Shown here: in pieces, positions 1-64,000 of the stretch
Position numbering within the stretch: position 1 is the first letter of the stretch
Layout of the letters: each line of letters begins with the position of its first letter
DNA from: a virus
Taxonomy: Duplodnaviria > Caudoviricetes
DNA: 64,000 nt
Direction: 5' to 3' (one strand)
Virus record (IMG/VR): IMGVR_UViG_3300020455_000015
Coordinates: 2,023-66,022 of that record
Position numbers and translations under genes: made by a program
The notes under the pieces: model-generated
The model's database searches: none
Told to the model about the DNA's origin: nothing
What the model saw: the letters and a program-made list of their open reading frames with translations, nothing else

Positions 1-368
1 TGATTTCCAATCTCAAAGAATCGATAATCACCTTCATAAACTGGTAGTCCATCAACTGAAAATGGATAGTTTTCTAAAGGATGCTGAAAATCGAATACGA
101 TAATGACCTTTTTATCAAAAAATCCCATAAGATCCATACCAAAACATGGAAGATTACTACCTGTCTTAGGATAGATAATGTTGTTATAGATACAAGATTT
201 TTCATTCCAGATCTCCACCTCTCTAGATTTAATTATAAGAGGATTGGAATAAGTTTTTGCAGTAAGATAAGTTTTCTTACTTTCCCAATTTGCCCAAACA
301 CTACCAACCTCACTGTAGAGGCTGATAGTGTCATGTAGGACATCTTTATACTGTTTCCACAGATTCAT
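1..368 (-). CDS. pebS: Phycoerythrobilin synthase (ferredoxin-dependent bilin reductase), 3' end truncated by the window edge; missing from the ORF track
   Basis: Manual translation from ATG at 368: [14 protein letters not shown]...[50 protein letters not shown]...YRFFEIGN, matching the cyanophage PebS signature [25 protein letters not shown]. Confidence 0.93.
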   Translation of the reverse strand, partial: [122 protein letters not shown]

Positions 369-1458
369 TATTCTCCTTGTCGAAGTCAACGTCTGCATCC
401 ACTTTGTCATACAACTCCATGAATGATTGCTTTGTCTCATCATCAAAACGATTCACACAAACTTCAATTGCTTTTGCTTTATCATTGAAGATAGAAAAGG
501 CACGAATAATGTGAACTAAACGACGAGTACTAATGATCTCTTCAATACCACCATCATAGAATGTTCTACGAATAATGTCAGCCCAGTCAACAAGTTTCTT
601 AATAAACTTGTCATCATGAACACCAACACTTGCAGAATGTAAGCGAAGTATCTTCTCTTCAATCTTAACGTGAGGATACTGTTGCTCAAAGGTAACAGGG
701 AATCTCTCTAAGAATGCTTCATTCAGTACATTTGTACCAATGAATCTGCCATCATCAGAACCTTTACCTTTTGTGTTTGCAGTTGCAATGATATTGAATC
801 CTGCAGCAGGTTTTACCCACTTTCCTATCTTCTTCAAGAAGACACCTTTGCCCTCAAGAATAGACTGTAAACATAGGATCTTGTTTGATGCTAAATCTAT
901 TTCATCTAAAAGGAGTATAGCTCCCCTCTCCAAAGATTCGATAACGGGGCCATTGTGCCAAACAGTATTACCATCAACAAGACGAAACCCACCAATAAGG
1001 TCGTCTTCATCTGTTTCGATTGTGATATTAACTCTAATCAACTCTCTATTTAGTTGAGCACATGCTTGTTCTACAGAGAATGTTTTACCATTACCTGATA
1101 GGCCTGTAATAAATGCAGGGTAGAATTGTTTAGACTGAATGATTTTTTTGACATCCTTAAATCCACCAAAAGGAACAAATGTTTCATCTTTTGTAGGAAT
1201 AAGATTTTGAACTTCTGGTGGAAGAACAGCAGGAGCAGCAAAACTTTTTTCAATCTGCTGTACACTTTCCTGTGTAATTTCAAGATTCCACTTACCTTTA
1301 GATACTTTGAATTGCTTTAACTTCTTAGTGACTGTTTGATATGTAATATCATTCATCGCACAGAATGCTTTGATATCCGCAGTAGTAAATTCAGATCCGT
1401 ATAAATCTTGAAGTTTTTCTATGATTTGATTTTGAGTCATTTTAATCTCGAAAGCCAT
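346..1458 (-). CDS. cobS: CobS-like / MoxR-family AAA+ ATPase
   Basis: Walker A GLSGNGKT, Walker B LLLDEID, TANTKGKG and LNEAFLERF; typical cyanomyophage 'cobS'. Confidence 0.9.
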   Translation of the reverse strand: MAFEIKMTQNQIIEKLQDLYGSEFTTADIKAFCAMNDITYQTVTKKLKQFKVSKGKWNLEITQESVQQIEKSFAAPAVLPPEVQNLIPTKDETFVPFGGFKDVKKIIQSKQFYPAFITGLSGNGKTFSVEQACAQLNRELIRVNITIETDEDDLIGGFRLVDGNTVWHNGPVIESLERGAILLLDEIDLASNKILCLQSILEGKGVFLKKIGKWVKPAAGFNIIATANTKGKGSDDGRFIGTNVLNEAFLERFPVTFEQQYPHVKIEEKILRLHSASVGVHDDKFIKKLVDWADIIRRTFYDGGIEEIISTRRLVHIIRAFSIFNDKAKAIEVCVNRFDDETKQSFMELYDKVDADVDFDKENNESVETV

Positions 1459-1486
1459 AATAAAGGGGGGGTTTCAGTTATGTACT

Positions 1487-1543
1487 TATTATAACTGAAA
1501 AAGGGGTCGTAAGACCCCCTTAGTAGACAGTTTACAAACTGGT
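1487..1543 (-). promoter_or_regulatory. Putative early promoter element: dyad box, GC hairpin with T-tract, then TATAAT, upstream of cobS
   Basis: Minus strand reads ACCAGTTTGTAAACTGTCTACT-AAGGGGGTCTTACGACCCCTTTTT-CAGTTATAATA. Confidence 0.6.
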
Positions 1544-1548
1544 TGTAT

Positions 1549-3768
1549 TTATGCAACCATTTCAATAAATTTACTAAGTATCTTCTTGTTCATTTTCTTA
1601 CCTTTAAGACTCTTAGTAAATGCTTTTTTAATTTGAGCCTTAGTAGCATCATCCTGAACTTCAAATTCAGTATCAGATCCTATGGCATTAGATGATAATC
1701 CAAGGTATACACTAAATCCAGAGTCCTCACTACTAAGAACAATAGATTTATTCCTCTTCCACTCAGACATTTTACTTTCATAACTAGAAATATTTGTGTA
1801 TGTATTATTAGAATTGAATCTAATAAATCTAGATGCCTCTCTTGCTTCTAAGATACGAATACCAACAAAATTTACATCAGGGAAAGTCTCACAAATATCT
1901 TTAAGAAAAATTTTAGAGTGAGAAATCCAATCATATGTGAACGCATGTGTTCTACCAGTTTTACGATTACGAAGAAATACACCTTCACTAATTGAACCAC
2001 TGCCAAGATAGGGATCCTCCTCCCAATATCTGTGCACTTCACGATGATATGAAGGTGATTGAGCTTCACCATCAGTAAGTATTACACAATTAACCTTTTC
2101 TACACCAGACTCTTTTTTAAAATATGGAATCACTTCATGTAATGCAATAACTGTTTCATTCAATGGTGTTCCAGATAAATTCATAAGTGTTGGGCACATC
2201 CGATTACCATGATACGATCTAAAGGATGATACCACTCTAAAAATATTAATAAGTTGTTGATTAAGTTCTTTATTACGAACTTTACTAGAAAACAGATTCA
2301 TCAAAGAAAAACTTTCCTCAACTCTTACTAAGTTTCTTTTTTGCTGATAAGCATTTTTTAGATCTTCATCTCTTGGGCAACTATTAGTAAATGCATAGAC
2401 CTCAAAAGGTATTTGAACTTTTTTACAAAACCAAATTAGATTGTATAGTTGCTTAATAGTATCCTGCATGACATGAGCCATGGAACCACTCCAATCAAGA
2501 ATGAATATAAGACCATGATTTTTACCATCAGGAACTACAGATATCTTTCTGAATAGATCCTCATTATACTTGTAAGTATGAAGTTTACTACAATCTAAGA
2601 TTCCTGTTCTAGCAGTTGTAGCACGAGCATAAGCACTAGCAGCTTTCTTACACTCAAACTCTTTAACTAAGTAATTAACTTCTTTCTGTGCTTCTTTTTT
2701 AAACTGTGCAAACTCTTCATCAATTTGTTTCAGAAAATCGTAAGAAGATTGCATAGGATTATAATATTCATTTTCATTTGATACTAAAGGTTGCTTTATC
2801 TCACTATGTAATTCTTCACACCATTCATGAATAACTTCATTTGGTATGATTATCTTCTCAATATCTAACTTTGGAATCTCTACATATACATTATCTCTAC
2901 CTTCCATCTGTGCAAGATTTTTAAGTGCATTATCAAGATTCTCAACAGTCTCAACTTTAAGTTCATCTTCAATTCCATTATTAGATGAACCACCCATTGG
3001 CATATCACTAGGATTTGATTGCTCTTGTTTTACTTGAACTTTCTGCTCACCATCAGTATTAGTATCTTCATTAGACTCATTACTGTTAACCAAATCTTCT
3101 AATGTGGCTTCCTGATTAGTTTCACTTTCACCTTCACCACCCTCATACTCGGTATTATCTTTACCTAAATCTGGACGTTGTGATTGTGATTCAGACTCTT
3201 CTTTTGCTTTATCATACTCTGCCTGACAATAATCAAACAATTCTTTAGATGTAGAAAGAACTTGATCAAAAGTTTCACACTGATCTATCTTACGAATGAA
3301 CACTTTCTCATTATCAGTAAAAGGAATATTGATATGAGTTCCAATCTTATAGTAAAGATTAACACGGTCTGCAAGGTTCATTAAAGAAATATCTTTACCT
3401 TCAACATCAAAGAAATCATCATCAACTAACTGAGTATAACCTTTGTAGAATGTTTTAGATATACCTTCATAACGACGTTTCATCATTTTTTCAATACGAG
3501 CATCTTCAACAATATTCACAAATGATGGATTCAGTCCAAACCACTCTTTCTCAAGAAACCAATCCCTATCAGGAGTGTACAAAGCATGACCAACCTCATG
3601 ACTCACAAGCATGTCATATACTTCAACAGCTGTATCCCAGACAGGCAATGTAAGAATACGAGTATTGACATTAAACTGTGCGGTTTCAACTCTCTTATGC
3701 TCTACTATTAGGTCTTCTGCAGCGAGTAATTTTGCTAATTGTGATTTGATTTCGTATGAGATGGTCAT
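1549..3768 (-). CDS. VWA-domain protein with N-terminal HExxH metallopeptidase-like domain (CobT-like partner of the AAA+ ATPase)
   Basis: HEVGH plus NIVEDARIE; acidic linker; MIDAS DWSGSM, GTPL and ILTDGE. Confidence 0.85.
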   Translation of the reverse strand: MTISYEIKSQLAKLLAAEDLIVEHKRVETAQFNVNTRILTLPVWDTAVEVYDMLVSHEVGHALYTPDRDWFLEKEWFGLNPSFVNIVEDARIEKMMKRRYEGISKTFYKGYTQLVDDDFFDVEGKDISLMNLADRVNLYYKIGTHINIPFTDNEKVFIRKIDQCETFDQVLSTSKELFDYCQAEYDKAKEESESQSQRPDLGKDNTEYEGGEGESETNQEATLEDLVNSNESNEDTNTDGEQKVQVKQEQSNPSDMPMGGSSNNGIEDELKVETVENLDNALKNLAQMEGRDNVYVEIPKLDIEKIIIPNEVIHEWCEELHSEIKQPLVSNENEYYNPMQSSYDFLKQIDEEFAQFKKEAQKEVNYLVKEFECKKAASAYARATTARTGILDCSKLHTYKYNEDLFRKISVVPDGKNHGLIFILDWSGSMAHVMQDTIKQLYNLIWFCKKVQIPFEVYAFTNSCPRDEDLKNAYQQKRNLVRVEESFSLMNLFSSKVRNKELNQQLINIFRVVSSFRSYHGNRMCPTLMNLSGTPLNETVIALHEVIPYFKKESGVEKVNCVILTDGEAQSPSYHREVHRYWEEDPYLGSGSISEGVFLRNRKTGRTHAFTYDWISHSKIFLKDICETFPDVNFVGIRILEAREASRFIRFNSNNTYTNISSYESKMSEWKRNKSIVLSSEDSGFSVYLGLSSNAIGSDTEFEVQDDATKAQIKKAFTKSLKGKKMNKKILSKFIEMVA

Positions 3769-3777
3769 TGGGGATCT

Positions 3778-3939
3778 TTATCTGATATACCCATAATAAT
3801 ACGAAACCCGCCTCTTGGACGGGTGTAGTAGACACTTTATCAACTGTCTGCGTCGTTCTTTTGCAGAACGTAACGCTTGAGGTTTAAGTTTTCGTTTCTT
3901 CTCCTTCTTGGAGTGATGCTGCCAGTTAGGTGTGTTCAT
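3778..3939 (-). CDS. Small basic hypothetical protein (53 aa); not in the ORF track
   Basis: MNTPNWQHHSKKEKKRKLKPQALRSAKERRRQL...; ATGA overlap with the upstream ORF; resembles a recurrent cyanomyophage peptide. Confidence 0.7.
   Translation of the reverse strand: MNTPNWQHHSKKEKKRKLKPQALRSAKERRRQLIKCLLHPSKRRVSYYYGYIR
3793..3848 (-). promoter_or_regulatory. Second copy of the putative early promoter element, upstream of the VWA gene
   Basis: Minus strand reads GACAGTTGATAAAGTGTCTACT-ACACCCGTCCAAGAGGCGGGTTTCG-TATTAT; same layout as 1487-1543. Confidence 0.55.
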
Positions 3940-4184
3940 GTTCCTGTAGCATAATCTAATGCTTTTTTAGCCGTGGATAATAATCGAATTTTCCTATAGT
4001 CTTTAGTATAGGGTATTGATACTGAGAATCCTAAAAGATCTCCCTCTGGATCGTCTGGAATACCTACTGGTTGAACAAAGAATATGCCAGCGTGTGCAAC
4101 GCATTTCCATCCTATGTCAACAAATCCCAGATCTCTCAAAGCACATTCTAACTTAAGAGAATGACATGCTTCTTCCAATATCAT
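3936..4184 (-). CDS. Hypothetical protein
   Basis: 82-aa ORF in operon orientation, stop coupled to the next start. Confidence 0.7.
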   Translation of the reverse strand: MILEEACHSLKLECALRDLGFVDIGWKCVAHAGIFFVQPVGIPDDPEGDLLGFSVSIPYTKDYRKIRLLSTAKKALDYATGT

Positions 4185-4204
4185 ACGGATAACCGAATTT
4201 AAAA

Positions 4205-5170
4205 TTATTTAGTATTGTAAACAATCTCTCCTATCTGAAGTCCATAATCTATTTCTGGTGGAACAATAAGACAAAAACCAATACCACAATTAAATACTTT
4301 TCTCATTTCACTTTCATCAATGTCACCTGCATTTTGAATTTTGGTAAACAATTCAGGACGTTTCCAAGAGTTCCAATCAATATTGGCTTTCAATCCATCA
4401 GGAATAACTCTGGATATATTTTCTTCCAATCCACCACCAGTGATATGTGCCATACCAACAATAGGTATCTCATCCAATAATTGATTAATCTGATTTGCAT
4501 AAATTGTGGTTGGAGTAAGAAGTTCTGGCATCTCACTAAGATATAACTTATGCCTCCAAAGCATATCTGTAATCAAACTATAACCATTACTATGAATACC
4601 ACTACTGGGTAAACCAATAATCTTATCTCCAGACTTTATAAGACTTCCATCAATAATTTCATTTTGCTCCACTACACCAGTGCAAAATCCTGATACATCT
4701 CTAATGGCATTTACCATTGCTGAACGTTTTGGATGCTCTGCTGTTTCTCCACCTAATAAAGAACAACCAGATTGTATACACCCTTCTGATATTCCATTGA
4801 CTAATTCTGTCAATAAATCTCCATATAATTTTAGATTTGATGTGCAAATATAATCTAAAAAATATAATGGTTTTGCACCACAAGTGATTATATCATTAAC
4901 ACACATGGCAACAAGATCAATACCTATACCATGCATTACAGATGGATTACCAGTTGAATTTAATTCAGCAACATGAACCTTAGTTCCTACACCATCAGTA
5001 CCAGAAACCAATACAGGTTTTTCATATCCACTAGGAATTTTTATCATTCCATTAAAACCACCATATCCACCCATGACCTCTGGTCTATGAGTGGATTTGA
5101 CGGCCTTCTTTATTTGAGATACAAAAGCATTTCCTGCTTCTATGTCAACACCAGAAGATTTATAATCCAT
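4205..5170 (-). CDS. purM: Phosphoribosylformylglycinamidine cyclo-ligase (AIR synthase)
   Basis: MDYKSSGVDI start (5170 preferred to 5197), GTDGVGTK, DLVAMCVND, GGETAEHP, SSGIHSNGYSL, HITGGGL, FNCGIG. Confidence 0.97.
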   Translation of the reverse strand: MDYKSSGVDIEAGNAFVSQIKKAVKSTHRPEVMGGYGGFNGMIKIPSGYEKPVLVSGTDGVGTKVHVAELNSTGNPSVMHGIGIDLVAMCVNDIITCGAKPLYFLDYICTSNLKLYGDLLTELVNGISEGCIQSGCSLLGGETAEHPKRSAMVNAIRDVSGFCTGVVEQNEIIDGSLIKSGDKIIGLPSSGIHSNGYSLITDMLWRHKLYLSEMPELLTPTTIYANQINQLLDEIPIVGMAHITGGGLEENISRVIPDGLKANIDWNSWKRPELFTKIQNAGDIDESEMRKVFNCGIGFCLIVPPEIDYGLQIGEIVYNTK

Positions 5171-5171
5171 T

Positions 5172-6641
5172 TTATTCTTCTTTTTCTTTCTTGACATCTG
5201 ATCTCCATTCTTCCATATATTTTATAGAAAATGTTCTATCAATGTTATATTTTGAACCCGATGATTTATCTTTTCTTTGTATAGGTTTAATAGCATCCTC
5301 GATATAATATCTTAAAATACTTTCAAACTTATCAACCTTTCCCTTTTTTTTACCTTTACCAAACCATTTTTCAATGTAAGAGTATTCAGAATGATGCATG
5401 AGAGCAACAATGTTTCTTTTATTTGGGTCATCTTTTACAGCTTTTAGAGTGGATAATAGACCTGATTTCCAACCTGCTGTGGCGATAGTTATAACAATTG
5501 TATCACCATCACTTTCTAACTCTTTCTTTTTATTTTGCAATTCATTCCAATTATCCTTGTGAGCCTTATCATTTATATAATGAATAAAAGTTTTGTTATC
5601 TCTTTTTTCTTCTCTCTCTTGTTTTATGTTAGACTCAACCATATCAAGGATTCTATTAGCAGTTTTTGTATGAAATCCATAATCTTCCTTTAAACAATCA
5701 ATATTAGTTTTTGATCTAATATCAATATTATGATCTGTTTTTCTTGATTTTATTTCTTTTGCTGCGTCTTCCTTTTTAATTTCATCTTTTATAGTTTTTG
5801 ATTTTCTATTTCTTAAATTTCCAATATGTCTAGCATCCTCTTCAGTAATTCCATATTTTTTAATTACCGATTCAGGAACACGCAACTCTTTCATATAATC
5901 CAATTTTGCGTTTATACCTGCTTTAATTGTGCAATTACCATCACCCACCCTATCTTTTTTATGTGGGTCACTTTTTAATTCAAAATTTTCCCACACTAAA
6001 ATATACTCGGCTCCCATTCCATCACCTTTATCCTCCATGTAACCTTGTATTTCTTTAATGTGCTTTTTATCTTCCTCTAATCTAGTTTGTATAGAAGATA
6101 GTGAACCTAATCTTGATGATTTACTGAATAATGGTATTAGTTCACTCCACAAACCCATAGACTCAAGTTCTTCTTTTGAGTAACATGTTCCATCATCCTT
6201 GATTGGCCTTCTGAGTTTTTCATTGAATTTTTCAACTTGTTCTACAAATGCTTTATTTTGTTCTCTATTTCTAGGATCTTTAAATCCTGTTGGTGCCACA
6301 CTTTTGTTAAAAAATAAAGGATTTTTAATCACATTATTTTCTTTTTGCAATTTACTTTCTAAATTTTGCATGTCTTGTTTTACTCCATAATCAATTAGTG
6401 TTAAAGATAAGGGTATACCTGTTTGAAAAAGTTTTTTAAATTTGTCACAGGTAGAACTATTAAAATATCTTCCATCAAAAATTTCCTCATCATCTTGCAA
6501 ATGATGATACCCAAGATACTTATCTCCTCTATATAATCCCTTTAAAACCTCAAACTCATATACAATAGAATCGTATGAATTTCTATCAACACCATCTACT
6601 TTTGTTTTATCTATTTTTACAATAGAATCAGGTTTTAACAT
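5172..6641 (-). CDS. Lys-rich hypothetical protein with Seg/GIY-YIG-like N-terminus and possible ParB-like central motif
   Basis: Likely start M at 6641 overlapping the upstream stop; IVY...KYLGYH...YFNSS...LESKL...FFNKS pattern; GDGNCT resembles ParB/Srx DGNHR/T. Confidence 0.55.
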   Translation of the reverse strand: MLKPDSIVKIDKTKVDGVDRNSYDSIVYEFEVLKGLYRGDKYLGYHHLQDDEEIFDGRYFNSSTCDKFKKLFQTGIPLSLTLIDYGVKQDMQNLESKLQKENNVIKNPLFFNKSVAPTGFKDPRNREQNKAFVEQVEKFNEKLRRPIKDDGTCYSKEELESMGLWSELIPLFSKSSRLGSLSSIQTRLEEDKKHIKEIQGYMEDKGDGMGAEYILVWENFELKSDPHKKDRVGDGNCTIKAGINAKLDYMKELRVPESVIKKYGITEEDARHIGNLRNRKSKTIKDEIKKEDAAKEIKSRKTDHNIDIRSKTNIDCLKEDYGFHTKTANRILDMVESNIKQEREEKRDNKTFIHYINDKAHKDNWNELQNKKKELESDGDTIVITIATAGWKSGLLSTLKAVKDDPNKRNIVALMHHSEYSYIEKWFGKGKKKGKVDKFESILRYYIEDAIKPIQRKDKSSGSKYNIDRTFSIKYMEEWRSDVKKEKEE

Positions 6642-7114
6642 ATATGATCGCTCTCTAATCTGTTGCCTAAGATTCTTTTCATCAAATTCAAAGATACTTG
6701 TTGCGGTCTGTGTTTCCATCCATACCAATTTGTTTTCTTTCCAATATTATACGGTGGATTCTTTCCTTTGTCAAGGTATTGATTTGCAGTGCAATCATAG
6801 ATCCTTTCACCATCCTGTAACCACCAATGTTTCTCTCCACGATAATCTTCACCACTCATTGACACTAACTTATCAGTATCAATCAGATAATACAAGGCTT
6901 GAGAAGAATGATAACAATGACCATAATATTTGTTAGTTAATACATCACTAGGATACATTAACGACTTTCTTCCTTTAAGTAAATCTGGGGTAAGATTGTC
7001 TTGAATTTTTTTGATTACAAATTCAATTTCATCATACGGATAAGGTTCAAAGGTAAGTGTTCTTGTTTCAAAAATTCTCTTACCATCGTACCTATTCCTT
7101 TCAACAGTTTTCAT
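6635..7114 (-). CDS. Hypothetical protein, possible transglutaminase/papain-like fold
   Basis: GHCYHSS...HWWLQDG..IYDCT gives Cys-His-Asp order. Confidence 0.65.
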   Translation of the reverse strand: MKTVERNRYDGKRIFETRTLTFEPYPYDEIEFVIKKIQDNLTPDLLKGRKSLMYPSDVLTNKYYGHCYHSSQALYYLIDTDKLVSMSGEDYRGEKHWWLQDGERIYDCTANQYLDKGKNPPYNIGKKTNWYGWKHRPQQVSLNLMKRILGNRLESDHIC

Positions 7115-7212
7115 TTCTCATCCATGTCTGGTAGATTAAAAATAGTTAACCAAGCAATTGATAAAACAATTATTAAAAACACTCTAATTGAACTAGGGGA
7201 AGTGTCAATCAT
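7111..7212 (-). CDS. Small single-TM membrane protein (33 aa); not in the ORF track
   Basis: [37 protein letters not shown] overlaps at both ends. Confidence 0.7.
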
Positions 7213-7751
7213 CTTGCTCCTACCCTTGGTTCACTGTCTGGTACTTCATGGGGATCCATTTTTCCTTTTGGTAAGTAAGCAAGCTCACGCATAGCCCTAA
7301 CTGAGGGATCAGTTGTAACATTAGTGGGCAGTCGTCCAAGAGCGACATTATCATAGTTAAGTTGATGTCTGTCAAAAACTGAAAGTTCATATTCCTCCGT
7401 CATTGATAGACAGTTCGTAGGACAGTATTCTACACAATTTCCACAGAATATGCAAGCTCCGAAGTCTATCGAATAATTTCTAAGTTCTTTTTTCTTTGTC
7501 TGTTTGTTCATCACCCAATCGACCACTGGGAGATTTATTGGGCATACACGAACACATACTTCACAAGCAATACATTTATCAAACTCGTAATGAATACGGC
7601 CTCGATAACGCTCAGAAGGGATAAGTTTTTCATAAGGATACTGTATGGTTACAGGTCTTCTTCGCATATGATCAAAAGTTACTTCTAACCCTTGCAACAT
7701 ATACTTTGCAGTGTCTTTAATTTCTTTTAGATAATTAAAGATCGCTTTCAT
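7209..7751 (-). CDS. ndhI: NAD(P)H-quinone oxidoreductase (NDH-1) subunit I, 2x[4Fe-4S]
   Basis: [33 protein letters not shown] and [12 protein letters not shown]; cyanobacterial NdhI. Confidence 0.97.
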
Positions 7752-7996
7752 TTCTTTGTTGGATCTGGAAGAATAAATGGTGGTGCATCATTACAAGAAG
7801 ATGGGCCATACTGTTCATACTCTCTATACCCACCCATCTTACCATTGGTTTTCATTAATGCAGATGTAAATGCAAGAAGAAGAAATATTGTTGGAGCACC
7901 TATAATAAGTGCTGCGCCAAAAATATAACCAATAAGAAACTCAGGTATTGAATGATTACCTAAGAACTCATGATTGTTTAATAAAAAATTAATCAT
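7748..7996 (-). CDS. Hypothetical membrane protein (82 aa) within the photosynthetic cassette
   Basis: Hydrophobic stretch [28 protein letters not shown]-coupled to psaJ and ndhI. Confidence 0.75.
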
Positions 7997-8136
7997 TGCA
8001 TTGGATGAAATAAAAGATCTGGAAAGAAGTAATTAAACTCTATGAGTATGACTGCTGTAAGAGTCAACCATATAGTTGCTACTACTGGAGCAGACCTAAA
8101 CCATTTTGTATAAAAGATTTTAAATAGATTTTTCAT
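7993..8136 (-). CDS. psaJ: Photosystem I subunit IX, stand-alone; not in the ORF track
   Basis: Manual translation [47 protein letters not shown]; PsaJ signature SAPV...W...[13 protein letters not shown]. Confidence 0.95.
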
Positions 8137-8267
8137 CGTTGGACATCATGAGCACAACCATCACCATTATAATCATCACTATCATAGTAACCACCTTTAG
8201 TTCCAAAGAACAATGATAGTCCTACAAACGGTAATGCTGCAAAGATTAATATAATTTCTAAAGTCAA
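8133..8267 (-). CDS. ndhP: NDH-1 small subunit P, TTG start; not in the ORF track
   Basis: [44 protein letters not shown]; one TM helix followed by the NdhP motif FFGT..G(F/Y)YD.D.Y.G.G.AH. Confidence 0.9.
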
Positions 8268-8563
8268 TCCCTTTGCCTCCAATCATCAGATCGTTCTTGA
8301 TGAAACCAGTCTACCACATCTTGTGGATCTCCGAAACCCCTACGATGATTGCTTGAATCGGGGTCTCCTATATCCAAGCTATTAAGAAAAGACTCGTTAG
8401 GATTAGTGCTCATCCTACGAGCCTTATTTAGCATACCCCTTGCAGAGGTATTCGCTTTTGCTAATTTGTTTGCCCAAATCATATCAGTGAGACTGACTTC
8501 AGTTCCAGAAGCAATATCTTTACAGATAGCTTCAAGTCTCAAACGATATTCAGTTGATAACAT
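8264..8563 (-). CDS. Conserved cyanophage hypothetical protein
   Basis: MLSTEYRLRLEAIC...DMIWANKLAKAN; operon context. Confidence 0.8.
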   Translation of the reverse strand: MLSTEYRLRLEAICKDIASGTEVSLTDMIWANKLAKANTSARGMLNKARRMSTNPNESFLNSLDIGDPDSSNHRRGFGDPQDVVDWFHQERSDDWRQRD

Positions 8564-8570
8564 AAGTATC

Positions 8571-9356
8571 CTATTTTATAGTGTCCAAAATATTTATTGT
8601 CGGTGACCAACCAAGTTTTTTTAATTCTGTGATATCAGCACATGTGATATCTCTTTCTCCGGGAGTATCTTCTTTAATAGGAAGATGACCCATACCCATC
8701 TTAGTGGCCAATTCAATCACTGATATAGGATTTGCTGTACCAACATCTAAGACACCAGTATAATCACTTTCTGCTAGAACTGCGATTGCTGAAACAATAT
8801 CATGAACATGAATCCAATCTCTCTTATGTCGTGTTAGATATGTTGCAGTTCTATCTTCTAACATTCTATACAACATATCTTGTCTACTCACTTTCTCTGC
8901 ATACACGTTAAAGAATCGCATACCTACGCTGTTAGGTGGTGCTTGTATTTCGTTCACTTTCTTTGTGATACCATATGCATTTATCCACCACTCATATACA
9001 GATGCAGAACTTGCATATAAACATCTAACATTATTATCTCTACAATACTCAAATATAGGTTTTGACTTGACTACATTATTTTCCCAAAATGCATCAGGAT
9101 TTGCAATTGCTTCTCTGATAGCAGCATTTGCTGCTAGATGAACCACTAAATCATACTTCTTTTTTGTTTTAAAATTACCAATATCATTTGGTATATCAAA
9201 ACCATCAACATCATGTCCTTGAGCCACAAAATACTGATAAACATGACTTCCAATAAAACCAAGATGTCCAGTAACTAAAATTTTCTTACGAGAAAAACCA
9301 ACATTATCAATATCTGGTTTTGAATTTGGAATTGTAAAAGGAGTGTTTAGTTTCAT
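8571..9356 (-). CDS. NAD-dependent epimerase/dehydratase (extended SDR)
   Basis: ILVTGHLGFIGS, HLAA, YASSASVY, YGITK (YxxxK), RFFNVY, RDWIHVHD. Confidence 0.92.
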   Translation of the reverse strand: MKLNTPFTIPNSKPDIDNVGFSRKKILVTGHLGFIGSHVYQYFVAQGHDVDGFDIPNDIGNFKTKKKYDLVVHLAANAAIREAIANPDAFWENNVVKSKPIFEYCRDNNVRCLYASSASVYEWWINAYGITKKVNEIQAPPNSVGMRFFNVYAEKVSRQDMLYRMLEDRTATYLTRHKRDWIHVHDIVSAIAVLAESDYTGVLDVGTANPISVIELATKMGMGHLPIKEDTPGERDITCADITELKKLGWSPTINILDTIK

Positions 9357-9703
9357 TGTGCCCCCATGTCATTGAAAAATAATTTATCAGACCATGCTTT
9401 ATCATCTATAAAATAATCTGCATGTGGTTTACCCATGATTAATTCATGATATTTAACTCCCCATTCTTTAAGTTGATTTTGAGTCAACTCAAATAGAACT
9501 CCTTCTGCTTTTACAGATGCAATGGAATGAGGTTCATCAGAGAATCTACCCATAGCTCTTGCAGTAAAGTAGATAATGTAATGACCTTCATCATAAAGTT
9601 TGTTTAGAACCTTAATTCTATCATACCAAGGTTGTGCTTTGTGGTAGTCTCTACCAATTGTTGGGGTACATATTGTACCATCGATGTCTATACAATATCT
9701 CAT
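9353..9703 (-). CDS. Small HAD-superfamily phosphatase
   Basis: DIDGT motif I, FTAR, GKP..DYFIDDK. Confidence 0.85.
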   Translation of the reverse strand: MRYCIDIDGTICTPTIGRDYHKAQPWYDRIKVLNKLYDEGHYIIYFTARAMGRFSDEPHSIASVKAEGVLFELTQNQLKEWGVKYHELIMGKPHADYFIDDKAWSDKLFFNDMGAQ

Positions 9704-11412
9704 GATACTATTCTACTGAATCCACGAACTTTGTCAAACTTAATCATATTCTCAAACTTATCATGTAAGTCTGATTTGTGCGATATTACAAAGATGTTTG
9801 CATCTTTAATTATAAAACGAATAATCTTCATAAATTCATCCACACCAAAACCATCAAGAGAACTGTCAAATACTTCATCCATAATTAATAGATTTGTATT
9901 GACAGAGTTCTTTACTCTGGCCACTTCTCTCCATGTAAATAGAAGTGCTAAATCAATTCTCATCTTTTCACCTTCACTAAATGAAGCATATGAAAAATCT
10001 TCATGAATCGGTGACTCTATAGTTTCACTAAACTCTTCATTCAATTTAAAATTGATATAGAAGTCCATCATCTGCAAGTAACGATTTACTTGCTGATTAA
10101 TTAATGGCAAATATTTTTTGATTATCTTCGTCTTAACACCATCATCTTTAAGAAGTGAATATGCAAAATCATGATGTACAATATCCTGATTCTTCTCAGA
10201 TGACTCATCTATAGTTTTTTGAAGATTCTCCTTAAACTCTGCTAGTTTCTCATGCTCAATATTTCTGTTTTTAAGTTGCTCGGTAAATTTTTGTACTTCC
10301 GATTCCAAATCTCTGATCTGTCGTTGGCATCCAGAAATTCGAGTATTGTTTTGAGAAATGTCATTGTTGAGTTTAGAAATCTCCTTTGTGAGTGTGGTAA
10401 ACTGATGCTCTCGGTTTTCTTCGTTTTTAATTGCCTCTTCTAGTTCCTTATAACCAGATTGCAACTCCTTTGCTTTATCTTGAGCATCAGCAATTCTATT
10501 TAACCTAAACGATTCTTCTATATCCTGATCACATGTAGGACATACCGTATTGTCTGTGAAAAACTTATGTTCTTTGGTAATAGTAGATACTTTATTAGAT
10601 ATTTTACCTTTCAAATTATTTAATTTTCTTAACTTTTTATCTGCACCTGCAACTCCTTCTTGCTGCTTAGATAAGTCAAAAACTTCATTTCCTAGCTCTC
10701 CATTAATTAATACATAATTATCAGTTTCAGAAAATAATTCTGTAATCTTTTCTTTCTTCTCTTTAATATCTTCTTTACTACGATTCTCTATTTCCTTGAT
10801 AAACTTAGACTGCATTTGTATTTTGTCAGTTAAAGTTTCCTTCTTTAGATTAAGTGATCTAATTTTTTCTTTCTTCTCTCTTATACTTTCTTTTAAAAGA
10901 TTATTCATATACGAGAAGATACGAATATCTAAAAGATCTTCAATCACATCTCTTCTATTAGGTGCACTCAGTTGCATGAAAGGAACAAACGTGCTACTAC
11001 CCAATATGATTATTTGAGTGAATGACTTGTAATTTACTTTCAGTATATTCTCTTCAAGTATCCTCTGATTTGATCGGTCATCAGCCTCACGATGCAATGC
11101 TGTACCATTTACTTCAATATCAAAAGTATTTGGTTTGATACCTCTACGAATCAAATACTCCTTTGCATTTACATCAAACTCAATCTCAACTAATGTTCCC
11201 TTTTCATTTGTAGTATTAATTAGTTGTGATTTATTAATTTTACGAAATGGTTTGTTAAACAGCACAAAAGTCAGGGCATCTAACATTGTAGACTTACCTG
11301 ACCCATTGGTTCCGATTATTAAATTTGTATGGTGTTTTAAAAAATCAACCTCTGTCCAGTGATCACCTGTTGACAGAAAATTTTTCCATCTAATTTTCTT
11401 GAATCTTATCAT
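9700..11412 (-). CDS. g46: Recombination endonuclease subunit gp46 (Rad50/SbcC-like)
   Basis: GTNGSGKS, CPTC zinc hook, FSEGEKMRIDLALL, MDEVFDSSLD. Confidence 0.97.
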   Translation of the reverse strand: MIRFKKIRWKNFLSTGDHWTEVDFLKHHTNLIIGTNGSGKSTMLDALTFVLFNKPFRKINKSQLINTTNEKGTLVEIEFDVNAKEYLIRRGIKPNTFDIEVNGTALHREADDRSNQRILEENILKVNYKSFTQIIILGSSTFVPFMQLSAPNRRDVIEDLLDIRIFSYMNNLLKESIREKKEKIRSLNLKKETLTDKIQMQSKFIKEIENRSKEDIKEKKEKITELFSETDNYVLINGELGNEVFDLSKQQEGVAGADKKLRKLNNLKGKISNKVSTITKEHKFFTDNTVCPTCDQDIEESFRLNRIADAQDKAKELQSGYKELEEAIKNEENREHQFTTLTKEISKLNNDISQNNTRISGCQRQIRDLESEVQKFTEQLKNRNIEHEKLAEFKENLQKTIDESSEKNQDIVHHDFAYSLLKDDGVKTKIIKKYLPLINQQVNRYLQMMDFYINFKLNEEFSETIESPIHEDFSYASFSEGEKMRIDLALLFTWREVARVKNSVNTNLLIMDEVFDSSLDGFGVDEFMKIIRFIIKDANIFVISHKSDLHDKFENMIKFDKVRGFSRIVS

Positions 11413-11677
11413 TACTAATTGGAATCACAAGGTCATCAGGAGTGATGACAGCATACTTATAATTATACATGTTACACGTCTTTATGGCAAGGGCATCATC
11501 AACTTCTATAACTTCTAGTTTCTTTTTCTTATCAGAATGCTCTTGATCCTCTAACATCATAGCATATCTTTCAGCATCGTCTTCTTCCACAAACAAAAAC
11601 AGAACTTTATCACCATCCGTGTCTTGAACAGCAAATGCTCCATCATCCTTTCGGTGTTTAAGTGTAAGAAGAAACAT
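11390..11677 (-). CDS. Conserved cyanophage hypothetical protein
   Basis: LFLFVEEDDAERYAMML; lies between g47 and g46. Confidence 0.8.
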   Translation of the reverse strand: MFLLTLKHRKDDGAFAVQDTDGDKVLFLFVEEDDAERYAMMLEDQEHSDKKKKLEVIEVDDALAIKTCNMYNYKYAVITPDDLVIPISNDKIQEN

Positions 11678-12711
11678 TACCCTACCTCGCAGGCTTGTCG
11701 ATATAGATCCCTAAAAATGTTTTTTACAATACTCTTGTCAAACTCCATCTCAGCTTCATCAATATAGCGATTCAATATTGAGATAGTATTTTCATCTTCA
11801 TCAACTTCAAATTCCTCATTTTCAAGAATAGCAAAATTCTCAATAATCTTTAAATCTTGAACACCTGCATTATATAACTTGTCAATAAACTTTTCAAATT
11901 CTTTTGGATCCGACTTTTTACGAACAATAACTTTTACAATTTTATTTTCATACTGACTGGTGTTAAAGATACGATGATTAGTATCTTCATAGTAAACATT
12001 ATAAAACAATTTATAAGGATTATTAATTTCAATTAATTCAAGAGTTTCAGTGTCAAAGATATGAAATCCTCTCTTATCATTTACATCATTCCAAAACATC
12101 TCATAAGGATTACCAAGGTAGAATATCTTTCCATCATTTGATCTTGTGTGAAAATGCCCTGAGAATACAGTGTCAAACTTATCAAAGACATTTACATCCA
12201 TACCATCTTCCATCATATGTCCACGAGTAGCTTTGAATCCATTTAATTCAAGATGACCCATTGCAACTCTTGACTTAGATGATTTAATAGCATTTAAAGT
12301 GTGATCATAATTTTCTGTAGTAATCCAAGGAAGTAATAATATATCCAATCCATCTACTTGAATCTCTTTCGCACTTGAGTATATCTCCCAATTTGTATGA
12401 GATGTAAGAAGTAACTCAGGTGAGTTTACAAAGTTTGTATTTTTATAATATGCATCATGGTTTCCTGTTGCTGCATATACCTTATACTTCTTCAATGGTT
12501 CAAAGACAACACGGTTTGACCATTCAAGTGTTTGCAAATCAATAGCCTTACGACTATCAAATACATCACCCATATGAATGACAGTATCAATTCCATATTC
12601 TTCCATTTTTGGAAAGAACACATCTTTGTAAAAGAGTTCAAAGTAATCATGCAGATACTTAGATCCCTTTCGTGCACCGAAATGAGTATCCGTTATAATT
12701 GCTACTTTCAT
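11677..12711 (-). CDS. g47: Recombination endonuclease subunit gp47 (Mre11/SbcD-like)
   Basis: DTHFG, GDVFD, GNHD, GHLE and SGHFH metallophosphoesterase motifs. Confidence 0.97.
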   Translation of the reverse strand: MKVAIITDTHFGARKGSKYLHDYFELFYKDVFFPKMEEYGIDTVIHMGDVFDSRKAIDLQTLEWSNRVVFEPLKKYKVYAATGNHDAYYKNTNFVNSPELLLTSHTNWEIYSSAKEIQVDGLDILLLPWITTENYDHTLNAIKSSKSRVAMGHLELNGFKATRGHMMEDGMDVNVFDKFDTVFSGHFHTRSNDGKIFYLGNPYEMFWNDVNDKRGFHIFDTETLELIEINNPYKLFYNVYYEDTNHRIFNTSQYENKIVKVIVRKKSDPKEFEKFIDKLYNAGVQDLKIIENFAILENEEFEVDEDENTISILNRYIDEAEMEFDKSIVKNIFRDLYRQACEVG

Positions 12712-13049
12712 TTTTTCTTACGTACTGGTACTTCAATTGTCCATGATGGTGATTCTAATTTTACCATCTTAAATTGCTGTCTGTTCTTTTCAAAAGTAGC
12801 AGCAGGTTCATTACCAGCAGTCTCACCATAATGAGAATCCCAAATTTCTGGATGCTCATGATTGTCAAAAAACTCTAAGATGGACTCATCAACCATGAAA
12901 TATAGATTATCCCATGTCAAAGTTCTACGCAAAGTTTCTGCCAGATAATCAATTTGATTTGGACTCATACTCTGTTTAAGAAACTTTGCCCTACACTCAA
13001 CCAGTTCATTCAGATCAATTGTGATCTTTACATCATTGTAGATAGCCAT
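12708..13049 (-). CDS. Hypothetical protein
   Basis: ORF between g55 and g47; start MAIYND at 13049 avoids overlap with g55. Confidence 0.7.
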   Translation of the reverse strand: MAIYNDVKITIDLNELVECRAKFLKQSMSPNQIDYLAETLRRTLTWDNLYFMVDESILEFFDNHEHPEIWDSHYGETAGNEPAATFEKNRQQFKMVKLESPSWTIEVPVRKKK

Positions 13050-13050
13050 G

Positions 13051-13527
13051 TTATCTGTTTTTCTTTTGTGCAATGTTATCTTTAATCGTATTATACTCGG
13101 ACATTGCTCCCGTCAATGCACCAGGCTCAACGTGCATTACTTCATCATAACCTGTCTTCTCAATAATTTTATTCTTAATATCTAACTGCTTTTTCTCTTT
13201 TTGAATACGTCTTAAAAATGCATAGTGTATGATCTGAGTAAAATATGCAAAAGGATTGCGAGATTTCTCTGGATCAAAATTATGAATGTATTGAACACAG
13301 TTTTCAATTCCGTCAGATATCATATCATCACGGAACATATAATTCACAAAGTTTGGTTTATATGATAGATGAGTTGCTATCTTAAGAAAGCATTCTCCAA
13401 GATAGTTTGTAATTCTTGGCTTTGGCAATCCTTTTTCTTTAGCAACAGCGACTTTTGATCGATATACTATCAATGCCTCAAGTAGTTCTTTGTTATTTAC
13501 ATAATGTTCAGACTTCTTTCTTGGCAT
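13051..13527 (-). CDS. g55: Late-transcription sigma factor gp55
   Basis: HYVNNKELL, PNFVNYMFRDDMISDGIENC, NPFAYFTQIIHYAFLRRIQKEK. Confidence 0.97.
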   Translation of the reverse strand: MPRKKSEHYVNNKELLEALIVYRSKVAVAKEKGLPKPRITNYLGECFLKIATHLSYKPNFVNYMFRDDMISDGIENCVQYIHNFDPEKSRNPFAYFTQIIHYAFLRRIQKEKKQLDIKNKIIEKTGYDEVMHVEPGALTGAMSEYNTIKDNIAQKKNR

Positions 13528-13551
13528 AACTTATTTGTCTTAACTGTTCTT

Positions 13552-13579
13552 ATTATAACACATTTTTGTCAGGTGACAA
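13552..13579 (-). promoter_or_regulatory. Sigma70-like promoter for g55
   Basis: TTGTCA-N16-TATAAT with extended -10 TGn. Confidence 0.65.
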
Positions 13580-13587
13580 GGTGATGC

Positions 13588-13616
13588 TTGACAAGACCCC
13601 TAAAACTATGTACAAT
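13588..13616 (+). promoter_or_regulatory. Divergent sigma70-like promoter, antisense to the uvsW operon
   Basis: TTGACA-N17-TACAAT, one mismatch to consensus. Confidence 0.6.
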
Positions 13617-13642
13617 AACCTTTGTGAGGTTTGGAAGGGGTA

Positions 13643-14101
13643 TTAGCTTTCTTTCGTATCTTTAGTATCCTTTATATCTTCTTTAAATATTTTTTCAAGG
13701 GATTCTCTTTTTTGTTCAACACTAGAGACATATCCTAAGTCTGTTGATAATTTTACTTTTCCTGTATTTAATTTAGGTTTAAATATTTCAACTCCACCAG
13801 AGTTTTGTTCGTCTTCAACATACTGTTTGTATATTGCAATTAGTTTTTTATCACGACATTCAATCATTGTGATTACTTTATCCATTTTTAATACATACAT
13901 GTCTTCAGTTGTCATCTCCATCCAAGGAGTGACTTTTATATAATTAAGTTGACTTGCATTACCTACATGAGGTATAGGAGTCATTTTGATTGGATTATGC
14001 AAGACTAGAATAGGATCATCCTCACTTTCATCTACACAAACGAGTGCGAAGATTTCTTCACCAGAAACAAGTTTTAAGATGCTGAAAAATTCGTCTCTCA
14101 T
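13643..14101 (-). CDS. Conserved T4-like hypothetical protein (Sm-like fold likely)
   Basis: ILKLVSGEEIFA...NPI...PWM; start at 14101 follows the uvsW stop. Confidence 0.8.
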   Translation of the reverse strand: MRDEFFSILKLVSGEEIFALVCVDESEDDPILVLHNPIKMTPIPHVGNASQLNYIKVTPWMEMTTEDMYVLKMDKVITMIECRDKKLIAIYKQYVEDEQNSGGVEIFKPKLNTGKVKLSTDLGYVSSVEQKRESLEKIFKEDIKDTKDTKES

Positions 14102-14102
14102 A

Positions 14103-15566
14103 TTATTTTTTGAGTGAAATGTTGATGATGTCATAATTAAAGTTTTCTTCATTGTAGATTTTAATTCTTTCTACAAGATGATTCAAAGTGTAGTTTCTTC
14201 TTGATTTGTATGTAATGTCATCTGCAATATCATACAAAGTGGCTTTAACTTTGTTGTTACCTTTTCTCAGGACTCTTCCAATTGATTGTAGATTCCGTAT
14301 TCGAGATTTAGACGGTGATGCAAAAATAACGTTATGTAAATTTTTAATGTTAATTCCTGTGGAGAAAGTCCCATAAGATGCAACTATTATAGCATTAATT
14401 TCGGATTCAGTGATTGACCGAACATTTTCACGATTTTCAGCATCCACTCCTCCGTGGACAAAAAAAGTTTGACGCTGTTCGAGTACATTACTATTTATTA
14501 AATCATAAAGAACTCTTCCATGGCCCTCAACTCTTGAATATAAAATCAATGTATTTCCCTTTAGATCTAATGTAAGATTTCTTATGAATTTATTTCTCTG
14601 TTCATTATTGATAATGTATTGAACTTCATCCTCAAATGTTTCAAACTTTTGTGGAGAATGTTTTAGTAGTAATATATTAATATCAAGTTTTGCAACATGA
14701 CCTTTGGTCATGAGGTCTTTAGTTCCTATAATTTTATATGAAGGGCCAAATAATCCTTCTAAAACCCACTTATGTGTTTGCGTTCCATCAAGTGTGCCAG
14801 TAAATCCAAATCTATATTTGGCCTTGTGAAGTTTTGTCATTATAGATATAAGTGATTTACTTTTGAACTGGTGCGCTTCATCCCCAATTACAACAGAGAA
14901 TCTCTCAAAATACTTTCTGGGGAGTTTATAGATTGATTGCCAAGTAGTAATTATGACCTGAGAGTCCGTCTCTCTTTCTTTACCAGCGTATATCTTATGG
15001 CAAAATGAACCTACATCCCACCCATAATCCGCAAAATCTTTATACATTTGCTCTACTAGCGAAGTCGTCGGAACAACTATCAGAGTATTTTGCTTCCGTT
15101 CAACGTAATATCTCACAATCGAATATATCATCAGAGACTTTCCTGAAGCAGTTGGGGATATCAACAACTTTCTATTATGTCTTAAAGCGTCGTATACTCC
15201 CTCTACTTGATAATCACGAGGAACATACTTGCAAATAGATTTCATATAATCTTTAACACCCTCATATGAGATATGCTCATTGACTTCAAAAGGTGTGCCA
15301 AAGAATTTATTATCTACAAACTCGTAAGTATATTCGTGATCGTCACAAAACTTTTGTATCTTATCCAGTAGTCCAACGTAGATTTCTCCGTTCTTTACGT
15401 TGAATAGACGGATCTTACCATCCCAATACTTATTACGGTATTGAGGCATGAATTTAGCTCCCGGAATCTCAAAGGTAAATTGATCAGATAACTCGTAGTA
15501 TACATGCGGATCTGATTCTACCTGAAGGAAAACTTCATTCTTTTTTGATATACTCAAATGAGACAT
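14103..15566 (-). CDS. uvsW: RNA-DNA and DNA-DNA helicase UvsW
   Basis: SPTASGKS, DEAH, TGT, QSIGRVLR; start MSHL at 15566. Confidence 0.97.
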   Translation of the reverse strand: MSHLSISKKNEVFLQVESDPHVYYELSDQFTFEIPGAKFMPQYRNKYWDGKIRLFNVKNGEIYVGLLDKIQKFCDDHEYTYEFVDNKFFGTPFEVNEHISYEGVKDYMKSICKYVPRDYQVEGVYDALRHNRKLLISPTASGKSLMIYSIVRYYVERKQNTLIVVPTTSLVEQMYKDFADYGWDVGSFCHKIYAGKERETDSQVIITTWQSIYKLPRKYFERFSVVIGDEAHQFKSKSLISIMTKLHKAKYRFGFTGTLDGTQTHKWVLEGLFGPSYKIIGTKDLMTKGHVAKLDINILLLKHSPQKFETFEDEVQYIINNEQRNKFIRNLTLDLKGNTLILYSRVEGHGRVLYDLINSNVLEQRQTFFVHGGVDAENRENVRSITESEINAIIVASYGTFSTGINIKNLHNVIFASPSKSRIRNLQSIGRVLRKGNNKVKATLYDIADDITYKSRRNYTLNHLVERIKIYNEENFNYDIINISLKK

Positions 15567-15588
15567 AAAATAGTGTTCATTCACAGAT

Positions 15589-15608
15589 ATTTAGTGAGCT
15601 CACTAAAT
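15589..15608. repeat. Perfect 20-bp palindrome between divergent late-promoter cores
   Basis: ATTTAGTGAGCTCACTAAAT; CTAAATA on minus (15588-15594) and on plus (15610-15616). Confidence 0.8.
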
Positions 15609-15636
15609 GCTAAATAATGCAGTTTAGCCTAAAATA

Positions 15637-16440
15637 ATGACAAGTCTCATTGACCCGAAAAAGTATACAAAGACCGTTGACCTATTAAGGTCATTTTTTT
15701 TGTCTAAAGGTTTTTTTGAAGTTCATACTCAGAACCGTTTAAGTATACTTGCTGCATGCGAAGATCCTGAAACTGTAGCAACATATGAATATAATGGACA
15801 AGTTTGGCCACTTCCACAAACAGGACAGATGTGGTTGGAATATGAATTACTCAAGAATCCAGAAGCACCCGGTTTCTTTTGTGTCTCCACCTCATATCGT
15901 CAAGAACCAAATCCAGTAGAAGGAAGACATGAAGTAATCTTCCCAATGTTTGAGTTTGAAATGCACGGTGGTGTGGAAGAACTTGAGAAAATGGAGATGG
16001 AATTATGCAAGTATGTAGGTGTTCCTTTACAAGAATATGATGTTAAAAAATATGAGCATTGGGCAGGAGCATTTAAGACCAAAGAATTAGATCATGATCA
16101 TGAGAAATCAATTGGTCGTGGTATGATTACACATTTCCCTGAGTGGACATCACCATTCTGGAATATGGCAAGAAATGATGATGGTGAAACCAGTAAGAAG
16201 ATTGATGTAATCTTAAATGGTATGGAAACTATTGGTTCTGCGGAACGTAGCACCGATAAGAAACAGATGCGTGATACATTCCATACTATCTCTGATGGGC
16301 AATATGCTGACTTACTTTACAAATTATTTGGTAAGGAAAGAGTTGAGAAAGAACTAGAAGAGTTCCTTGAGTTTGATTTCTTTCCTAGAAGTGGAGGAGG
16401 AATCGGTGTAACACGTATCATGCAAGCAATCCCTGATTAA
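15637..16440 (+). CDS. Class IIb (Asp/Asn-type) aminoacyl-tRNA synthetase-like catalytic domain lacking the anticodon-binding OB fold
   Basis: Motif 1 RSFFLSKGFFEVHT; LPQTGQMWLE; motif 2 SYRQEPNPVEGRHEVIFPMFEFE; IDVILNGMETIGSAER; motif 3 PRSGGGIGVTRI; only 267 aa, motif 1 near residue 18. Confidence 0.9.
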   Translation: MTSLIDPKKYTKTVDLLRSFFLSKGFFEVHTQNRLSILAACEDPETVATYEYNGQVWPLPQTGQMWLEYELLKNPEAPGFFCVSTSYRQEPNPVEGRHEVIFPMFEFEMHGGVEELEKMEMELCKYVGVPLQEYDVKKYEHWAGAFKTKELDHDHEKSIGRGMITHFPEWTSPFWNMARNDDGETSKKIDVILNGMETIGSAERSTDKKQMRDTFHTISDGQYADLLYKLFGKERVEKELEEFLEFDFFPRSGGGIGVTRIMQAIPD

Positions 16441-16452
16441 CTTCAGGGTCAA

Positions 16453-16548
16453 TGTAGAGTGGTGAAATTGGTAAACACAGGAGACTGTTTCTCTCCCGAT
16501 CAATCATTAGCTTGGTAGGTCTTGCACGTTCGAGTCGTGCCTCTACAG
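16453..16548 (+). tRNA. Non-canonical tRNA with GTT (Asn) anticodon and long variable arm; CCA not encoded
   Basis: Acceptor TGTAGAG/CTCTACA plus G73; D arm GTG-AAATTGGTAAA-CAC; anticodon arm GGAGA-CTGTTTC-TCTCC; 27-nt variable arm; T arm GCACG-TTCGAGT-CGTGC. Confidence 0.9.
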
Positions 16549-16566
16549 TTTAAAAAATATATTTAT

Positions 16567-16995
16567 TTAAAATCCAGATTGAAATTTCTGCCACTCAATG
16601 GCATTCTTAATTTGGTATGTACGACCAGATATATTTCTGATTATCTCTTCTAAAAATTTAAGAGTCACATCATAATATCTAATCTTCATGTCACTCTGAT
16701 TAAGTCTTTCATCAGCATCTAGATGCCTCTGTATTGCGTCCTTTTCTCTAACTTTGTATGGAAATGGGTCTTCGGCATATACTTCTGCAGTTGCCTTTCC
16801 TGTGTAGTAATTATGTCTCTCTAATTTAATTTTATTATATGTCTCTCTTGCTTTCTCACGCATCAAACTAATCGTATTATAGATTGTATAATACTTTGAA
16901 TGTAATTGAGGTATTTTTAATGACTCATCATGTAGATTATCAGGATCAATGACAGCATCACGCTCCCACATCTCCTGAATTTTTTCAAGATTCAT
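16567..16995 (-). CDS. uvsY: Recombination mediator UvsY
   Basis: IPQLHSKY...YYTGKA...RTYQIKNAIEWQKF; T4-like synteny. Confidence 0.93.
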   Translation of the reverse strand: MNLEKIQEMWERDAVIDPDNLHDESLKIPQLHSKYYTIYNTISLMREKARETYNKIKLERHNYYTGKATAEVYAEDPFPYKVREKDAIQRHLDADERLNQSDMKIRYYDVTLKFLEEIIRNISGRTYQIKNAIEWQKFQSGF

Positions 16996-17552
16996 AAAGG
17001 TTTGCCAGTCGTATCAGTTAGTGTGTATATAGTATAGCGGAAAACAGCCTGTGCTGTAAAGTATTGTATATCTGATTCTGTAGCATCAAATGTTAGAGAT
17101 GTTAAGGATACGGGAAATAAGTCTTGAAATTTTACTATAGCAACATCACGATAATTACTATTCAAGATACGTAGAGATCCATCACAAAATTGTTCTTCCA
17201 AATCACGAATACCATCAGAATCTGTAGTTTTATTGACAAATTGTTGTGGTGTTTCTGGAAAACCTAATCCTGTTAACCAATTATGAACTGCTGCATAATT
17301 TTCCATATTCTCATCAACTAAGAATCGAATATCTAAATCTCCATAAGTTAATTTTTCACCGGGGACATCAATAAACTTTAAGTATGATGGTTGTTGAAAT
17401 GTTCCTAATGTGATATCTGGTATTGAAGCAGAGTTGCAGAAGAAATCTATCTTGGGAAATTTAGATAAAATAAATTTAAACCCAATCGGTGAAAGATAAT
17501 TACGATTTGCAATTTGACCTGCTAAAGGGCCACGATTTGTAGATGATGTCAT
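16992..17552 (-). CDS. g3: Tail tube terminator / tail completion protein gp3
   Basis: NYLSPIGFKF, PGEKLTYGDLDIRFLVDENMENY, FPVSL. Confidence 0.88.
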   Translation of the reverse strand: MTSSTNRGPLAGQIANRNYLSPIGFKFILSKFPKIDFFCNSASIPDITLGTFQQPSYLKFIDVPGEKLTYGDLDIRFLVDENMENYAAVHNWLTGLGFPETPQQFVNKTTDSDGIRDLEEQFCDGSLRILNSNYRDVAIVKFQDLFPVSLTSLTFDATESDIQYFTAQAVFRYTIYTLTDTTGKPL

Positions 17553-17866
17553 TTTTTAGTTTTCTTCTTCATAGAATTTATAAACTTACGATAGATCGCT
17601 GCTTCTGATGTCTTACCCATTACTCTAGCACGTTGCTCCATCGCAATCGCTGCCTGTATTTTATGTGCGTGTGAACGGCTTGATTTTCTTATTTTTGTTA
17701 CACTCGATCTAGCTGTGGATTCATCTTTAAATCCAAGACCATGAATAGTTCCCTTCGGATCTTCGTCTGTATACAAGTCCGAATGTTTTTTTGATTTTGC
17801 TGGTTGACCTTTCTTTCTAGGAATGCGTGGATTTGATTCTTCTAGAAATTGGCGTAAATTTTTCAT
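17549..17866 (-). CDS. Basic hypothetical protein, candidate internal head protein
   Basis: N-terminus MKNLRQFLEE resembles the T4 capsid-targeting sequence; HSDLYTDEDPKGTIHGLGFKD. Confidence 0.75.
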   Translation of the reverse strand: MKNLRQFLEESNPRIPRKKGQPAKSKKHSDLYTDEDPKGTIHGLGFKDESTARSSVTKIRKSSRSHAHKIQAAIAMEQRARVMGKTSEAAIYRKFINSMKKKTKK

Positions 17867-17868
17867 GA

Positions 17869-18156
17869 CTAACCTCCGTTTCCCCCACCGTTGCCGCCAT
17901 TGCCCGAAGCTCCACCACCATTCCCACCAGAATGCCCGTTAGAACCATTACCGTTGCCAGAATGAGAACCATTAGTTCCATTCCCGTTAGATCCATTAGA
18001 TCCGTTACCATTTTTCGTTTCCTCCCTACTTCTACCTAACATCCCATAAGGATAGTATGGATATCTTTTAGTTGGGACGCAACTCTTAAGTTTTGTATCG
18101 AATCTATATCCTTTTGGGCACTTTGTCGATTCAAGAAACTCTTGAAAATTTTTCAT
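17869..18156 (-). CDS. Gly/Asn-rich hypothetical protein, candidate internal head protein
   Basis: MKNFQEFLES, CPKGY...CVP, NG-repeat tail. Confidence 0.75.
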   Translation of the reverse strand: MKNFQEFLESTKCPKGYRFDTKLKSCVPTKRYPYYPYGMLGRSREETKNGNGSNGSNGNGTNGSHSGNGNGSNGHSGGNGGGASGNGGNGGGNGG

Positions 18157-18311
18157 TCGTTAACGATCATGTGATACCATTCTTCACTCATTCCACCGAT
18201 AATAGAATCTGCATCTCCTTTATTTGATGCATATCCCTCACTAACTAAATGGTTTATTATCTTTTCGTATGCCTTTGTAGCCTCTTTTAATTGGCGTGGT
18301 GATGGTTTCAT
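18153..18311 (-). CDS. Small hypothetical protein (52 aa); not in the ORF track
   Basis: MKPSPRQLKEATKAYEKIINHLVSEGYASNKGDADSIIGGMSEEWYHMIVNE; ATGA overlap; CTAAATA late promoter at 18330-18336. Confidence 0.75.
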   Translation of the reverse strand: MKPSPRQLKEATKAYEKIINHLVSEGYASNKGDADSIIGGMSEEWYHMIVNE

Positions 18312-18336
18312 TGGAGTTATATTTTTAGTTATTTAG

Positions 18337-18534
18337 TTATTCGGAAACAACACTACACCCTTTCCATCCACCATTTTTACCATCATTGTTTGTGGTTAGA
18401 TAGGTTGGGTTTTTTGTATATTGTTTTCTTTTACTAAAATCATCACTCCACCTAGCAAAACCTTTTGCAGCACCGATGTAATATACATCTACACTACTAT
18501 TCGTCGCACTTGGTTTTTTTATGTGATAAGGCAT
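18337..18534 (-). CDS. Hypothetical protein
   Basis: 65-aa ORF in late operon orientation. Confidence 0.7.
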   Translation of the reverse strand: MPYHIKKPSATNSSVDVYYIGAAKGFARWSDDFSKRKQYTKNPTYLTTNNDGKNGGWKGCSVVSE

Positions 18535-18649
18535 CTTTCTTGAGTTGTTTTTTTATCTGTTTTGCATAATAAACTTCTTGTTTAGAATACAATTTAGGAT
18601 TTTTTTTGGCTCGTTTTAGGATTAGTTTCGCTGCTTTTTTGTCTTTCAT
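18497..18649 (-). CDS. Small basic hypothetical protein
   Basis: MKDKKAAKLILKRAKKNP; TATAAATA at 18655-18662 just upstream. Confidence 0.7.
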   Translation of the reverse strand: MKDKKAAKLILKRAKKNPKLYSKQEVYYAKQIKKQLKKDALSHKKTKCDE

Positions 18650-18669
18650 ATAGGTATTTATATAGAGAT

Positions 18670-18697
18670 AAAAAAAGAGAGGATTGCTCCTCTCTCC
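18670..18697 (-). terminator. Rho-independent terminator
   Basis: GAGAGGA-GCAA-TCCTCTC-TTTTTT. Confidence 0.85.
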
Positions 18698-18719
18698 ATT
18701 CATGAAAGACTTTGATAAC

Positions 18720-18866
18720 TTAAGTAAGAACCTCCCTACAAATACGTTTACATACGTGTTGGTCGTCTAGACAGTCAATTAAACACTCGTAGTATTCTGT
18801 GAGTTTGTTGTCTTGTTCATCATCGTATGAACCTGCTAGTTGATTATATGATACTAGGTTGTGCAT
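18720..18866 (-). CDS. Small Cys-rich protein (48 aa)
   Basis: MHNLVSYNQLAG...EYYECLIDCLDDQHVCKRICREVLT; strong SD AGGAGG upstream of 18866. Confidence 0.8.
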   Translation of the reverse strand: MHNLVSYNQLAGSYDDEQDNKLTEYYECLIDCLDDQHVCKRICREVLT

Positions 18867-19019
18867 TAATTGCCTCCTAAATTCTTTGATTTTTGCACCA
18901 TAACCAAGCAAGGTTTGGTTACATATTGGTTCTCCAATTCTACCATTATTTATTATATGGTGTTGATATCCTAAAGATTTTGTTAACAAAAAGAAATGCC
19001 TACGAATTTATACTTAGTC

Positions 19020-19050
19020 AAAAAAAAGACCCCCTCGAAAGGGAGTCTTT
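19020..19050 (-). terminator. Rho-independent terminator after g23
   Basis: AGACTCCCT-TTCG-AGGGGGTCT followed by a T-tract; UUCG loop. Confidence 0.9.
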
Positions 19051-19069
19051 GAAAGATATGTAATATGAA

Positions 19070-20497
19070 TTACATGAGGTTCTGAACCTTAACACGTCTG
19101 TAGTAACGGTTAGCGTTAACTGCAAGACGACCAAGACCCTGAGTTGTACCTTCTGCGAATGGGTTTGCGACCATGCCGTAGCGAGTCTTAAATCCAATTT
19201 TTGGTTGGAAGGTGTCCTGACCAACCGCACGAACCATCTGTAGAGGAACGTATGGGCAGTAGAATAATCCAGCGTCGTAAGGTGATGTACCTTTGTATCC
19301 AACAACGTAGTACTGATCAGCAGCTAAGTTTGCAGCGAATGGGTCGATGTAAACTCTGTACTTACCTTGAAGAACACCAGCAAATGTGTTGCCTGTGTCA
19401 TCTACGTTAAGGTTTGCATTAAGTGCAGGGGTGTAATCTAGAACACCTGCCATTGTGAGTGCAGAAGCAACGTCAGCAGAGCAGAGGATCATGTTACCCT
19501 TTCCGCGACGAGTTCTTTGTGCGATAGCGTTAGCGTCGCGCTCGATTTGGAAGATAAGTCCTTTGAACTTCTCAACAGACCACCTACCGTTACTGTCTGT
19601 GTCTAGGTCAAACGCACCAGCAGTTGCTGTGTTTGTTTGTGCACCAGATTCAGCAACCTTATAGATTGTTCTGATAACTTCTCTATTGATCTCAGCAAGG
19701 ATCTCAGTAGAAAGAATGTTGGCAAGTTCTGCTTCAGCATTAAGACCATGAATTGCTTTCAAGTCTTGAGCAAGTTCTAGACTGTACTCAGCTTTGAGTG
19801 CTCTGGTCTTCGCTGTAACGGTGACTTTCTCGATTGAGAATGCCATCTCGTTGAAAGCATTTCCAGTTGTACCGAGTGCTTCAGAGTCCTCAGTATCCAT
19901 ACCACGTCCAGTAACGTAGGTATTGTGTTGCTGACCACTTTCTGGGTTAAGTGCAGCAGGGTTAGTTTGCTGAGTACCACCTGTAGTACCGAAACCAACT
20001 GCTCCACCTGTATTTGCACCCTCATTCTGAGTGTATCCAGCAGAAACGTCGTTTCCTCCGTCTGGATGCTGTGCAGAGAATGCTGTATCTGCTTCATCGA
20101 ATAGTGCTTCTGTTCCACTCTGTGAAGTGAAGCGACTTCTCATTGCGAAGATAAGTCCTGTTGGGCCGTTCATTGGTTGAACACCTGCTAGGTCATAAGC
20201 GACCAAGTTAGGCATTGAACGACGGATAAGACTTATAAGTACTGGGTCGAAACCAGCAACAGGGCCTGCTGCAGTTGCGCCAGCAGAGAAACCAGCAGTA
20301 GCACCTGAAGATCCAGTTGCGTTTGTTGGTTGCTCAGTTAAGAATTCGCGCTCTTCGCGCATTGTTTGTTCTTGGTTCTCCAAGAGAACGGCGGTTACCA
20401 TTCTACGATGAGGATCTTTAATTTGATCTAAACCTTCGTAGTCTAGTAGTGGTGCCCACTTCTCCTGCAGAGCTTCCTGATTAATAGGGGCTTGCAT
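19070..20497 (-). CDS. g23: Major capsid protein gp23
   Basis: EKWAPLLD, GVQPMNGPTGLIFAMRSR, ELAQDLKAIHGLNAEAELANILSTEI, FQPKIGFKTRYG. Confidence 0.99.
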   Translation of the reverse strand: MQAPINQEALQEKWAPLLDYEGLDQIKDPHRRMVTAVLLENQEQTMREEREFLTEQPTNATGSSGATAGFSAGATAAGPVAGFDPVLISLIRRSMPNLVAYDLAGVQPMNGPTGLIFAMRSRFTSQSGTEALFDEADTAFSAQHPDGGNDVSAGYTQNEGANTGGAVGFGTTGGTQQTNPAALNPESGQQHNTYVTGRGMDTEDSEALGTTGNAFNEMAFSIEKVTVTAKTRALKAEYSLELAQDLKAIHGLNAEAELANILSTEILAEINREVIRTIYKVAESGAQTNTATAGAFDLDTDSNGRWSVEKFKGLIFQIERDANAIAQRTRRGKGNMILCSADVASALTMAGVLDYTPALNANLNVDDTGNTFAGVLQGKYRVYIDPFAANLAADQYYVVGYKGTSPYDAGLFYCPYVPLQMVRAVGQDTFQPKIGFKTRYGMVANPFAEGTTQGLGRLAVNANRYYRRVKVQNLM

Positions 20498-20537
20498 TTA
20501 AGTTTTACCTCGTAAGTTTGAATTTATGATATAAAAA

Positions 20538-21686
20538 TCACTTTTTAGAGACACGATTCAGAGTCTGAAGATATGCAGACATTGTGTTTGATATTTCCGC
20601 TATATTTTCGGGAGTTTCTGTGCCTTCAGATAAATTTTCTGACTTGTCTCTTTGAGATCCAGCATTACTTGGGAAATAAGATTCCTTAAGTGTTACTAGT
20701 TTCTCCCGATAGTCTGACTCACTTTCAAACTCAACATTTTCCACGAGGGTTGCAAGTTTCTCCTTTTGTGATGATGCAAGTCCTTCGGCAACTTCGCCAA
20801 AGACAACATCAGAAGTGGACTCGGCTAATCTCCTGTTAAGAGCAATATTCTTTTCGATTTGCTCGTTGAGTTTACCTTCCATTTCATCAAGTTTATCTAC
20901 CATGCTCTCGATGACATCATATTTTTCTTCAGGTACGGATACATAATGTTCTTCAAAAAGATTCTTCATTCCTTCTAGGAATGATTCTGTCATTTCAGTC
21001 TTAAGACCAGCTTCGACTGCAATTTGATTTTCTTGCAACCATTCGTCAGCGACATACTCAAGGTATGCGTCAACTCTTTCTTCTAGCTCAGACTTGATAG
21101 CAGCAACTTCTTCAACGAGTTGCTCTTCGTATTCAGTTTTAACGGCTTCTCTGACATCAGCAAGTTTTGATTTAATTGCTGCTTCAAAGATTGTTTTTGC
21201 CTTTTCCTGAAACTCTTCAGAAAGTTCTTCGCCTTCAAGAAGTGCTTGTACATCTGCTTCGATGTCAATTTGCTCTTCTTCTATAACTTCCTCTTCAGTT
21301 GCTTCCTCTTCGGCAACAACTTCTTGAGTTTCATCGACTTCTGCAGTTTCTTCTTCAGAAACTACATCATCTGCGGAGACTTCAGGATCTTCAGCGACTA
21401 CATCGCCTTCGACATTCTCCTCTTCTTTCATACCCGTTGGCATTGGATCTGCAGGCTTAGCACCTTTAGTCACAATATCCTTTACCTGTTTTAAGGTTGT
21501 GCCGGGTGTTTTCAACTTATTCGAGTCATCATCAGGACGTGAATTTTCAGGAGTAGGCCCTCCTAAATCTTCAACAGACCCTTGACCCGGTGTTGAAATG
21601 GACAATCCCTTTTGCTGTGGATCAGCAGGTTTTGCCCCTTTGGTTACTACGTTTTCCATTTCTTGTAAATTTGTACCAACGGACAT
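20538..21686 (-). CDS. g22: Prohead core scaffold protein gp22
   Basis: Acidic coiled coil, LSEEFQEKAKTIFEAA, YLEYVADEW; lies between g21 and g23. Confidence 0.95.
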   Translation of the reverse strand: MSVGTNLQEMENVVTKGAKPADPQQKGLSISTPGQGSVEDLGGPTPENSRPDDDSNKLKTPGTTLKQVKDIVTKGAKPADPMPTGMKEEENVEGDVVAEDPEVSADDVVSEEETAEVDETQEVVAEEEATEEEVIEEEQIDIEADVQALLEGEELSEEFQEKAKTIFEAAIKSKLADVREAVKTEYEEQLVEEVAAIKSELEERVDAYLEYVADEWLQENQIAVEAGLKTEMTESFLEGMKNLFEEHYVSVPEEKYDVIESMVDKLDEMEGKLNEQIEKNIALNRRLAESTSDVVFGEVAEGLASSQKEKLATLVENVEFESESDYREKLVTLKESYFPSNAGSQRDKSENLSEGTETPENIAEISNTMSAYLQTLNRVSKK

Positions 21687-21712
21687 GTATTAGATCTTAA
21701 TAAATCTATATT

Positions 21713-21720
21713 TATTTATA
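21713..21720 (-). promoter_or_regulatory. T4-type late promoter TATAAATA (representative copy)
   Basis: Exact TATAAATA also at 18655, 22875, 38796, 47959 and 63280; ATAAATA at 16560, 18947, 24588 and 27408; most directly upstream of late genes. Confidence 0.85.
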
Positions 21721-21724
21721 GAAC

Positions 21725-22378
21725 TTAAAGATTTGATAAAAAATCATTGAAAAGACTTAATTTATGCTCTTCAAGGCTTTTTTGATCAACGAGTGTATTA
21801 ATTCTCTTTTGAGTTCTTTCTGCAAGTTGTTCACGGAGAATTCCTCCATCCCAAATCCATTCCTTTCCTTCCATAATTCCAGAAACAAATGCATCAGGTG
21901 CTGATGGATCAGCAACAATGTCAGCAGCAGTTGCTAACATAAAATCTTCACCTACGACTTTACATCCAGATGCATGATCTTCTTTTAAAGAACCAACTCC
22001 ACGAGACGAGACTCCGAGGGTAACACCTTCAGATATGAGAGATTTTGCAATCTTACCCATTGGTGTTTCTAAGAGTTGTGCCTTACCAATAAAGTTATTA
22101 CCTTCTCGACGAAGTGATGTAATTTTATGAGATACTCGATCTAGGTTTACAGTTGGGCCTTCGGGATGTCCAAGTTCACCAAGTGCTCTACCTTTCTGAA
22201 CAAATGCCTCATTGTATCTACCAACCTCTTTTGAAAGAGTATTAATAGGATACATTCTGCCATTACGATTTTTTAGGTCGCCTTGCAAGAAGACACCTTC
22301 AATGTACATCTTCTTTTTAGCACCTTTTCCCTCAGTTATAAATTTAACTTTAGAGACTTCTTCTGTGATTAGTTTCAT
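21725..22378 (-). CDS. g21: Prohead core protease gp21
   Basis: NRNGRMYP, GELGHP, GVSSRGVGSL, DIVADPSAPDA. Confidence 0.98.
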   Translation of the reverse strand: MKLITEEVSKVKFITEGKGAKKKMYIEGVFLQGDLKNRNGRMYPINTLSKEVGRYNEAFVQKGRALGELGHPEGPTVNLDRVSHKITSLRREGNNFIGKAQLLETPMGKIAKSLISEGVTLGVSSRGVGSLKEDHASGCKVVGEDFMLATAADIVADPSAPDAFVSGIMEGKEWIWDGGILREQLAERTQKRINTLVDQKSLEEHKLSLFNDFLSNL

Positions 22379-22382
22379 AGTC

Positions 22383-22661
22383 CTAATTTGTAAATCCTAC
22401 TTTTGCACCTTTTATATCAGTTCCAGAACCAACAAAAACAACATCTGTTGGATTCTTTTCTAAGATTTCGGTTTGACCTGCTAATAATGAAAAGGTTCCT
22501 ATAGTAGCAGAACCACTGTTATTTTCAGCAACAGTAATAGTTCTACCAGTGCTGCTGCTACTGTTTACTAAACGAACGCAAGTTGCGTTGCTAAAACTAG
22601 TAGCAGCACCAACTGTATTTGGTACAGTAATCTGTGTTCCTTTAATTAATAACCTAGACAT
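22383..22661 (-). CDS. Hypothetical virion protein
   Basis: 92-aa beta-rich ORF in the head operon. Confidence 0.75.
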   Translation of the reverse strand: MSRLLIKGTQITVPNTVGAATSFSNATCVRLVNSSSSTGRTITVAENNSGSATIGTFSLLAGQTEILEKNPTDVVFVGSGTDIKGAKVGFTN

Positions 22662-22852
22662 TATTCTTCCTCTTGTGGTTCAGTATCTACCTCAATTTCA
22701 TCCTCAATTTCATTATCAAACATAGATGCAGAAGCAGTTGGTCTAAGACCCTCTACTTTCTCTGCAGCCTTTTGATATATTGCATCTTTTAGACTATCAG
22801 CAATCTCCGCAGGAGATGCATCAGTCGCAATCGCATCAATAATGTCGTCCAT
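22661..22852 (-). CDS. Small acidic protein, probable prohead core component
   Basis: Position between g20 and g21 (T4 g67/g68 slot); preceded by TATAAATA. Confidence 0.7.
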   Translation of the reverse strand: MDDIIDAIATDASPAEIADSLKDAIYQKAAEKVEGLRPTASASMFDNEIEDEIEVDTEPQEEE

Positions 22853-22877
22853 ATTTTATGATAGGTATATATTTTAT

Positions 22878-24557
22878 TTATATCTCTGCCTTTTTGGTAT
22901 CATTTCCAAATTGAGCATCAGTTACTGCACCTTGTGATTCTAGATCATCTTCAACAGGAATATCACCTAAATCTCCACCACCACCTTCAAGTGGCTCACC
23001 TGTAATTGGATCTACTGAGTTTGGATCTGGAAGAATACCATCCTTAATTTCTTGTTGAATTTGTGCATCAATTTCTTCAATCTCAACATCAGTTTGACGA
23101 AGAACTTTCTTACGAAGATATTCAGTTGAATAGTACTTACCAAGATATGGTTCTACAGTTGCTGCAAGACCTAATCTCTCATTCATCATTTCAGATTCTT
23201 TAAGTTCTGCAAACTGATTATCATATAAGAAATCATACTGAATATGATCACTTAATGTATCCCAATCTTCTGGAGTGATGATATTTTTAAGAATTAATTG
23301 TGTTCTTAACATGTCATTGAACATGTTACCAAATCTCTTACGTAGTCTTCCTACAAATTTAGAGAACTTAAGTTCATCTCTTAATATCTCAGAAGATCTT
23401 CCTAAATTGAATCCACCTTCAGATGCGATTCTTGATTCTGGAACTCCTAATGCACGATATAATTTTTTCTGGAAATATTCTATATCAGATAGTTCGCCTA
23501 GATTTTGGCCACCGGGAAGTGTTGAGATTTCAGTTCCACGACCACCCTCTCTTCTAGGTAACCAGAAATCTTCCATCATTGACATAAACTTACGATCATC
23601 ACGAACTTCACCAGTTTGTGCATTGTAAGTTAGTTTATTTCTATAGCGAGACATTACCTCTTTTAGGTATTGTTCTGCTTTTACTTTTGGTAGATTACCA
23701 ACATCAATATAGAATATTCTTCTTTCTGGTGCTCTTGATAATCTGTAGATAACAAGAGAATCCTCAATCATTCTAAGTTGATTAAGTGCCTTGATAGCCT
23801 TATGAAGATATGATAAACAAGTTCCTTTATTGCGATCAAACAATCCAGATGTTACATATGTGATTGAATCCTTTGCAATTTTAATTGACTTTGACTTACC
23901 AGTTGCCTGTGGGGAATATACACCCATAGGATAATTTGGTTTTGGAGTATAGATGTAATACTCTTCAACTTCTGGATATGCTTCTTTGGTTATATCTCTA
24001 AGATTATTAACATCAATTAAACCATTTCCTCTCTGATTTTTCTTCTTCTTTTCTTGTCTGACATATTTCATCTTCATCGGATCAATATATCTCAGTTCTT
24101 GTATTCCATCTTGAGGTCTTTTTACATCGATGACCTTCATGTAGAACAATCTTCCGTCAATATACCAATTCCTAAAAATTTCGTGAGACTTCTTATCGAA
24201 GTCCATAATTTCTTTAAGGTGCCTAAACTCATTACGAATTTTATCTTTTAAACCGTCACTTGCATTTACATTTGACAATTCTATTTCAATCGGTGAATCG
24301 TATAGATCACTTACAATAGCCTCATTAACGACATCTTCAATAGCATTATCCGCTTCAGGATGTAGTGCCATCTCACGATATCTTTTAATAAGATCATATT
24401 CTGTTTTATATACTCCTTCTATATCAACATACTGTCCATAGAAACCAGACTGTATAAAATAGTCAACCCCGTCCTCATTATTTTGAGGAACGGGTGCAAC
24501 TACTGAGTCAGCTTTCTTATCTGAGTCGTCAATGGAGAAACCAAAAAGTTTAGGCAT
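22878..24557 (-). CDS. g20: Portal vertex protein gp20
   Basis: YRLSRAPERRIFYIDVGNLPK, EDFWLPRREGGRGTEI. Confidence 0.99.
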   Translation of the reverse strand: MPKLFGFSIDDSDKKADSVVAPVPQNNEDGVDYFIQSGFYGQYVDIEGVYKTEYDLIKRYREMALHPEADNAIEDVVNEAIVSDLYDSPIEIELSNVNASDGLKDKIRNEFRHLKEIMDFDKKSHEIFRNWYIDGRLFYMKVIDVKRPQDGIQELRYIDPMKMKYVRQEKKKKNQRGNGLIDVNNLRDITKEAYPEVEEYYIYTPKPNYPMGVYSPQATGKSKSIKIAKDSITYVTSGLFDRNKGTCLSYLHKAIKALNQLRMIEDSLVIYRLSRAPERRIFYIDVGNLPKVKAEQYLKEVMSRYRNKLTYNAQTGEVRDDRKFMSMMEDFWLPRREGGRGTEISTLPGGQNLGELSDIEYFQKKLYRALGVPESRIASEGGFNLGRSSEILRDELKFSKFVGRLRKRFGNMFNDMLRTQLILKNIITPEDWDTLSDHIQYDFLYDNQFAELKESEMMNERLGLAATVEPYLGKYYSTEYLRKKVLRQTDVEIEEIDAQIQQEIKDGILPDPNSVDPITGEPLEGGGGDLGDIPVEDDLESQGAVTDAQFGNDTKKAEI

Positions 24558-24610
24558 TGTATAACGTCTTTATATTCTATTATACACTATTTATCAAAAA
24601 AATCAATAGT

Positions 24611-25198
24611 TTAATTGATTGCCTCACCGCCAGCGTTAGCTCCGATGCCCTTGAGTGCTTCCCACCACTGAACTTGGAATTCAACGGTAAACTCTTCTAC
24701 ACTGTCCACAGTTTCATAACTGAGGTCAACTGCACTGATATTTGTTGGGAACACATCATGGAACTTATAGGTTCTAAGTGTGGATCCGTCACGGTCTAAT
24801 TGATGAACATAAGCATCAGGTTGATACGCTGCTGGATCTTGCGCTCCAGTTGCATCTTCCATTTTGTTTATAAAGTTCATCCATTTTTCTACTGCGGAAC
24901 GGATAGAGAAGTCAACGTCATTAATTACGGTGACTGTCCATGTATCGAAGGTTCTATCACCAGCAATCTTTAGAATCCTACCCCTGAAGTTAACTTCAAT
25001 GGGTGTGATGTTAGATGCTGGTAACTGAGCAGCTTTAACCAAGAACCTTGATTTTTCTTTAACGTCATTCTCAATCGCGATTGGATCAGGGAAGACGAGT
25101 TCCACCTCAAATAGATTCGGTCTTGCACCGCCACCGGCCATCTTGCTCTTGAAGTCGGTGATCGTTCTAAGTGGTGGTCTGTTAAATTGGGTTGCCAT
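24611..25198 (-). CDS. g19: Tail tube protein gp19
   Basis: GGARPNLFEV, FRGRILKIAGDRTFDTW. Confidence 0.97.
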   Translation of the reverse strand: MATQFNRPPLRTITDFKSKMAGGGARPNLFEVELVFPDPIAIENDVKEKSRFLVKAAQLPASNITPIEVNFRGRILKIAGDRTFDTWTVTVINDVDFSIRSAVEKWMNFINKMEDATGAQDPAAYQPDAYVHQLDRDGSTLRTYKFHDVFPTNISAVDLSYETVDSVEEFTVEFQVQWWEALKGIGANAGGEAIN

Positions 25199-25216
25199 TT
25201 TTCTTTAGTCCTTTAA

Positions 25217-27370
25217 TTAAACAGTTCCAATAACTTCATCGAACGAGATGCCAGTTCTTGTGGCAACGAAGGTAAGACCAATAAAGTTAATTGACCTTGC
25301 AGGTTTAATGAAGATGTCTGCGACAAACTCATTACTATCTATGATGGCAGCAGTGTTATTTGTTTCATCACAAACAACTCTGAAGTCAAAGATACCTCGT
25401 TTGGACTGAACATCACGAAGGAATGGTTCAACAATATTCACAAAGTTAGTTCTTGTGATTTCGTCATTGAACTCAAAGAGTTGATCTTTAGCAGCTGCTG
25501 AGATTGCTTCTTCAATGAAGATGAACAATCTGCGAACGTTGATACGATCAAATGCAGATGCTTTTCCAAATCCAGTCTTATCACCGAATAGAACTATGCC
25601 AGCTCCGGGTGAGAAGATTACAGGGTTGATTCTATTTCCGTAGAGAACATCTCTCTGTGCTTGGTTTGGTGTATACGCAAGTTTAACTGCATTGAGGATT
25701 GCACCTCTTGCTGTTCCTGCTGGTGAGAACCAAGGGAAATTGTTGATATCATTTCTTGCACATGTTCCAGCAATGTCACCATTTAATGGTACATATCTGA
25801 ATGTGTCAGAGAATCTATCGAACATATACTTGTATCCACTATCGAATACTGCATATGTGGATGATGTAATTGGAGCATAGAATCCAACCACATTATCTGT
25901 GATGTCAGCAGCAGAATTAACTGATCCTGTTCCAACAGCAGAGTCATTTAGGAATGATCCTCTGTTTGGTGAGATGAATGCTACTACATCTTTTCTTATC
26001 TCAGCGATTGAAATAAGTTTATTTGCAATTGCTTGTGCTTCATGCTGTGGGTAGTTTGCAGAACCCATGAGTAAGAAGTCAATATCAAATTGATCCTTAT
26101 CCTCAAACAAGTCGTAACCAGCAGTGATGCCACCTACACTTGCATTCATCGCACCAGCAGTTTGAATACCAGTTTGACCGTTGTAGTTCTTACCACCTTG
26201 AAGTGTTAGAGTTTGTACTCCACCACCAGCATATGTTATACCTTGTGCTTCTTGATCCCAACCATTGTCGGTTTCTTTCGTAAACCCACCAAATTCAAAT
26301 GATGCAGTTGTGATACCAGCAGGGCCACCCATTCCAAAGATATTATCTGAATTGTTGTACAGATACTTTCTCCAGTATGATGGTGATCCAGCAGAGAACT
26401 CAGCATCTTTCGCTTTTGAAAGTGATAAGTGCTTCTCAAGGATTGTTCCTGCATTTCCTGTGACAGATCCTTTATCGTCTATAACAACGACATGAACCTC
26501 GTCAAATCTTGAACTTCTTGCTCCAGCAAATGCAGAAGTTCCAGGCCTTTCAGCAACATTGTTCCAACTAATAGTTGAGTTACTTAGGTTAATCTTCTGT
26601 TGATCAAACCAATCTATAGGTGTAGTTGCAGTTGTAGTTGAACCACCACCAGTATTAGCAGCCATTCCGTAACTAATAACTCCACCAGTGAATTGATAAA
26701 CACCGTTTGGTTGATAATCCTTAGATGTTTCAATACCAGCAGCAGATACATGTGCTACGAATTTGACACCAACAGTTGTTGTATTTACTTCCGTGATGAT
26801 ACCTTTAAAGTATCCATCAAGTAGTGATGTTGATCCTGCACCGGGCAGAACTGTTCCTGAAGGAACTGCTTGAGTAACACCAACTCCAACTGTGAGTGTG
26901 CTTATACCAGCTGTAAATTGCTGATCAGCTTTACCATCAATGATGGCAACTTTTAGATCATTTGCCCATGATCCGGGGTTTCTTGCAGCAACGACTGTGT
27001 TGCTGAGTGCATTGAGATCATAACCCTTATTGTTATAATCCTCCGTGCTTAATATTTTTATCTCAGGTGATCCGTCGTCAGTTGCATTTTTGAGATCATC
27101 ATCGTCTGATCTTACAACACTTAAGATACCTCCATATGAAAGATATGAAGAGGCAGTTAACCAGTACTCATAATGTTTGTCGATGTCAAGTGGTTCACCG
27201 AAGTTATCAATTAAGTCTTGTTCGTTCTCAATTGTAGTTGGCTCATTGATAGGCCCTTTTTGAAAAGGTGCAACAAGACCAGCGGCCTTTGTAGTTGCTG
27301 TATCAACTCTACCAATCGTAAGGTCAACTTCTCTTACAACGAGTCCCGGAGATGCTAAATTTAGAGGCAT
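25217..27370 (-). CDS. g18: Tail sheath protein gp18
   Basis: SPGLVVREVDLT, WFSPAG, FDRINVRRLF, KPARSINFI. Confidence 0.98.
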   Translation of the reverse strand: MPLNLASPGLVVREVDLTIGRVDTATTKAAGLVAPFQKGPINEPTTIENEQDLIDNFGEPLDIDKHYEYWLTASSYLSYGGILSVVRSDDDDLKNATDDGSPEIKILSTEDYNNKGYDLNALSNTVVAARNPGSWANDLKVAIIDGKADQQFTAGISTLTVGVGVTQAVPSGTVLPGAGSTSLLDGYFKGIITEVNTTTVGVKFVAHVSAAGIETSKDYQPNGVYQFTGGVISYGMAANTGGGSTTTATTPIDWFDQQKINLSNSTISWNNVAERPGTSAFAGARSSRFDEVHVVVIDDKGSVTGNAGTILEKHLSLSKAKDAEFSAGSPSYWRKYLYNNSDNIFGMGGPAGITTASFEFGGFTKETDNGWDQEAQGITYAGGGVQTLTLQGGKNYNGQTGIQTAGAMNASVGGITAGYDLFEDKDQFDIDFLLMGSANYPQHEAQAIANKLISIAEIRKDVVAFISPNRGSFLNDSAVGTGSVNSAADITDNVVGFYAPITSSTYAVFDSGYKYMFDRFSDTFRYVPLNGDIAGTCARNDINNFPWFSPAGTARGAILNAVKLAYTPNQAQRDVLYGNRINPVIFSPGAGIVLFGDKTGFGKASAFDRINVRRLFIFIEEAISAAAKDQLFEFNDEITRTNFVNIVEPFLRDVQSKRGIFDFRVVCDETNNTAAIIDSNEFVADIFIKPARSINFIGLTFVATRTGISFDEVIGTV

Positions 27371-27451
27371 CTTGTTTTCTCCGTAATGTCCAGAATTAAT
27401 CTGAAATTATTTATTAAAACCTATGTTTTTACTGGGGAAACTATGCATGAA

Positions 27452-27676
27452 CTACCAGTCTGGATAGGCCCAATTATTTGATTTACCCTTATTTTTCTTC
27501 ACACGTTCAATAGTACATGTCTTACATTCGTATGAATATGCAGATACCATAGTTCTATTTTTTCTTGTTAAATAGTAGTCATCTGTTAAATTTTTTATTT
27601 TTCCACACGATCTACACTTTCTTTCTGTAAATAATAATTCACCAAGATCTAATTGATCATCTATGTCTAAATCCAT
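27452..27676 (-). CDS. Small zinc-ribbon protein
   Basis: CRSC...YECKTC; start MDLDI at 27676 adjoins the upstream stop. Confidence 0.75.
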   Translation of the reverse strand: MDLDIDDQLDLGELLFTERKCRSCGKIKNLTDDYYLTRKNRTMVSAYSYECKTCTIERVKKNKGKSNNWAYPDW

Positions 27677-27981
27677 TATAAAACTTGAATTACTCCATAG
27701 CAATCAGGAATCTCATGCATCAATTTACTTTCTATACCTTGCTTTAGTGTAATAGCACTCATTGCACAAGTAGAACATGCACCACCTAATCTTACTTTAA
27801 CAAAATTTGTTTCATGCTCTATTTCTACAAACTCCAACCATCCACCATCCGCTTCTATGTAAGGTAAGAGTTCTTCTAATACTCTAATTACATTTTCTTC
27901 AGTTAATTCCATATGTGTCGCCAAATAATGTTGCCTTTTCAAATAATTATATTGATTTAATTCATCTTCACTCAATTCCAT
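27676..27981 (-). CDS. NifU/NfuA C-terminal-domain Fe-S cluster carrier (alternative start 27912)
   Basis: LPYIEADGGWLE...VKVRLGGACSTCAMSAITLKQGIE; NifU-domain CxxC. Confidence 0.9.
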   Translation of the reverse strand: MELSEDELNQYNYLKRQHYLATHMELTEENVIRVLEELLPYIEADGGWLEFVEIEHETNFVKVRLGGACSTCAMSAITLKQGIESKLMHEIPDCYGVIQVL

Positions 27982-28144
27982 CAGAATCAGGCTTTCCTAA
28001 TGATTTATATTCTAATTGTTTTTTAAGAAAAATAATCTCACTTTTCATTTCATCATTTTCCTTTTCTAAGATTTCTATGTGTTCTTGATAAATGATGTTC
28101 ATTTGTTTTAGATTAGATAGTTTAACTTCTATATCCCAGTCCAC
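27968..28144 (-). CDS. Small coiled-coil hypothetical protein (58 aa, GTG start); not in the ORF track
   Basis: MDWDIEVKLSNLKQMNIIYQEHIEILEKENDEMKSEIIFLKKQLEYKSLG; GTAAATA upstream at 28164-28170. Confidence 0.6.
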   Translation of the reverse strand: MDWDIEVKLSNLKQMNIIYQEHIEILEKENDEMKSEIIFLKKQLEYKSLGKPDSDGIE

Positions 28145-28199
28145 AGCATATCACTTTCTTAGTTATTTACAAGTTTAATATTCTCTTTATGTTATTTTG

Positions 28200-29846
28200 T
28201 TACATATAATCCCACATGTATGATCTATCACCATACTCATCAACTTTCCATACATCACCAGATTCATCCACAAAACTTGCATCATCTAATCCATCATTAA
28301 TGAATCCAAATGGAGCCATATCCTGCTCTATTTGATTCCTTTGTTCCTCATATAATCTTTTTCTTACATCATTATCAGTCATTTCTTTGAAATAATCCTG
28401 TGCAACTAACCAAGCAAATATTACAAGACACATTGCTAAATCATCATTACACCCCTCCTCAGCCTCAAATGAATTTGCTTTTTGGGAAAATGTTGTAAGT
28501 TCTGATATTACCTCATAATCTTTAACTATTATTTTATCATCTTCTAGTAATGTTTTTAAATTGGAGCATCCTAATTTTTTAACAGCAGAAGTTGTTCTTA
28601 CACCAAGTTGAGTTTTCTTTCCAGAAAAACCAGTTCCAACAATTTGACCGTTGCGACCTCTCATAGTTGCCATTAACAAATTTTCATATTCAAGATCATA
28701 TTGAAGAATACTTGCAACTTGATCTCCAATATCATTTACTTCTATTAGTAGATATGCCTCATTATATCCTTTTGCCACATCATGTATGATGTTAGGAAAT
28801 AGCATGGGTTTTATTTCATTATTTTTATATTTTGCTACGACATTATATGGATAATTTGTAATATCAAAGACAATAAATGCTGAATAATCATTTCCTAATC
28901 CACGAGCCACATCCACTGTTATTAGATAATTATGATCCTTTATGGGATCCTCATGTATATCTAAACCAGCATTTTTAGTCTTTGGTTCTTCATAAACTAA
29001 ATTTTTTAATTTTGCAGGATTAATAAGTGTATTAACAGATCCTAAAAATTCACATTCAAACTCAACCTTAAATTGTGCTTCTGATGTGTTTGCAATTGTT
29101 TGTTCTTTCCAGACTTGATCTCTGCCCGGAACTTCTGACCAATGAACATCAGTTGGAACATATTCATTCTTACCTCTTTCAGCATCATGCCACATCCGAT
29201 AAAAATGATTCATACCCCTTGGGGTAGATACAATAATTACCTTAGTACTTTGTCCAGACGAGATAGTAGGATAAACAGAGGCAAAGAAGTCATCAGCAAT
29301 GTGATTCGGGATGAAAGCGAACTCGTCAAGAAAGATGACATTATAGGATCCACCTCGGACAGCAGATGAAGAAGTAGAGTTTGCCGAAATTTTTGATCCA
29401 TTTTCTAATTCTAAAGATCCTTTATTCCATGCAATTATACCTTGTTGCATCCATCTAGGCAAATTTTCATATGCAAGTTGCAATCTGCCAAGTAAATCTC
29501 TAGCAGTGGACGCTTTGTTCGCCAAAATAGCAATGTTGACATTATCATTAAAAACTGCGTAATGCAACAAGTATGACACACAAGTGGTAGATTTACCAGT
29601 CTGACGTGGCATTTTACAGATATTAAATCTACTTTCGTGGAAATTTTGTATTAATTTTTCTTGGAAAGGATATAAATCAAAAGGAACAAGACCCTCATCA
29701 AGAGATACTATTTGTATATACTTTCTTGCAAAATAAACGGGATCTTCTTTACAGCGAACAAACTCAACAACTTGATCTTCTGTAAAGTTGATCGCTGTAT
29801 TAGCTTTCTTTAGATTCGGATTTCCAAGGTAAACATTATCAGACAT
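28200..29846 (-). CDS. g17: Terminase large subunit gp17
   Basis: YLGNPNLK, PRQTGKST, FLDEFAF, STPRG, DVARG, DDLAM. Confidence 0.99.
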   Translation of the reverse strand: MSDNVYLGNPNLKKANTAINFTEDQVVEFVRCKEDPVYFARKYIQIVSLDEGLVPFDLYPFQEKLIQNFHESRFNICKMPRQTGKSTTCVSYLLHYAVFNDNVNIAILANKASTARDLLGRLQLAYENLPRWMQQGIIAWNKGSLELENGSKISANSTSSSAVRGGSYNVIFLDEFAFIPNHIADDFFASVYPTISSGQSTKVIIVSTPRGMNHFYRMWHDAERGKNEYVPTDVHWSEVPGRDQVWKEQTIANTSEAQFKVEFECEFLGSVNTLINPAKLKNLVYEEPKTKNAGLDIHEDPIKDHNYLITVDVARGLGNDYSAFIVFDITNYPYNVVAKYKNNEIKPMLFPNIIHDVAKGYNEAYLLIEVNDIGDQVASILQYDLEYENLLMATMRGRNGQIVGTGFSGKKTQLGVRTTSAVKKLGCSNLKTLLEDDKIIVKDYEVISELTTFSQKANSFEAEEGCNDDLAMCLVIFAWLVAQDYFKEMTDNDVRKRLYEEQRNQIEQDMAPFGFINDGLDDASFVDESGDVWKVDEYGDRSYMWDYM

Positions 29847-29853
29847 AATTTAA

Positions 29854-32070
29854 TCAGCAGTTCCACTTACGAAGTGACTTATTAATTCTTGAATCTGGAT
29901 CTCTTGCTGTTTTTGCTGATGTAAGTCTTTTCTTCATACCTTTCATTCTAGCACAGAATGACTTTCTTCTGTTTGCTGATTTTGATCCTTTCTTCAACTT
30001 AGATGGTTTAGTTGTCACAGCAGTCTTCAACTTAGAACCGGGATTTGCTGCACGATATGATGCAACACCTTTTGCATTCAATCCACCTGATTCACTTTTT
30101 CCTTCTTTTCTTTGCCAAGCAGGGCTCTTGCCCTCTTCAATCTTTTTTACGTAATCCCTACCCTCATCATCAGAAATGTTTTTTTCAATATCATTAAGAA
30201 CTTCCTCTCTCCAGTTGTAAACTGATTCTGAGACCTTTTTCTTCACACAGTTTGGATATCTCTTACCAAACATAGTCTTCATACCTTTCTTCTCATATCC
30301 AGCCCAACACTTCTCATCTAATTCAACTTCTTCCTTTTTCAATTGATATCCATGAGGAATCTGACCTTTTGCTGCCTTAATCCTATCCTTTATTCTAATT
30401 GGATTACCACCGGGGCCTCTAGGAACATCCTCCGAGAGACCTGCTTTTCTCAAACGTTTTGCCTGACTCTTATGCATTTCAACTGCCTTATCCAATTCTT
30501 TAGCAATCTTCTTCACATTGCTTGGAGTATCATGCTTTTCAATAATTTCCTCTTCGCTTAATCCTTTTTTTATACCTTTGTAAGCACCTTTTGCTGCACC
30601 CTTTAAAGCACCACCAACTGCACCTGCTGCTCCTCTAGCTGTTGCAGCTGCAACTTTTTTAACACCTTTACCTACAAGTTTTAATGCCTTTTTTCCAACT
30701 TTTTTAGTTTTCCTAGCAACTGCTCTATTAACTCTATCATCAAGTTTGTTAAACTTCCTAACACCAGATTCTACACCTTGAGCAGCTTTAACTAACAAAC
30801 CCTCTTCAACCTGCTTAGTTCCCTTCCAAACACCATTTTCATTTGTAATTGGTTGTAAGTTATCAGGCCCAATTATATCAACCACACCTGCGATTGTTTT
30901 ACCATCTGAATTTTGTATTTCTAATCCTTCTGATTTATTACCCCAGTTTGCAGCACCGACTTTACGACACTTAACTAATGCACCAGATGCATATGCACTT
31001 GGCCATACCGAATATCTTGACTTAACCTTATGATAGCAAGCATCTTTTGATCCACTACTCTTTCCTTTCTTATCTTTTACCTCACTTAAAATATCGTATA
31101 TTGTTCCTGTCTCTGAACGATATTTGTCTTTTGGATCTTCAATAATATACTCTACAACCAACTCATCTCCTTCTTCTACATTATTCTCTGCGAACCAACC
31201 ACGATTTACTTCAATTGCCAACTCAATAGCACCATCAGAATACACAGGATCATAATCCTTTGGTTCTAATGATTTTATACTTTCAATAATCCCATCCTTT
31301 CTAACGAAAGCAACTTCAAGTGGTATTGTTGTCTCAGTCATATGGAATGACTGTTGTGCAATACGATCAAATACAAATAGCATACCGCTATTTTCTTTTA
31401 AACTTTCACGGAACATCAAACCTTGTTTAAAATCATTTTGACTCTTGGGAACCTCTAGTCGTAGAGGTAGAGTTGTGTATTGTTCTTTCATTTTTTTCTT
31501 AGGATCAGTTGAAACCATTGTTGGTGCTGCTGCACTTGATTTTTGTGGTTGATTAGGGTCTTTTGCTACTTTTCTTCTTCTTGCACTATCTCTCTCTTTT
31601 TTACTCATAGATGCTCTCTTCGATGATGAAGTGCATTTAGGAGTTGTATTTTGTCCGGGCTGGCGAGCACATGGTTTCCCGTCATACTTTCCACCCACTT
31701 GAACCCAACCTTTAACTTTTCTACCAGATTTGGTTGTACCACTTGACTTTCCAAACCATGCTCGAAGACCTTCTTCGTTTACCTCTTTACTATCAAGATA
31801 GTCTGCAGCAGTATCTAAGTAATCAGATGCTTTAGTTATCTTTGATTGAACCCACGCTTTGAAATTTTTCTTACTACGAGAATGTTTTACAATGCGTTTG
31901 GATGCTCTTCCTGCAGTTTTGAGTTGATTACGAATCATCTCTGGTTCATGATCACTATCCTTAGTTTCCTTCATAAGAAAACCATCATCACGAACAGTAT
32001 GTCCATCAGGAATGGGCATACATTTTTTCTCAGTGTTGCAATAGTAGTATCCTTTTTTACAGGATTTCAT
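29854..32070 (-). CDS. Modular basic protein including a DUF192-like domain; candidate protease-processed head polyprotein
   Basis: Short Lys/Cys-rich modules; GLMFRESL...GMLFVF...AIEVNRGWF (DUF192-like); Glu-containing linkers. Confidence 0.75.
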   Translation of the reverse strand: MKSCKKGYYYCNTEKKCMPIPDGHTVRDDGFLMKETKDSDHEPEMIRNQLKTAGRASKRIVKHSRSKKNFKAWVQSKITKASDYLDTAADYLDSKEVNEEGLRAWFGKSSGTTKSGRKVKGWVQVGGKYDGKPCARQPGQNTTPKCTSSSKRASMSKKERDSARRRKVAKDPNQPQKSSAAAPTMVSTDPKKKMKEQYTTLPLRLEVPKSQNDFKQGLMFRESLKENSGMLFVFDRIAQQSFHMTETTIPLEVAFVRKDGIIESIKSLEPKDYDPVYSDGAIELAIEVNRGWFAENNVEEGDELVVEYIIEDPKDKYRSETGTIYDILSEVKDKKGKSSGSKDACYHKVKSRYSVWPSAYASGALVKCRKVGAANWGNKSEGLEIQNSDGKTIAGVVDIIGPDNLQPITNENGVWKGTKQVEEGLLVKAAQGVESGVRKFNKLDDRVNRAVARKTKKVGKKALKLVGKGVKKVAAATARGAAGAVGGALKGAAKGAYKGIKKGLSEEEIIEKHDTPSNVKKIAKELDKAVEMHKSQAKRLRKAGLSEDVPRGPGGNPIRIKDRIKAAKGQIPHGYQLKKEEVELDEKCWAGYEKKGMKTMFGKRYPNCVKKKVSESVYNWREEVLNDIEKNISDDEGRDYVKKIEEGKSPAWQRKEGKSESGGLNAKGVASYRAANPGSKLKTAVTTKPSKLKKGSKSANRRKSFCARMKGMKKRLTSAKTARDPDSRINKSLRKWNC

Positions 32071-32519
32071 TATTCTGCAGTTTTTGTATCATTATTATTT
32101 AGAAAACCTTTCTTTAGTAACTTTGAGAGTTCTGTCGTAGACCCCACAAACAAAGCATTATTGGTGACATTTCCTTGTGTTTTAGTAATATCCTCATCAA
32201 TTTCTTTGACCTTTTTCTGTAAGTCCATTAGTTTATCTGTGCTATCAGCAACAGATTTAATTAATTGGCCTGCAACTTCATATGCTCTTGGACTCGCACT
32301 CTCTCCAGCAAGTTCCATAATTCCATTAATTGCTTCTTGTCCTTTTTCAATCAATGAATATAATTGACCTCTTGTATAATTATAGTCTTTTTCAACATCA
32401 TCCTTCTTAGGTGTAATATCAGTTGCAGAATCACTCTTTCTTGCACATCCACCCTCTTGTATAATATCAGTTTCTACGTTAAGTGATTTTTCAATACTAC
32501 CAAAATCTGTGTTCATCAT
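32070..32519 (-). CDS. g16: Terminase small subunit gp16
   Basis: DYNYTRGQLYSLIEKGQEA, PRAYEVAGQLIK, NNALFVGSTTEL. Confidence 0.95.
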   Translation of the reverse strand: MMNTDFGSIEKSLNVETDIIQEGGCARKSDSATDITPKKDDVEKDYNYTRGQLYSLIEKGQEAINGIMELAGESASPRAYEVAGQLIKSVADSTDKLMDLQKKVKEIDEDITKTQGNVTNNALFVGSTTELSKLLKKGFLNNNDTKTAE

Positions 32520-33562
32520 GAGTCTGTCCTTGTAGCAGGATTAAATGAAAGTGAATCTGTAAAGATGCTTGATGTTTCACTAAATCCGAAATCATCTCCA
32601 ACATCAATTAGATTATCGTCTGCTGTAGTTAATTTATTAATCTTTGTATTTTCAGGATGTGTTGCCTTAATTGTTTTACTATATCCTCTCCTGACATTCA
32701 ATGATGTTGCATTAGGTATTTCCTTAATTAACATTACCTCACTATCAATTACAATACGATCATTTACAGCAAACTGTGAGGAATCATTAACTGTGAAATT
32801 AGTTGCTGATTTATTCAGTTCAAATGTTAATACAGCAGTATTATCATTGTCATAGTCCTTAACTGCTTGTGGAGTTGTAACATACCTGAGTTCTCTCCTT
32901 GCATTCTCTCTGTCCATATTTGTATGATAATCCACCTGAACTTTTTTGATGAGTCCTTCTGGAGTATCTGCGACTGGGCCAAATAAGAATGTTTTTGCAG
33001 TAAAATTGAGTGTATATATTAGTGCTCTTCTGGTAGCAAAATCTCCCTCATAATCATCTTGGAATCCAATATTATCCAACACAACACTTATATCTCTTTT
33101 TTCTCCGATTACTTTTATCAAATCTATTGATAGATTGAATGATGGTTGAAAGAACGGTAATATTTGCTCTAAAATTTGTAAACCATCATCGTTTAATTTA
33201 ACAAGTATATTTAATTCAAATCCTATATTGTAAGGCACAGGCATGAATACTTTTCTTAAATTCGTTCCGTCAGATGCCTTGAATGTTTGAGTAACACTTG
33301 ATTTTCTTGTTGGATCATAAACCAATGTCGTCATCTCAAATGACATTCTTGGTAAACTAATTTGTGTTGCTCTATTTAATTCTGGTTGTTGTTCAATTCT
33401 TGCCAAAAACTTCTGCATTGGGCCATATGCCAATGCCACTTTCATATCACTAATAGATTTTCCAGCGTTGTCTTTATGTCGAATATGAATATCATTAAAC
33501 AGTGTTCCAAATGAAATGACTGTTTTTCTAAGTATTTCGTGATAAAAATATGTGCCTAACAT
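32516..33562 (-). CDS. g15: Tail sheath stabilizer / completion protein gp15
   Basis: YFYHEILRK, LAYGP, LPRMSFE, PVPYN, QILEQILPFFQP. Confidence 0.95.
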   Translation of the reverse strand: MLGTYFYHEILRKTVISFGTLFNDIHIRHKDNAGKSISDMKVALAYGPMQKFLARIEQQPELNRATQISLPRMSFEMTTLVYDPTRKSSVTQTFKASDGTNLRKVFMPVPYNIGFELNILVKLNDDGLQILEQILPFFQPSFNLSIDLIKVIGEKRDISVVLDNIGFQDDYEGDFATRRALIYTLNFTAKTFLFGPVADTPEGLIKKVQVDYHTNMDRENARRELRYVTTPQAVKDYDNDNTAVLTFELNKSATNFTVNDSSQFAVNDRIVIDSEVMLIKEIPNATSLNVRRGYSKTIKATHPENTKINKLTTADDNLIDVGDDFGFSETSSIFTDSLSFNPATRTDS

Positions 33563-35190
33563 TAGTAAGTACCAAATGGATTAGTTTCTGCAAAATCAAT
33601 GATAGAATCTGCTTCAATTTCAAATTCGTCATTTTCAGTGTATTCATCATATATATCTCTCTGATCATATTCACGTATGTTATAAGTGACAAATTGAGTG
33701 GTTCCGAAGGATACATTTACAGTTGTAGAACTTGAATTTACAGTTCTTTGTGACAGGGTTACTGTTCCTGCACCAATAGATAAAACTGTTCCTCCAGCAC
33801 CTATAACATTATCGACTGCTGAAATTGCAGCACCAACCACAATACTTGAAGTATTGATTCCAATTATTGATGTGCTAACTCCAACAGTGGCAGATTTAGT
33901 GCTTGTAGTATTAAAGAATACTGTATTTGATCTAATACTTTCTCCGGGAATGAATCCACTGATAGTTGTTCCAATACCGACATTTGATACTTTGAGAATC
34001 TTCGTATCTACATCCCATGATTTAACTCTTGCCTCTGTAAGTGATGTTTCACCAATAACGAGATCATTGATTAAGAAATTACCACGACCAATAATAATAT
34101 TTGGGTCACCAATAGTAACTGATGGTGTGGAGGTATATCCAGAACCGGGATTCGTAATACGGAAAGATTGTAATTGAGTATTTCCTGCATTAATAATTGC
34201 GGTGGCAGTAGCAGTAGTTCCAATTCCAGGCCCTGCAATCGTAACTGATGGTGTAGTTGTGTATCCAGTTCCTTCATCAGTTATGTTTAGTCCTATTACA
34301 CCTTGTCCAACCGTTACAATTCCACATGTTGCAATTGCACCACTACCTCCACCACCTATAATTCTTATACTTGGAGCAAATGTATATCCAGATCCGGGAT
34401 TTATAATAACAATTTCTTTAACGGAGAATACACCTGCTCTTTCAGTCGTTATTGCAACTGCAGATGCGTTTGCACCACCAGCGACCCTATTAGTGCCTAT
34501 AGCAACTGTTGGAGTTGATGTGTAACCACTACCATCATTTAATACTGTAATACCACTTAGATATCCTGATGAAGCAGAGATAGATGCCGTGGCTGTTGCA
34601 GTTTGTCCCGATCCAACAAGATTCAATGTCGTTATGAATCCTACGTCCTCAATTTCCTCATCAATTGCCTGAATACCAGTATCAATAATTTCATCCTCAT
34701 ATTCAAATAGTTCACATTGAAGTTCATAAACATAATTCTTACCTAACTGATAGAAAGGTTTTTCATGTTCTACAAACTTTACTTCAAATAATCTACCTCC
34801 TAGTGGAAAATAAACTAGGTCACCTTCACGAGGTCTTGTTGATAATTCATAATCATCTGCATCCATAAAAGGTGCTATAAAATCTTCAAACCTTTCTCTT
34901 GATATTGTTAATGTAACTTCATCTCTCAAACTTACACCAAACTTAGTCATTACATCGCCAGCACCTGAATATCCTTCATAGGTATTCAAATATGCTTCAA
35001 TCAAAAAATTATCATCAAACTTTGATGACTCAACTTCCTCTATAATAGATCTTTTATTTACAAATTTTCTAGGAATATATGTTACTTCGACACCATAAAT
35101 CTTCAGTTGTTCATTGATGATATCCTGAACTAACCTTTGTTCACCTTGAGATCCTTGTAGAAAAAACGGATTTAAAGCCATACATATCAC
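33562..35190 (-). CDS. g14: Neck protein gp14 with long GSGY-repeat insertion
   Basis: LNPFFLQGS, RPREGDLVYFP, FYQLGKNYVYELQCELF, C-terminal NPFG. Confidence 0.93.
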   Translation of the reverse strand: MICMALNPFFLQGSQGEQRLVQDIINEQLKIYGVEVTYIPRKFVNKRSIIEEVESSKFDDNFLIEAYLNTYEGYSGAGDVMTKFGVSLRDEVTLTISRERFEDFIAPFMDADDYELSTRPREGDLVYFPLGGRLFEVKFVEHEKPFYQLGKNYVYELQCELFEYEDEIIDTGIQAIDEEIEDVGFITTLNLVGSGQTATATASISASSGYLSGITVLNDGSGYTSTPTVAIGTNRVAGGANASAVAITTERAGVFSVKEIVIINPGSGYTFAPSIRIIGGGGSGAIATCGIVTVGQGVIGLNITDEGTGYTTTPSVTIAGPGIGTTATATAIINAGNTQLQSFRITNPGSGYTSTPSVTIGDPNIIIGRGNFLINDLVIGETSLTEARVKSWDVDTKILKVSNVGIGTTISGFIPGESIRSNTVFFNTTSTKSATVGVSTSIIGINTSSIVVGAAISAVDNVIGAGGTVLSIGAGTVTLSQRTVNSSSTTVNVSFGTTQFVTYNIREYDQRDIYDEYTENDEFEIEADSIIDFAETNPFGTY

Positions 35191-36044
35191 CCAATAAAGT
35201 CAAGAGGTGGTAATTCGTATTCCTCTTTTAACTTGGTTAATGCAAATTCTAAGTCTCTTTGACCATCTTCATATATTTCTCTACCATTTAATTCTAATCC
35301 ACCGGGTAATTTAACTCCTCTAAATTTAATTAAATTTTGTCCCCACTGACGTTTCATAGTTGCAGTCAAATACATCTTAAGAAACATATCATTATAGACT
35401 TTTGTAAAATCATCAGGATCTAATATTCTTTGACAATCTATTACTATAAAATCACCTTCTCTAACAGAATTCCAATCCATATCAAGATATAGACGATTCT
35501 GTTTCTTATTAAAACGTATTTGTTTATCTGGTGTTAACAAGAAATCAATATCCTCCAGATAACTCTTAACCATTGAAAATTGAAGAAGTTCAACAGAGTT
35601 AAAATAGTATAAGTCATTTAAAAATAATTGATATTTAATACTAAACATTCCACCAGAGATGGAACTGCTATCAAATTTGAATATTTTTTCTATACCAATA
35701 ACTGAATCAGGAACTTGAATAAAGTTAGAATTTTCTACAAAACTTGTAGTTGTCGCACCATATCCACTTATAGCAGTTGAAGTACCTGTGGTAGTTACAA
35801 TACCTGCAGTAACATCTGCATCAGTTTCTGAAGTTGCTTTTCCTCTATCAATTTCATCTTGAGTAAACTCATGTTTAAGGAACATCTCCTCAACACCATC
35901 AAAATGTCTTTCATTAAAATATTGTAAGGCATCATCTACCAGATCATCAATTTGATCATCATCAAGATTTATCTCAAGAACAGGTGCACCTAATTTCCTG
36001 AGAGAATAATCAATGAGTTGTTGTCTAGTAGCTGGTTTTGCCAT
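35187..36044 (-). CDS. g13: Neck protein gp13
   Basis: LRKLGAPVLEIN, KRQWGQNLIKF.GVKLPGG. Confidence 0.95.
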   Translation of the reverse strand: MAKPATRQQLIDYSLRKLGAPVLEINLDDDQIDDLVDDALQYFNERHFDGVEEMFLKHEFTQDEIDRGKATSETDADVTAGIVTTTGTSTAISGYGATTTSFVENSNFIQVPDSVIGIEKIFKFDSSSISGGMFSIKYQLFLNDLYYFNSVELLQFSMVKSYLEDIDFLLTPDKQIRFNKKQNRLYLDMDWNSVREGDFIVIDCQRILDPDDFTKVYNDMFLKMYLTATMKRQWGQNLIKFRGVKLPGGLELNGREIYEDGQRDLEFALTKLKEEYELPPLDFIG

Positions 36045-36256
36045 TATTCTGCTTCTACCTCAGATGCTAGATTTTCGTACTTTTCTTGCCACTCAAGTTT
36101 TTCAGCCATAATTTTTCCTTTTTCATCAGTATAGTCTTGCATAATTGATAATAATTTCGCTTCCAAAAGTATATTTTGGTTTGTTAATGTAGATATTTTT
36201 TGATTATAAATTTTAATCAAAGTGTTCACATCAACGTCATTATTTTGATTGTTCAT
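36044..36256 (-). CDS. Small coiled-coil hypothetical protein
   Basis: 70-aa ORF coupled to g13. Confidence 0.75.
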   Translation of the reverse strand: MNNQNNDVDVNTLIKIYNQKISTLTNQNILLEAKLLSIMQDYTDEKGKIMAEKLEWQEKYENLASEVEAE

Positions 36257-36261
36257 GATTT

Positions 36262-38196
36262 TTAGAATGAGCCACCATCAATCGTAGTGGTATACATTGG
36301 TTTACTAGTATATGTAGTCGAAACATTGGAAGGTACTTTTCCAGTCGTCGCTCCATTTAGTAATAGTTGAGCAGAAGTATTGAATGTTCCTTCAACACCG
36401 ATCAATGTCACAGAAGTTGTATTTGATGTTGTTTTAACAATACCATTCTGTGATCCACCACCTGCCTGTCTCATGTATTGACCAGCAACAACACTTAATG
36501 CACTTCCTAATGTTAATACAATCTCAGTATTTGTTGTCATTACCTGAGTTGATGTAAATGTAGCAGCACTTGGAGCATCAGTTGAGTTCTGTAAACCAGT
36601 GCTGTCAAAGTAAACAATACCATGAGTTGCGAAGTCACCTGCCTGATAATAGATACCTTTAATATCTAAATTACCTCTTGTTCCAGTTACAACTTCATTT
36701 GTTACTGTTGCATCAGGGATATAAGTGAAACTTCTTGCAGGAGCCTGACTATTCTCACCTGTGCTATCGTTATATCCAAAGAAACCTATTTTATTATTTG
36801 AGGTTCCAGAACTTACATTGTAGTTGAATGAAATACCACGGTCAGTATTAGTATCAAATCCGTGTGTAATTGTCAACTGAACTGTAGTTACAATTCCAGC
36901 AGTTGTGTTGTTACTAATGAAGACTGTACCAATACCAGTGCCACCTGAAGGTGCTTGATATGAATGAATGGTAGTATTACCGGGAATTGAGGAACTACCC
37001 GCAATAGCATCTCCTGTATTAATACCAACAACAGAATCAAGTACAACTGTAGATGTTCCAGATCCAACTGTAGTCATTACAGTTCTCTTACTGGTTACAT
37101 CACCAACACGCATAATTGCGTCGTTGACTGTTGCAGTTGTTGAGTTAACTTGAGTTGTTGTACCATCAACTTGTAAGTCACCCTTAATGATAACTGTACC
37201 TTCATTACTTAATCCACTTGGATATGGGTCAATGAATAATTGATTACCACCACCAGATTGAGTCTGAATGATGTTTGATGAAATTCCAATATTTCCTACT
37301 TCTATCTCACCTTGTACTATGATCCCATTGGATTTAGTCTCAATTTTTTTAGCCCCATTATGATATAACTCAACTGAGCCACCATCAGTAAATTTCGCTT
37401 GAACTGCATTATCAGCAGCATTTTTAACTTGAACTAAACTACCTGTGATATCAAGTCCACCAGTTCCAACATCCTTGATCTTGCTGTTGGCCCCATCATG
37501 AAATATTCTTAAATCTTGTCCATCACCGAATTGTGCTTCGACGTTATCGGGAAGATGTATATTAGAGACAAATGTTACACCACCTCCAACATTCAACTTA
37601 CCACCTACAAAGAGGTTCTTTTCAATACCAACACCACCTTCTACTATGACGGCACCAGTATCTTTATTAGTTGACTGAGTTGTAATATTAAATCTTACGT
37701 CAGCACCCGTGAAGGTTAATTGATCAGTTCCATTCTCATCATATTCAATTTGAGAATCTGAACTTCCAGCATCACCTTGTGTGCCACCACCAAATCCTAG
37801 TTTGGTATCATCTGGAACTCTTATTTCACCAGTTCCATTTGGGTTTACAATTACATTTCCATCAGTATTTGTTGATGAGAATGTATTACCATCTAACGTT
37901 AAATTATCTACATTCCATTGGTCTACCTTTCTGTTTTGATCCAGAATGGCGACGAATCCATTAGCAGCAGTTGTTGGGTTTGCCTGACTAGCAACCTTAC
38001 CCGGCTCAATACTTAATAAGTCGGTGTAATATCGACCACCAACTATTCGTGGGTTATCACCGGAGTCACCAGCGAATAATCTACCACCAAAATTACCATG
38101 AGTTCCTACTCCGACGGTTAAACCTAATTCACCGAAGTTAAGAGTTGACGGTTGGGCTATGCCCGTCGATCTTTTGACTCGTATTATGCTGGCCAT
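36262..38196 (-). CDS. Fiber-like virion structural protein
   Basis: MASIIRVKRS...GELG N-terminus, GAVIVEGGVGIEKNL repeat, C-terminal IDGGSF; Gly/Thr-rich. Confidence 0.8.
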   Translation of the reverse strand: MASIIRVKRSTGIAQPSTLNFGELGLTVGVGTHGNFGGRLFAGDSGDNPRIVGGRYYTDLLSIEPGKVASQANPTTAANGFVAILDQNRKVDQWNVDNLTLDGNTFSSTNTDGNVIVNPNGTGEIRVPDDTKLGFGGGTQGDAGSSDSQIEYDENGTDQLTFTGADVRFNITTQSTNKDTGAVIVEGGVGIEKNLFVGGKLNVGGGVTFVSNIHLPDNVEAQFGDGQDLRIFHDGANSKIKDVGTGGLDITGSLVQVKNAADNAVQAKFTDGGSVELYHNGAKKIETKSNGIIVQGEIEVGNIGISSNIIQTQSGGGNQLFIDPYPSGLSNEGTVIIKGDLQVDGTTTQVNSTTATVNDAIMRVGDVTSKRTVMTTVGSGTSTVVLDSVVGINTGDAIAGSSSIPGNTTIHSYQAPSGGTGIGTVFISNNTTAGIVTTVQLTITHGFDTNTDRGISFNYNVSSGTSNNKIGFFGYNDSTGENSQAPARSFTYIPDATVTNEVVTGTRGNLDIKGIYYQAGDFATHGIVYFDSTGLQNSTDAPSAATFTSTQVMTTNTEIVLTLGSALSVVAGQYMRQAGGGSQNGIVKTTSNTTSVTLIGVEGTFNTSAQLLLNGATTGKVPSNVSTTYTSKPMYTTTIDGGSF

Positions 38197-38424
38197 TTAG
38201 AAGTTTCCTCCATTGATATCTAAATTTTGTACTGTTCCGGGTGTCAGTTGTAAAGTCGCTTCAAATTTTTGAGTTGAGGAGTTGAAAACTAAAACCATCC
38301 CATTTTGAGGGTTTAATATGTCAGTGTCACTTAATCCTGCTAGGGATCCACTAACATTACCTGCTAAAGAGGATACAACTCTCGTTGCATTTTGTTGTCC
38401 AACTCTAACTTTGATGTCGGCCAT
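38197..38424 (-). CDS. Small virion-associated hypothetical protein
   Basis: LAGLSDTD...NGMVLVF..., C-terminal INGGNF. Confidence 0.75.
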   Translation of the reverse strand: MADIKVRVGQQNATRVVSSLAGNVSGSLAGLSDTDILNPQNGMVLVFNSSTQKFEATLQLTPGTVQNLDINGGNF

Positions 38425-38768
38425 CAGCGAGTCACTCCTTGTCTTACTAAAACTGATCCTTCAACAACTCGTGTTACTTCACCTGCACTATCCGAAACAA
38501 TTACGTCATAAACGTATCTTCCGGGTTTTAATCCAGCAGTTGTTGTGCTTGTTAATCCAACTTGAATTGAACCGTTATCAGCGTTTGATACTGATGCGGT
38601 AAAAGTTGCTGCAACACCTGTGCTTCCTGAATGTTTTCTCATTTGAGAAGATACCGTAAATCCAGCTAAATTTAATGCTGAATTAGTTGATGTATTTTCT
38701 AATGAAAATGTTTGTTGGAAAGTAGCACCAGTGTTGATTGTCAGATTGCTAACATATACAGCTGCCAT
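38424..38768 (-). CDS. Hypothetical virion protein (Ig-like fold likely)
   Basis: LKPGRYVYDV...RVVEGSVLV; TATAAATA upstream. Confidence 0.8.
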   Translation of the reverse strand: MAAVYVSNLTINTGATFQQTFSLENTSTNSALNLAGFTVSSQMRKHSGSTGVAATFTASVSNADNGSIQVGLTSTTTAGLKPGRYVYDVIVSDSAGEVTRVVEGSVLVRQGVTR

Positions 38769-38813
38769 CTATGAAATGATATTAGATCTATACTTTATTT
38801 ATATTTTAACCAT

Positions 38814-39014
38814 CTATGAATTTTTTTCGATTAAATCGCTTAAAAGTCTCTTGAGTGTATCTACCTCAGACTTTAAACTATCTAATTCAGATTTTTCGAT
38901 AGTTTTTCTATTTTTCATCTTCTTATATGCCATATAACCAGAGGTATCACAATTAATGATAGCCCCTGATTTCTCATCACGGTAAAGATGTTTGTGTCCT
39001 TCAACTGGAATCAT
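38814..39014 (-). CDS. Conserved hypothetical protein
   Basis: VEGHKHLYRDEKSGAIIN plus coiled-coil tail. Confidence 0.8.
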   Translation of the reverse strand: MIPVEGHKHLYRDEKSGAIINCDTSGYMAYKKMKNRKTIEKSELDSLKSEVDTLKRLLSDLIEKNS

Positions 39015-42000
39015 GCTAATGCGATTGCTCTTATGTCCTTAAGTCTTGGTGCTTCGGCTTCATTTGTACCACTAAACACCACCTTAATTACAAATCCTGT
39101 AAATTCTTGAAGATTATCAGCACTAAACTGGTATTCTAAGAATTCACCACCAGTGCTAGATGGAACTAAAGCATCTGGTCTTCCACTGTTTCTAGAGAGA
39201 TCAATAACTTCATCACCAAAACCATCACCATCAGTGTCGAGTAAATTATCAAATCCGGGGAACAATTCATATGATTGTTCACCTGCACTCACCTCATCAC
39301 TGAATAGTTTATACAACACCCTAAAGTCTGCTGATTCTGGTCTATTTGCAGTAACAAAGACTTGTAAAGAAGTTGCTGGTTGTTTCAAATCAATTCGATT
39401 TGAAATGTAAATTCCTGCGTGTGGATCATTAGTATTTAGTTTTACTCTTTGATCTGATGCATAATCAGATATTGGTTTATTCAATCTATTTCTAATATAG
39501 AGAATTGAACCATTCATTGTATCAAGAATTGGAGAAAGGTTTCTATCACCAGATAACATCCTAACTGCTAAAGTGCTTGATCTATTCTTAGGAAGAGAAT
39601 TTAAATATGCTGTCTCGTTTACAGGAGATGCCACAATTCTTGGAGATTTTAAAGAATTAATTGAATTCATCTTAACATCCTCGAATCCTTGATCTAAGAA
39701 TGCAACTTCATTACCACCTGCACTTCTACCACTAACACTTCTGACTTTCGCAGACAATGCAGTTTGGCCAGGAGTTATGAAATTAAATCTTGGGTAAATC
39801 TGATTATACTGAATGTTCTGAGAAGCAAAGATCTCATCACCACCACCAATTCTATTATCGGTAAAGTTAGCCATGGTGTCTCCCTGAGACCTATTTGGTA
39901 AATGAGCACCTACTCCAGTTCCACCTCTATTTGCACCTCTGTCAATTTGAATGTAATACTTATCAATATCACTCTCAGTTACCAATAGTGTTGGTCTAGT
40001 TGAGAATTGATGTTCTGAGTTTATACCTGTTAATGATAAACCATTCAATTCATACTTTTGAACTATGCTTCCTTTTGCATGTTCACGAATTGCTGAACCA
40101 TCTATACCCCTCACAGATATATCAAGTGTTTTATCATCATTTTGAATACCATCATAGAAAATAATTTCATTATTAACTTTTAGATATCCCTTAGATGTTG
40201 TGATACCTTCAAATCTAGAGAATTCACTTGTTGCAGCAACACCAGAAGCTGCAGGATCTGATACAAGTAACTGAGTATCTCCAATATCAAGATCAGCATC
40301 AAGCACCATTACCTGAGTGTCTGGTTCTACGTTTGATATTTGAAGTTTATCTACACCAGAGTGCATTCCATGATTGTATTGTGATACTTCAAGAACATTA
40401 CCTGTATGAAGATCGTCAATAACAGTTGAATCACCATCAACTAAAATATTGGTACTGCTACCATCTTGAACATTAGTAAATGTCTTATTACCCGGAACGA
40501 ATCTCAATAATTGTGCATTATTTCCAAAATTCTCACCTTGAACATCAGTGAGATATAAGGTATCGACTTGATTACTTTGAAGAGATCCAATAGTGAGTTG
40601 TGCTCCAGTTCCACTTCCTATACCACTTGAGGATGTTACGATACCTACAACATCTCCCACGGAGTATCCAGATCCTCTGTTACTAATACCTGCGACAGCA
40701 GTAACCTTGTCTCCGGGAGCTGAACTGGTGTTTATGGTAATTACCAATCCCGTTCCATTACCAGTAATCGCAAAGGTATTAGCAGTAGTACCAGACAAAG
40801 CTGATGGATATCCAGATCCTTTACTAGATACAGAAAGTGTACCAACTTTACCACCAACTCTTTCAATTCTTCCTCTTGGTGATGTGGTGATACCTGCGGC
40901 TGTAGCAGTTCCTTCACCAATAATTTCACCGATATTTAATTGACCACTGGCAGGTACATGTGAGTCAATCTTAACTTTTAGTTTTCTAGGTAAAGTACGT
41001 AATGCGTTTGGTAATAAATTAGATACCTGTGCACTTTCATAATTTAATTCAGGGTTATAGAAGAATAAAGTAGCGTCTCTTGATTTGGCAAAATCAGCCT
41101 TGTAAAGAGTAAACTTAAGATCTTCAAACTGACTTGCAGTCCAAATAGAACCGTTTTGAGATTTAAATAAACTACCACCAATATACTGTTTGGATATAAT
41201 AATACTTTCTGCATCAGGTAGTGTTTGTGTTCCAATAGTGGGCTCACCCATTCTACCTACCCATGCTTCATAATTATCACTTGAAGGTGCTAATAGAACT
41301 ACTGCATAATCTTGTCCACCCTCAAGGTAAATTGGTGATGGGAATTTTATGTTTGTTGCCACTGATGCATCTTCAGAAATATTAATCTGTGAAGGTTCAA
41401 GAACAACTTGAGCATAATCCTGTAACAAGATAAGTGTAGGAATACCAAGTTCAACAGTTCTAATCTGAACTGTAAGTTTTTCTCTTTCATCTTTTGATCT
41501 AAAAAATAGATCAACTGATGTTAGGAAAGCTCCAGATTCGTCAACAGTAAATGATTGTGCTAGAGGGTCATCATATTCAATAACAACTGTCTCACGAATA
41601 ACGTTAGTAACCTCAGTAACGTTAGTAACATTGGTAACTTCAGTCACGTTAGTAACATTGGTAACATCAGTAACCTCAGTCACGTTAGTAACGTTTTGAG
41701 TAATCTCTTCGGTAACGTTTGTTATATTGAATACAACGGGTTCTGGAGGTGGTGGTGGAATACGAACGACCACTGAAGACTGTCTAAATGTATCTACAAC
41801 ACCACTTGTACGGTATGGTGTTTCTACTTCAGTGATTGATGGATCACCTAATAGTGGTCTTCCATTAGTTTCACTTGATGTTAATTTGAAAGTTTTAGTT
41901 CCATTTGTAAACATCAATGGTGGTGAAGGAACTGTCAAAGGATCCCTGAAGAAGAACGATCCATTTAGATCACCCAATATATCAGTTACCAATCTTATGT

Positions 42001-45000
42001 TTGATACAGTCGCTGTGGCCCCACTTTCCTGACCAACTAAAGTTAATCCACTAGTTATAAATCCAAAGAATCTTCCTTGTGCTTCCTCAACTAATGAAGC
42101 AACATCAATATTTAAAATTGTAGATGCTGATGAATATACACTAGGAACTGTAAGACTTGTATTATATGGATCAGTTGTAAAAGTTGTTGTTGGTGCAGCT
42201 ATACTACCCGTCTTATGATTTGGTGCGCATGTTCTTGCCACAAATATTCTATCTGCTCCATCAAAACCCTCAACAATTTCATTAATACTAAAAGCACCAG
42301 AACTCATTGAAATTTCAATTAATTTTGGAATAACATCGATACCACTCGTACTATCAAAGAAAGGATATAATCTTGTAGTGGGTTTCATTCCAGAAACATC
42401 AAATTGAACGTTCCTAGATCTAATATGAGTATCAGGTTCACTACTTATTATTTGATCAGATGTCCATGTGCCTTGAACATCACCTAAAACAGTTCTTGTT
42501 CCACCATCAATAATAACATTTCTTGTCCATGTATCAGCACTTGGATTTAGAGTCATTCTTCCTCTAAATGTCACAATATTAAATGGGTTTACATTTTCAA
42601 CCCTTGAAGCAAGTGGTTGTGTTATCCACTGTCTCTCATCATAATCAAGAGTTATTAGATCACCAGTTTTTCTTATACCAGAATCTAGTAATGCTAGATC
42701 ATCTGAAAAATCTGCTGTATTTGAATTAAGTGAAGGATTTAGTGCTAATTCAGGTTTGACTGAATAGAAGTCAGTTGGTGTTACCAAATGCTTCTGACTA
42801 GCAATTATATCGCACTTACAATCCGGGTCACTTCTATCAAGTAAACTAGCATCTTGGAAATCATCAACAAAAAATCCAGTTTTAAATCTAGATAAACCAT
42901 CAGCATCTTGAATTTGAAGTGATTTGGTATCTAATTCTAACAATGATAAAGAAGTTGCAATCTCTAAATTTTCTATTCTATCTTCTAATCCACCAATATC
43001 TCTCATGGTGTATCTGCGGTTATCGAGTAGTTTGATAACTGCGTCTTTTGGATTGTAAAGATATGGTGGTAACTCAATTGTACCAATAGTCATCGCAGTT
43101 TCAACATCAAGAGGAACCAATGGTTCTTGTGATGATACACCCTTAAGTATCTGGAACTCACCTCTTAGATAGTCAGGGCCTCTGGAATCAGCAATATCTA
43201 AAACAAGTTTATCAATTCTTGGTAGATAAAAACTAAAATCTACTACAGACGATTCATTTGGTGCTGGAATTAAGGTTGGATTACCTGTTCCTGATTGACT
43301 AAAATCTCTACTAGCAAAGTCAAAAGGAGATGTTGAACCAGTAAAATCTTTAACTCTTGGTCTAAAATCAAGAGCATCTGATGCTCTTAATCCATTAGAA
43401 AATAGAGGTACATCTTTAAAACTTTCTACTGGATACGAACTAACTGTATAAACATCACCCGTATCATCTGAAGGAACTGTAAATTTATTGTAAAATACTT
43501 TTAATATTCTAGATGGGACTTGTGCACCATCCTTTCTCACTAATCTGGAATAATCATAATATTCATCTCTTTGACCTTTATCTAAGATATAATTAGAAGT
43601 TATATCTTTAAATTGACCAAGTGTTATACCCTGTAAATTAGTTGTAATACTAGATTCTTCAAATGTTATTGATTCTCCAATAATAAATTTATTTCTAGTA
43701 AGATTAACTATTTCTACTGTTGTTGCATTTACTTGTCCTACTAAAGCTGCAATAGCACCACTTGTGGAACCTATGATTTTTTCACCTAAAACAGTTGCTG
43801 TATTGAGTGATAATCCACTTACAAAAATTAATTTATCTGGAGTTGGAGCTACTCCTGTTGTGGATTCAAAAACTTTAAGTACTTTTGTTACATCAGTTGT
43901 GTTTAATGATATTTCTTTATCATCAATTCTTAATCCATAACTTGGACTATGAGTTAATCCATGAGTAGCAATACCCACTGGACTAGCTTTAGAAATAGTA
44001 ATCGAATTTGCTCTTGATAATACTTTACTTTTTGGAGAGATTACATTTTTCTGTACAGTAAGAGTTATTGTTGATGCAGTATTTGATAATCCATTTATAG
44101 TTACTGTAGAATTATTATTACCCAAAACAACTTGTGATCTATCTAACTCTTGATAAGTTCCATTTGTGTTTAAATTTACTGAGTATCTTTCACCATCAAA
44201 TGGCACAAAGAATGCACTTGTTATCCCAACATCAGATAAACTTACAGTAACTGAACCACTTGAAGGTGTTTTTTGTATCTGTTTTTTAACTAAAATACTT
44301 GATGATTCTAAAGAAACATCAGAAACATTTCTTTTAGCAAGTTCTGCAAAAAGTCCTTTACTTACTTTTAATATTTTTGGACGGGCAATATGAATACCTG
44401 TTGGTGTAGCACTTGCCAAAACAGTTCCTACAGAAACACCAGTAACAGTTGTAGATGCTGCTAACGTAACATTCTGCAAATTATCTGTTATAGCACTAAC
44501 TCTATTAATTCTTGGAGCTGCATCTGATGTTAAATTAACAATTATATGATCATTAATTTTTAGTGACCCAAATGTTATACCAGCACACTTTAATACATTT
44601 GAACCATCAACATTAACTTCGTCTCCAATTCCAAGTCCTTTAATAGGAATAGCTTCAAGCAATAAGTCACCATTAAAATGTGCCCCTGTTCCAAATGGAT
44701 TACTAGAAAATACCGATAAAACGTCCTGTGTACCGTGCTTCAAAACTGCTTTAGTGGATCCATCATCTCCTGAAATATTTCTTACAAGATCTAATCTTCC
44801 ATTGATTCGTATCTGCTCACCTGCAATAAATGTTCCAGACACATTTCTAAGTTTTATAGTTGCACTTCCACCACCCTGAAATGCAGCAAAACCACTAGCA
44901 CCACTTGTTAACCCTTCAACAAATGATGTAGCAGGTAATTCTGTATTTGATACTGCCAAGTTCAATATCAAATTAGTAAACATTTGCACGTCAAAGACAT

Positions 45001-46381
45001 ACAAATCATATACTGTAGAAGCATCGGTATGTTTTCCATTAGCATTCTCTAATGCATATGCTCTTGCACTACCTATTTGAGAACCCTGAGCCGTACTATT
45101 TCCACTACCAGATCTTTGATTTAATAATTGTATTGTAGTATCTTGATTTAAACCAAGTTTAGGTGCACCTCTAAGATTATTTAATTTAAATAATGTTCCT
45201 AATGCAAAGTTGACAGCAGAATTTTCTAAATTTTCTTTATCTCTTGGTTTATCTACATCAATAACTGAAGTGCCAGATTTTTCTACATCATATCCTCTAA
45301 CGTATGCTTTACCGGGGGAAACTTTAACACACATCAATTCCTCTACAGGAATATTACGCATATCTGTAGTTTCACCTGCTTTATAGACACCTTCATTTGA
45401 AAGCCCGTCATTTAAACATTCATTAACTTCTACACTGTAATTACCTACAGAATAGTTTCCAGATTCTTCATAAGTTCTTTTTGCGAAATAATCTTTAATT
45501 AATGAATATTCTGCTTTAGGTGTAGTTCTTTTTAATTGACCATTATCAAGACGAACTAATTCTACGAAGTTCTTATCATTAAAATCTGTTAATGGTTTTT
45601 TAATTAACTTTGTAGATATTTTTAATCTATCAGCACCGGGAGCTGCAAAATTGGAGAATCCTCTTGCGTTATCATATAAAGAACTATCATCTTTTGCAGT
45701 AATTATTTCCTCTTGAATGAAAAGACCAACTCTATAATTTGGTGTATTTGTATATGGATCTAGTACAATTTTATCACTAGTAACATTTACAAAATGTCCA
45801 CGAATAAAGAAGACACCATCGGCTATAGAAACTGCTGAACCTACCCTAGATGCATCACTATCAATCAAAGTAGCTACAGTTTCACCTGATGCTATTTGTG
45901 TGTTTCCATAAGTGATAGTCTCTTCTATGAGGAGATTTTCACCATCTTCCATAAAAGAAACATTCTTGTCAGTTCCTGAATCAAGATATTTGACAAATAT
46001 TGTCAAATCAGTAATATCATTTGCATCTGATGGTAACGCATAATTATCTAACTTTATTCTAATTCCTGTATTTTGACCTACTAAGGTTTTACCCTTCAAA
46101 TTTTCAATGTAGAGGGATACTGGAATACCTAAATGATCTGAATTTAACTTAATAGAGTAATACTCATAATCATAATTTGTATTTCCGGGGATCACCATCG
46201 ATCCCTCTTTAAATATATGACTACCAAAAGACTCAACTTGATCCTGTAATATTGACTGTAAAGTTGTTAATTCACGAGCCTGTACAGGTTTACCCGGATT
46301 AAATAATACCCGATAAAATTGATTATCCTTGGAAAAGTCGTCGAAATATGGACTTATATTGAGATTCGTTTTTTGTGGCAT
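39011..46381 (-). CDS. Large virion structural protein (VrlC/DUF4815-like)
   Basis: MPQKTNLNISPYFDDF, QARELTTLQSILQ, APGADR, RYTMRDIG, DPLAQSF; follows g8. Confidence 0.88.
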   Translation of the reverse strand: MPQKTNLNISPYFDDFSKDNQFYRVLFNPGKPVQARELTTLQSILQDQVESFGSHIFKEGSMVIPGNTNYDYEYYSIKLNSDHLGIPVSLYIENLKGKTLVGQNTGIRIKLDNYALPSDANDITDLTIFVKYLDSGTDKNVSFMEDGENLLIEETITYGNTQIASGETVATLIDSDASRVGSAVSIADGVFFIRGHFVNVTSDKIVLDPYTNTPNYRVGLFIQEEIITAKDDSSLYDNARGFSNFAAPGADRLKISTKLIKKPLTDFNDKNFVELVRLDNGQLKRTTPKAEYSLIKDYFAKRTYEESGNYSVGNYSVEVNECLNDGLSNEGVYKAGETTDMRNIPVEELMCVKVSPGKAYVRGYDVEKSGTSVIDVDKPRDKENLENSAVNFALGTLFKLNNLRGAPKLGLNQDTTIQLLNQRSGSGNSTAQGSQIGSARAYALENANGKHTDASTVYDLYVFDVQMFTNLILNLAVSNTELPATSFVEGLTSGASGFAAFQGGGSATIKLRNVSGTFIAGEQIRINGRLDLVRNISGDDGSTKAVLKHGTQDVLSVFSSNPFGTGAHFNGDLLLEAIPIKGLGIGDEVNVDGSNVLKCAGITFGSLKINDHIIVNLTSDAAPRINRVSAITDNLQNVTLAASTTVTGVSVGTVLASATPTGIHIARPKILKVSKGLFAELAKRNVSDVSLESSSILVKKQIQKTPSSGSVTVSLSDVGITSAFFVPFDGERYSVNLNTNGTYQELDRSQVVLGNNNSTVTINGLSNTASTITLTVQKNVISPKSKVLSRANSITISKASPVGIATHGLTHSPSYGLRIDDKEISLNTTDVTKVLKVFESTTGVAPTPDKLIFVSGLSLNTATVLGEKIIGSTSGAIAALVGQVNATTVEIVNLTRNKFIIGESITFEESSITTNLQGITLGQFKDITSNYILDKGQRDEYYDYSRLVRKDGAQVPSRILKVFYNKFTVPSDDTGDVYTVSSYPVESFKDVPLFSNGLRASDALDFRPRVKDFTGSTSPFDFASRDFSQSGTGNPTLIPAPNESSVVDFSFYLPRIDKLVLDIADSRGPDYLRGEFQILKGVSSQEPLVPLDVETAMTIGTIELPPYLYNPKDAVIKLLDNRRYTMRDIGGLEDRIENLEIATSLSLLELDTKSLQIQDADGLSRFKTGFFVDDFQDASLLDRSDPDCKCDIIASQKHLVTPTDFYSVKPELALNPSLNSNTADFSDDLALLDSGIRKTGDLITLDYDERQWITQPLASRVENVNPFNIVTFRGRMTLNPSADTWTRNVIIDGGTRTVLGDVQGTWTSDQIISSEPDTHIRSRNVQFDVSGMKPTTRLYPFFDSTSGIDVIPKLIEISMSSGAFSINEIVEGFDGADRIFVARTCAPNHKTGSIAAPTTTFTTDPYNTSLTVPSVYSSASTILNIDVASLVEEAQGRFFGFITSGLTLVGQESGATATVSNIRLVTDILGDLNGSFFFRDPLTVPSPPLMFTNGTKTFKLTSSETNGRPLLGDPSITEVETPYRTSGVVDTFRQSSVVVRIPPPPPEPVVFNITNVTEEITQNVTNVTEVTDVTNVTNVTEVTNVTNVTEVTNVIRETVVIEYDDPLAQSFTVDESGAFLTSVDLFFRSKDEREKLTVQIRTVELGIPTLILLQDYAQVVLEPSQINISEDASVATNIKFPSPIYLEGGQDYAVVLLAPSSDNYEAWVGRMGEPTIGTQTLPDAESIIISKQYIGGSLFKSQNGSIWTASQFEDLKFTLYKADFAKSRDATLFFYNPELNYESAQVSNLLPNALRTLPRKLKVKIDSHVPASGQLNIGEIIGEGTATAAGITTSPRGRIERVGGKVGTLSVSSKGSGYPSALSGTTANTFAITGNGTGLVITINTSSAPGDKVTAVAGISNRGSGYSVGDVVGIVTSSSGIGSGTGAQLTIGSLQSNQVDTLYLTDVQGENFGNNAQLLRFVPGNKTFTNVQDGSSTNILVDGDSTVIDDLHTGNVLEVSQYNHGMHSGVDKLQISNVEPDTQVMVLDADLDIGDTQLLVSDPAASGVAATSEFSRFEGITTSKGYLKVNNEIIFYDGIQNDDKTLDISVRGIDGSAIREHAKGSIVQKYELNGLSLTGINSEHQFSTRPTLLVTESDIDKYYIQIDRGANRGGTGVGAHLPNRSQGDTMANFTDNRIGGGDEIFASQNIQYNQIYPRFNFITPGQTALSAKVRSVSGRSAGGNEVAFLDQGFEDVKMNSINSLKSPRIVASPVNETAYLNSLPKNRSSTLAVRMLSGDRNLSPILDTMNGSILYIRNRLNKPISDYASDQRVKLNTNDPHAGIYISNRIDLKQPATSLQVFVTANRPESADFRVLYKLFSDEVSAGEQSYELFPGFDNLLDTDGDGFGDEVIDLSRNSGRPDALVPSSTGGEFLEYQFSADNLQEFTGFVIKVVFSGTNEAEAPRLKDIRAIALA
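41599..41728 (-). repeat. 9-bp-period coding tandem repeat, (N/E/D)VT tripeptides
   Basis: NITNVTEEITQNVTNVTEVTDVTNVTNVTEVTNVTNVTEVTNV following PPPPPEP. Confidence 0.9.
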
Positions 46382-46384
46382 TTT

Positions 46385-47938
46385 TTAAAATTCCAGAATA
46401 ATTTTGATGTCTTCTTTTTGTCTTGAATTTCTTGTAATAGTAGCCCTATTATCAATGTATAGTAAATCACCTGACCCTTTATTTATTTCAGGAGAAGCAA
46501 GACCACTTGTGAAAGAAACACCGAGAGCAACATTACTACTATTTACCGTAGTAATACCAGCACTAAATGTTGTTTCTACGGATCCACTTCCTCCGGGAAA
46601 AGCAACCTGACGGTTTGTTGATTGGAAAGGTATTTCTTGACCACCAAATTTCACATTCTGATAATCAGTTTGATCTGATCCATTTCCAAAATACAAAGAC
46701 CTATCTTGAATATATTTCAAGACTTTAGTATCTGCATCAAAAGAAGCAATATATCCAGTGGCAGTGCTACCAGTTCCAGTGGCCTGCTCTATCTTATTAC
46801 CTATTACAGGAGTTCCTGCAATTGTCTCAAATTTAATTGCCTTTAGAGATGAGAAGGAACTTCCAGTATAAACTGAAGTAGTTCCGAATGAGGTTGGATT
46901 TTTTATTAAAGATACTTGTGCAAATTTAGTATCAACTGGAAAATCCTTTGTAGAGTCATCAAATCTAGCATAAACTAAAACTCTATCTGCACCTAATTCT
47001 TGATATAAATCAAAACCATGACCTTTTGATGGAGGTATAATGGTAATTAATTTAGCAGGAGTATTTGCTACTACAGCCGCAGTATTTGCACTACTTAGAT
47101 CAACAACTCCAAAAGTATATCCTTGTCCACCGTTTGATACCGTTGTATTGGTTATTTTACCACCAGTGATATCAACAACTACCTTTCCACCTGTGCCATC
47201 ACCTAAAATATCAAATTCACCACCAGTTCCAGTATAATTATCTCCTTGATTATCAATATATACTTTCTTTATTTGGTTGTTATGTATGGTAGAATCTCCA
47301 TTTTCACGAACTGATTGTATTTGAGCATCAATTGAAGTAGGCCAATCATTTGGTAAAGCAATAAATTCAGTTGAGTCAAATTTTATAATATCACTTGGAT
47401 TCACTGTAAATAGGAATTTCCAAACATAACCATCTTGACTTTGACCAGCTGCTGATGGTTCTAAGTCAGTAAATGTAGGTTGATCTTCCGATGCATTTCC
47501 TGTTGTGTTTATCCCTGATGATCCATTATCAATACAAATATAAACATTAAAGTTTTCATTCATTACATAGTAATTTGAATTATATAATCTCGTTGCTTTT
47601 GAGTTTGGTGCAGAATTAAGTGTACTATAATCATGACGATACATGTCATACTTAATTCCCTTTGTCCAATCAATACGTCTAACTAATCTTCTAACATTTG
47701 TTGATGTGACCCTTTTACCAAAAGTTGTCGTATCACCAATATGATTTACATTATCAATGTTATCGGTAGGATTTGGAGTAGCTGTATCCCAGTTATTCTG
47801 TCTACCAAACGCAGTAGTAGGATTTGCAGGATTTGGTAGTCCGACACAAACATAATAAGAATTAGTTGTAGAAGATACCCCTGCAACAAAATTACTTGCG
47901 TTTAATATTCTAAACTGGTCTGTAACAATTGCTGGCAT
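46385..47938 (-). CDS. g8: Baseplate wedge subunit gp8
   Basis: MPAIVTDQFRILNA, YDMYRHDY, DGYVWKFLF, SGDLLYIDNR...QKEDIKIILEF. Confidence 0.93.
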   Translation of the reverse strand: MPAIVTDQFRILNASNFVAGVSSTTNSYYVCVGLPNPANPTTAFGRQNNWDTATPNPTDNIDNVNHIGDTTTFGKRVTSTNVRRLVRRIDWTKGIKYDMYRHDYSTLNSAPNSKATRLYNSNYYVMNENFNVYICIDNGSSGINTTGNASEDQPTFTDLEPSAAGQSQDGYVWKFLFTVNPSDIIKFDSTEFIALPNDWPTSIDAQIQSVRENGDSTIHNNQIKKVYIDNQGDNYTGTGGEFDILGDGTGGKVVVDITGGKITNTTVSNGGQGYTFGVVDLSSANTAAVVANTPAKLITIIPPSKGHGFDLYQELGADRVLVYARFDDSTKDFPVDTKFAQVSLIKNPTSFGTTSVYTGSSFSSLKAIKFETIAGTPVIGNKIEQATGTGSTATGYIASFDADTKVLKYIQDRSLYFGNGSDQTDYQNVKFGGQEIPFQSTNRQVAFPGGSGSVETTFSAGITTVNSSNVALGVSFTSGLASPEINKGSGDLLYIDNRATITRNSRQKEDIKIILEF

Positions 47939-47976
47939 TTATTTATTGTTTTTTTCTATATTTATACTAGAAATCA

Positions 47977-50900
47977 TCATGGTGTGTGACCTTTCCTAAG
48001 TGCTCCAGTATCACGAATACCAAAGACTCTTCTTTGGATGGTTGGGAAAGTTGAAATTCCTAATCCATTACCGCTTATAATAGTATTTCCAGTAACGCCA
48101 ATTGCTATTGGATTATTTCTGGATATTGCAGCACCACCACCACTAGAATTAGTTAGATAACCCCATGAGAATTTACCCCTAGTTCTTTCTCTTACATATA
48201 TCACACCATTCATACTTGCATGAGGGGTTGTGCAATAATACACAAATGATGTATGCCCAACTCCAGCAGTATTGAATGTTAGAGTTCCATTTGATAGGTT
48301 GTTATTTGTAACTCCTTCGGGTGCGGTTAATGCTGCTCCACCATATGTTTTTGCTATTCTTATTGGATGAGCTCCTATAGCACTAACAATGCTTAATACA
48401 TCACCTTCATCGAGATAAATGGTTCCATTTGCTGCATTTGATAGGGGAGTTTGTGTACCAAATTCCGATCTGTGCTTACCATTTAAAACATAATTACTAT
48501 TCCCATTTGCTGTGAATGTAACGCTGTATGGTAGGTTTACCTCGGCATTATTTATTCCAGTGGTGTTTATACCAGCTCCCTTAACATTAACTTCAATCTC
48601 TGCATTATTTGAATGTCTATTAATATTCTTGATAATATAAACATTATCTAAGAATGTTCTTCCAATACCAACTACATCGTTATCATTTCCACTCTCATTT
48701 AAACTTGTTACACCATGACCCACATTAGTATTTGATATAAAGATTGGCATGGTAGGTAACAAATCAGTGAATGCCTGACCAGATGCAGCTTGTAATCCAA
48801 TTCTAAGTCCTGAAGTTGAACCTATAGTTATTGTAGAAATACCTGTCACTATACCAGAGAAACCTTTAACATGAGTGATGTTTGAAACTGTTTCTTCAAT
48901 TGGTTCAGGTGAAGATATCACTACGTTTGGACTTGCATTGATTGTATTTGTTACAATTCCACTTGAGGAATCTGATGTTGAAGTATCACTGAATAATTCT
49001 ATTGATCCTGTATATCCAGCACCTGCGTTTGTGATCGTCACAGAAGTCACAACACCATTAGTAATATTTGCAGTTGCAGTTGCAGTTGTTCCTCCAGAAA
49101 CCACTGATATTGGAGGATTTGCGATTAATATGGAAGTTGAACTGCCAACATATCCCTTACCACCATCAAGAATTGATATGGCAGATATTGTGCCAGTTCC
49201 TGAAACTGTTGCACTTAATTTTGCTGGTCTTGATCCTAAATTATCAAATATTTGAGTAGAGAAGTTAATACTTGATACTGCAGAATCATTATCCTTCTCA
49301 TATTCAAAGAAGTTAGAATCGTCAACATATATTCTATCAGTTGATACACCAATATCACCAATAATTTTTGCTGTTGGGAATACTAAAGGTTCAATTGAAT
49401 CTCTGGCTTTTGAAACAATAACACCATTTACAACCTTATCAATCTTTTGCTTACTCCAACTCAAAGTCTTTAAAGATGCAGAGTCATTAATTCCTACACC
49501 AGTGTAGATTTCTGTTTCAAAAGTATCAACAGTAGTGATACCTGAAACAGTTCTCTTTTTCTGCTGTTGGTCTACTATCAGTCTTGTATTTGCATTTGTA
49601 AGTGTAGTTACATCAGCATTTGCTTGAAGTTGAACTAAGTCACCATCTTTTATAGTTTCTTTTGCATCTATTTCAGAAACATCTTCTGCAGAAGTACCTT
49701 TGTAGAAGAATATTGTAATATTATCATCAGGTTCAGGTGCCACTGTAAAGTTAAATGTTGTTCCACCTTCAAATGTATATGAAGATCCGGGTTCTTGTAA
49801 TACACCATTTACGTATATTACAAGTAGTGAATTCATATCAATAAGTTGAGAATCAACTGAAGCACCAATATCAAAACTTAACAATTCCTGATTGAGTCTA
49901 AGTGGGAATCTTGTTCTTACACCATTCTGCAAACTATTAATTGGATCGATGAAATCAAATTCACCAAAGTCCCAAGCAGAGAACTTATCTGTAAATATTT
50001 CAGTAACTTCTAATGTGAAATCTTGTAGTGTTGCACCTCTTGCAGTTACTAGTCCAACTGGTTTAATAACATCACCAACTTTGAATGAATGTCCAGGCCT
50101 TGTAATCTTAAAGGATTCAATTTCAAATAATGTCGATCCAATACCTACAGTAGAACTAGAACCAACATTTAATGATACGAGTAAAGATTCACCAGTATCA
50201 GTTGTTGGGCCTATTCCTAGTCTAGAAACACCTTGAACTGCCATGTTGTCATATGTTGGTTGTGGGAATTGGAATCTTGGATTTACATAATCTGTACCAC
50301 CAGCACCGATGTTAATATCTAATGTTCCACCCACACCAATGTTTCCAGTTGCTGAAGCACCAGTACCTGCTCCTCCACCAAATCCAATGAAAGCAGTAAT
50401 AGTATTTGTCGTTACCGCAGTAATTACAGTTGCAATACCAGCAATCGGATCAGGTAATCCTGTAGTTTTAGAAAGTGCACGAGGATATGCGTGATTTGAT
50501 GCGAAATTGTCTCTTGAGCATGTAAATACAACACTTCCAGTATCAATACCAACAAAGTTACCAGCACTTAATCCATGACTTGCTATTGTTAATGTGAGCA
50601 ATCCAGTATGTGAAATATATGTTGCGTTAGTTGCAGTTCTCTGGGTTGCAGCAAATATATTATTACCTGATGCATTTGTTCTAATTGATCCAACACCAGC
50701 ACTTACAAATCGATGTTCGTACGCTAAGTCAGTAATACCGATAGCAACTGTGCCTCCAACTGGTCGATATCCAGATCCAAAGGATAATGTTCCGGGAGGT
50801 CTTGATGGAGATACTGATTGATCATATACTGTTGATCCAATACCTACAGCTGTAATTACACCAAATTGATTTAATATTCCAGTAACAGCAGCACCAATTA

Positions 50901-53900
50901 GAGGAGCCACTCCACGTCCACCAGATGATCCAACTGAAACAACCATTCCACCCCTTGGAAGTTGATTCTGGTTCACATCAAGATTGCTTATGATCTTATT
51001 ACCAGTTCCTTCAGAACTAATTCCAGTAAATACTATATCTTGAGCACTTCCCCCAACCTCAATAAAACTATAATTATTGTTCAAATTATTTCCAGTGGTT
51101 GGTTTTTGGAATATACCATTAATTAATACAAGAGAACTACCTGTAGTAATTCCAGTTGTGTTTGCACCACCAACTGTCATTCTAAATGTATCTTCAATTC
51201 CTGTAAATTTAGTTGATACGTCATCAAATATCTGATTAGCATCATAAGTTTTTCTTAAATAAACTCTACCTTGGAAATCAGATCTTTCTGGTTCTAAATT
51301 AGATAAATTTCTGGATAAACTATTTGTTCCTCTTGGAGGATCAGTGAAGTGAACTGTGCTATCAACAATATTGAATGATCCAGAGAATATTCTACCAATT
51401 GAAGATATTCCAGATTGACTATGAACTGCTGGTGTGGTTCCTAATTTTCCTCGTGAAACTTCTACAATAAAGTAAGTTCCTATACCAGTCACAGGCCCAA
51501 CAGTTGTTGTTCCAACTCCAACTGAATTTACTCTCATAAATTCATCATTAAATTTAAGAGAATCACCAATATTAATTGATGATATTCCAGATATACTAAA
51601 CGCAGTCGTTGTTGATGATATATTTCCACCAATATTATGCTGAAGACCAGTTGTTACTGGTGTAAATGACATTGGAGATTGAATCAATCCATCAACAACC
51701 AACACACTCTTCTCTAATTTCTTCTTCATCCCTAATTGATGAGCATTACCAGATCCAACTGTGGCAAATGTAAGTGCGGTTCCACCCTTAGTTGCTGCTA
51801 TCTGGAATGTATCATTAGTTAATTTTTTAGCAAATACAATTGATGGAACATTAGTATTATGTGCGGTTGTCATTGCAGTAGCAGCAACCCCAATAAATGT
51901 TGATTTTGGAGTATAAACTAACTCTTCACCATCGGAGAAGAAATGATTATCAATACTAAACACACCAGTCGATGTATTAATACCAACTCCTGTTGTTGGA
52001 TTAAATGTTTTCGCAAAAATTGGAACATCATTATGCTTAAGTTCAAAGTCAGTTTTATTTGTTCTTGTTCCATTTTTTGCATTATATTGGAACACACTTA
52101 CAGACTCACTAATTCTTCCATACTTAAGTTCATCTGGTATATTGCGAATATCAATATCCCTATAGATAACTTCACTTAAATGTTGAATATGATGCTTTCC
52201 TGTCCCAGAATCAGGATGGAATTTTAATACAAAATTACTTGATGTAAGATTTGCAGAGAATGTACCAATACCTGATGTACTACCAATTGATACGAATGGA
52301 TAATGAACTGTATGGGTGTCTGATCCATTATGGATAGCTACAACTTGATGAATTGCATGAGTTGCTCCTGCACCAACAGCAGTCCCAAGTCCGACTTTTA
52401 CAATACTTCTAATTGCACTAAATTTATTTGAATCTACTCCGACTATATTTGAAACTGCAGAACTTTGAACAGATGATATACCTGACTGTAATATTAATGT
52501 TCTTTCTGTACCATCAGGTTGTCCAGCATTTTTGAACCTATGCAATCCAGTAAGGCCTTCTGTACCAAAACCAACAACTTTTGCACTTACTTGAATCTCA
52601 TTAGACTCTGTATTATGGAAGTTAAGTTTAATAACATTATTCTCAAGTTTTGATGTAAATGTTCCAATAAAGTTTGATGAGAAATTTTGTGCTGAAGAAG
52701 TATCTGCATAATATTCACTAAAGAATGAATCTGTGCCATCATGAGTCACATAAATGTCTATATGATTCTTCTCGCCACTTGTAGTGTCCTTTACCTCTGC
52801 TGTAGCATAGAAAGCAGAGAAATTAGTTGTGAACCCACTAACAATCGTTGTAGTTGATCCCACAGCAACTCTTGATGTTGTAACACCAGTTAGAGTTACA
52901 CCTCCAATGGCTTGATTACCACTAATGACAGGATCAGTATTAAATACGTTCTTAAGAATTTTAATATCCAGATCATCATTATTTGGATCTGTAGGACGGA
53001 TAACCAATCTTGGATTACCCTCAGAAGTTATACCTACAATATTTGCAATTGTTGATGCAGTTGATACGATACTATTTTTTTCGATAGTGAATGTATCCGT
53101 AGTATCAGTGAGCACAACTACTTCATCAAGTTGGATTTCACCAGTTATTATATTCCTAGTTTGAACTAAGAATCTAGCAAAATCTGCATCAAGAGGAACA
53201 TCAATTCTTCCTGTTAAGTTTGCATCTGCATTTGAGAATAGATCACGTATATTATCTACAGTAAGAACCCTATTTGTATTACACTGAATAAACTTAGCAA
53301 GTTTTGTATTTTTTAACTTAATAAACTTAGACTTAGTTCCATTATCGATTGTATCAACATCTGATGCAAGATCAAAATCATTAATAGTATCAACTCTTTG
53401 CTCAGTAATAATGTCTGCTGAAACAATTGTTCCGTTAGTTTGACCAATTCCTGCTGAAGCTATTGATGATATACCAACATCAGCAAAATTCTTTAATCCA
53501 CTAGTATGAACTAAACGATTTACTGGATCAATAACTTCATCAAATGTTTTGGGACTTTGTATTGTATATGATAAATTTTGATAATAATGATTGTCACCTA
53601 AGACCATAAAGTCTTCACTAAGTCTACCAATTTCATCATTCCAACCTTTGGTTTGACGAAGTGAGTAATCTATATTAAATACACCTTTATTTCTTGTTAA
53701 AGTATTAATTGTGGCAACAGTTCCAGAGTTTTCTCCACGAATTTTATCTCCAAGTTTTATTTCAAAAGATCCCTCTAATTTGATAAATTCATCTGCACGA
53801 TTATCAATAACAAGTAAATCAGTTTTAACAAATTTGTTATTCTTTTCAACTGAAATATTTTCACCAGTTCTAAACTCTGATGATTTTTGAGTTACTGTAA

Positions 53901-56900
53901 ACTGAGGATAATCACTAAATTTAATTATAGTTGCGAAATTCTGAACAGAAAGACCTATACCGGGATTTGTTGCAGTATCTGGTAGTTCAAATTTAACAAT
54001 AGCTGGATCAGTATTATTGTATTCTGTTACATTAAAGAATACAAATCCATTATCAGGAGAATTAAACCCATCTCCACCTGCGGTTGTAATACCAATATTT
54101 TCAACAAATACCTGTTCACCTACTGTAAACTGTGGTGTTGCAAATCCATTAATTGGTGTTTTTAATGTACATGTAACAATACCTGAGTTACTAGTCTCAA
54201 GATTAGTAATCTTATATCCATTTGTATTGTTTATTGTTCTTAATACATGAGTAGTATTAGTCAATCCTCTAGGTGATTCTAAAATCTCAACAGAGGTTAT
54301 TGAATTAGCTGTCAATCCAACTTGTATAATTCCTTGATCACCAGTTAGTTTTCCAGTATCTGGATCAACAACAACTAGATCTGGAGTGGTTAGATACTTA
54401 TCACCACCCTCTGCAATATTAACATCAACAATAGAATCAGAATTTATTAATGTTACTGTTGGAGATAATCTTGCTTCAGGCCTTAATGTTTTATCAGAAT
54501 GATAATCAAAACCGGGATCTGTAATTCTGACATTACTAATTTTATTAATTGAATCCGACAAACATAAAATACTAGCATCATCACCATTAGCAGATGTAAT
54601 ACTTGAAACACCGGGAACAGTAATGTAACCAAATCCACCTGATGTTAAGTTTATTTTTTCTACACCACCAACAACATTTTTTGAAGCCGTACTATAAGAT
54701 ATTGTAGATCCTGTTCCTACAGTATATGAAGTCTGTTCTGGGACTTGATGTAAAGATACATCAAAAGTATTGGTTGTGATACCAAAAACTTTATATGATC
54801 CATTATATTCACTATCAGTATAATTTACTTTTGATGCATTAACAACATCAGGATCAGATGTGCTTATAAAACCAGTTTTTTCTAATGTGTAGAATAATTC
54901 ATGTGGATTCGTTGAATTGTAATTCAAAGTTACGAATGAATTAGTGCCAATACCAGATGCTCCAGTTCTAGTAACACCAAAATTAACTGTTGATCCTGTT
55001 GATACAAATTCATTTTTAAATTCAGAATCAAAGTAGAAATTCAATTTGTATCCATTTAATGATGGATCTGAAACATAGAATTTTAAATTATCGTTTCTAA
55101 CTATGGTTAATGGTGGATTTACCTTGAATAGTTGCTGACCACTTCCACCACTACCTGCAGTTAAAGGAACTACTGTAGGTGGTTCATTTTGAACATCATA
55201 TAATGTTTCTGCTAGCTGGAAATTTTCATCATCAATTCTATAAACAAAATATGATCTTTCTGCAGTTAATCCTGTTGCTGGAGATGAAGCACTATAATAT
55301 ACTTTTTCTCCAGTTTTAAATCCATGTGAGGATGATATTTTATTACCAGAGATTATATCAGCCGCTGCAAAAGTTGTTGGTAATAAAAGAATCTTATCAT
55401 TCTCAGCACTATACTTAACAACAATTGACGTTGTAATACCTGTTCCTTTAGATTGATTTGAAACTAAATTAAGATTTACTACATCACCATTCAATAAACC
55501 ATGAGCTGAAGATCCTGTAGATACAGTAGTTGTAATTCTTTGAACTTTTGCAGTTACTTGATCAAAATTAGATTCTAAAGAATATTCAAAATTATTAAAA
55601 GTATCTCCTGTTCTAAAGAAAACAGCATCAGTATTAGCAGTTAATGCTAGTCCAACTACATCATCGGATATTTTTCTTATGAATACTGTTTGACTATTTC
55701 CTGATGCAGGTAAATTAAAATTAGCACCTTCTTGACCAATTTCTCCTAATCCAATAGCAAATCTACTTGCAGCATTTGTTGGTTTTCTAAGAATTACTTT
55801 TTGATTATCTTTAAATGGATGATTGGGTATGAATATTCCTTTGATGGGTATAGAAATTACTTCAGATAATTCACCTATGGTAAATGACTTACCAATAGTA
55901 ACATTTCTACCATCTGCAAAAGCATTTCCAGATAAATCTTCTCCCGGAGTTGTTGTACCAACACCAACGGATTCTGCAGGGTTAAAGTAAACTATATCAT
56001 TTGCTTTAGAGGTAAAATCTCCAATATCTGGAGATTCTATTGTAAAGAATTGTGGTATTGTTTGAACTAAACCACCTAATTTATGAGATACAGCTGCGTT
56101 TGATGGATGAACAATACCTCTCTTAACTCTTAAAATACTTCTTTCTCTATTGGTATTAAGAACTAATAATTTTTCAGTACCAATACCAATACTACTTCCA
56201 ACCGATACTGAAGATGGGATAGATGCAAGGTAAATATCAGTTACGACTCCAGCAGATGTTTGGCCGGGTAATGCTTTATATAAAACGTTACTTGATGATG
56301 TAACACCAATATTATGAGAATTAGTTAACCTTACAACACTTGTTGAAAGTCCAGATATAGCAACAACATCATTAGTAGTTAAATTATGAGATGTTGCAAT
56401 ATACCCTGATACTTTACCAACACCATTTCTGACCATTACAACATCATCATAAGTTTTTGTTGCAGTAGTAACTGTTGTTACTCCTACTCCACCTACTCTT
56501 TCAACTAAAGCACTAGCACCACCACCCTCAGTTTTTTCATTATCAAAGTTTAAACTATCACCAACTTTATAATTATCACCTTTACTTACAATCTGAAAAC
56601 CATTAATAGATCCCTTGGTGACTGATTCTACAATGGAAACTTGATCTTTAATTTCATAAGACTCAATGGCAAAATTGTAGTTTGAATTTTTATCAGATAA
56701 CTTGTATGGTAAAGTATTTCTAGTTAAATCTGAACCATTAAAATCAAATCTATTTTGATCTAATATAAAATTATCTTCAACGGGATCAGATCTAAAAGTA
56801 TCACCTATGAAGTATGGGAATTCTGGTTGAGATGTTACTGAAGATACCCCTGCAAAGTACGCATATGTGCCATTTGGAAAATCAGGTGTTTTACAATATC

Positions 56901-59900
56901 TACCATTACTTTCATCTAAATCACCCGCATTTGTATAAGTATGATCTTCAACAAAATATCCATTAGTAAATGTAGATGATGTTGGTCTGTTTACAACCTT
57001 AGATGTATCAATAACAAAACCAGTACGAAGATTAATTACAGCAGAACTATCATTATCTGCCTCTGAATATCCATATGGGCCATAAATTGGATTACCATCA
57101 TACGCCCAACCAATAATTGGAGAGTGCACTAACGGTGTTGTTGTGGTATCACCAAAAGCAGTTTGTATTTTACCAGAATAACCAACAACAGAGTATTGTA
57201 AATTAGTTTCTGATTCTCTTAAAAGAATCTCATCACCAAATCTTGTAAGATTGTTAACTTGTAAGGATCTAATAGATGAATCTAAAATATGTCCTTGACC
57301 TGCAGGTGATATTTGTAAGGTAGGTGTAAGAGTGTATCCAATACCAGAATTAATAACTTTTACGTCAGTAATTTTACCACCAGATACCACAGATCTTAAT
57401 TGTGCTCCAATTCCAGTGCCAACTCCAACTACGTTTAAATCTGGTGGTGATGTATACTCTTTACCACCAAATCTTACATCACATGATATAACCTTTCCAT
57501 CTTTAATAATTGGATTTAATTCTGCATTTTTACCAGTCAATACTTTAATTTCTGGTTTTTTCTCAAAATTTAGAATTTCGGAACCATAATCTGTTCCACC
57601 CTCATGAACATATGCATCTACTAATGAACCTCTTATCTTAGGAGTAATTACAAGATCCTCATCTCTTCCTTCAGATGCAGATACCTTGGAATAAACTGCA
57701 CTTACTGTTACAGTTACAGGTTCAAAGAAAAACTCATGATTTGAAGTCTTTGCATCTGTTATTCTTGTAAACTCACTTCTCAAGAAATTCTTATCTGGAT
57801 CAGTGGCTCCAAGTCCAACATTAATTAATTGGAACTTATCATCATCTAACTTGAGAATTCTATATCTTGTAGTAGTTGAAAGACCTGTAATAATATCACT
57901 TACTAACGTGGTTGATGGTTGATATTGAACTAAATCACCAGTTACAAATCCATGATTCTTAAATTCAATAGCATTCTCAACAGTCGATATACCAACTGGT
58001 TTTACAATTAATTTTCTATTAGTATAATTAGTTCCTGCATCAATAACCTTTACAGATTTTAAATGCTTTTTCTTTTCTAAAGTTCTGAATTTATGCTCAC
58101 CAGAGGCATTTTCAATAGTAAAACCAATAGTGTTTATCCCTGCAAGATAATCTGTTGCAGTTTCATATAAGTATACAGAATTTATACCTACAACTTTAGG
58201 ATAATAAACTCCACCATCTGATAATGTTTTATTTTGAACTGAGTTAGATCCACCAAAATCACCTTTACCTATGGATGGAAAACCATTATTATTGTAGACT
58301 AATGGCTCACCATCTCTTAAATTATGAGATTTCTTGAATGAAATCCAATCATTAATATGATCTACACCTCCACGAATATTAGATAATCTCCCATCAAATT
58401 CAAATTCTCTAAATCTTTCAGTAACGACTGGTAATAACACCGCACCAGATCCATTACCACCTGAGAGGGTCACGGAAAGGACTCTATCAACATCAAAATT
58501 CTGTTGGTCAACTAATACCTCTTCTAGTTTTCCTTTTACTACAGGTTGAACTAGGGCAGTTGTGGCAGATGCCAATCCGGGTGCAGATATTTGAATTGTT
58601 GGAGGATTAATTACATCAAAGTTTTTACCTTGATTTAAAATCTTTAGTTCTTCAATCTTACCATAGAAAATTCTATCAAAAGACTTATAATTGACTATTT
58701 CTACGCCGTTTATTAAAATTCCAGTCGAACCTACCTTTGTCTCTACTGAGTTTCCAGATTTAATATCTACCTCTGCTGGAAACTTTCTAAGAATCTTTTG
58801 AGTTCCAATTTGCTCATTCTTATGCCTTAGAAGAACAAACTTATGAGAACCAGTTCCAATTCCAGCTGCATTTAATTCTATATGTGGTGGATTCTCATCA
58901 TTGTCAGTAACAAGTATGAATGATCTTGATGGGAATAATCTAATAATTCTTCTCTTTCCTGCATTATCCTCAATAACTTTTACATAGTAAGTTGTACTGG
59001 ATGTTAAACCAACTATAGGTGCATTTTCAGGGACATATAATACTGAATCACCATCAATAAATGGAACAGTGTCTATAAACTGTATCTCTTTAAATAATCC
59101 AGATATACTATTTTTTGTAATTAAACCTGATTGTAATGTATTAAGAGGATCATTACTTGGATCAGAAATTTCTATCTTTACAACAGTTTTCTCAATCAAA
59201 TATGATGGCATTGATGATGATGCCACAAAATAAGTTTTATCTCTATCATTATAAGTATTTTGAACATTAGATGTAATTACATTATTACCAAATTCAAGAT
59301 TTATACCTGATATGGCATTAGTTTTATCTAATTCTCTCTGTAGATCATGTTCTTTTCCTTGAAGATCTATAGGTTGATCTAAGTCTAATTGATTGCTGTT
59401 TGCGATTGTTTGTACAACGATTCCAGTTTTTACTGGTATAGTTTCTCCTTTTCTTATTAAAGAAACTTTATCATTGGCTTTCAGTTGGGATATATCTAAT
59501 TCTGATTTTGTTTCAACACTACTTGTTACTCCTATTCCAACTCCGTTAACTTCTGAAACAATATTAAATCTACTTGCAGTATTGTAAATCCAAGAATTGA
59601 AAAATACAGTCTTTCTTGATCTTTCACTTCTAGGTGGATTTGGAATAATTTCACCTAAATTTTTAATTGTTACCTTTTCACCTTCTGAAGTAACGCTTGA
59701 ACCCGAAGTTTCTATTAACTCAAAATTTGATACAACACCAGTGATTCTCATTTCGACTCTCTTAGTCAAATCACCTTCTTCATATCCAAATATGAACTCA
59801 TCACTTCTTAAATCGTCAGCTGATCTAATAGAGACACCAATTCCTGAACAATTTAAAAACTGATTAATTGTTTTATCATTATATGTGATGGTATTGATAC

Positions 59901-60948
59901 CATTAATACCGTTTGTGATAATAGTTCCAGTAGTACCAAAACCAACTGTAGAATCCACTGTAAGAATACTAGAATCTACAGAAGCATCCTCTATAACTCT
60001 TGTTTTTCCGGGTATTGTAAATACACCTCTTATGGCATCATTTTCATTAAACCCAATAAACAAATTGAGTTTGTAATACGTAGTAATACCTGTATTACCA
60101 GATCTTGAGAATATTTCAACTTCTGATACAGAAGCTGATGTATTCAGATCATTAGATTTTGTTATTGTTTGTCCTGTTAGTTTAGCAGGATCACCAGAAA
60201 TCTGTTGAGCTACGACAACTTCTCTTCTAATATATTCTGCACTTGATGGTTTTATTAATAAATTTTCTAAATCAATAATTTTTGGAGTCAATCCGTATAA
60301 AATATTAAATAAAATCCTAAATGACTCCTCTGTTCCTTTAGATTTGTATAAGGATTTAGATTCTTTTATAAAATTACTAATATCAATATTAGTATTTAAT
60401 TTTGTATCTTCTAATCCGGGAGTAAGATATGCTTTTGTTTTCTTATAAAATTCTTTTAAAAATAGAACACTTAAATTTTCTACAACTGAATTGGTTGTAT
60501 GAATACCTGCAGTAGAAGTTGAGAATACTAGCTCACCAAGATTATTAGGATCTGTATAGGATGTAATACCACTAAATCCACGAACAACACCAGTAAACGT
60601 ATTAGTTGTTATACCTGTATATGTAAAAACCTCATCATCTATTTTAAATAATCCGTATTTGTCTGGAAATCCTTTTGTAGATGATACTGTTAATGTAGTT
60701 GCATCAGTTGATATACCACTAGTTAAAGTAGTAACTCCGACCACTACTTCAGGAGTTAAATTATCAAGTTTTAAATATTGATCTAAATTATCAGATATAT
60801 CAAGAACACCACCACGATGTTCCTGAGAAATATAATATTGCTTCAAGAAGTCAACTGATAATGGACTCTCTGATCTTAAAAACTCAGGGAGTTGATTTTC
60901 AATTATCTGTTGAACTTGTATACGTTTGTCTATTCCAGTTCCAATCAT
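47977..60948 (-). CDS. g7: Baseplate wedge initiator gp7 (4323 aa)
   Basis: NQLPEF...FLKQYY, YKSKGTEESFRILF, HSPIIGWAYDGNPIYGPYG, YYQNLSY...LVHTSGLKNF; lies between g6 and g8. Confidence 0.88.
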   Translation of the reverse strand: MIGTGIDKRIQVQQIIENQLPEFLRSESPLSVDFLKQYYISQEHRGGVLDISDNLDQYLKLDNLTPEVVVGVTTLTSGISTDATTLTVSSTKGFPDKYGLFKIDDEVFTYTGITTNTFTGVVRGFSGITSYTDPNNLGELVFSTSTAGIHTTNSVVENLSVLFLKEFYKKTKAYLTPGLEDTKLNTNIDISNFIKESKSLYKSKGTEESFRILFNILYGLTPKIIDLENLLIKPSSAEYIRREVVVAQQISGDPAKLTGQTITKSNDLNTSASVSEVEIFSRSGNTGITTYYKLNLFIGFNENDAIRGVFTIPGKTRVIEDASVDSSILTVDSTVGFGTTGTIITNGINGINTITYNDKTINQFLNCSGIGVSIRSADDLRSDEFIFGYEEGDLTKRVEMRITGVVSNFELIETSGSSVTSEGEKVTIKNLGEIIPNPPRSERSRKTVFFNSWIYNTASRFNIVSEVNGVGIGVTSSVETKSELDISQLKANDKVSLIRKGETIPVKTGIVVQTIANSNQLDLDQPIDLQGKEHDLQRELDKTNAISGINLEFGNNVITSNVQNTYNDRDKTYFVASSSMPSYLIEKTVVKIEISDPSNDPLNTLQSGLITKNSISGLFKEIQFIDTVPFIDGDSVLYVPENAPIVGLTSSTTYYVKVIEDNAGKRRIIRLFPSRSFILVTDNDENPPHIELNAAGIGTGSHKFVLLRHKNEQIGTQKILRKFPAEVDIKSGNSVETKVGSTGILINGVEIVNYKSFDRIFYGKIEELKILNQGKNFDVINPPTIQISAPGLASATTALVQPVVKGKLEEVLVDQQNFDVDRVLSVTLSGGNGSGAVLLPVVTERFREFEFDGRLSNIRGGVDHINDWISFKKSHNLRDGEPLVYNNNGFPSIGKGDFGGSNSVQNKTLSDGGVYYPKVVGINSVYLYETATDYLAGINTIGFTIENASGEHKFRTLEKKKHLKSVKVIDAGTNYTNRKLIVKPVGISTVENAIEFKNHGFVTGDLVQYQPSTTLVSDIITGLSTTTRYRILKLDDDKFQLINVGLGATDPDKNFLRSEFTRITDAKTSNHEFFFEPVTVTVSAVYSKVSASEGRDEDLVITPKIRGSLVDAYVHEGGTDYGSEILNFEKKPEIKVLTGKNAELNPIIKDGKVISCDVRFGGKEYTSPPDLNVVGVGTGIGAQLRSVVSGGKITDVKVINSGIGYTLTPTLQISPAGQGHILDSSIRSLQVNNLTRFGDEILLRESETNLQYSVVGYSGKIQTAFGDTTTTPLVHSPIIGWAYDGNPIYGPYGYSEADNDSSAVINLRTGFVIDTSKVVNRPTSSTFTNGYFVEDHTYTNAGDLDESNGRYCKTPDFPNGTYAYFAGVSSVTSQPEFPYFIGDTFRSDPVEDNFILDQNRFDFNGSDLTRNTLPYKLSDKNSNYNFAIESYEIKDQVSIVESVTKGSINGFQIVSKGDNYKVGDSLNFDNEKTEGGGASALVERVGGVGVTTVTTATKTYDDVVMVRNGVGKVSGYIATSHNLTTNDVVAISGLSTSVVRLTNSHNIGVTSSSNVLYKALPGQTSAGVVTDIYLASIPSSVSVGSSIGIGTEKLLVLNTNRERSILRVKRGIVHPSNAAVSHKLGGLVQTIPQFFTIESPDIGDFTSKANDIVYFNPAESVGVGTTTPGEDLSGNAFADGRNVTIGKSFTIGELSEVISIPIKGIFIPNHPFKDNQKVILRKPTNAASRFAIGLGEIGQEGANFNLPASGNSQTVFIRKISDDVVGLALTANTDAVFFRTGDTFNNFEYSLESNFDQVTAKVQRITTTVSTGSSAHGLLNGDVVNLNLVSNQSKGTGITTSIVVKYSAENDKILLLPTTFAAADIISGNKISSSHGFKTGEKVYYSASSPATGLTAERSYFVYRIDDENFQLAETLYDVQNEPPTVVPLTAGSGGSGQQLFKVNPPLTIVRNDNLKFYVSDPSLNGYKLNFYFDSEFKNEFVSTGSTVNFGVTRTGASGIGTNSFVTLNYNSTNPHELFYTLEKTGFISTSDPDVVNASKVNYTDSEYNGSYKVFGITTNTFDVSLHQVPEQTSYTVGTGSTISYSTASKNVVGGVEKINLTSGGFGYITVPGVSSITSANGDDASILCLSDSINKISNVRITDPGFDYHSDKTLRPEARLSPTVTLINSDSIVDVNIAEGGDKYLTTPDLVVVDPDTGKLTGDQGIIQVGLTANSITSVEILESPRGLTNTTHVLRTINNTNGYKITNLETSNSGIVTCTLKTPINGFATPQFTVGEQVFVENIGITTAGGDGFNSPDNGFVFFNVTEYNNTDPAIVKFELPDTATNPGIGLSVQNFATIIKFSDYPQFTVTQKSSEFRTGENISVEKNNKFVKTDLLVIDNRADEFIKLEGSFEIKLGDKIRGENSGTVATINTLTRNKGVFNIDYSLRQTKGWNDEIGRLSEDFMVLGDNHYYQNLSYTIQSPKTFDEVIDPVNRLVHTSGLKNFADVGISSIASAGIGQTNGTIVSADIITEQRVDTINDFDLASDVDTIDNGTKSKFIKLKNTKLAKFIQCNTNRVLTVDNIRDLFSNADANLTGRIDVPLDADFARFLVQTRNIITGEIQLDEVVVLTDTTDTFTIEKNSIVSTASTIANIVGITSEGNPRLVIRPTDPNNDDLDIKILKNVFNTDPVISGNQAIGGVTLTGVTTSRVAVGSTTTIVSGFTTNFSAFYATAEVKDTTSGEKNHIDIYVTHDGTDSFFSEYYADTSSAQNFSSNFIGTFTSKLENNVIKLNFHNTESNEIQVSAKVVGFGTEGLTGLHRFKNAGQPDGTERTLILQSGISSVQSSAVSNIVGVDSNKFSAIRSIVKVGLGTAVGAGATHAIHQVVAIHNGSDTHTVHYPFVSIGSTSGIGTFSANLTSSNFVLKFHPDSGTGKHHIQHLSEVIYRDIDIRNIPDELKYGRISESVSVFQYNAKNGTRTNKTDFELKHNDVPIFAKTFNPTTGVGINTSTGVFSIDNHFFSDGEELVYTPKSTFIGVAATAMTTAHNTNVPSIVFAKKLTNDTFQIAATKGGTALTFATVGSGNAHQLGMKKKLEKSVLVVDGLIQSPMSFTPVTTGLQHNIGGNISSTTTAFSISGISSINIGDSLKFNDEFMRVNSVGVGTTTVGPVTGIGTYFIVEVSRGKLGTTPAVHSQSGISSIGRIFSGSFNIVDSTVHFTDPPRGTNSLSRNLSNLEPERSDFQGRVYLRKTYDANQIFDDVSTKFTGIEDTFRMTVGGANTTGITTGSSLVLINGIFQKPTTGNNLNNNYSFIEVGGSAQDIVFTGISSEGTGNKIISNLDVNQNQLPRGGMVVSVGSSGGRGVAPLIGAAVTGILNQFGVITAVGIGSTVYDQSVSPSRPPGTLSFGSGYRPVGGTVAIGITDLAYEHRFVSAGVGSIRTNASGNNIFAATQRTATNATYISHTGLLTLTIASHGLSAGNFVGIDTGSVVFTCSRDNFASNHAYPRALSKTTGLPDPIAGIATVITAVTTNTITAFIGFGGGAGTGASATGNIGVGGTLDINIGAGGTDYVNPRFQFPQPTYDNMAVQGVSRLGIGPTTDTGESLLVSLNVGSSSTVGIGSTLFEIESFKITRPGHSFKVGDVIKPVGLVTARGATLQDFTLEVTEIFTDKFSAWDFGEFDFIDPINSLQNGVRTRFPLRLNQELLSFDIGASVDSQLIDMNSLLVIYVNGVLQEPGSSYTFEGGTTFNFTVAPEPDDNITIFFYKGTSAEDVSEIDAKETIKDGDLVQLQANADVTTLTNANTRLIVDQQQKKRTVSGITTVDTFETEIYTGVGINDSASLKTLSWSKQKIDKVVNGVIVSKARDSIEPLVFPTAKIIGDIGVSTDRIYVDDSNFFEYEKDNDSAVSSINFSTQIFDNLGSRPAKLSATVSGTGTISAISILDGGKGYVGSSTSILIANPPISVVSGGTTATATANITNGVVTSVTITNAGAGYTGSIELFSDTSTSDSSSGIVTNTINASPNVVISSPEPIEETVSNITHVKGFSGIVTGISTITIGSTSGLRIGLQAASGQAFTDLLPTMPIFISNTNVGHGVTSLNESGNDNDVVGIGRTFLDNVYIIKNINRHSNNAEIEVNVKGAGINTTGINNAEVNLPYSVTFTANGNSNYVLNGKHRSEFGTQTPLSNAANGTIYLDEGDVLSIVSAIGAHPIRIAKTYGGAALTAPEGVTNNNLSNGTLTFNTAGVGHTSFVYYCTTPHASMNGVIYVRERTRGKFSWGYLTNSSGGGAAISRNNPIAIGVTGNTIISGNGLGISTFPTIQRRVFGIRDTGALRKGHTP

Positions 60949-62846
60949 ATCCTTGTTAGTTCTCCATTTGAGTAACTTGAGGTGACTTTATAACCAACAC
61001 CAGATATTTGTTCACCTGATGAGATTGTATCTTTAACCATATTTATTTTACTACTGGGGATGTTAAAATCTAGGTATAAATCTTGTAATCCGATAATATC
61101 GTTCGAGTCTGGAAATGCCTGAACTTCAATTACATTATTTGGTCTTTCAGTTGATGTTATGTTGAGAGTTGTTAGTGTAACTTCCCCATGAACATAATCA
61201 ACCACTCCAGCTGATTGAACGACAATAATAGTTTCACCACTTGCATTTTTTCTTACAATAGATATAACTCCAGTCAGTTTATCTGCGTTTGGAGTATCTG
61301 TAAGGAATAAAGTTTCAGTTTGACCTAAAATTTTAAATCCTGTGCTCTTAATATTGAAACCTTCAGGTTTTACATTGAATGCATTACCAAAACACAATTC
61401 ATATTGAGCAAATTGATTTATAAGTGCTTTTAGATTCCTACGAATCTTGATTCTGGTGATATTAGATGTTATTGCATTATCAATATTATCAATTACATTT
61501 AGCACTTTACTATATTTAAATCTACCACCAAACTTATTAACATCACCTGACTTGGCATAAGTTGTTAATGCACTTGTAATTTTTGTTTTTAGATCATTAA
61601 CTGTGGCCACTTTAGTTGAATCATAATATATGAAAGAATCAACCTCAACATAAAGAACTTGTAGATCCACTATCTTTTGATTGATACCCGTTAATGAATA
61701 ACTCTTCAATTTACGTAAAATTTGAGTTTTATCAAAATCAGATACAAATTCACCATTTTTTGGTTTGATTGTTATTAATACATTTCCAAATTGTGGTGGA
61801 TCAACTTCCTCACCACCAACAACTGATACACTTTCGGTATTTGGATAAACTTGTTGTATTATGGACTCATAATCCCTTGATGTAACCGCCCTGTACTGAG
61901 ATGAATACAGTCTAGGTGCAAAATACTTAACAGAATCTATTGATTCTATATCACCGCCATTAGAGGCAGCCTGTAAGGTATTAATTACTGGAATCGTACT
62001 TGGTAATACGACTTGATCGTTCGATCCAACAAAACTACCAGCAAAATTAAAGATCTCTGGGCCATTACCCTTGGAACCAGACGTTGTAACGTATTGAACA
62101 GTTATTGTACTTCCATTTTCTGGTTTTCTTCCAAAAATACCATCACCGAATAACAATTCATACCTTTCATCTTGTATTTCTTGAATTAGATAGGTATCAG
62201 ATATAGAAGATATACCAACTATATTATCTACTTGCTTATATTGCTTACCTAACGACGTGCCATCACCAACATAAGCAACAATTGATGCAGTATCAATGTC
62301 TGCATTGTCCAGAATGAACCTTTGCTCTAATGATCCATCAACAATGAACTTAGATGTTAAGAATGTTCCTTCTAAAACTTGTAAAGGTTCTGTTACTGAT
62401 CCAAAAGTTGCTGTTGGAGTGGATCCACTAGTGTTTACTGTTGTAGTAACACTCTCTGAAATGGAAAACACTACATCACTATCATCTTGCCTTCCTACAC
62501 ACACTAGGCCTGGTCTTAGAGTCAATGTAGGACTTGTTGTATTACATTCTACCTGAAAAGTAATTGATGCCTTTGCTGCCGATTTAGAACGAGGTACATA
62601 ACCTATATTTCTTGCTAATGAAACAACATTCTCACGAAGTGTTGCTGAATCAAGAAAGGATTCATTAACAACTAAATTTGAATTAATTGCTGATATGTAT
62701 GTATTATATGCTAACGTGTCAATTAAAACTGAAAAATTGGATCCTTCAAAGTCAAAGTCCGAAAAATTGGAATTTGCACGAAGATAATCTTTAATTTGTG
62801 TTTTAATCTGATCAAAATCAAGATTTGTGTATTTTGTGAATGGCAT
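60945..62846 (-). CDS. g6: Baseplate wedge subunit gp6
   Basis: LDFDQIK, DFDFEGSNFS.LID.LAYNT, FLDSATLRENVVS, RAVTSRDYE. Confidence 0.97.
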   Translation of the reverse strand: MPFTKYTNLDFDQIKTQIKDYLRANSNFSDFDFEGSNFSVLIDTLAYNTYISAINSNLVVNESFLDSATLRENVVSLARNIGYVPRSKSAAKASITFQVECNTTSPTLTLRPGLVCVGRQDDSDVVFSISESVTTTVNTSGSTPTATFGSVTEPLQVLEGTFLTSKFIVDGSLEQRFILDNADIDTASIVAYVGDGTSLGKQYKQVDNIVGISSISDTYLIQEIQDERYELLFGDGIFGRKPENGSTITVQYVTTSGSKGNGPEIFNFAGSFVGSNDQVVLPSTIPVINTLQAASNGGDIESIDSVKYFAPRLYSSQYRAVTSRDYESIIQQVYPNTESVSVVGGEEVDPPQFGNVLITIKPKNGEFVSDFDKTQILRKLKSYSLTGINQKIVDLQVLYVEVDSFIYYDSTKVATVNDLKTKITSALTTYAKSGDVNKFGGRFKYSKVLNVIDNIDNAITSNITRIKIRRNLKALINQFAQYELCFGNAFNVKPEGFNIKSTGFKILGQTETLFLTDTPNADKLTGVISIVRKNASGETIIVVQSAGVVDYVHGEVTLTTLNITSTERPNNVIEVQAFPDSNDIIGLQDLYLDFNIPSSKINMVKDTISSGEQISGVGYKVTSSYSNGELTRI

Positions 62847-63259
62847 TATCTTGTTGCTTTTAATATGAATGAGAAATCTTGTGTTGGAAACTGTTGACCA
62901 ACGATATCAAAAATAACATTAACTTCAAATTCATTTGTATCTGGTTTTGGGTTAACATTTACTTCTAAGTTATCTATTCTTGGTTCAAAATTTTCAATTG
63001 TTGTCCTTATTTGATCTGAGATAACTGAAGCTGTACCAAAATCAATAAAACCCGGAGCTAATTCAAATAACATGCTACGAACGTCAGATCCAAGTGTTGA
63101 ATTGAAAAATCTTTCCGTTGGAATGGTTTGAACTAGATTACGAACAGATCTTTTTATCGCATCTGCATCTTTAAGCACACCAATATCATTAGTTACAGGA
63201 TGTCTCTTAAAAGACAGACTGATATCCTTAAATGATCTTGATATTCTTGTTAGGCTCAT
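62846..63259 (-). CDS. g25: Baseplate wedge subunit gp25
   Basis: FKDISLSF..HPVT.D, AIKRSVRNL, ERFF, FEPRI. Confidence 0.95.
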   Translation of the reverse strand: MSLTRISRSFKDISLSFKRHPVTNDIGVLKDADAIKRSVRNLVQTIPTERFFNSTLGSDVRSMLFELAPGFIDFGTASVISDQIRTTIENFEPRIDNLEVNVNPKPDTNEFEVNVIFDIVGQQFPTQDFSFILKATR

Positions 63260-63288
63260 TAAATGATAGATTTTTTTATTATTTATAC

Positions 63289-63639
63289 CTATCTTTGCAA
63301 CTCATTCATAACATATTCATTAGAATCAAGGTAATGGAGTATACTCCATGCTACATTTCGTGGTTTTGCCACTCCACAAGTGAAAATATCAATCGCAACA
63401 CACCCCTTTTCGGGCCAAGTATGACAAGAAAGGTGACTTTCTGCCAAAGAGATGAGTGTTGTTACTCCATATGGTTCAAATTGGTGAGTAAAGATGTTTA
63501 AAACGGTCAATTTCTCACCTTTGACTGCAGAAACAAGTATTTGTTCTAGTTTTTCTGCATTATTTAGTTTGTTAAAGTCAACATTATAGACTTCAACAAG
63601 TAAATGTGACCCCATATGGGCATTTTTGACATTTTTCAT
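63289..63639 (-). CDS. speD: S-adenosylmethionine decarboxylase proenzyme (pyruvoyl-dependent)
   Basis: G.HLL, HQFEPYGVT, LAESHLSCHTWPE (E|SH self-cleavage site), DIFTCG. Confidence 0.92.
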   Translation of the reverse strand: MKNVKNAHMGSHLLVEVYNVDFNKLNNAEKLEQILVSAVKGEKLTVLNIFTHQFEPYGVTTLISLAESHLSCHTWPEKGCVAIDIFTCGVAKPRNVAWSILHYLDSNEYVMNELQR

Positions 63640-64000
63640 CCTAATTCGGGTTCAATATCAACTTCAACTGAAGTTTCTTCTTCAATTGTTTTGTTTTCTG
63701 CCCTTTCTTTTGCTGTTTTCCAGAAATAATTCTCTTCTGAACCCAATCCATCACGGTCATGACCGTTTTCAACCTGATAATACACTGTTGAAACCTTAAA
63801 ATCGGGTATTTTTGGTGTTTCTGGTGTAATACTGTTATCATATATCCTCATTCTGTTGTTTGGATAGAGACAAAACTGCCCATTGTCCAATTCTAAGAGA
63901 TTATGAGACTTATGTTCAGCAGGCTGTTCACTTGTAGAGTAGTCTATTGCGTCTACATCCGAATGATAGTTGTCTAAAGTGCAAATATAGGTGCCAGTTT
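63636..64000 (-). CDS. Conserved cyanophage hypothetical protein, 5' end outside the window
   Basis: Frame open to the window edge: GTYICTLDNYHSD...EHKSHNLLELDNGQFCLYPNNRMR...PDFKVST. Confidence 0.75.
   Translation of the reverse strand, partial: TGTYICTLDNYHSDVDAIDYSTSEQPAEHKSHNLLELDNGQFCLYPNNRMRIYDNSITPETPKIPDFKVSTVYYQVENGHDRDGLGSEENYFWKTAKERAENKTIEEETSVEVDIEPELG

Follow-up and report, generated by a model that had tools for sequence, protein, structure and literature searches.

What does a phage do with a tRNA that has the anticodon and acceptor end of tRNA-Asn, a body resembling that of tRNA-Leu, and a pyrimidine at position 37? U33 is nearly universal in elongator tRNAs, and U33 combined with a purine at position 37 is among the most constant of all tRNA features. 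The gene at issue is the sole tRNA that ARAGORN finds in a 64-kb stretch of marine cyanophage DNA (the whole stretch analysed, hereafter the window). The strongest clue to its function is a gene 12 nt upstream, predicted to encode an AsnRS-like catalytic core. The locus comprises the following features:

15637..16440, + strand: ORF for a 267-aa stand-alone class IIb aminoacyl-tRNA-synthetase catalytic core, predicted AsnRS-like (Pfam PF00152)
16441..16452, + strand: 12-nt spacer from the stop codon to tRNA position 1 (from sequence)
16453-16548, + strand: tRNA gene, 96 nt, Leu-type class II body, U1-A72, G73, anticodon GUU
16453-16459 / 16541-16547, + strand: acceptor stem TGTAGAG/CTCTACA, its 5' strand followed by U8 G9 (from sequence)
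16462-16478, + strand: D arm with a 3-bp stem GTG/CAC and an 11-nt loop AAATTGGTAAA, Leu-type
16485-16491, + strand: 7-nt anticodon loop C-T-GTT-T-C, closed by the stem GGAGA/TCTCC (sequence, RF00005 alignment)
16487-16489, + strand: anticodon GTT, followed at 16490 by the pyrimidine U37 (from sequence)
16497-16523, + strand: 27-nt variable region, GATC/GGTC, an A.A mismatch, ATCA/TGGT and a 6-nt loop TTAGCT
16524-16540, + strand: T arm GCACG-TTCGAGT-CGTGC (sequence, RF00005, covariation)
16548, + strand: discriminator G73

The gene has the fold of a tRNA. Rfam RF00005 aligns over its full length (model 1-71 of 71; 44.1 bits against a gathering score of 29; E 3.8e-8), which places the gene in the tRNA family, and the five-helix cloverleaf is exactly the RNAfold minimum-energy fold. 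Its folding energy is unremarkable (z -1.61), with 15 of 200 shuffles folding as well. The variable arm forms nine pairs if the A.A mismatch is counted, and two unpaired T close the region at its 3' end. An earlier note on this DNA had described four perfect stems, the 27-nt arm, the 3-bp D stem and the loop CT-GTT-TC; sequence, RF00005 and RNAfold agree with it in every detail. ARAGORN itself labels the gene tRNA-???(gttt), having drawn an 8-nt loop on a mismatched stem; both this loop and the four-base anticodon are drawing artefacts, and RF00005 aligns a canonical 7-nt loop. That loop has U33 but also U37, and thus lacks the canonical elongator combination of U33 and a purine 37. G73 is followed by TTT, and CCA is not gene-encoded. 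A scan for promoters and terminators was uninformative, with 6 promoter-like sites where 4.9 were expected and a single weak terminator-like hairpin (16589-16603).

The unusual features recur throughout a family. We collected 56 distinct homologues from cyanomyophage contigs and the isolates P-SSM2, P-SSM5 and P-SSM7, and GUU, U1-A72 and G73 are kept in all 56. At position 37, 55 homologues have U, one has C and none has a purine, which contradicts the sequencing error that the earlier note had named as a possible source of U37. Position 33 is not fixed (U in 44, C in 10, A in one, G in one), and a motif scan found CAGTTTA loops in 4 further loci. In the family as a whole, positions 32, 33 and 38 drift, while G34-U35-U36-Y37 stays (nearly) invariant. 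Pyrimidine 37 and a non-U 33 should each weaken ordinary decoding. Moreover, t6A is made on A37, so this modification should be impossible here.

Outside the loop, the elements of an ordinary tRNA are retained. In a set of 49 distinct sequences, for which GTT was the sole filter, U1-A72, G73, U8-G9, G18G19, TTC and G53-C61 each occur in 49 of 49, and every copy has a 7-nt anticodon loop. A parse run without that filter returned GTT in all 78 of its genuine matches. Two parser matches (L011 1026-1113 and L054 3718-3798) were dropped; they lack GTT, U1 and G73 and are not called by ARAGORN. In 9 loci CCA directly follows G73, and this anchors the acceptor-end register. RF00005 gave 0 matches in the window's own record despite the tRNA being present there, and this search was not used for tRNA counts.

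Covariation across the 49 distinct homologues shows that the tRNA is more than a chance fold. Bases pair in 99.2% of 1231 cells, double changes occur in 21 of 29 pairs, and all five helices covary. The observed values were reached by 0 of 500 shuffles, and slid controls were 40–47% paired. The T stem (helix 5) is 100% paired, with double changes in 4 of its 5 pairs. The variable arm (helix 4), whose pairing the earlier note had proposed to check in homologues, is 96% paired with double changes in 4 pairs, and its outer four pairs are conserved. The length of the variable region ranges from 14 to 29 nt in the family, and one 79-nt variant has lost the arm. Contigs from two RNA libraries (X15 and X20) span the gene end into the tRNA in P-SSM2-type relatives, which shows contiguity but not ends, CCA, charging or strand; DNA carry-over is possible. 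One RNA-library contig, covering 16470-16556, contains the variable arm. The window tRNA is a real, conserved and structurally sound class II tRNA under selection, in line with the earlier note's argument against decay.

Comparison with other tRNAs shows a body that derives from tRNA-Leu. BLAST matches cover only positions 5-34 of the window tRNA, in 70 phage records; among the matches listed (40 of the 70), 32 are annotated as tRNA-Leu and 8 are unannotated. The best matches of the family model elsewhere are tRNA-Leu genes of huge phages (62.5, 57.4 and 52.8 bits). With bacterial and phage tRNA-Leu the family shares U8-G9, a 3-bp D stem of the GCG/CGC type, a D loop of the form (G/A)AA(Y)(N)GGUA(A/G)A and a long paired variable arm of the form UGUCC-loop-GGAC-GU. 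Unlike tRNA-Leu, it has U1-A72, U37, G73 rather than A73 (49 of 49) and GUU in place of a Leu anticodon in all copies. The earlier note had recognised the class II architecture, and this stands; it had neither assigned the body to the Leu type nor reported the AsnRS-like gene upstream.

The ends of the molecule, by contrast with its body, are those of tRNA-Asn. GUU, G73 and U1-A72 match bacterial-type tRNA-Asn, which has a class I body and A37 rather than a 27-nt variable region, a 3-bp D stem and U37. A canonical cyanomyophage tRNA-Asn(GUU), that of S-CAM7 (L175 1199-1271), makes the same point: it shares U1-A72, G73, GUU and a 7-nt loop beginning CUGUU, but it belongs to class I, measures 73 nt and has A37, a D stem of 4 bp and a variable loop of 5 nt. 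Since it shares the ends and differs in A37 and the short loop, the window tRNA can fairly be said to combine Asn identity with a class II body. The Asn-type acceptor features that the earlier note pointed out thus hold in all 49 sequences and in the S-CAM7 tRNA alike. According to a passage in PMC3152331, tRNA-Asn(GUU) is one of the six tRNAs that cyanomyoviruses use most.

The upstream protein is an adenylate-forming core of class IIb that is intact and most similar to AsnRS. PF00152 matches residues 11-264 of its 267 (1.4e-14) and is the sole Pfam domain found; the AF2 model has a pLDDT of 96.0. The protein belongs to PHROG 29758 ("unknown function"), its GenBank name in P-SSM2/5/7 is "tRNA ligase", and a protein atlas search returned only viral "tRNA ligase" clusters. 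NCBIfam scores fall far below their cut-offs (asnS TIGR00457, 17.5 against 342.6 bits; NF003037, 17.4 against 414; NF005055 for AS-AR, 16.8 against 389). The motif-2 and motif-3 residues R88, E90, R97, H98, E197, R204, G253, G254 and R260 are invariant in 10 of 10 diverse members. Against the PDB, the family profile finds AsnRS first (2e-14), then AspRS (3e-12), then the archaeal AsnA-like protein AS-AR (3e-7). In structure comparison, VIA Z scores are 26.3-25.4 for AsnRS and 23.6-22.9 for the neighbours AS-AR (3P8T; 23.6) and GenX. The family motif QTGQMxLE aligns with QSSQLYLE of AsnRS and QSPQLYKQ of AspRS; L67-E68 of the phage protein falls on the L-E of AsnRS, where AspRS has K-Q. As in AsnRS, motifs 2 and 3 of class II and a pocket of the Asx type are thus present, by sequence and structure comparison alike.

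The phage protein differs from AsnRS in size and domain content. AsnRS of the archaeal/eukaryal type shares the catalytic fold (Z 26.3, rmsd 2.5 Å over 247 aligned residues, 21% identity), motifs 2 and 3 and the L-E that follows the QxxQ motif, but it is ~430 aa long and carries an N-terminal OB-fold that binds the anticodon. Searches indicate that the phage protein has no such domain and that the genomes examined do not supply one elsewhere: PF01336 had 0 matches in 4 phage records, with 14 of 14 control genomes positive, and is on record in none of 15 longer relatives. In being a stand-alone catalytic core the protein resembles AS-AR, E. coli AsnA, EpmA/GenX and HisZ, which are of similar size. 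To our knowledge, none of these domain-less class II paralogues charges tRNA and none is encoded beside a dedicated tRNA. The former sets an unfavourable prior for charging by the phage mini-enzyme.

The tRNA and the enzyme gene travel together. The tRNA lies just after the enzyme gene in 78 of 84 sources (the window and L001-L083), starting ~8–220 nt beyond it in the relatives; of the remaining six sources, five stop at contig ends and one (L078) is a true absence. Conversely, a motif scan for the tRNA found the enzyme gene no more than 400 nt upstream in 66 of 66 testable copies, and hence no tRNA without it among these; nine untestable copies and five matches that are not tRNAs were left out. 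In the window the cassette lies between the helicase and uvsY genes; in P-SSM7 it follows gp23 and three tRNAs, and in P-SSM2/5 it has small ORFs on one side and a lipase gene on the other. The pair thus changes genomic site as a unit. Ordinary phage tRNA-Asn genes occur in tRNA clusters that lack the enzyme gene; that of S-CAM7 is an example, and no synthetase-like gene adjoins it.

This constant pairing suggests a private charging pair. We propose, at a rough probability of 0.45, that the locus is a mobile mini-AsnRS/tRNA(Asn) cassette in which charging goes through the acceptor end and t6A is not needed. Carried by T4-like cyanophages, the tRNA and the gene preceding it would supply Asn-tRNA during infection. 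The mini-enzyme would activate asparagine and load the tRNA by reading the acceptor end only, leaving the anticodon unread, and the charged tRNA would then read AAC and AAU. U37 and an unconstrained position 33 would free the loop from host t6A37 and, where position 33 is not U, from queuosine-34 as well. Host enzymes or nucleases whose target is the native tRNA-Asn loop may also act poorly on such a loop. As for the Leu-type body with its long arm, this would be an inherited scaffold, possibly lending extra grip or orthogonality.

The absence of an anticodon-binding domain also fits the main rival, a somewhat unlikely reading in which the enzyme never touches the tRNA. It would be an AsnA-like amide ligase, either an asparagine synthetase or another ATP-dependent ligase with an aspartate-derived acid as its substrate. 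Host AsnRS, or a non-discriminating AspRS followed by GatCAB, would charge the tRNA through GUU, G73 and U1-A72, and the tRNA would still boost Asn decoding. Those invariant features are exactly what the host enzymes would need, which counts against private charging, and all invariant positions of the tRNA coincide with those of canonical phage tRNA-Asn. The behaviour of known domain-less class IIb paralogues, which are not tRNA synthetases, and the structural neighbours AS-AR and GenX lean the same way. A passage in PMC5127864 likewise suggests that a truncated AsnA-like ORF of an algal virus is not a synthetase.

The enzyme family also occurs widely without an adjacent tRNA, a second point against private charging. 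In another phage clade ARAGORN places a tRNA near the enzyme gene in 0 of 60 loci; model matches number three across all 80 loci, all in a single locus (L164) ~1 kb upstream of the gene. The clade shows no consistent neighbour of the enzyme gene, a DnaK-like gene being present in 23 of 80 loci. Two huge phages, giant-virus contigs and one complete cyanophage genome (G001) likewise encode the enzyme with no tRNA nearby. Single-protein queries with the distant members P0218, P0263 and P0130 returned nothing in IMG/VR. Among the 15 longer relatives, 8 join DHO_dh (dihydroorotate dehydrogenase) to tRNA-synt_2, one lists DHO_dh only, and one joins tRNA-synt_2 to OMPdecase (OMP decarboxylase); such fusions to pyrimidine enzymes suggest that some members of the family, at least, work in metabolism. 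In the cyanophages themselves, DHO_dh is absent from 4 of 4 records, and Pribosyltran gives only sub-cut-off matches, in 3 of 4. Against a purely metabolic enzyme stand its presence beside all 66 testable tRNA copies, where ordinary phage tRNA-Asn lacks it, and a profile nearer to true AsnRS than to AS-AR. This reading also leaves the Leu-type body, U37 and the free position 33 unexplained.

The loop itself raises an improbable alternative: that the tRNA is not a normal decoder, and that G34-U35-U36-Y37 with a free position 33 is a site of protein recognition or modification. The mini-enzyme or a host factor could aminoacylate a loop nucleotide, as GluQ-RS does with tRNA-Asp; or the charged tRNA could donate its amino acid off the ribosome, or act as a decoy for an anticodon nuclease. 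Such a molecule would amount to a tRNA-like cofactor that the virus makes on a Leu scaffold. Four consecutive, (nearly) invariant loop bases flanked by drifting positions would suit such a site, as would the variation at 33, including the CAGTTTA loops, the lack of any purine at 37 and a partner enzyme without the domain that normally reads the anticodon. However, the family keeps the elements of the L-shape and of EF-Tu and ribosome contact (G18G19, TTC, G53-C61, the 7-nt loop), and its anticodon matches the apparent amino acid of the enzyme, as faithful decoding would have it. No candidate transferase or nuclease partner adjoins the cassette in the window or P-SSM2/5/7, and the enzyme family exists without the tRNA.

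Recoding, in which host LeuRS or SerRS would charge the class II body so that Leu or Ser is inserted at Asn codons, is very unlikely. The idea, one of four options that the earlier note left unranked, draws on the Leu-type body and on the fact that neither LeuRS nor SerRS reads the anticodon. Yet A73 is the main LeuRS determinant and every copy examined has G73, which makes charging with Leu unlikely. Nothing was found in support of charging with Ser, and an arm that can be as short as 14 nt, and is missing from the 79-nt variant, would sit badly with SerRS, which depends on it. The acceptor end is that of canonical tRNA-Asn, and the partner enzyme is AsnRS-like. Finally, a passage in PMC3037559 associates tRNA genes with non-syntenic parts of cyanophage genomes, but it is scarcely credible that this tRNA is a pseudogene in decay, an artefact of assembly or the scar of a recombination event that hitch-hikes with a cargo gene: the 56 distinct sequences come from three isolates and many independent assemblies, and show near-complete pairing and compensatory changes in all five helices.

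The proposed charging cassette has partial parallels. Phage tRNAs whose anticodon loops differ from those of the host are thought to escape tRNA-cleaving defences; they too set a non-standard loop around a standard anticodon, but are otherwise ordinary and host-charged. Streptomyces ProRSx/tRNA-ProA and allo-tRNAs also place an odd tRNA beside a synthetase paralogue that ignores or is unable to read the anticodon. In those pairs, identity and anticodon disagree and mistranslation results, whereas in the phage pair the apparent Asn identity and GUU agree. Allo-tRNAs are among the matters treated in PMC7609411. The phage pair is already annotated in GenBank; as far as our literature searches show, the combination of pyrimidine 37, class II body and partner enzyme is undescribed, and the searches found no description of this tRNA architecture or pairing, although supplements, such as that of Sullivan et al. 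2010, could hold annotations.

P-SSM2, P-SSM7 and their Prochlorococcus hosts are in culture, which makes the question experimentally accessible. Should the enzyme not charge the tRNA, the DHO_dh and OMP decarboxylase fusions would point to an unrecognised viral metabolic enzyme. If the mini-enzyme does charge it, the pair would provide the first case of a class IIb synthetase that lacks an anticodon domain yet has a tRNA of its own, and would be naturally compact, anticodon-blind and of interest for genetic-code engineering. Either way, an ocean-abundant natural family with pyrimidine 37 and a drifting position 33, strictly selected in all else, offers a direct test of the need for both positions. 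If our preferred reading of a private charging cassette is true, phages can import a whole charging route and not tRNAs alone.

The window comes from a fragment of a T4-like cyanomyophage (a 66,022-base record, 31% complete by CheckV), in which an AsnRS-like mini-synthetase gene ends 12 nt before the tRNA.

Genes around the tRNA (window positions)
14103-15584, minus strand: helicase (PHROGs)
15637-16440, plus strand: mini-synthetase ORF, 267 aa (Pfam tRNA-synt_2)
16453-16548, plus strand: tRNA gene, 96 nt, read directly from the sequence
16567-16995, minus strand: UvsY-like gene (PHROGs)
16992-17552, minus strand: tail-tube/gp3-like gene (PHROGs)

A terminator-like hairpin (16589-16603, plus strand; TGCCA-loop-TGGCA, then a T-rich run) follows 41 nt 3' of the tRNA, within the 3'-terminal part of the uvsY-like gene on the opposite strand.

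Both genes are already annotated in GenBank, and phage tRNAs and dedicated synthetase-tRNA pairs are known kinds. In Prochlorococcus phages P-SSM7 and P-SSM5, the pair is annotated as 'tRNA ligase' and 'tRNA-Asn'. P-SSM2 also has it, with the RefSeq tRNA feature off by about 2 kb: PSSM2_199 is placed at 164094-164179, within CDS PSSM2_205, and the actual tRNA lies directly 3' of the 'tRNA ligase' gene at NC_006883.2 162083-162168 (3842-3927 of our P-SSM2 locus, L002). The misplaced coordinates look like a leftover from another record version. In the passages of Sullivan et al. 2010 (PMC3037559) that bear on it, the enzyme gene is only a table row (T4-GC 194, 2 of 16 cyanophages), and passages in PMC3152331 and PMC11726456 show that tRNA-Asn genes as such are familiar from cyanophages. 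In the main texts of open-access papers, a full-text search met no account of a class II tRNA with Asn identity, of a conserved pyrimidine at position 37, or of such a tRNA coupled to an anticodon-domain-less AsnRS-like gene.

The tRNA folds as a five-helix cloverleaf. The acceptor stem is 7 bp long, U8 G9 come next, and the 3-bp D stem closes an 11-nt loop. The anticodon stem (5 bp) and the T arm pair perfectly; the anticodon loop reads C-U-G-U-U-U-C, the variable region measures 27 nt, and position 73 is G. The Rfam tRNA model aligns it with an ordinary 7-nt loop at 44.1 bits (threshold 29), and the RNAfold minimum-energy structure is the same cloverleaf, with a variable arm of GAUC/GGUC, an A.A mismatch, AUCA/UGGU and the loop UUAGCU; the folding energy alone is unremarkable (z -1.61). 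All the details described in the earlier note are borne out. ARAGORN reports this as the sole tRNA in the whole 64-kb window, labelled 'tRNA-?(Asn|Lys)(gttt)'; the label arises from a drawing with an 8-nt loop and a mismatched stem.

Homologues carry a tRNA at the same place. A protein search of IMG/VR with the mini-synthetase returned at least 596 related stretches, and the best 80 of these contigs, the window and three isolate loci made 84 sources. A purpose-written cloverleaf parser found a tRNA just 3' of the gene in 78 of the 84 (ARAGORN alone, 75). Five of the other six contigs end within 95 nt of the gene, and one locus, L078, genuinely lacks the tRNA. All 78 genuine matches of the unfiltered parse read GTT, which was the sole filter for our family alignment, A1, of 49 distinct sequences. 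There, 99.2% of 1231 cells in the five helices are paired, with both-sided changes in 21 of 29 pairs; none of 500 column shuffles matched the observed pairing or covariation, and pairing fell to 40-47% when the partner was slid by 1-3 columns. Within the variable arm, pairing is 96% and four pairs covary, and U1-A72, G73 and U8-G9 are invariant (49/49).

Among 56 distinct sequences (the earlier set plus loci from a later search, with T1, G73 and GTT as filters), U occupies position 37 in 55 and C in one; no sequence has a purine there. U also prevails at position 33 (44 sequences), where C stands in 10, A in one and G in one. Position 32 holds C or U, position 38 holds A, C or G, and the variable region spans 14 to 29 nt. 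In nine loci CCA lies immediately 3' of G73, confirming the acceptor register. Given this conservation and covariation, the U37 and paired arm that the earlier note had singled out are neither a sequencing error nor an intron-like insert, and the gene is under purifying selection. U33 is dispensable in this tRNA family, an unexpected extra result. One lineage (L267, about 3060-3140, and the identical L315) has a 79-nt form with an unpaired loop of ~9 nt as its arm, a weak anticodon stem, the loop TTGTTTG and CCA encoded after G73.

The body of the tRNA resembles tRNA-Leu and its ends resemble tRNA-Asn. By BLAST against 50,697 phage records, only positions 5-34 match, in 70 records; among the 40 listed, 32 are annotated tRNA-Leu and eight are unannotated. 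The best scores of the family covariance model, R1, fall on tRNA-Leu genes from two huge phages (62.5, 57.4 and 52.8 bits; tRNA-Ser reaches 40.1 bits), and the D and variable arms match tRNA-Leu almost base for base. An ordinary cyanomyophage tRNA-Asn, that of S-CAM7, shares U1-A72, G73 and the anticodon but is a 73-nt class I molecule with the loop CUGUUAA. The molecule in the window thus combines a Leu-type scaffold with the identity set of tRNA-Asn and has U in place of A37. In P-SSM7 (L001 2897-2969) and two contigs (L065, L070), the tRNA that carries the Leu anticodon UAA is 73 nt long and its variable loop is short, such that within one genome the long arm is absent from the 'Leu' tRNA and present on the 'Asn' tRNA.

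The adjacent gene encodes an AsnRS-like catalytic core. Its sole Pfam domain is tRNA-synt_2 (1.4e-14, residues 11-264), the catalytic core found in the class II enzymes for Asp, Lys and Asn. Among the candidates scored, the family forms at least 8000 clusters at 90% identity; at 50% identity it is represented by 684 sequences, 175 of them with E <= 1e-30. Most members are 260-300 aa long. A confident AlphaFold model from 60 diverse members (pLDDT 96.0, pTM 0.92) is closest to solved AsnRS catalytic domains (Z 26.3-25.4, rmsd 2.5 A, ~247 residues aligned), followed by archaeal/eukaryal AspRS (25.2-24.1), archaeal asparagine synthetase A (AS-AR; 23.6-22.9), then GenX/EpmA and LysRS; these gaps are small. 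The family profile likewise ranks AsnRS (2e-14) ahead of AspRS (3e-12) and AS-AR (3e-7). Motif 2 and motif 3 catalytic residues are invariant, as is an L-E after QxxQ, like AsnRS (QSSQLYLE), where AspRS has K-Q (QSPQLYKQ); we take this dipeptide to separate Asn from Asp specificity. Curated NCBIfam models for AsnRS, AspRS, LysRS, EpmA and AsnA all score far under cut-off, and the PHROGs entry reads unknown function. Pfam finds no anticodon-binding OB fold in the protein. The fold is on record for none of 15 longer relatives and is found nowhere in four phage records, including complete P-SSM2, P-SSM7 and G001 (the cyanophage genome holding L078), with controls positive in 14 of 14 genomes.

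Linkage between the two genes looks one-way, the tRNA depending on the mini-synthetase and not the reverse, since every tRNA copy that could be judged accompanies the enzyme but the enzyme also occurs alone. Scanning IMG/VR with the motif of the tRNA alone gave at least 119 stretches; among 80 loci examined, a mini-synthetase gene ends within 400 nt upstream in 66, and nine lie too near a contig end to judge. The remaining five, which lack the gene, are not tRNAs but arose by chance within coding DNA. The enzyme gene stands without the family tRNA in G001 (no R1 match in the whole record), in two huge phages, on giant-virus contigs and in a second phage clade of 80 loci. In that clade R1 matches three times, each time in L164 and some 1 kb upstream of the gene, and ARAGORN finds no tRNA in any of 60 loci. 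In the G001 record (235,761 bases, CheckV 100%), the gene runs directly into a uvsY-like gene.

The cassette lies beside uvsY/gp3 in the window phage and P-SSM7 and, in P-SSM2 and P-SSM5, in a variable region with small ORFs on one side and a lipase gene on the other; it therefore moves as a unit. Contigs assembled from the RNA libraries of two studies join the final 75 nt of the gene to the 5' part of a P-SSM2-type tRNA, and one spans window 16470-16556 with the arm in place. At most, these contigs hint at co-transcription.

A cassette supplying Asn-tRNA agrees with these facts. Our preferred reading, at a probability of about 0.45, is that the mini-enzyme would activate Asn and load it onto the tRNA, with U1-A72 and G73 as the sole elements read. 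Such charging of acceptor helices is within the reach of class IIb cores, as with yeast AspRS and minihelices. To our knowledge, all other domain-less class II paralogues are not tRNA synthetases, which counts against such charging. This precedent, the wide occurrence of the family without a private tRNA, and fusions to pyrimidine-pathway enzymes raise the main rival, credible yet unlikely: the mini-enzyme acts as an AsnA-like ligase, and the tRNA is charged by enzymes of the host. These could do so because GUU, G73 and U1-A72 are exactly what they read. In PMC5127864, the passage on a truncated AsnA-like ORF of an algal virus judges it an unlikely synthetase.

The fusions occur among the 15 longer relatives: eight have dihydroorotate dehydrogenase (PF01180) and the core on record, P0283 has PF01180 (DHO_dh) only, and in P0149 OMP decarboxylase (PF00215) follows the core. 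The closest relatives of the fused form are on giant-virus (GVMAG) contigs. That two enzymes of one pathway have been fused to the core independently suggests that at least part of the family acts in metabolism, through an unrecognised activity.

Fused relatives, 43-57% identical to the mini-synthetase
P0271-P0277, P0123, P0283, P0149
L177, 2877-4741

Other neighbours vary. In a 735-kb uncultured phage (LR756501.1; L084 3937-5499), a homologue of 48% identity precedes a 520-aa RimK-like ATP-grasp protein, with a split family-B DNA polymerase upstream and no tRNA within 3 kb. In the second phage clade (L094-L173, about 48% identical to the window protein), 23 of 80 loci have a DnaK/Hsp70-like neighbour and seven a polyphosphate-kinase-2-like one. 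Each complete mini-synthetase cyanophage genome (3/3) has a 182-214-aa ORF with a sub-threshold match to PF00156, phosphoribosyltransferases (19-23 bits, cut-off 26.3).

Sub-threshold PF00156 matches
G001, 123192-123551
NC_015290.1, 134440-134793
NC_006883.2, 45228-45392

A function of the tRNA outside standard decoding, as the free position 33 and the fixed GUUY would suggest if taken literally, is rather improbable. Recoding through LeuRS or SerRS, raised in the earlier note, is poorly supported and very improbable, and decay of the tRNA gene, poorly supported beside its conserved pairing, has a negligible chance of being right.

If the mini-enzyme does charge the tRNA, Asn would be activated and then transferred by way of those two acceptor elements alone, and the charged product would read AAC and AAU. 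U37 would remove the need for t6A37, and variants without U33 would also lose the UGU element for queuosine insertion. The Leu-type body may be historical, or a source of contacts or orthogonality. Through U37 and the loss of UGU, the phage would gain a decoder that needs little host modification machinery and whose loop is unlike that of host tRNA-Asn, a difference that, we speculate, may also protect it against anticodon nucleases.
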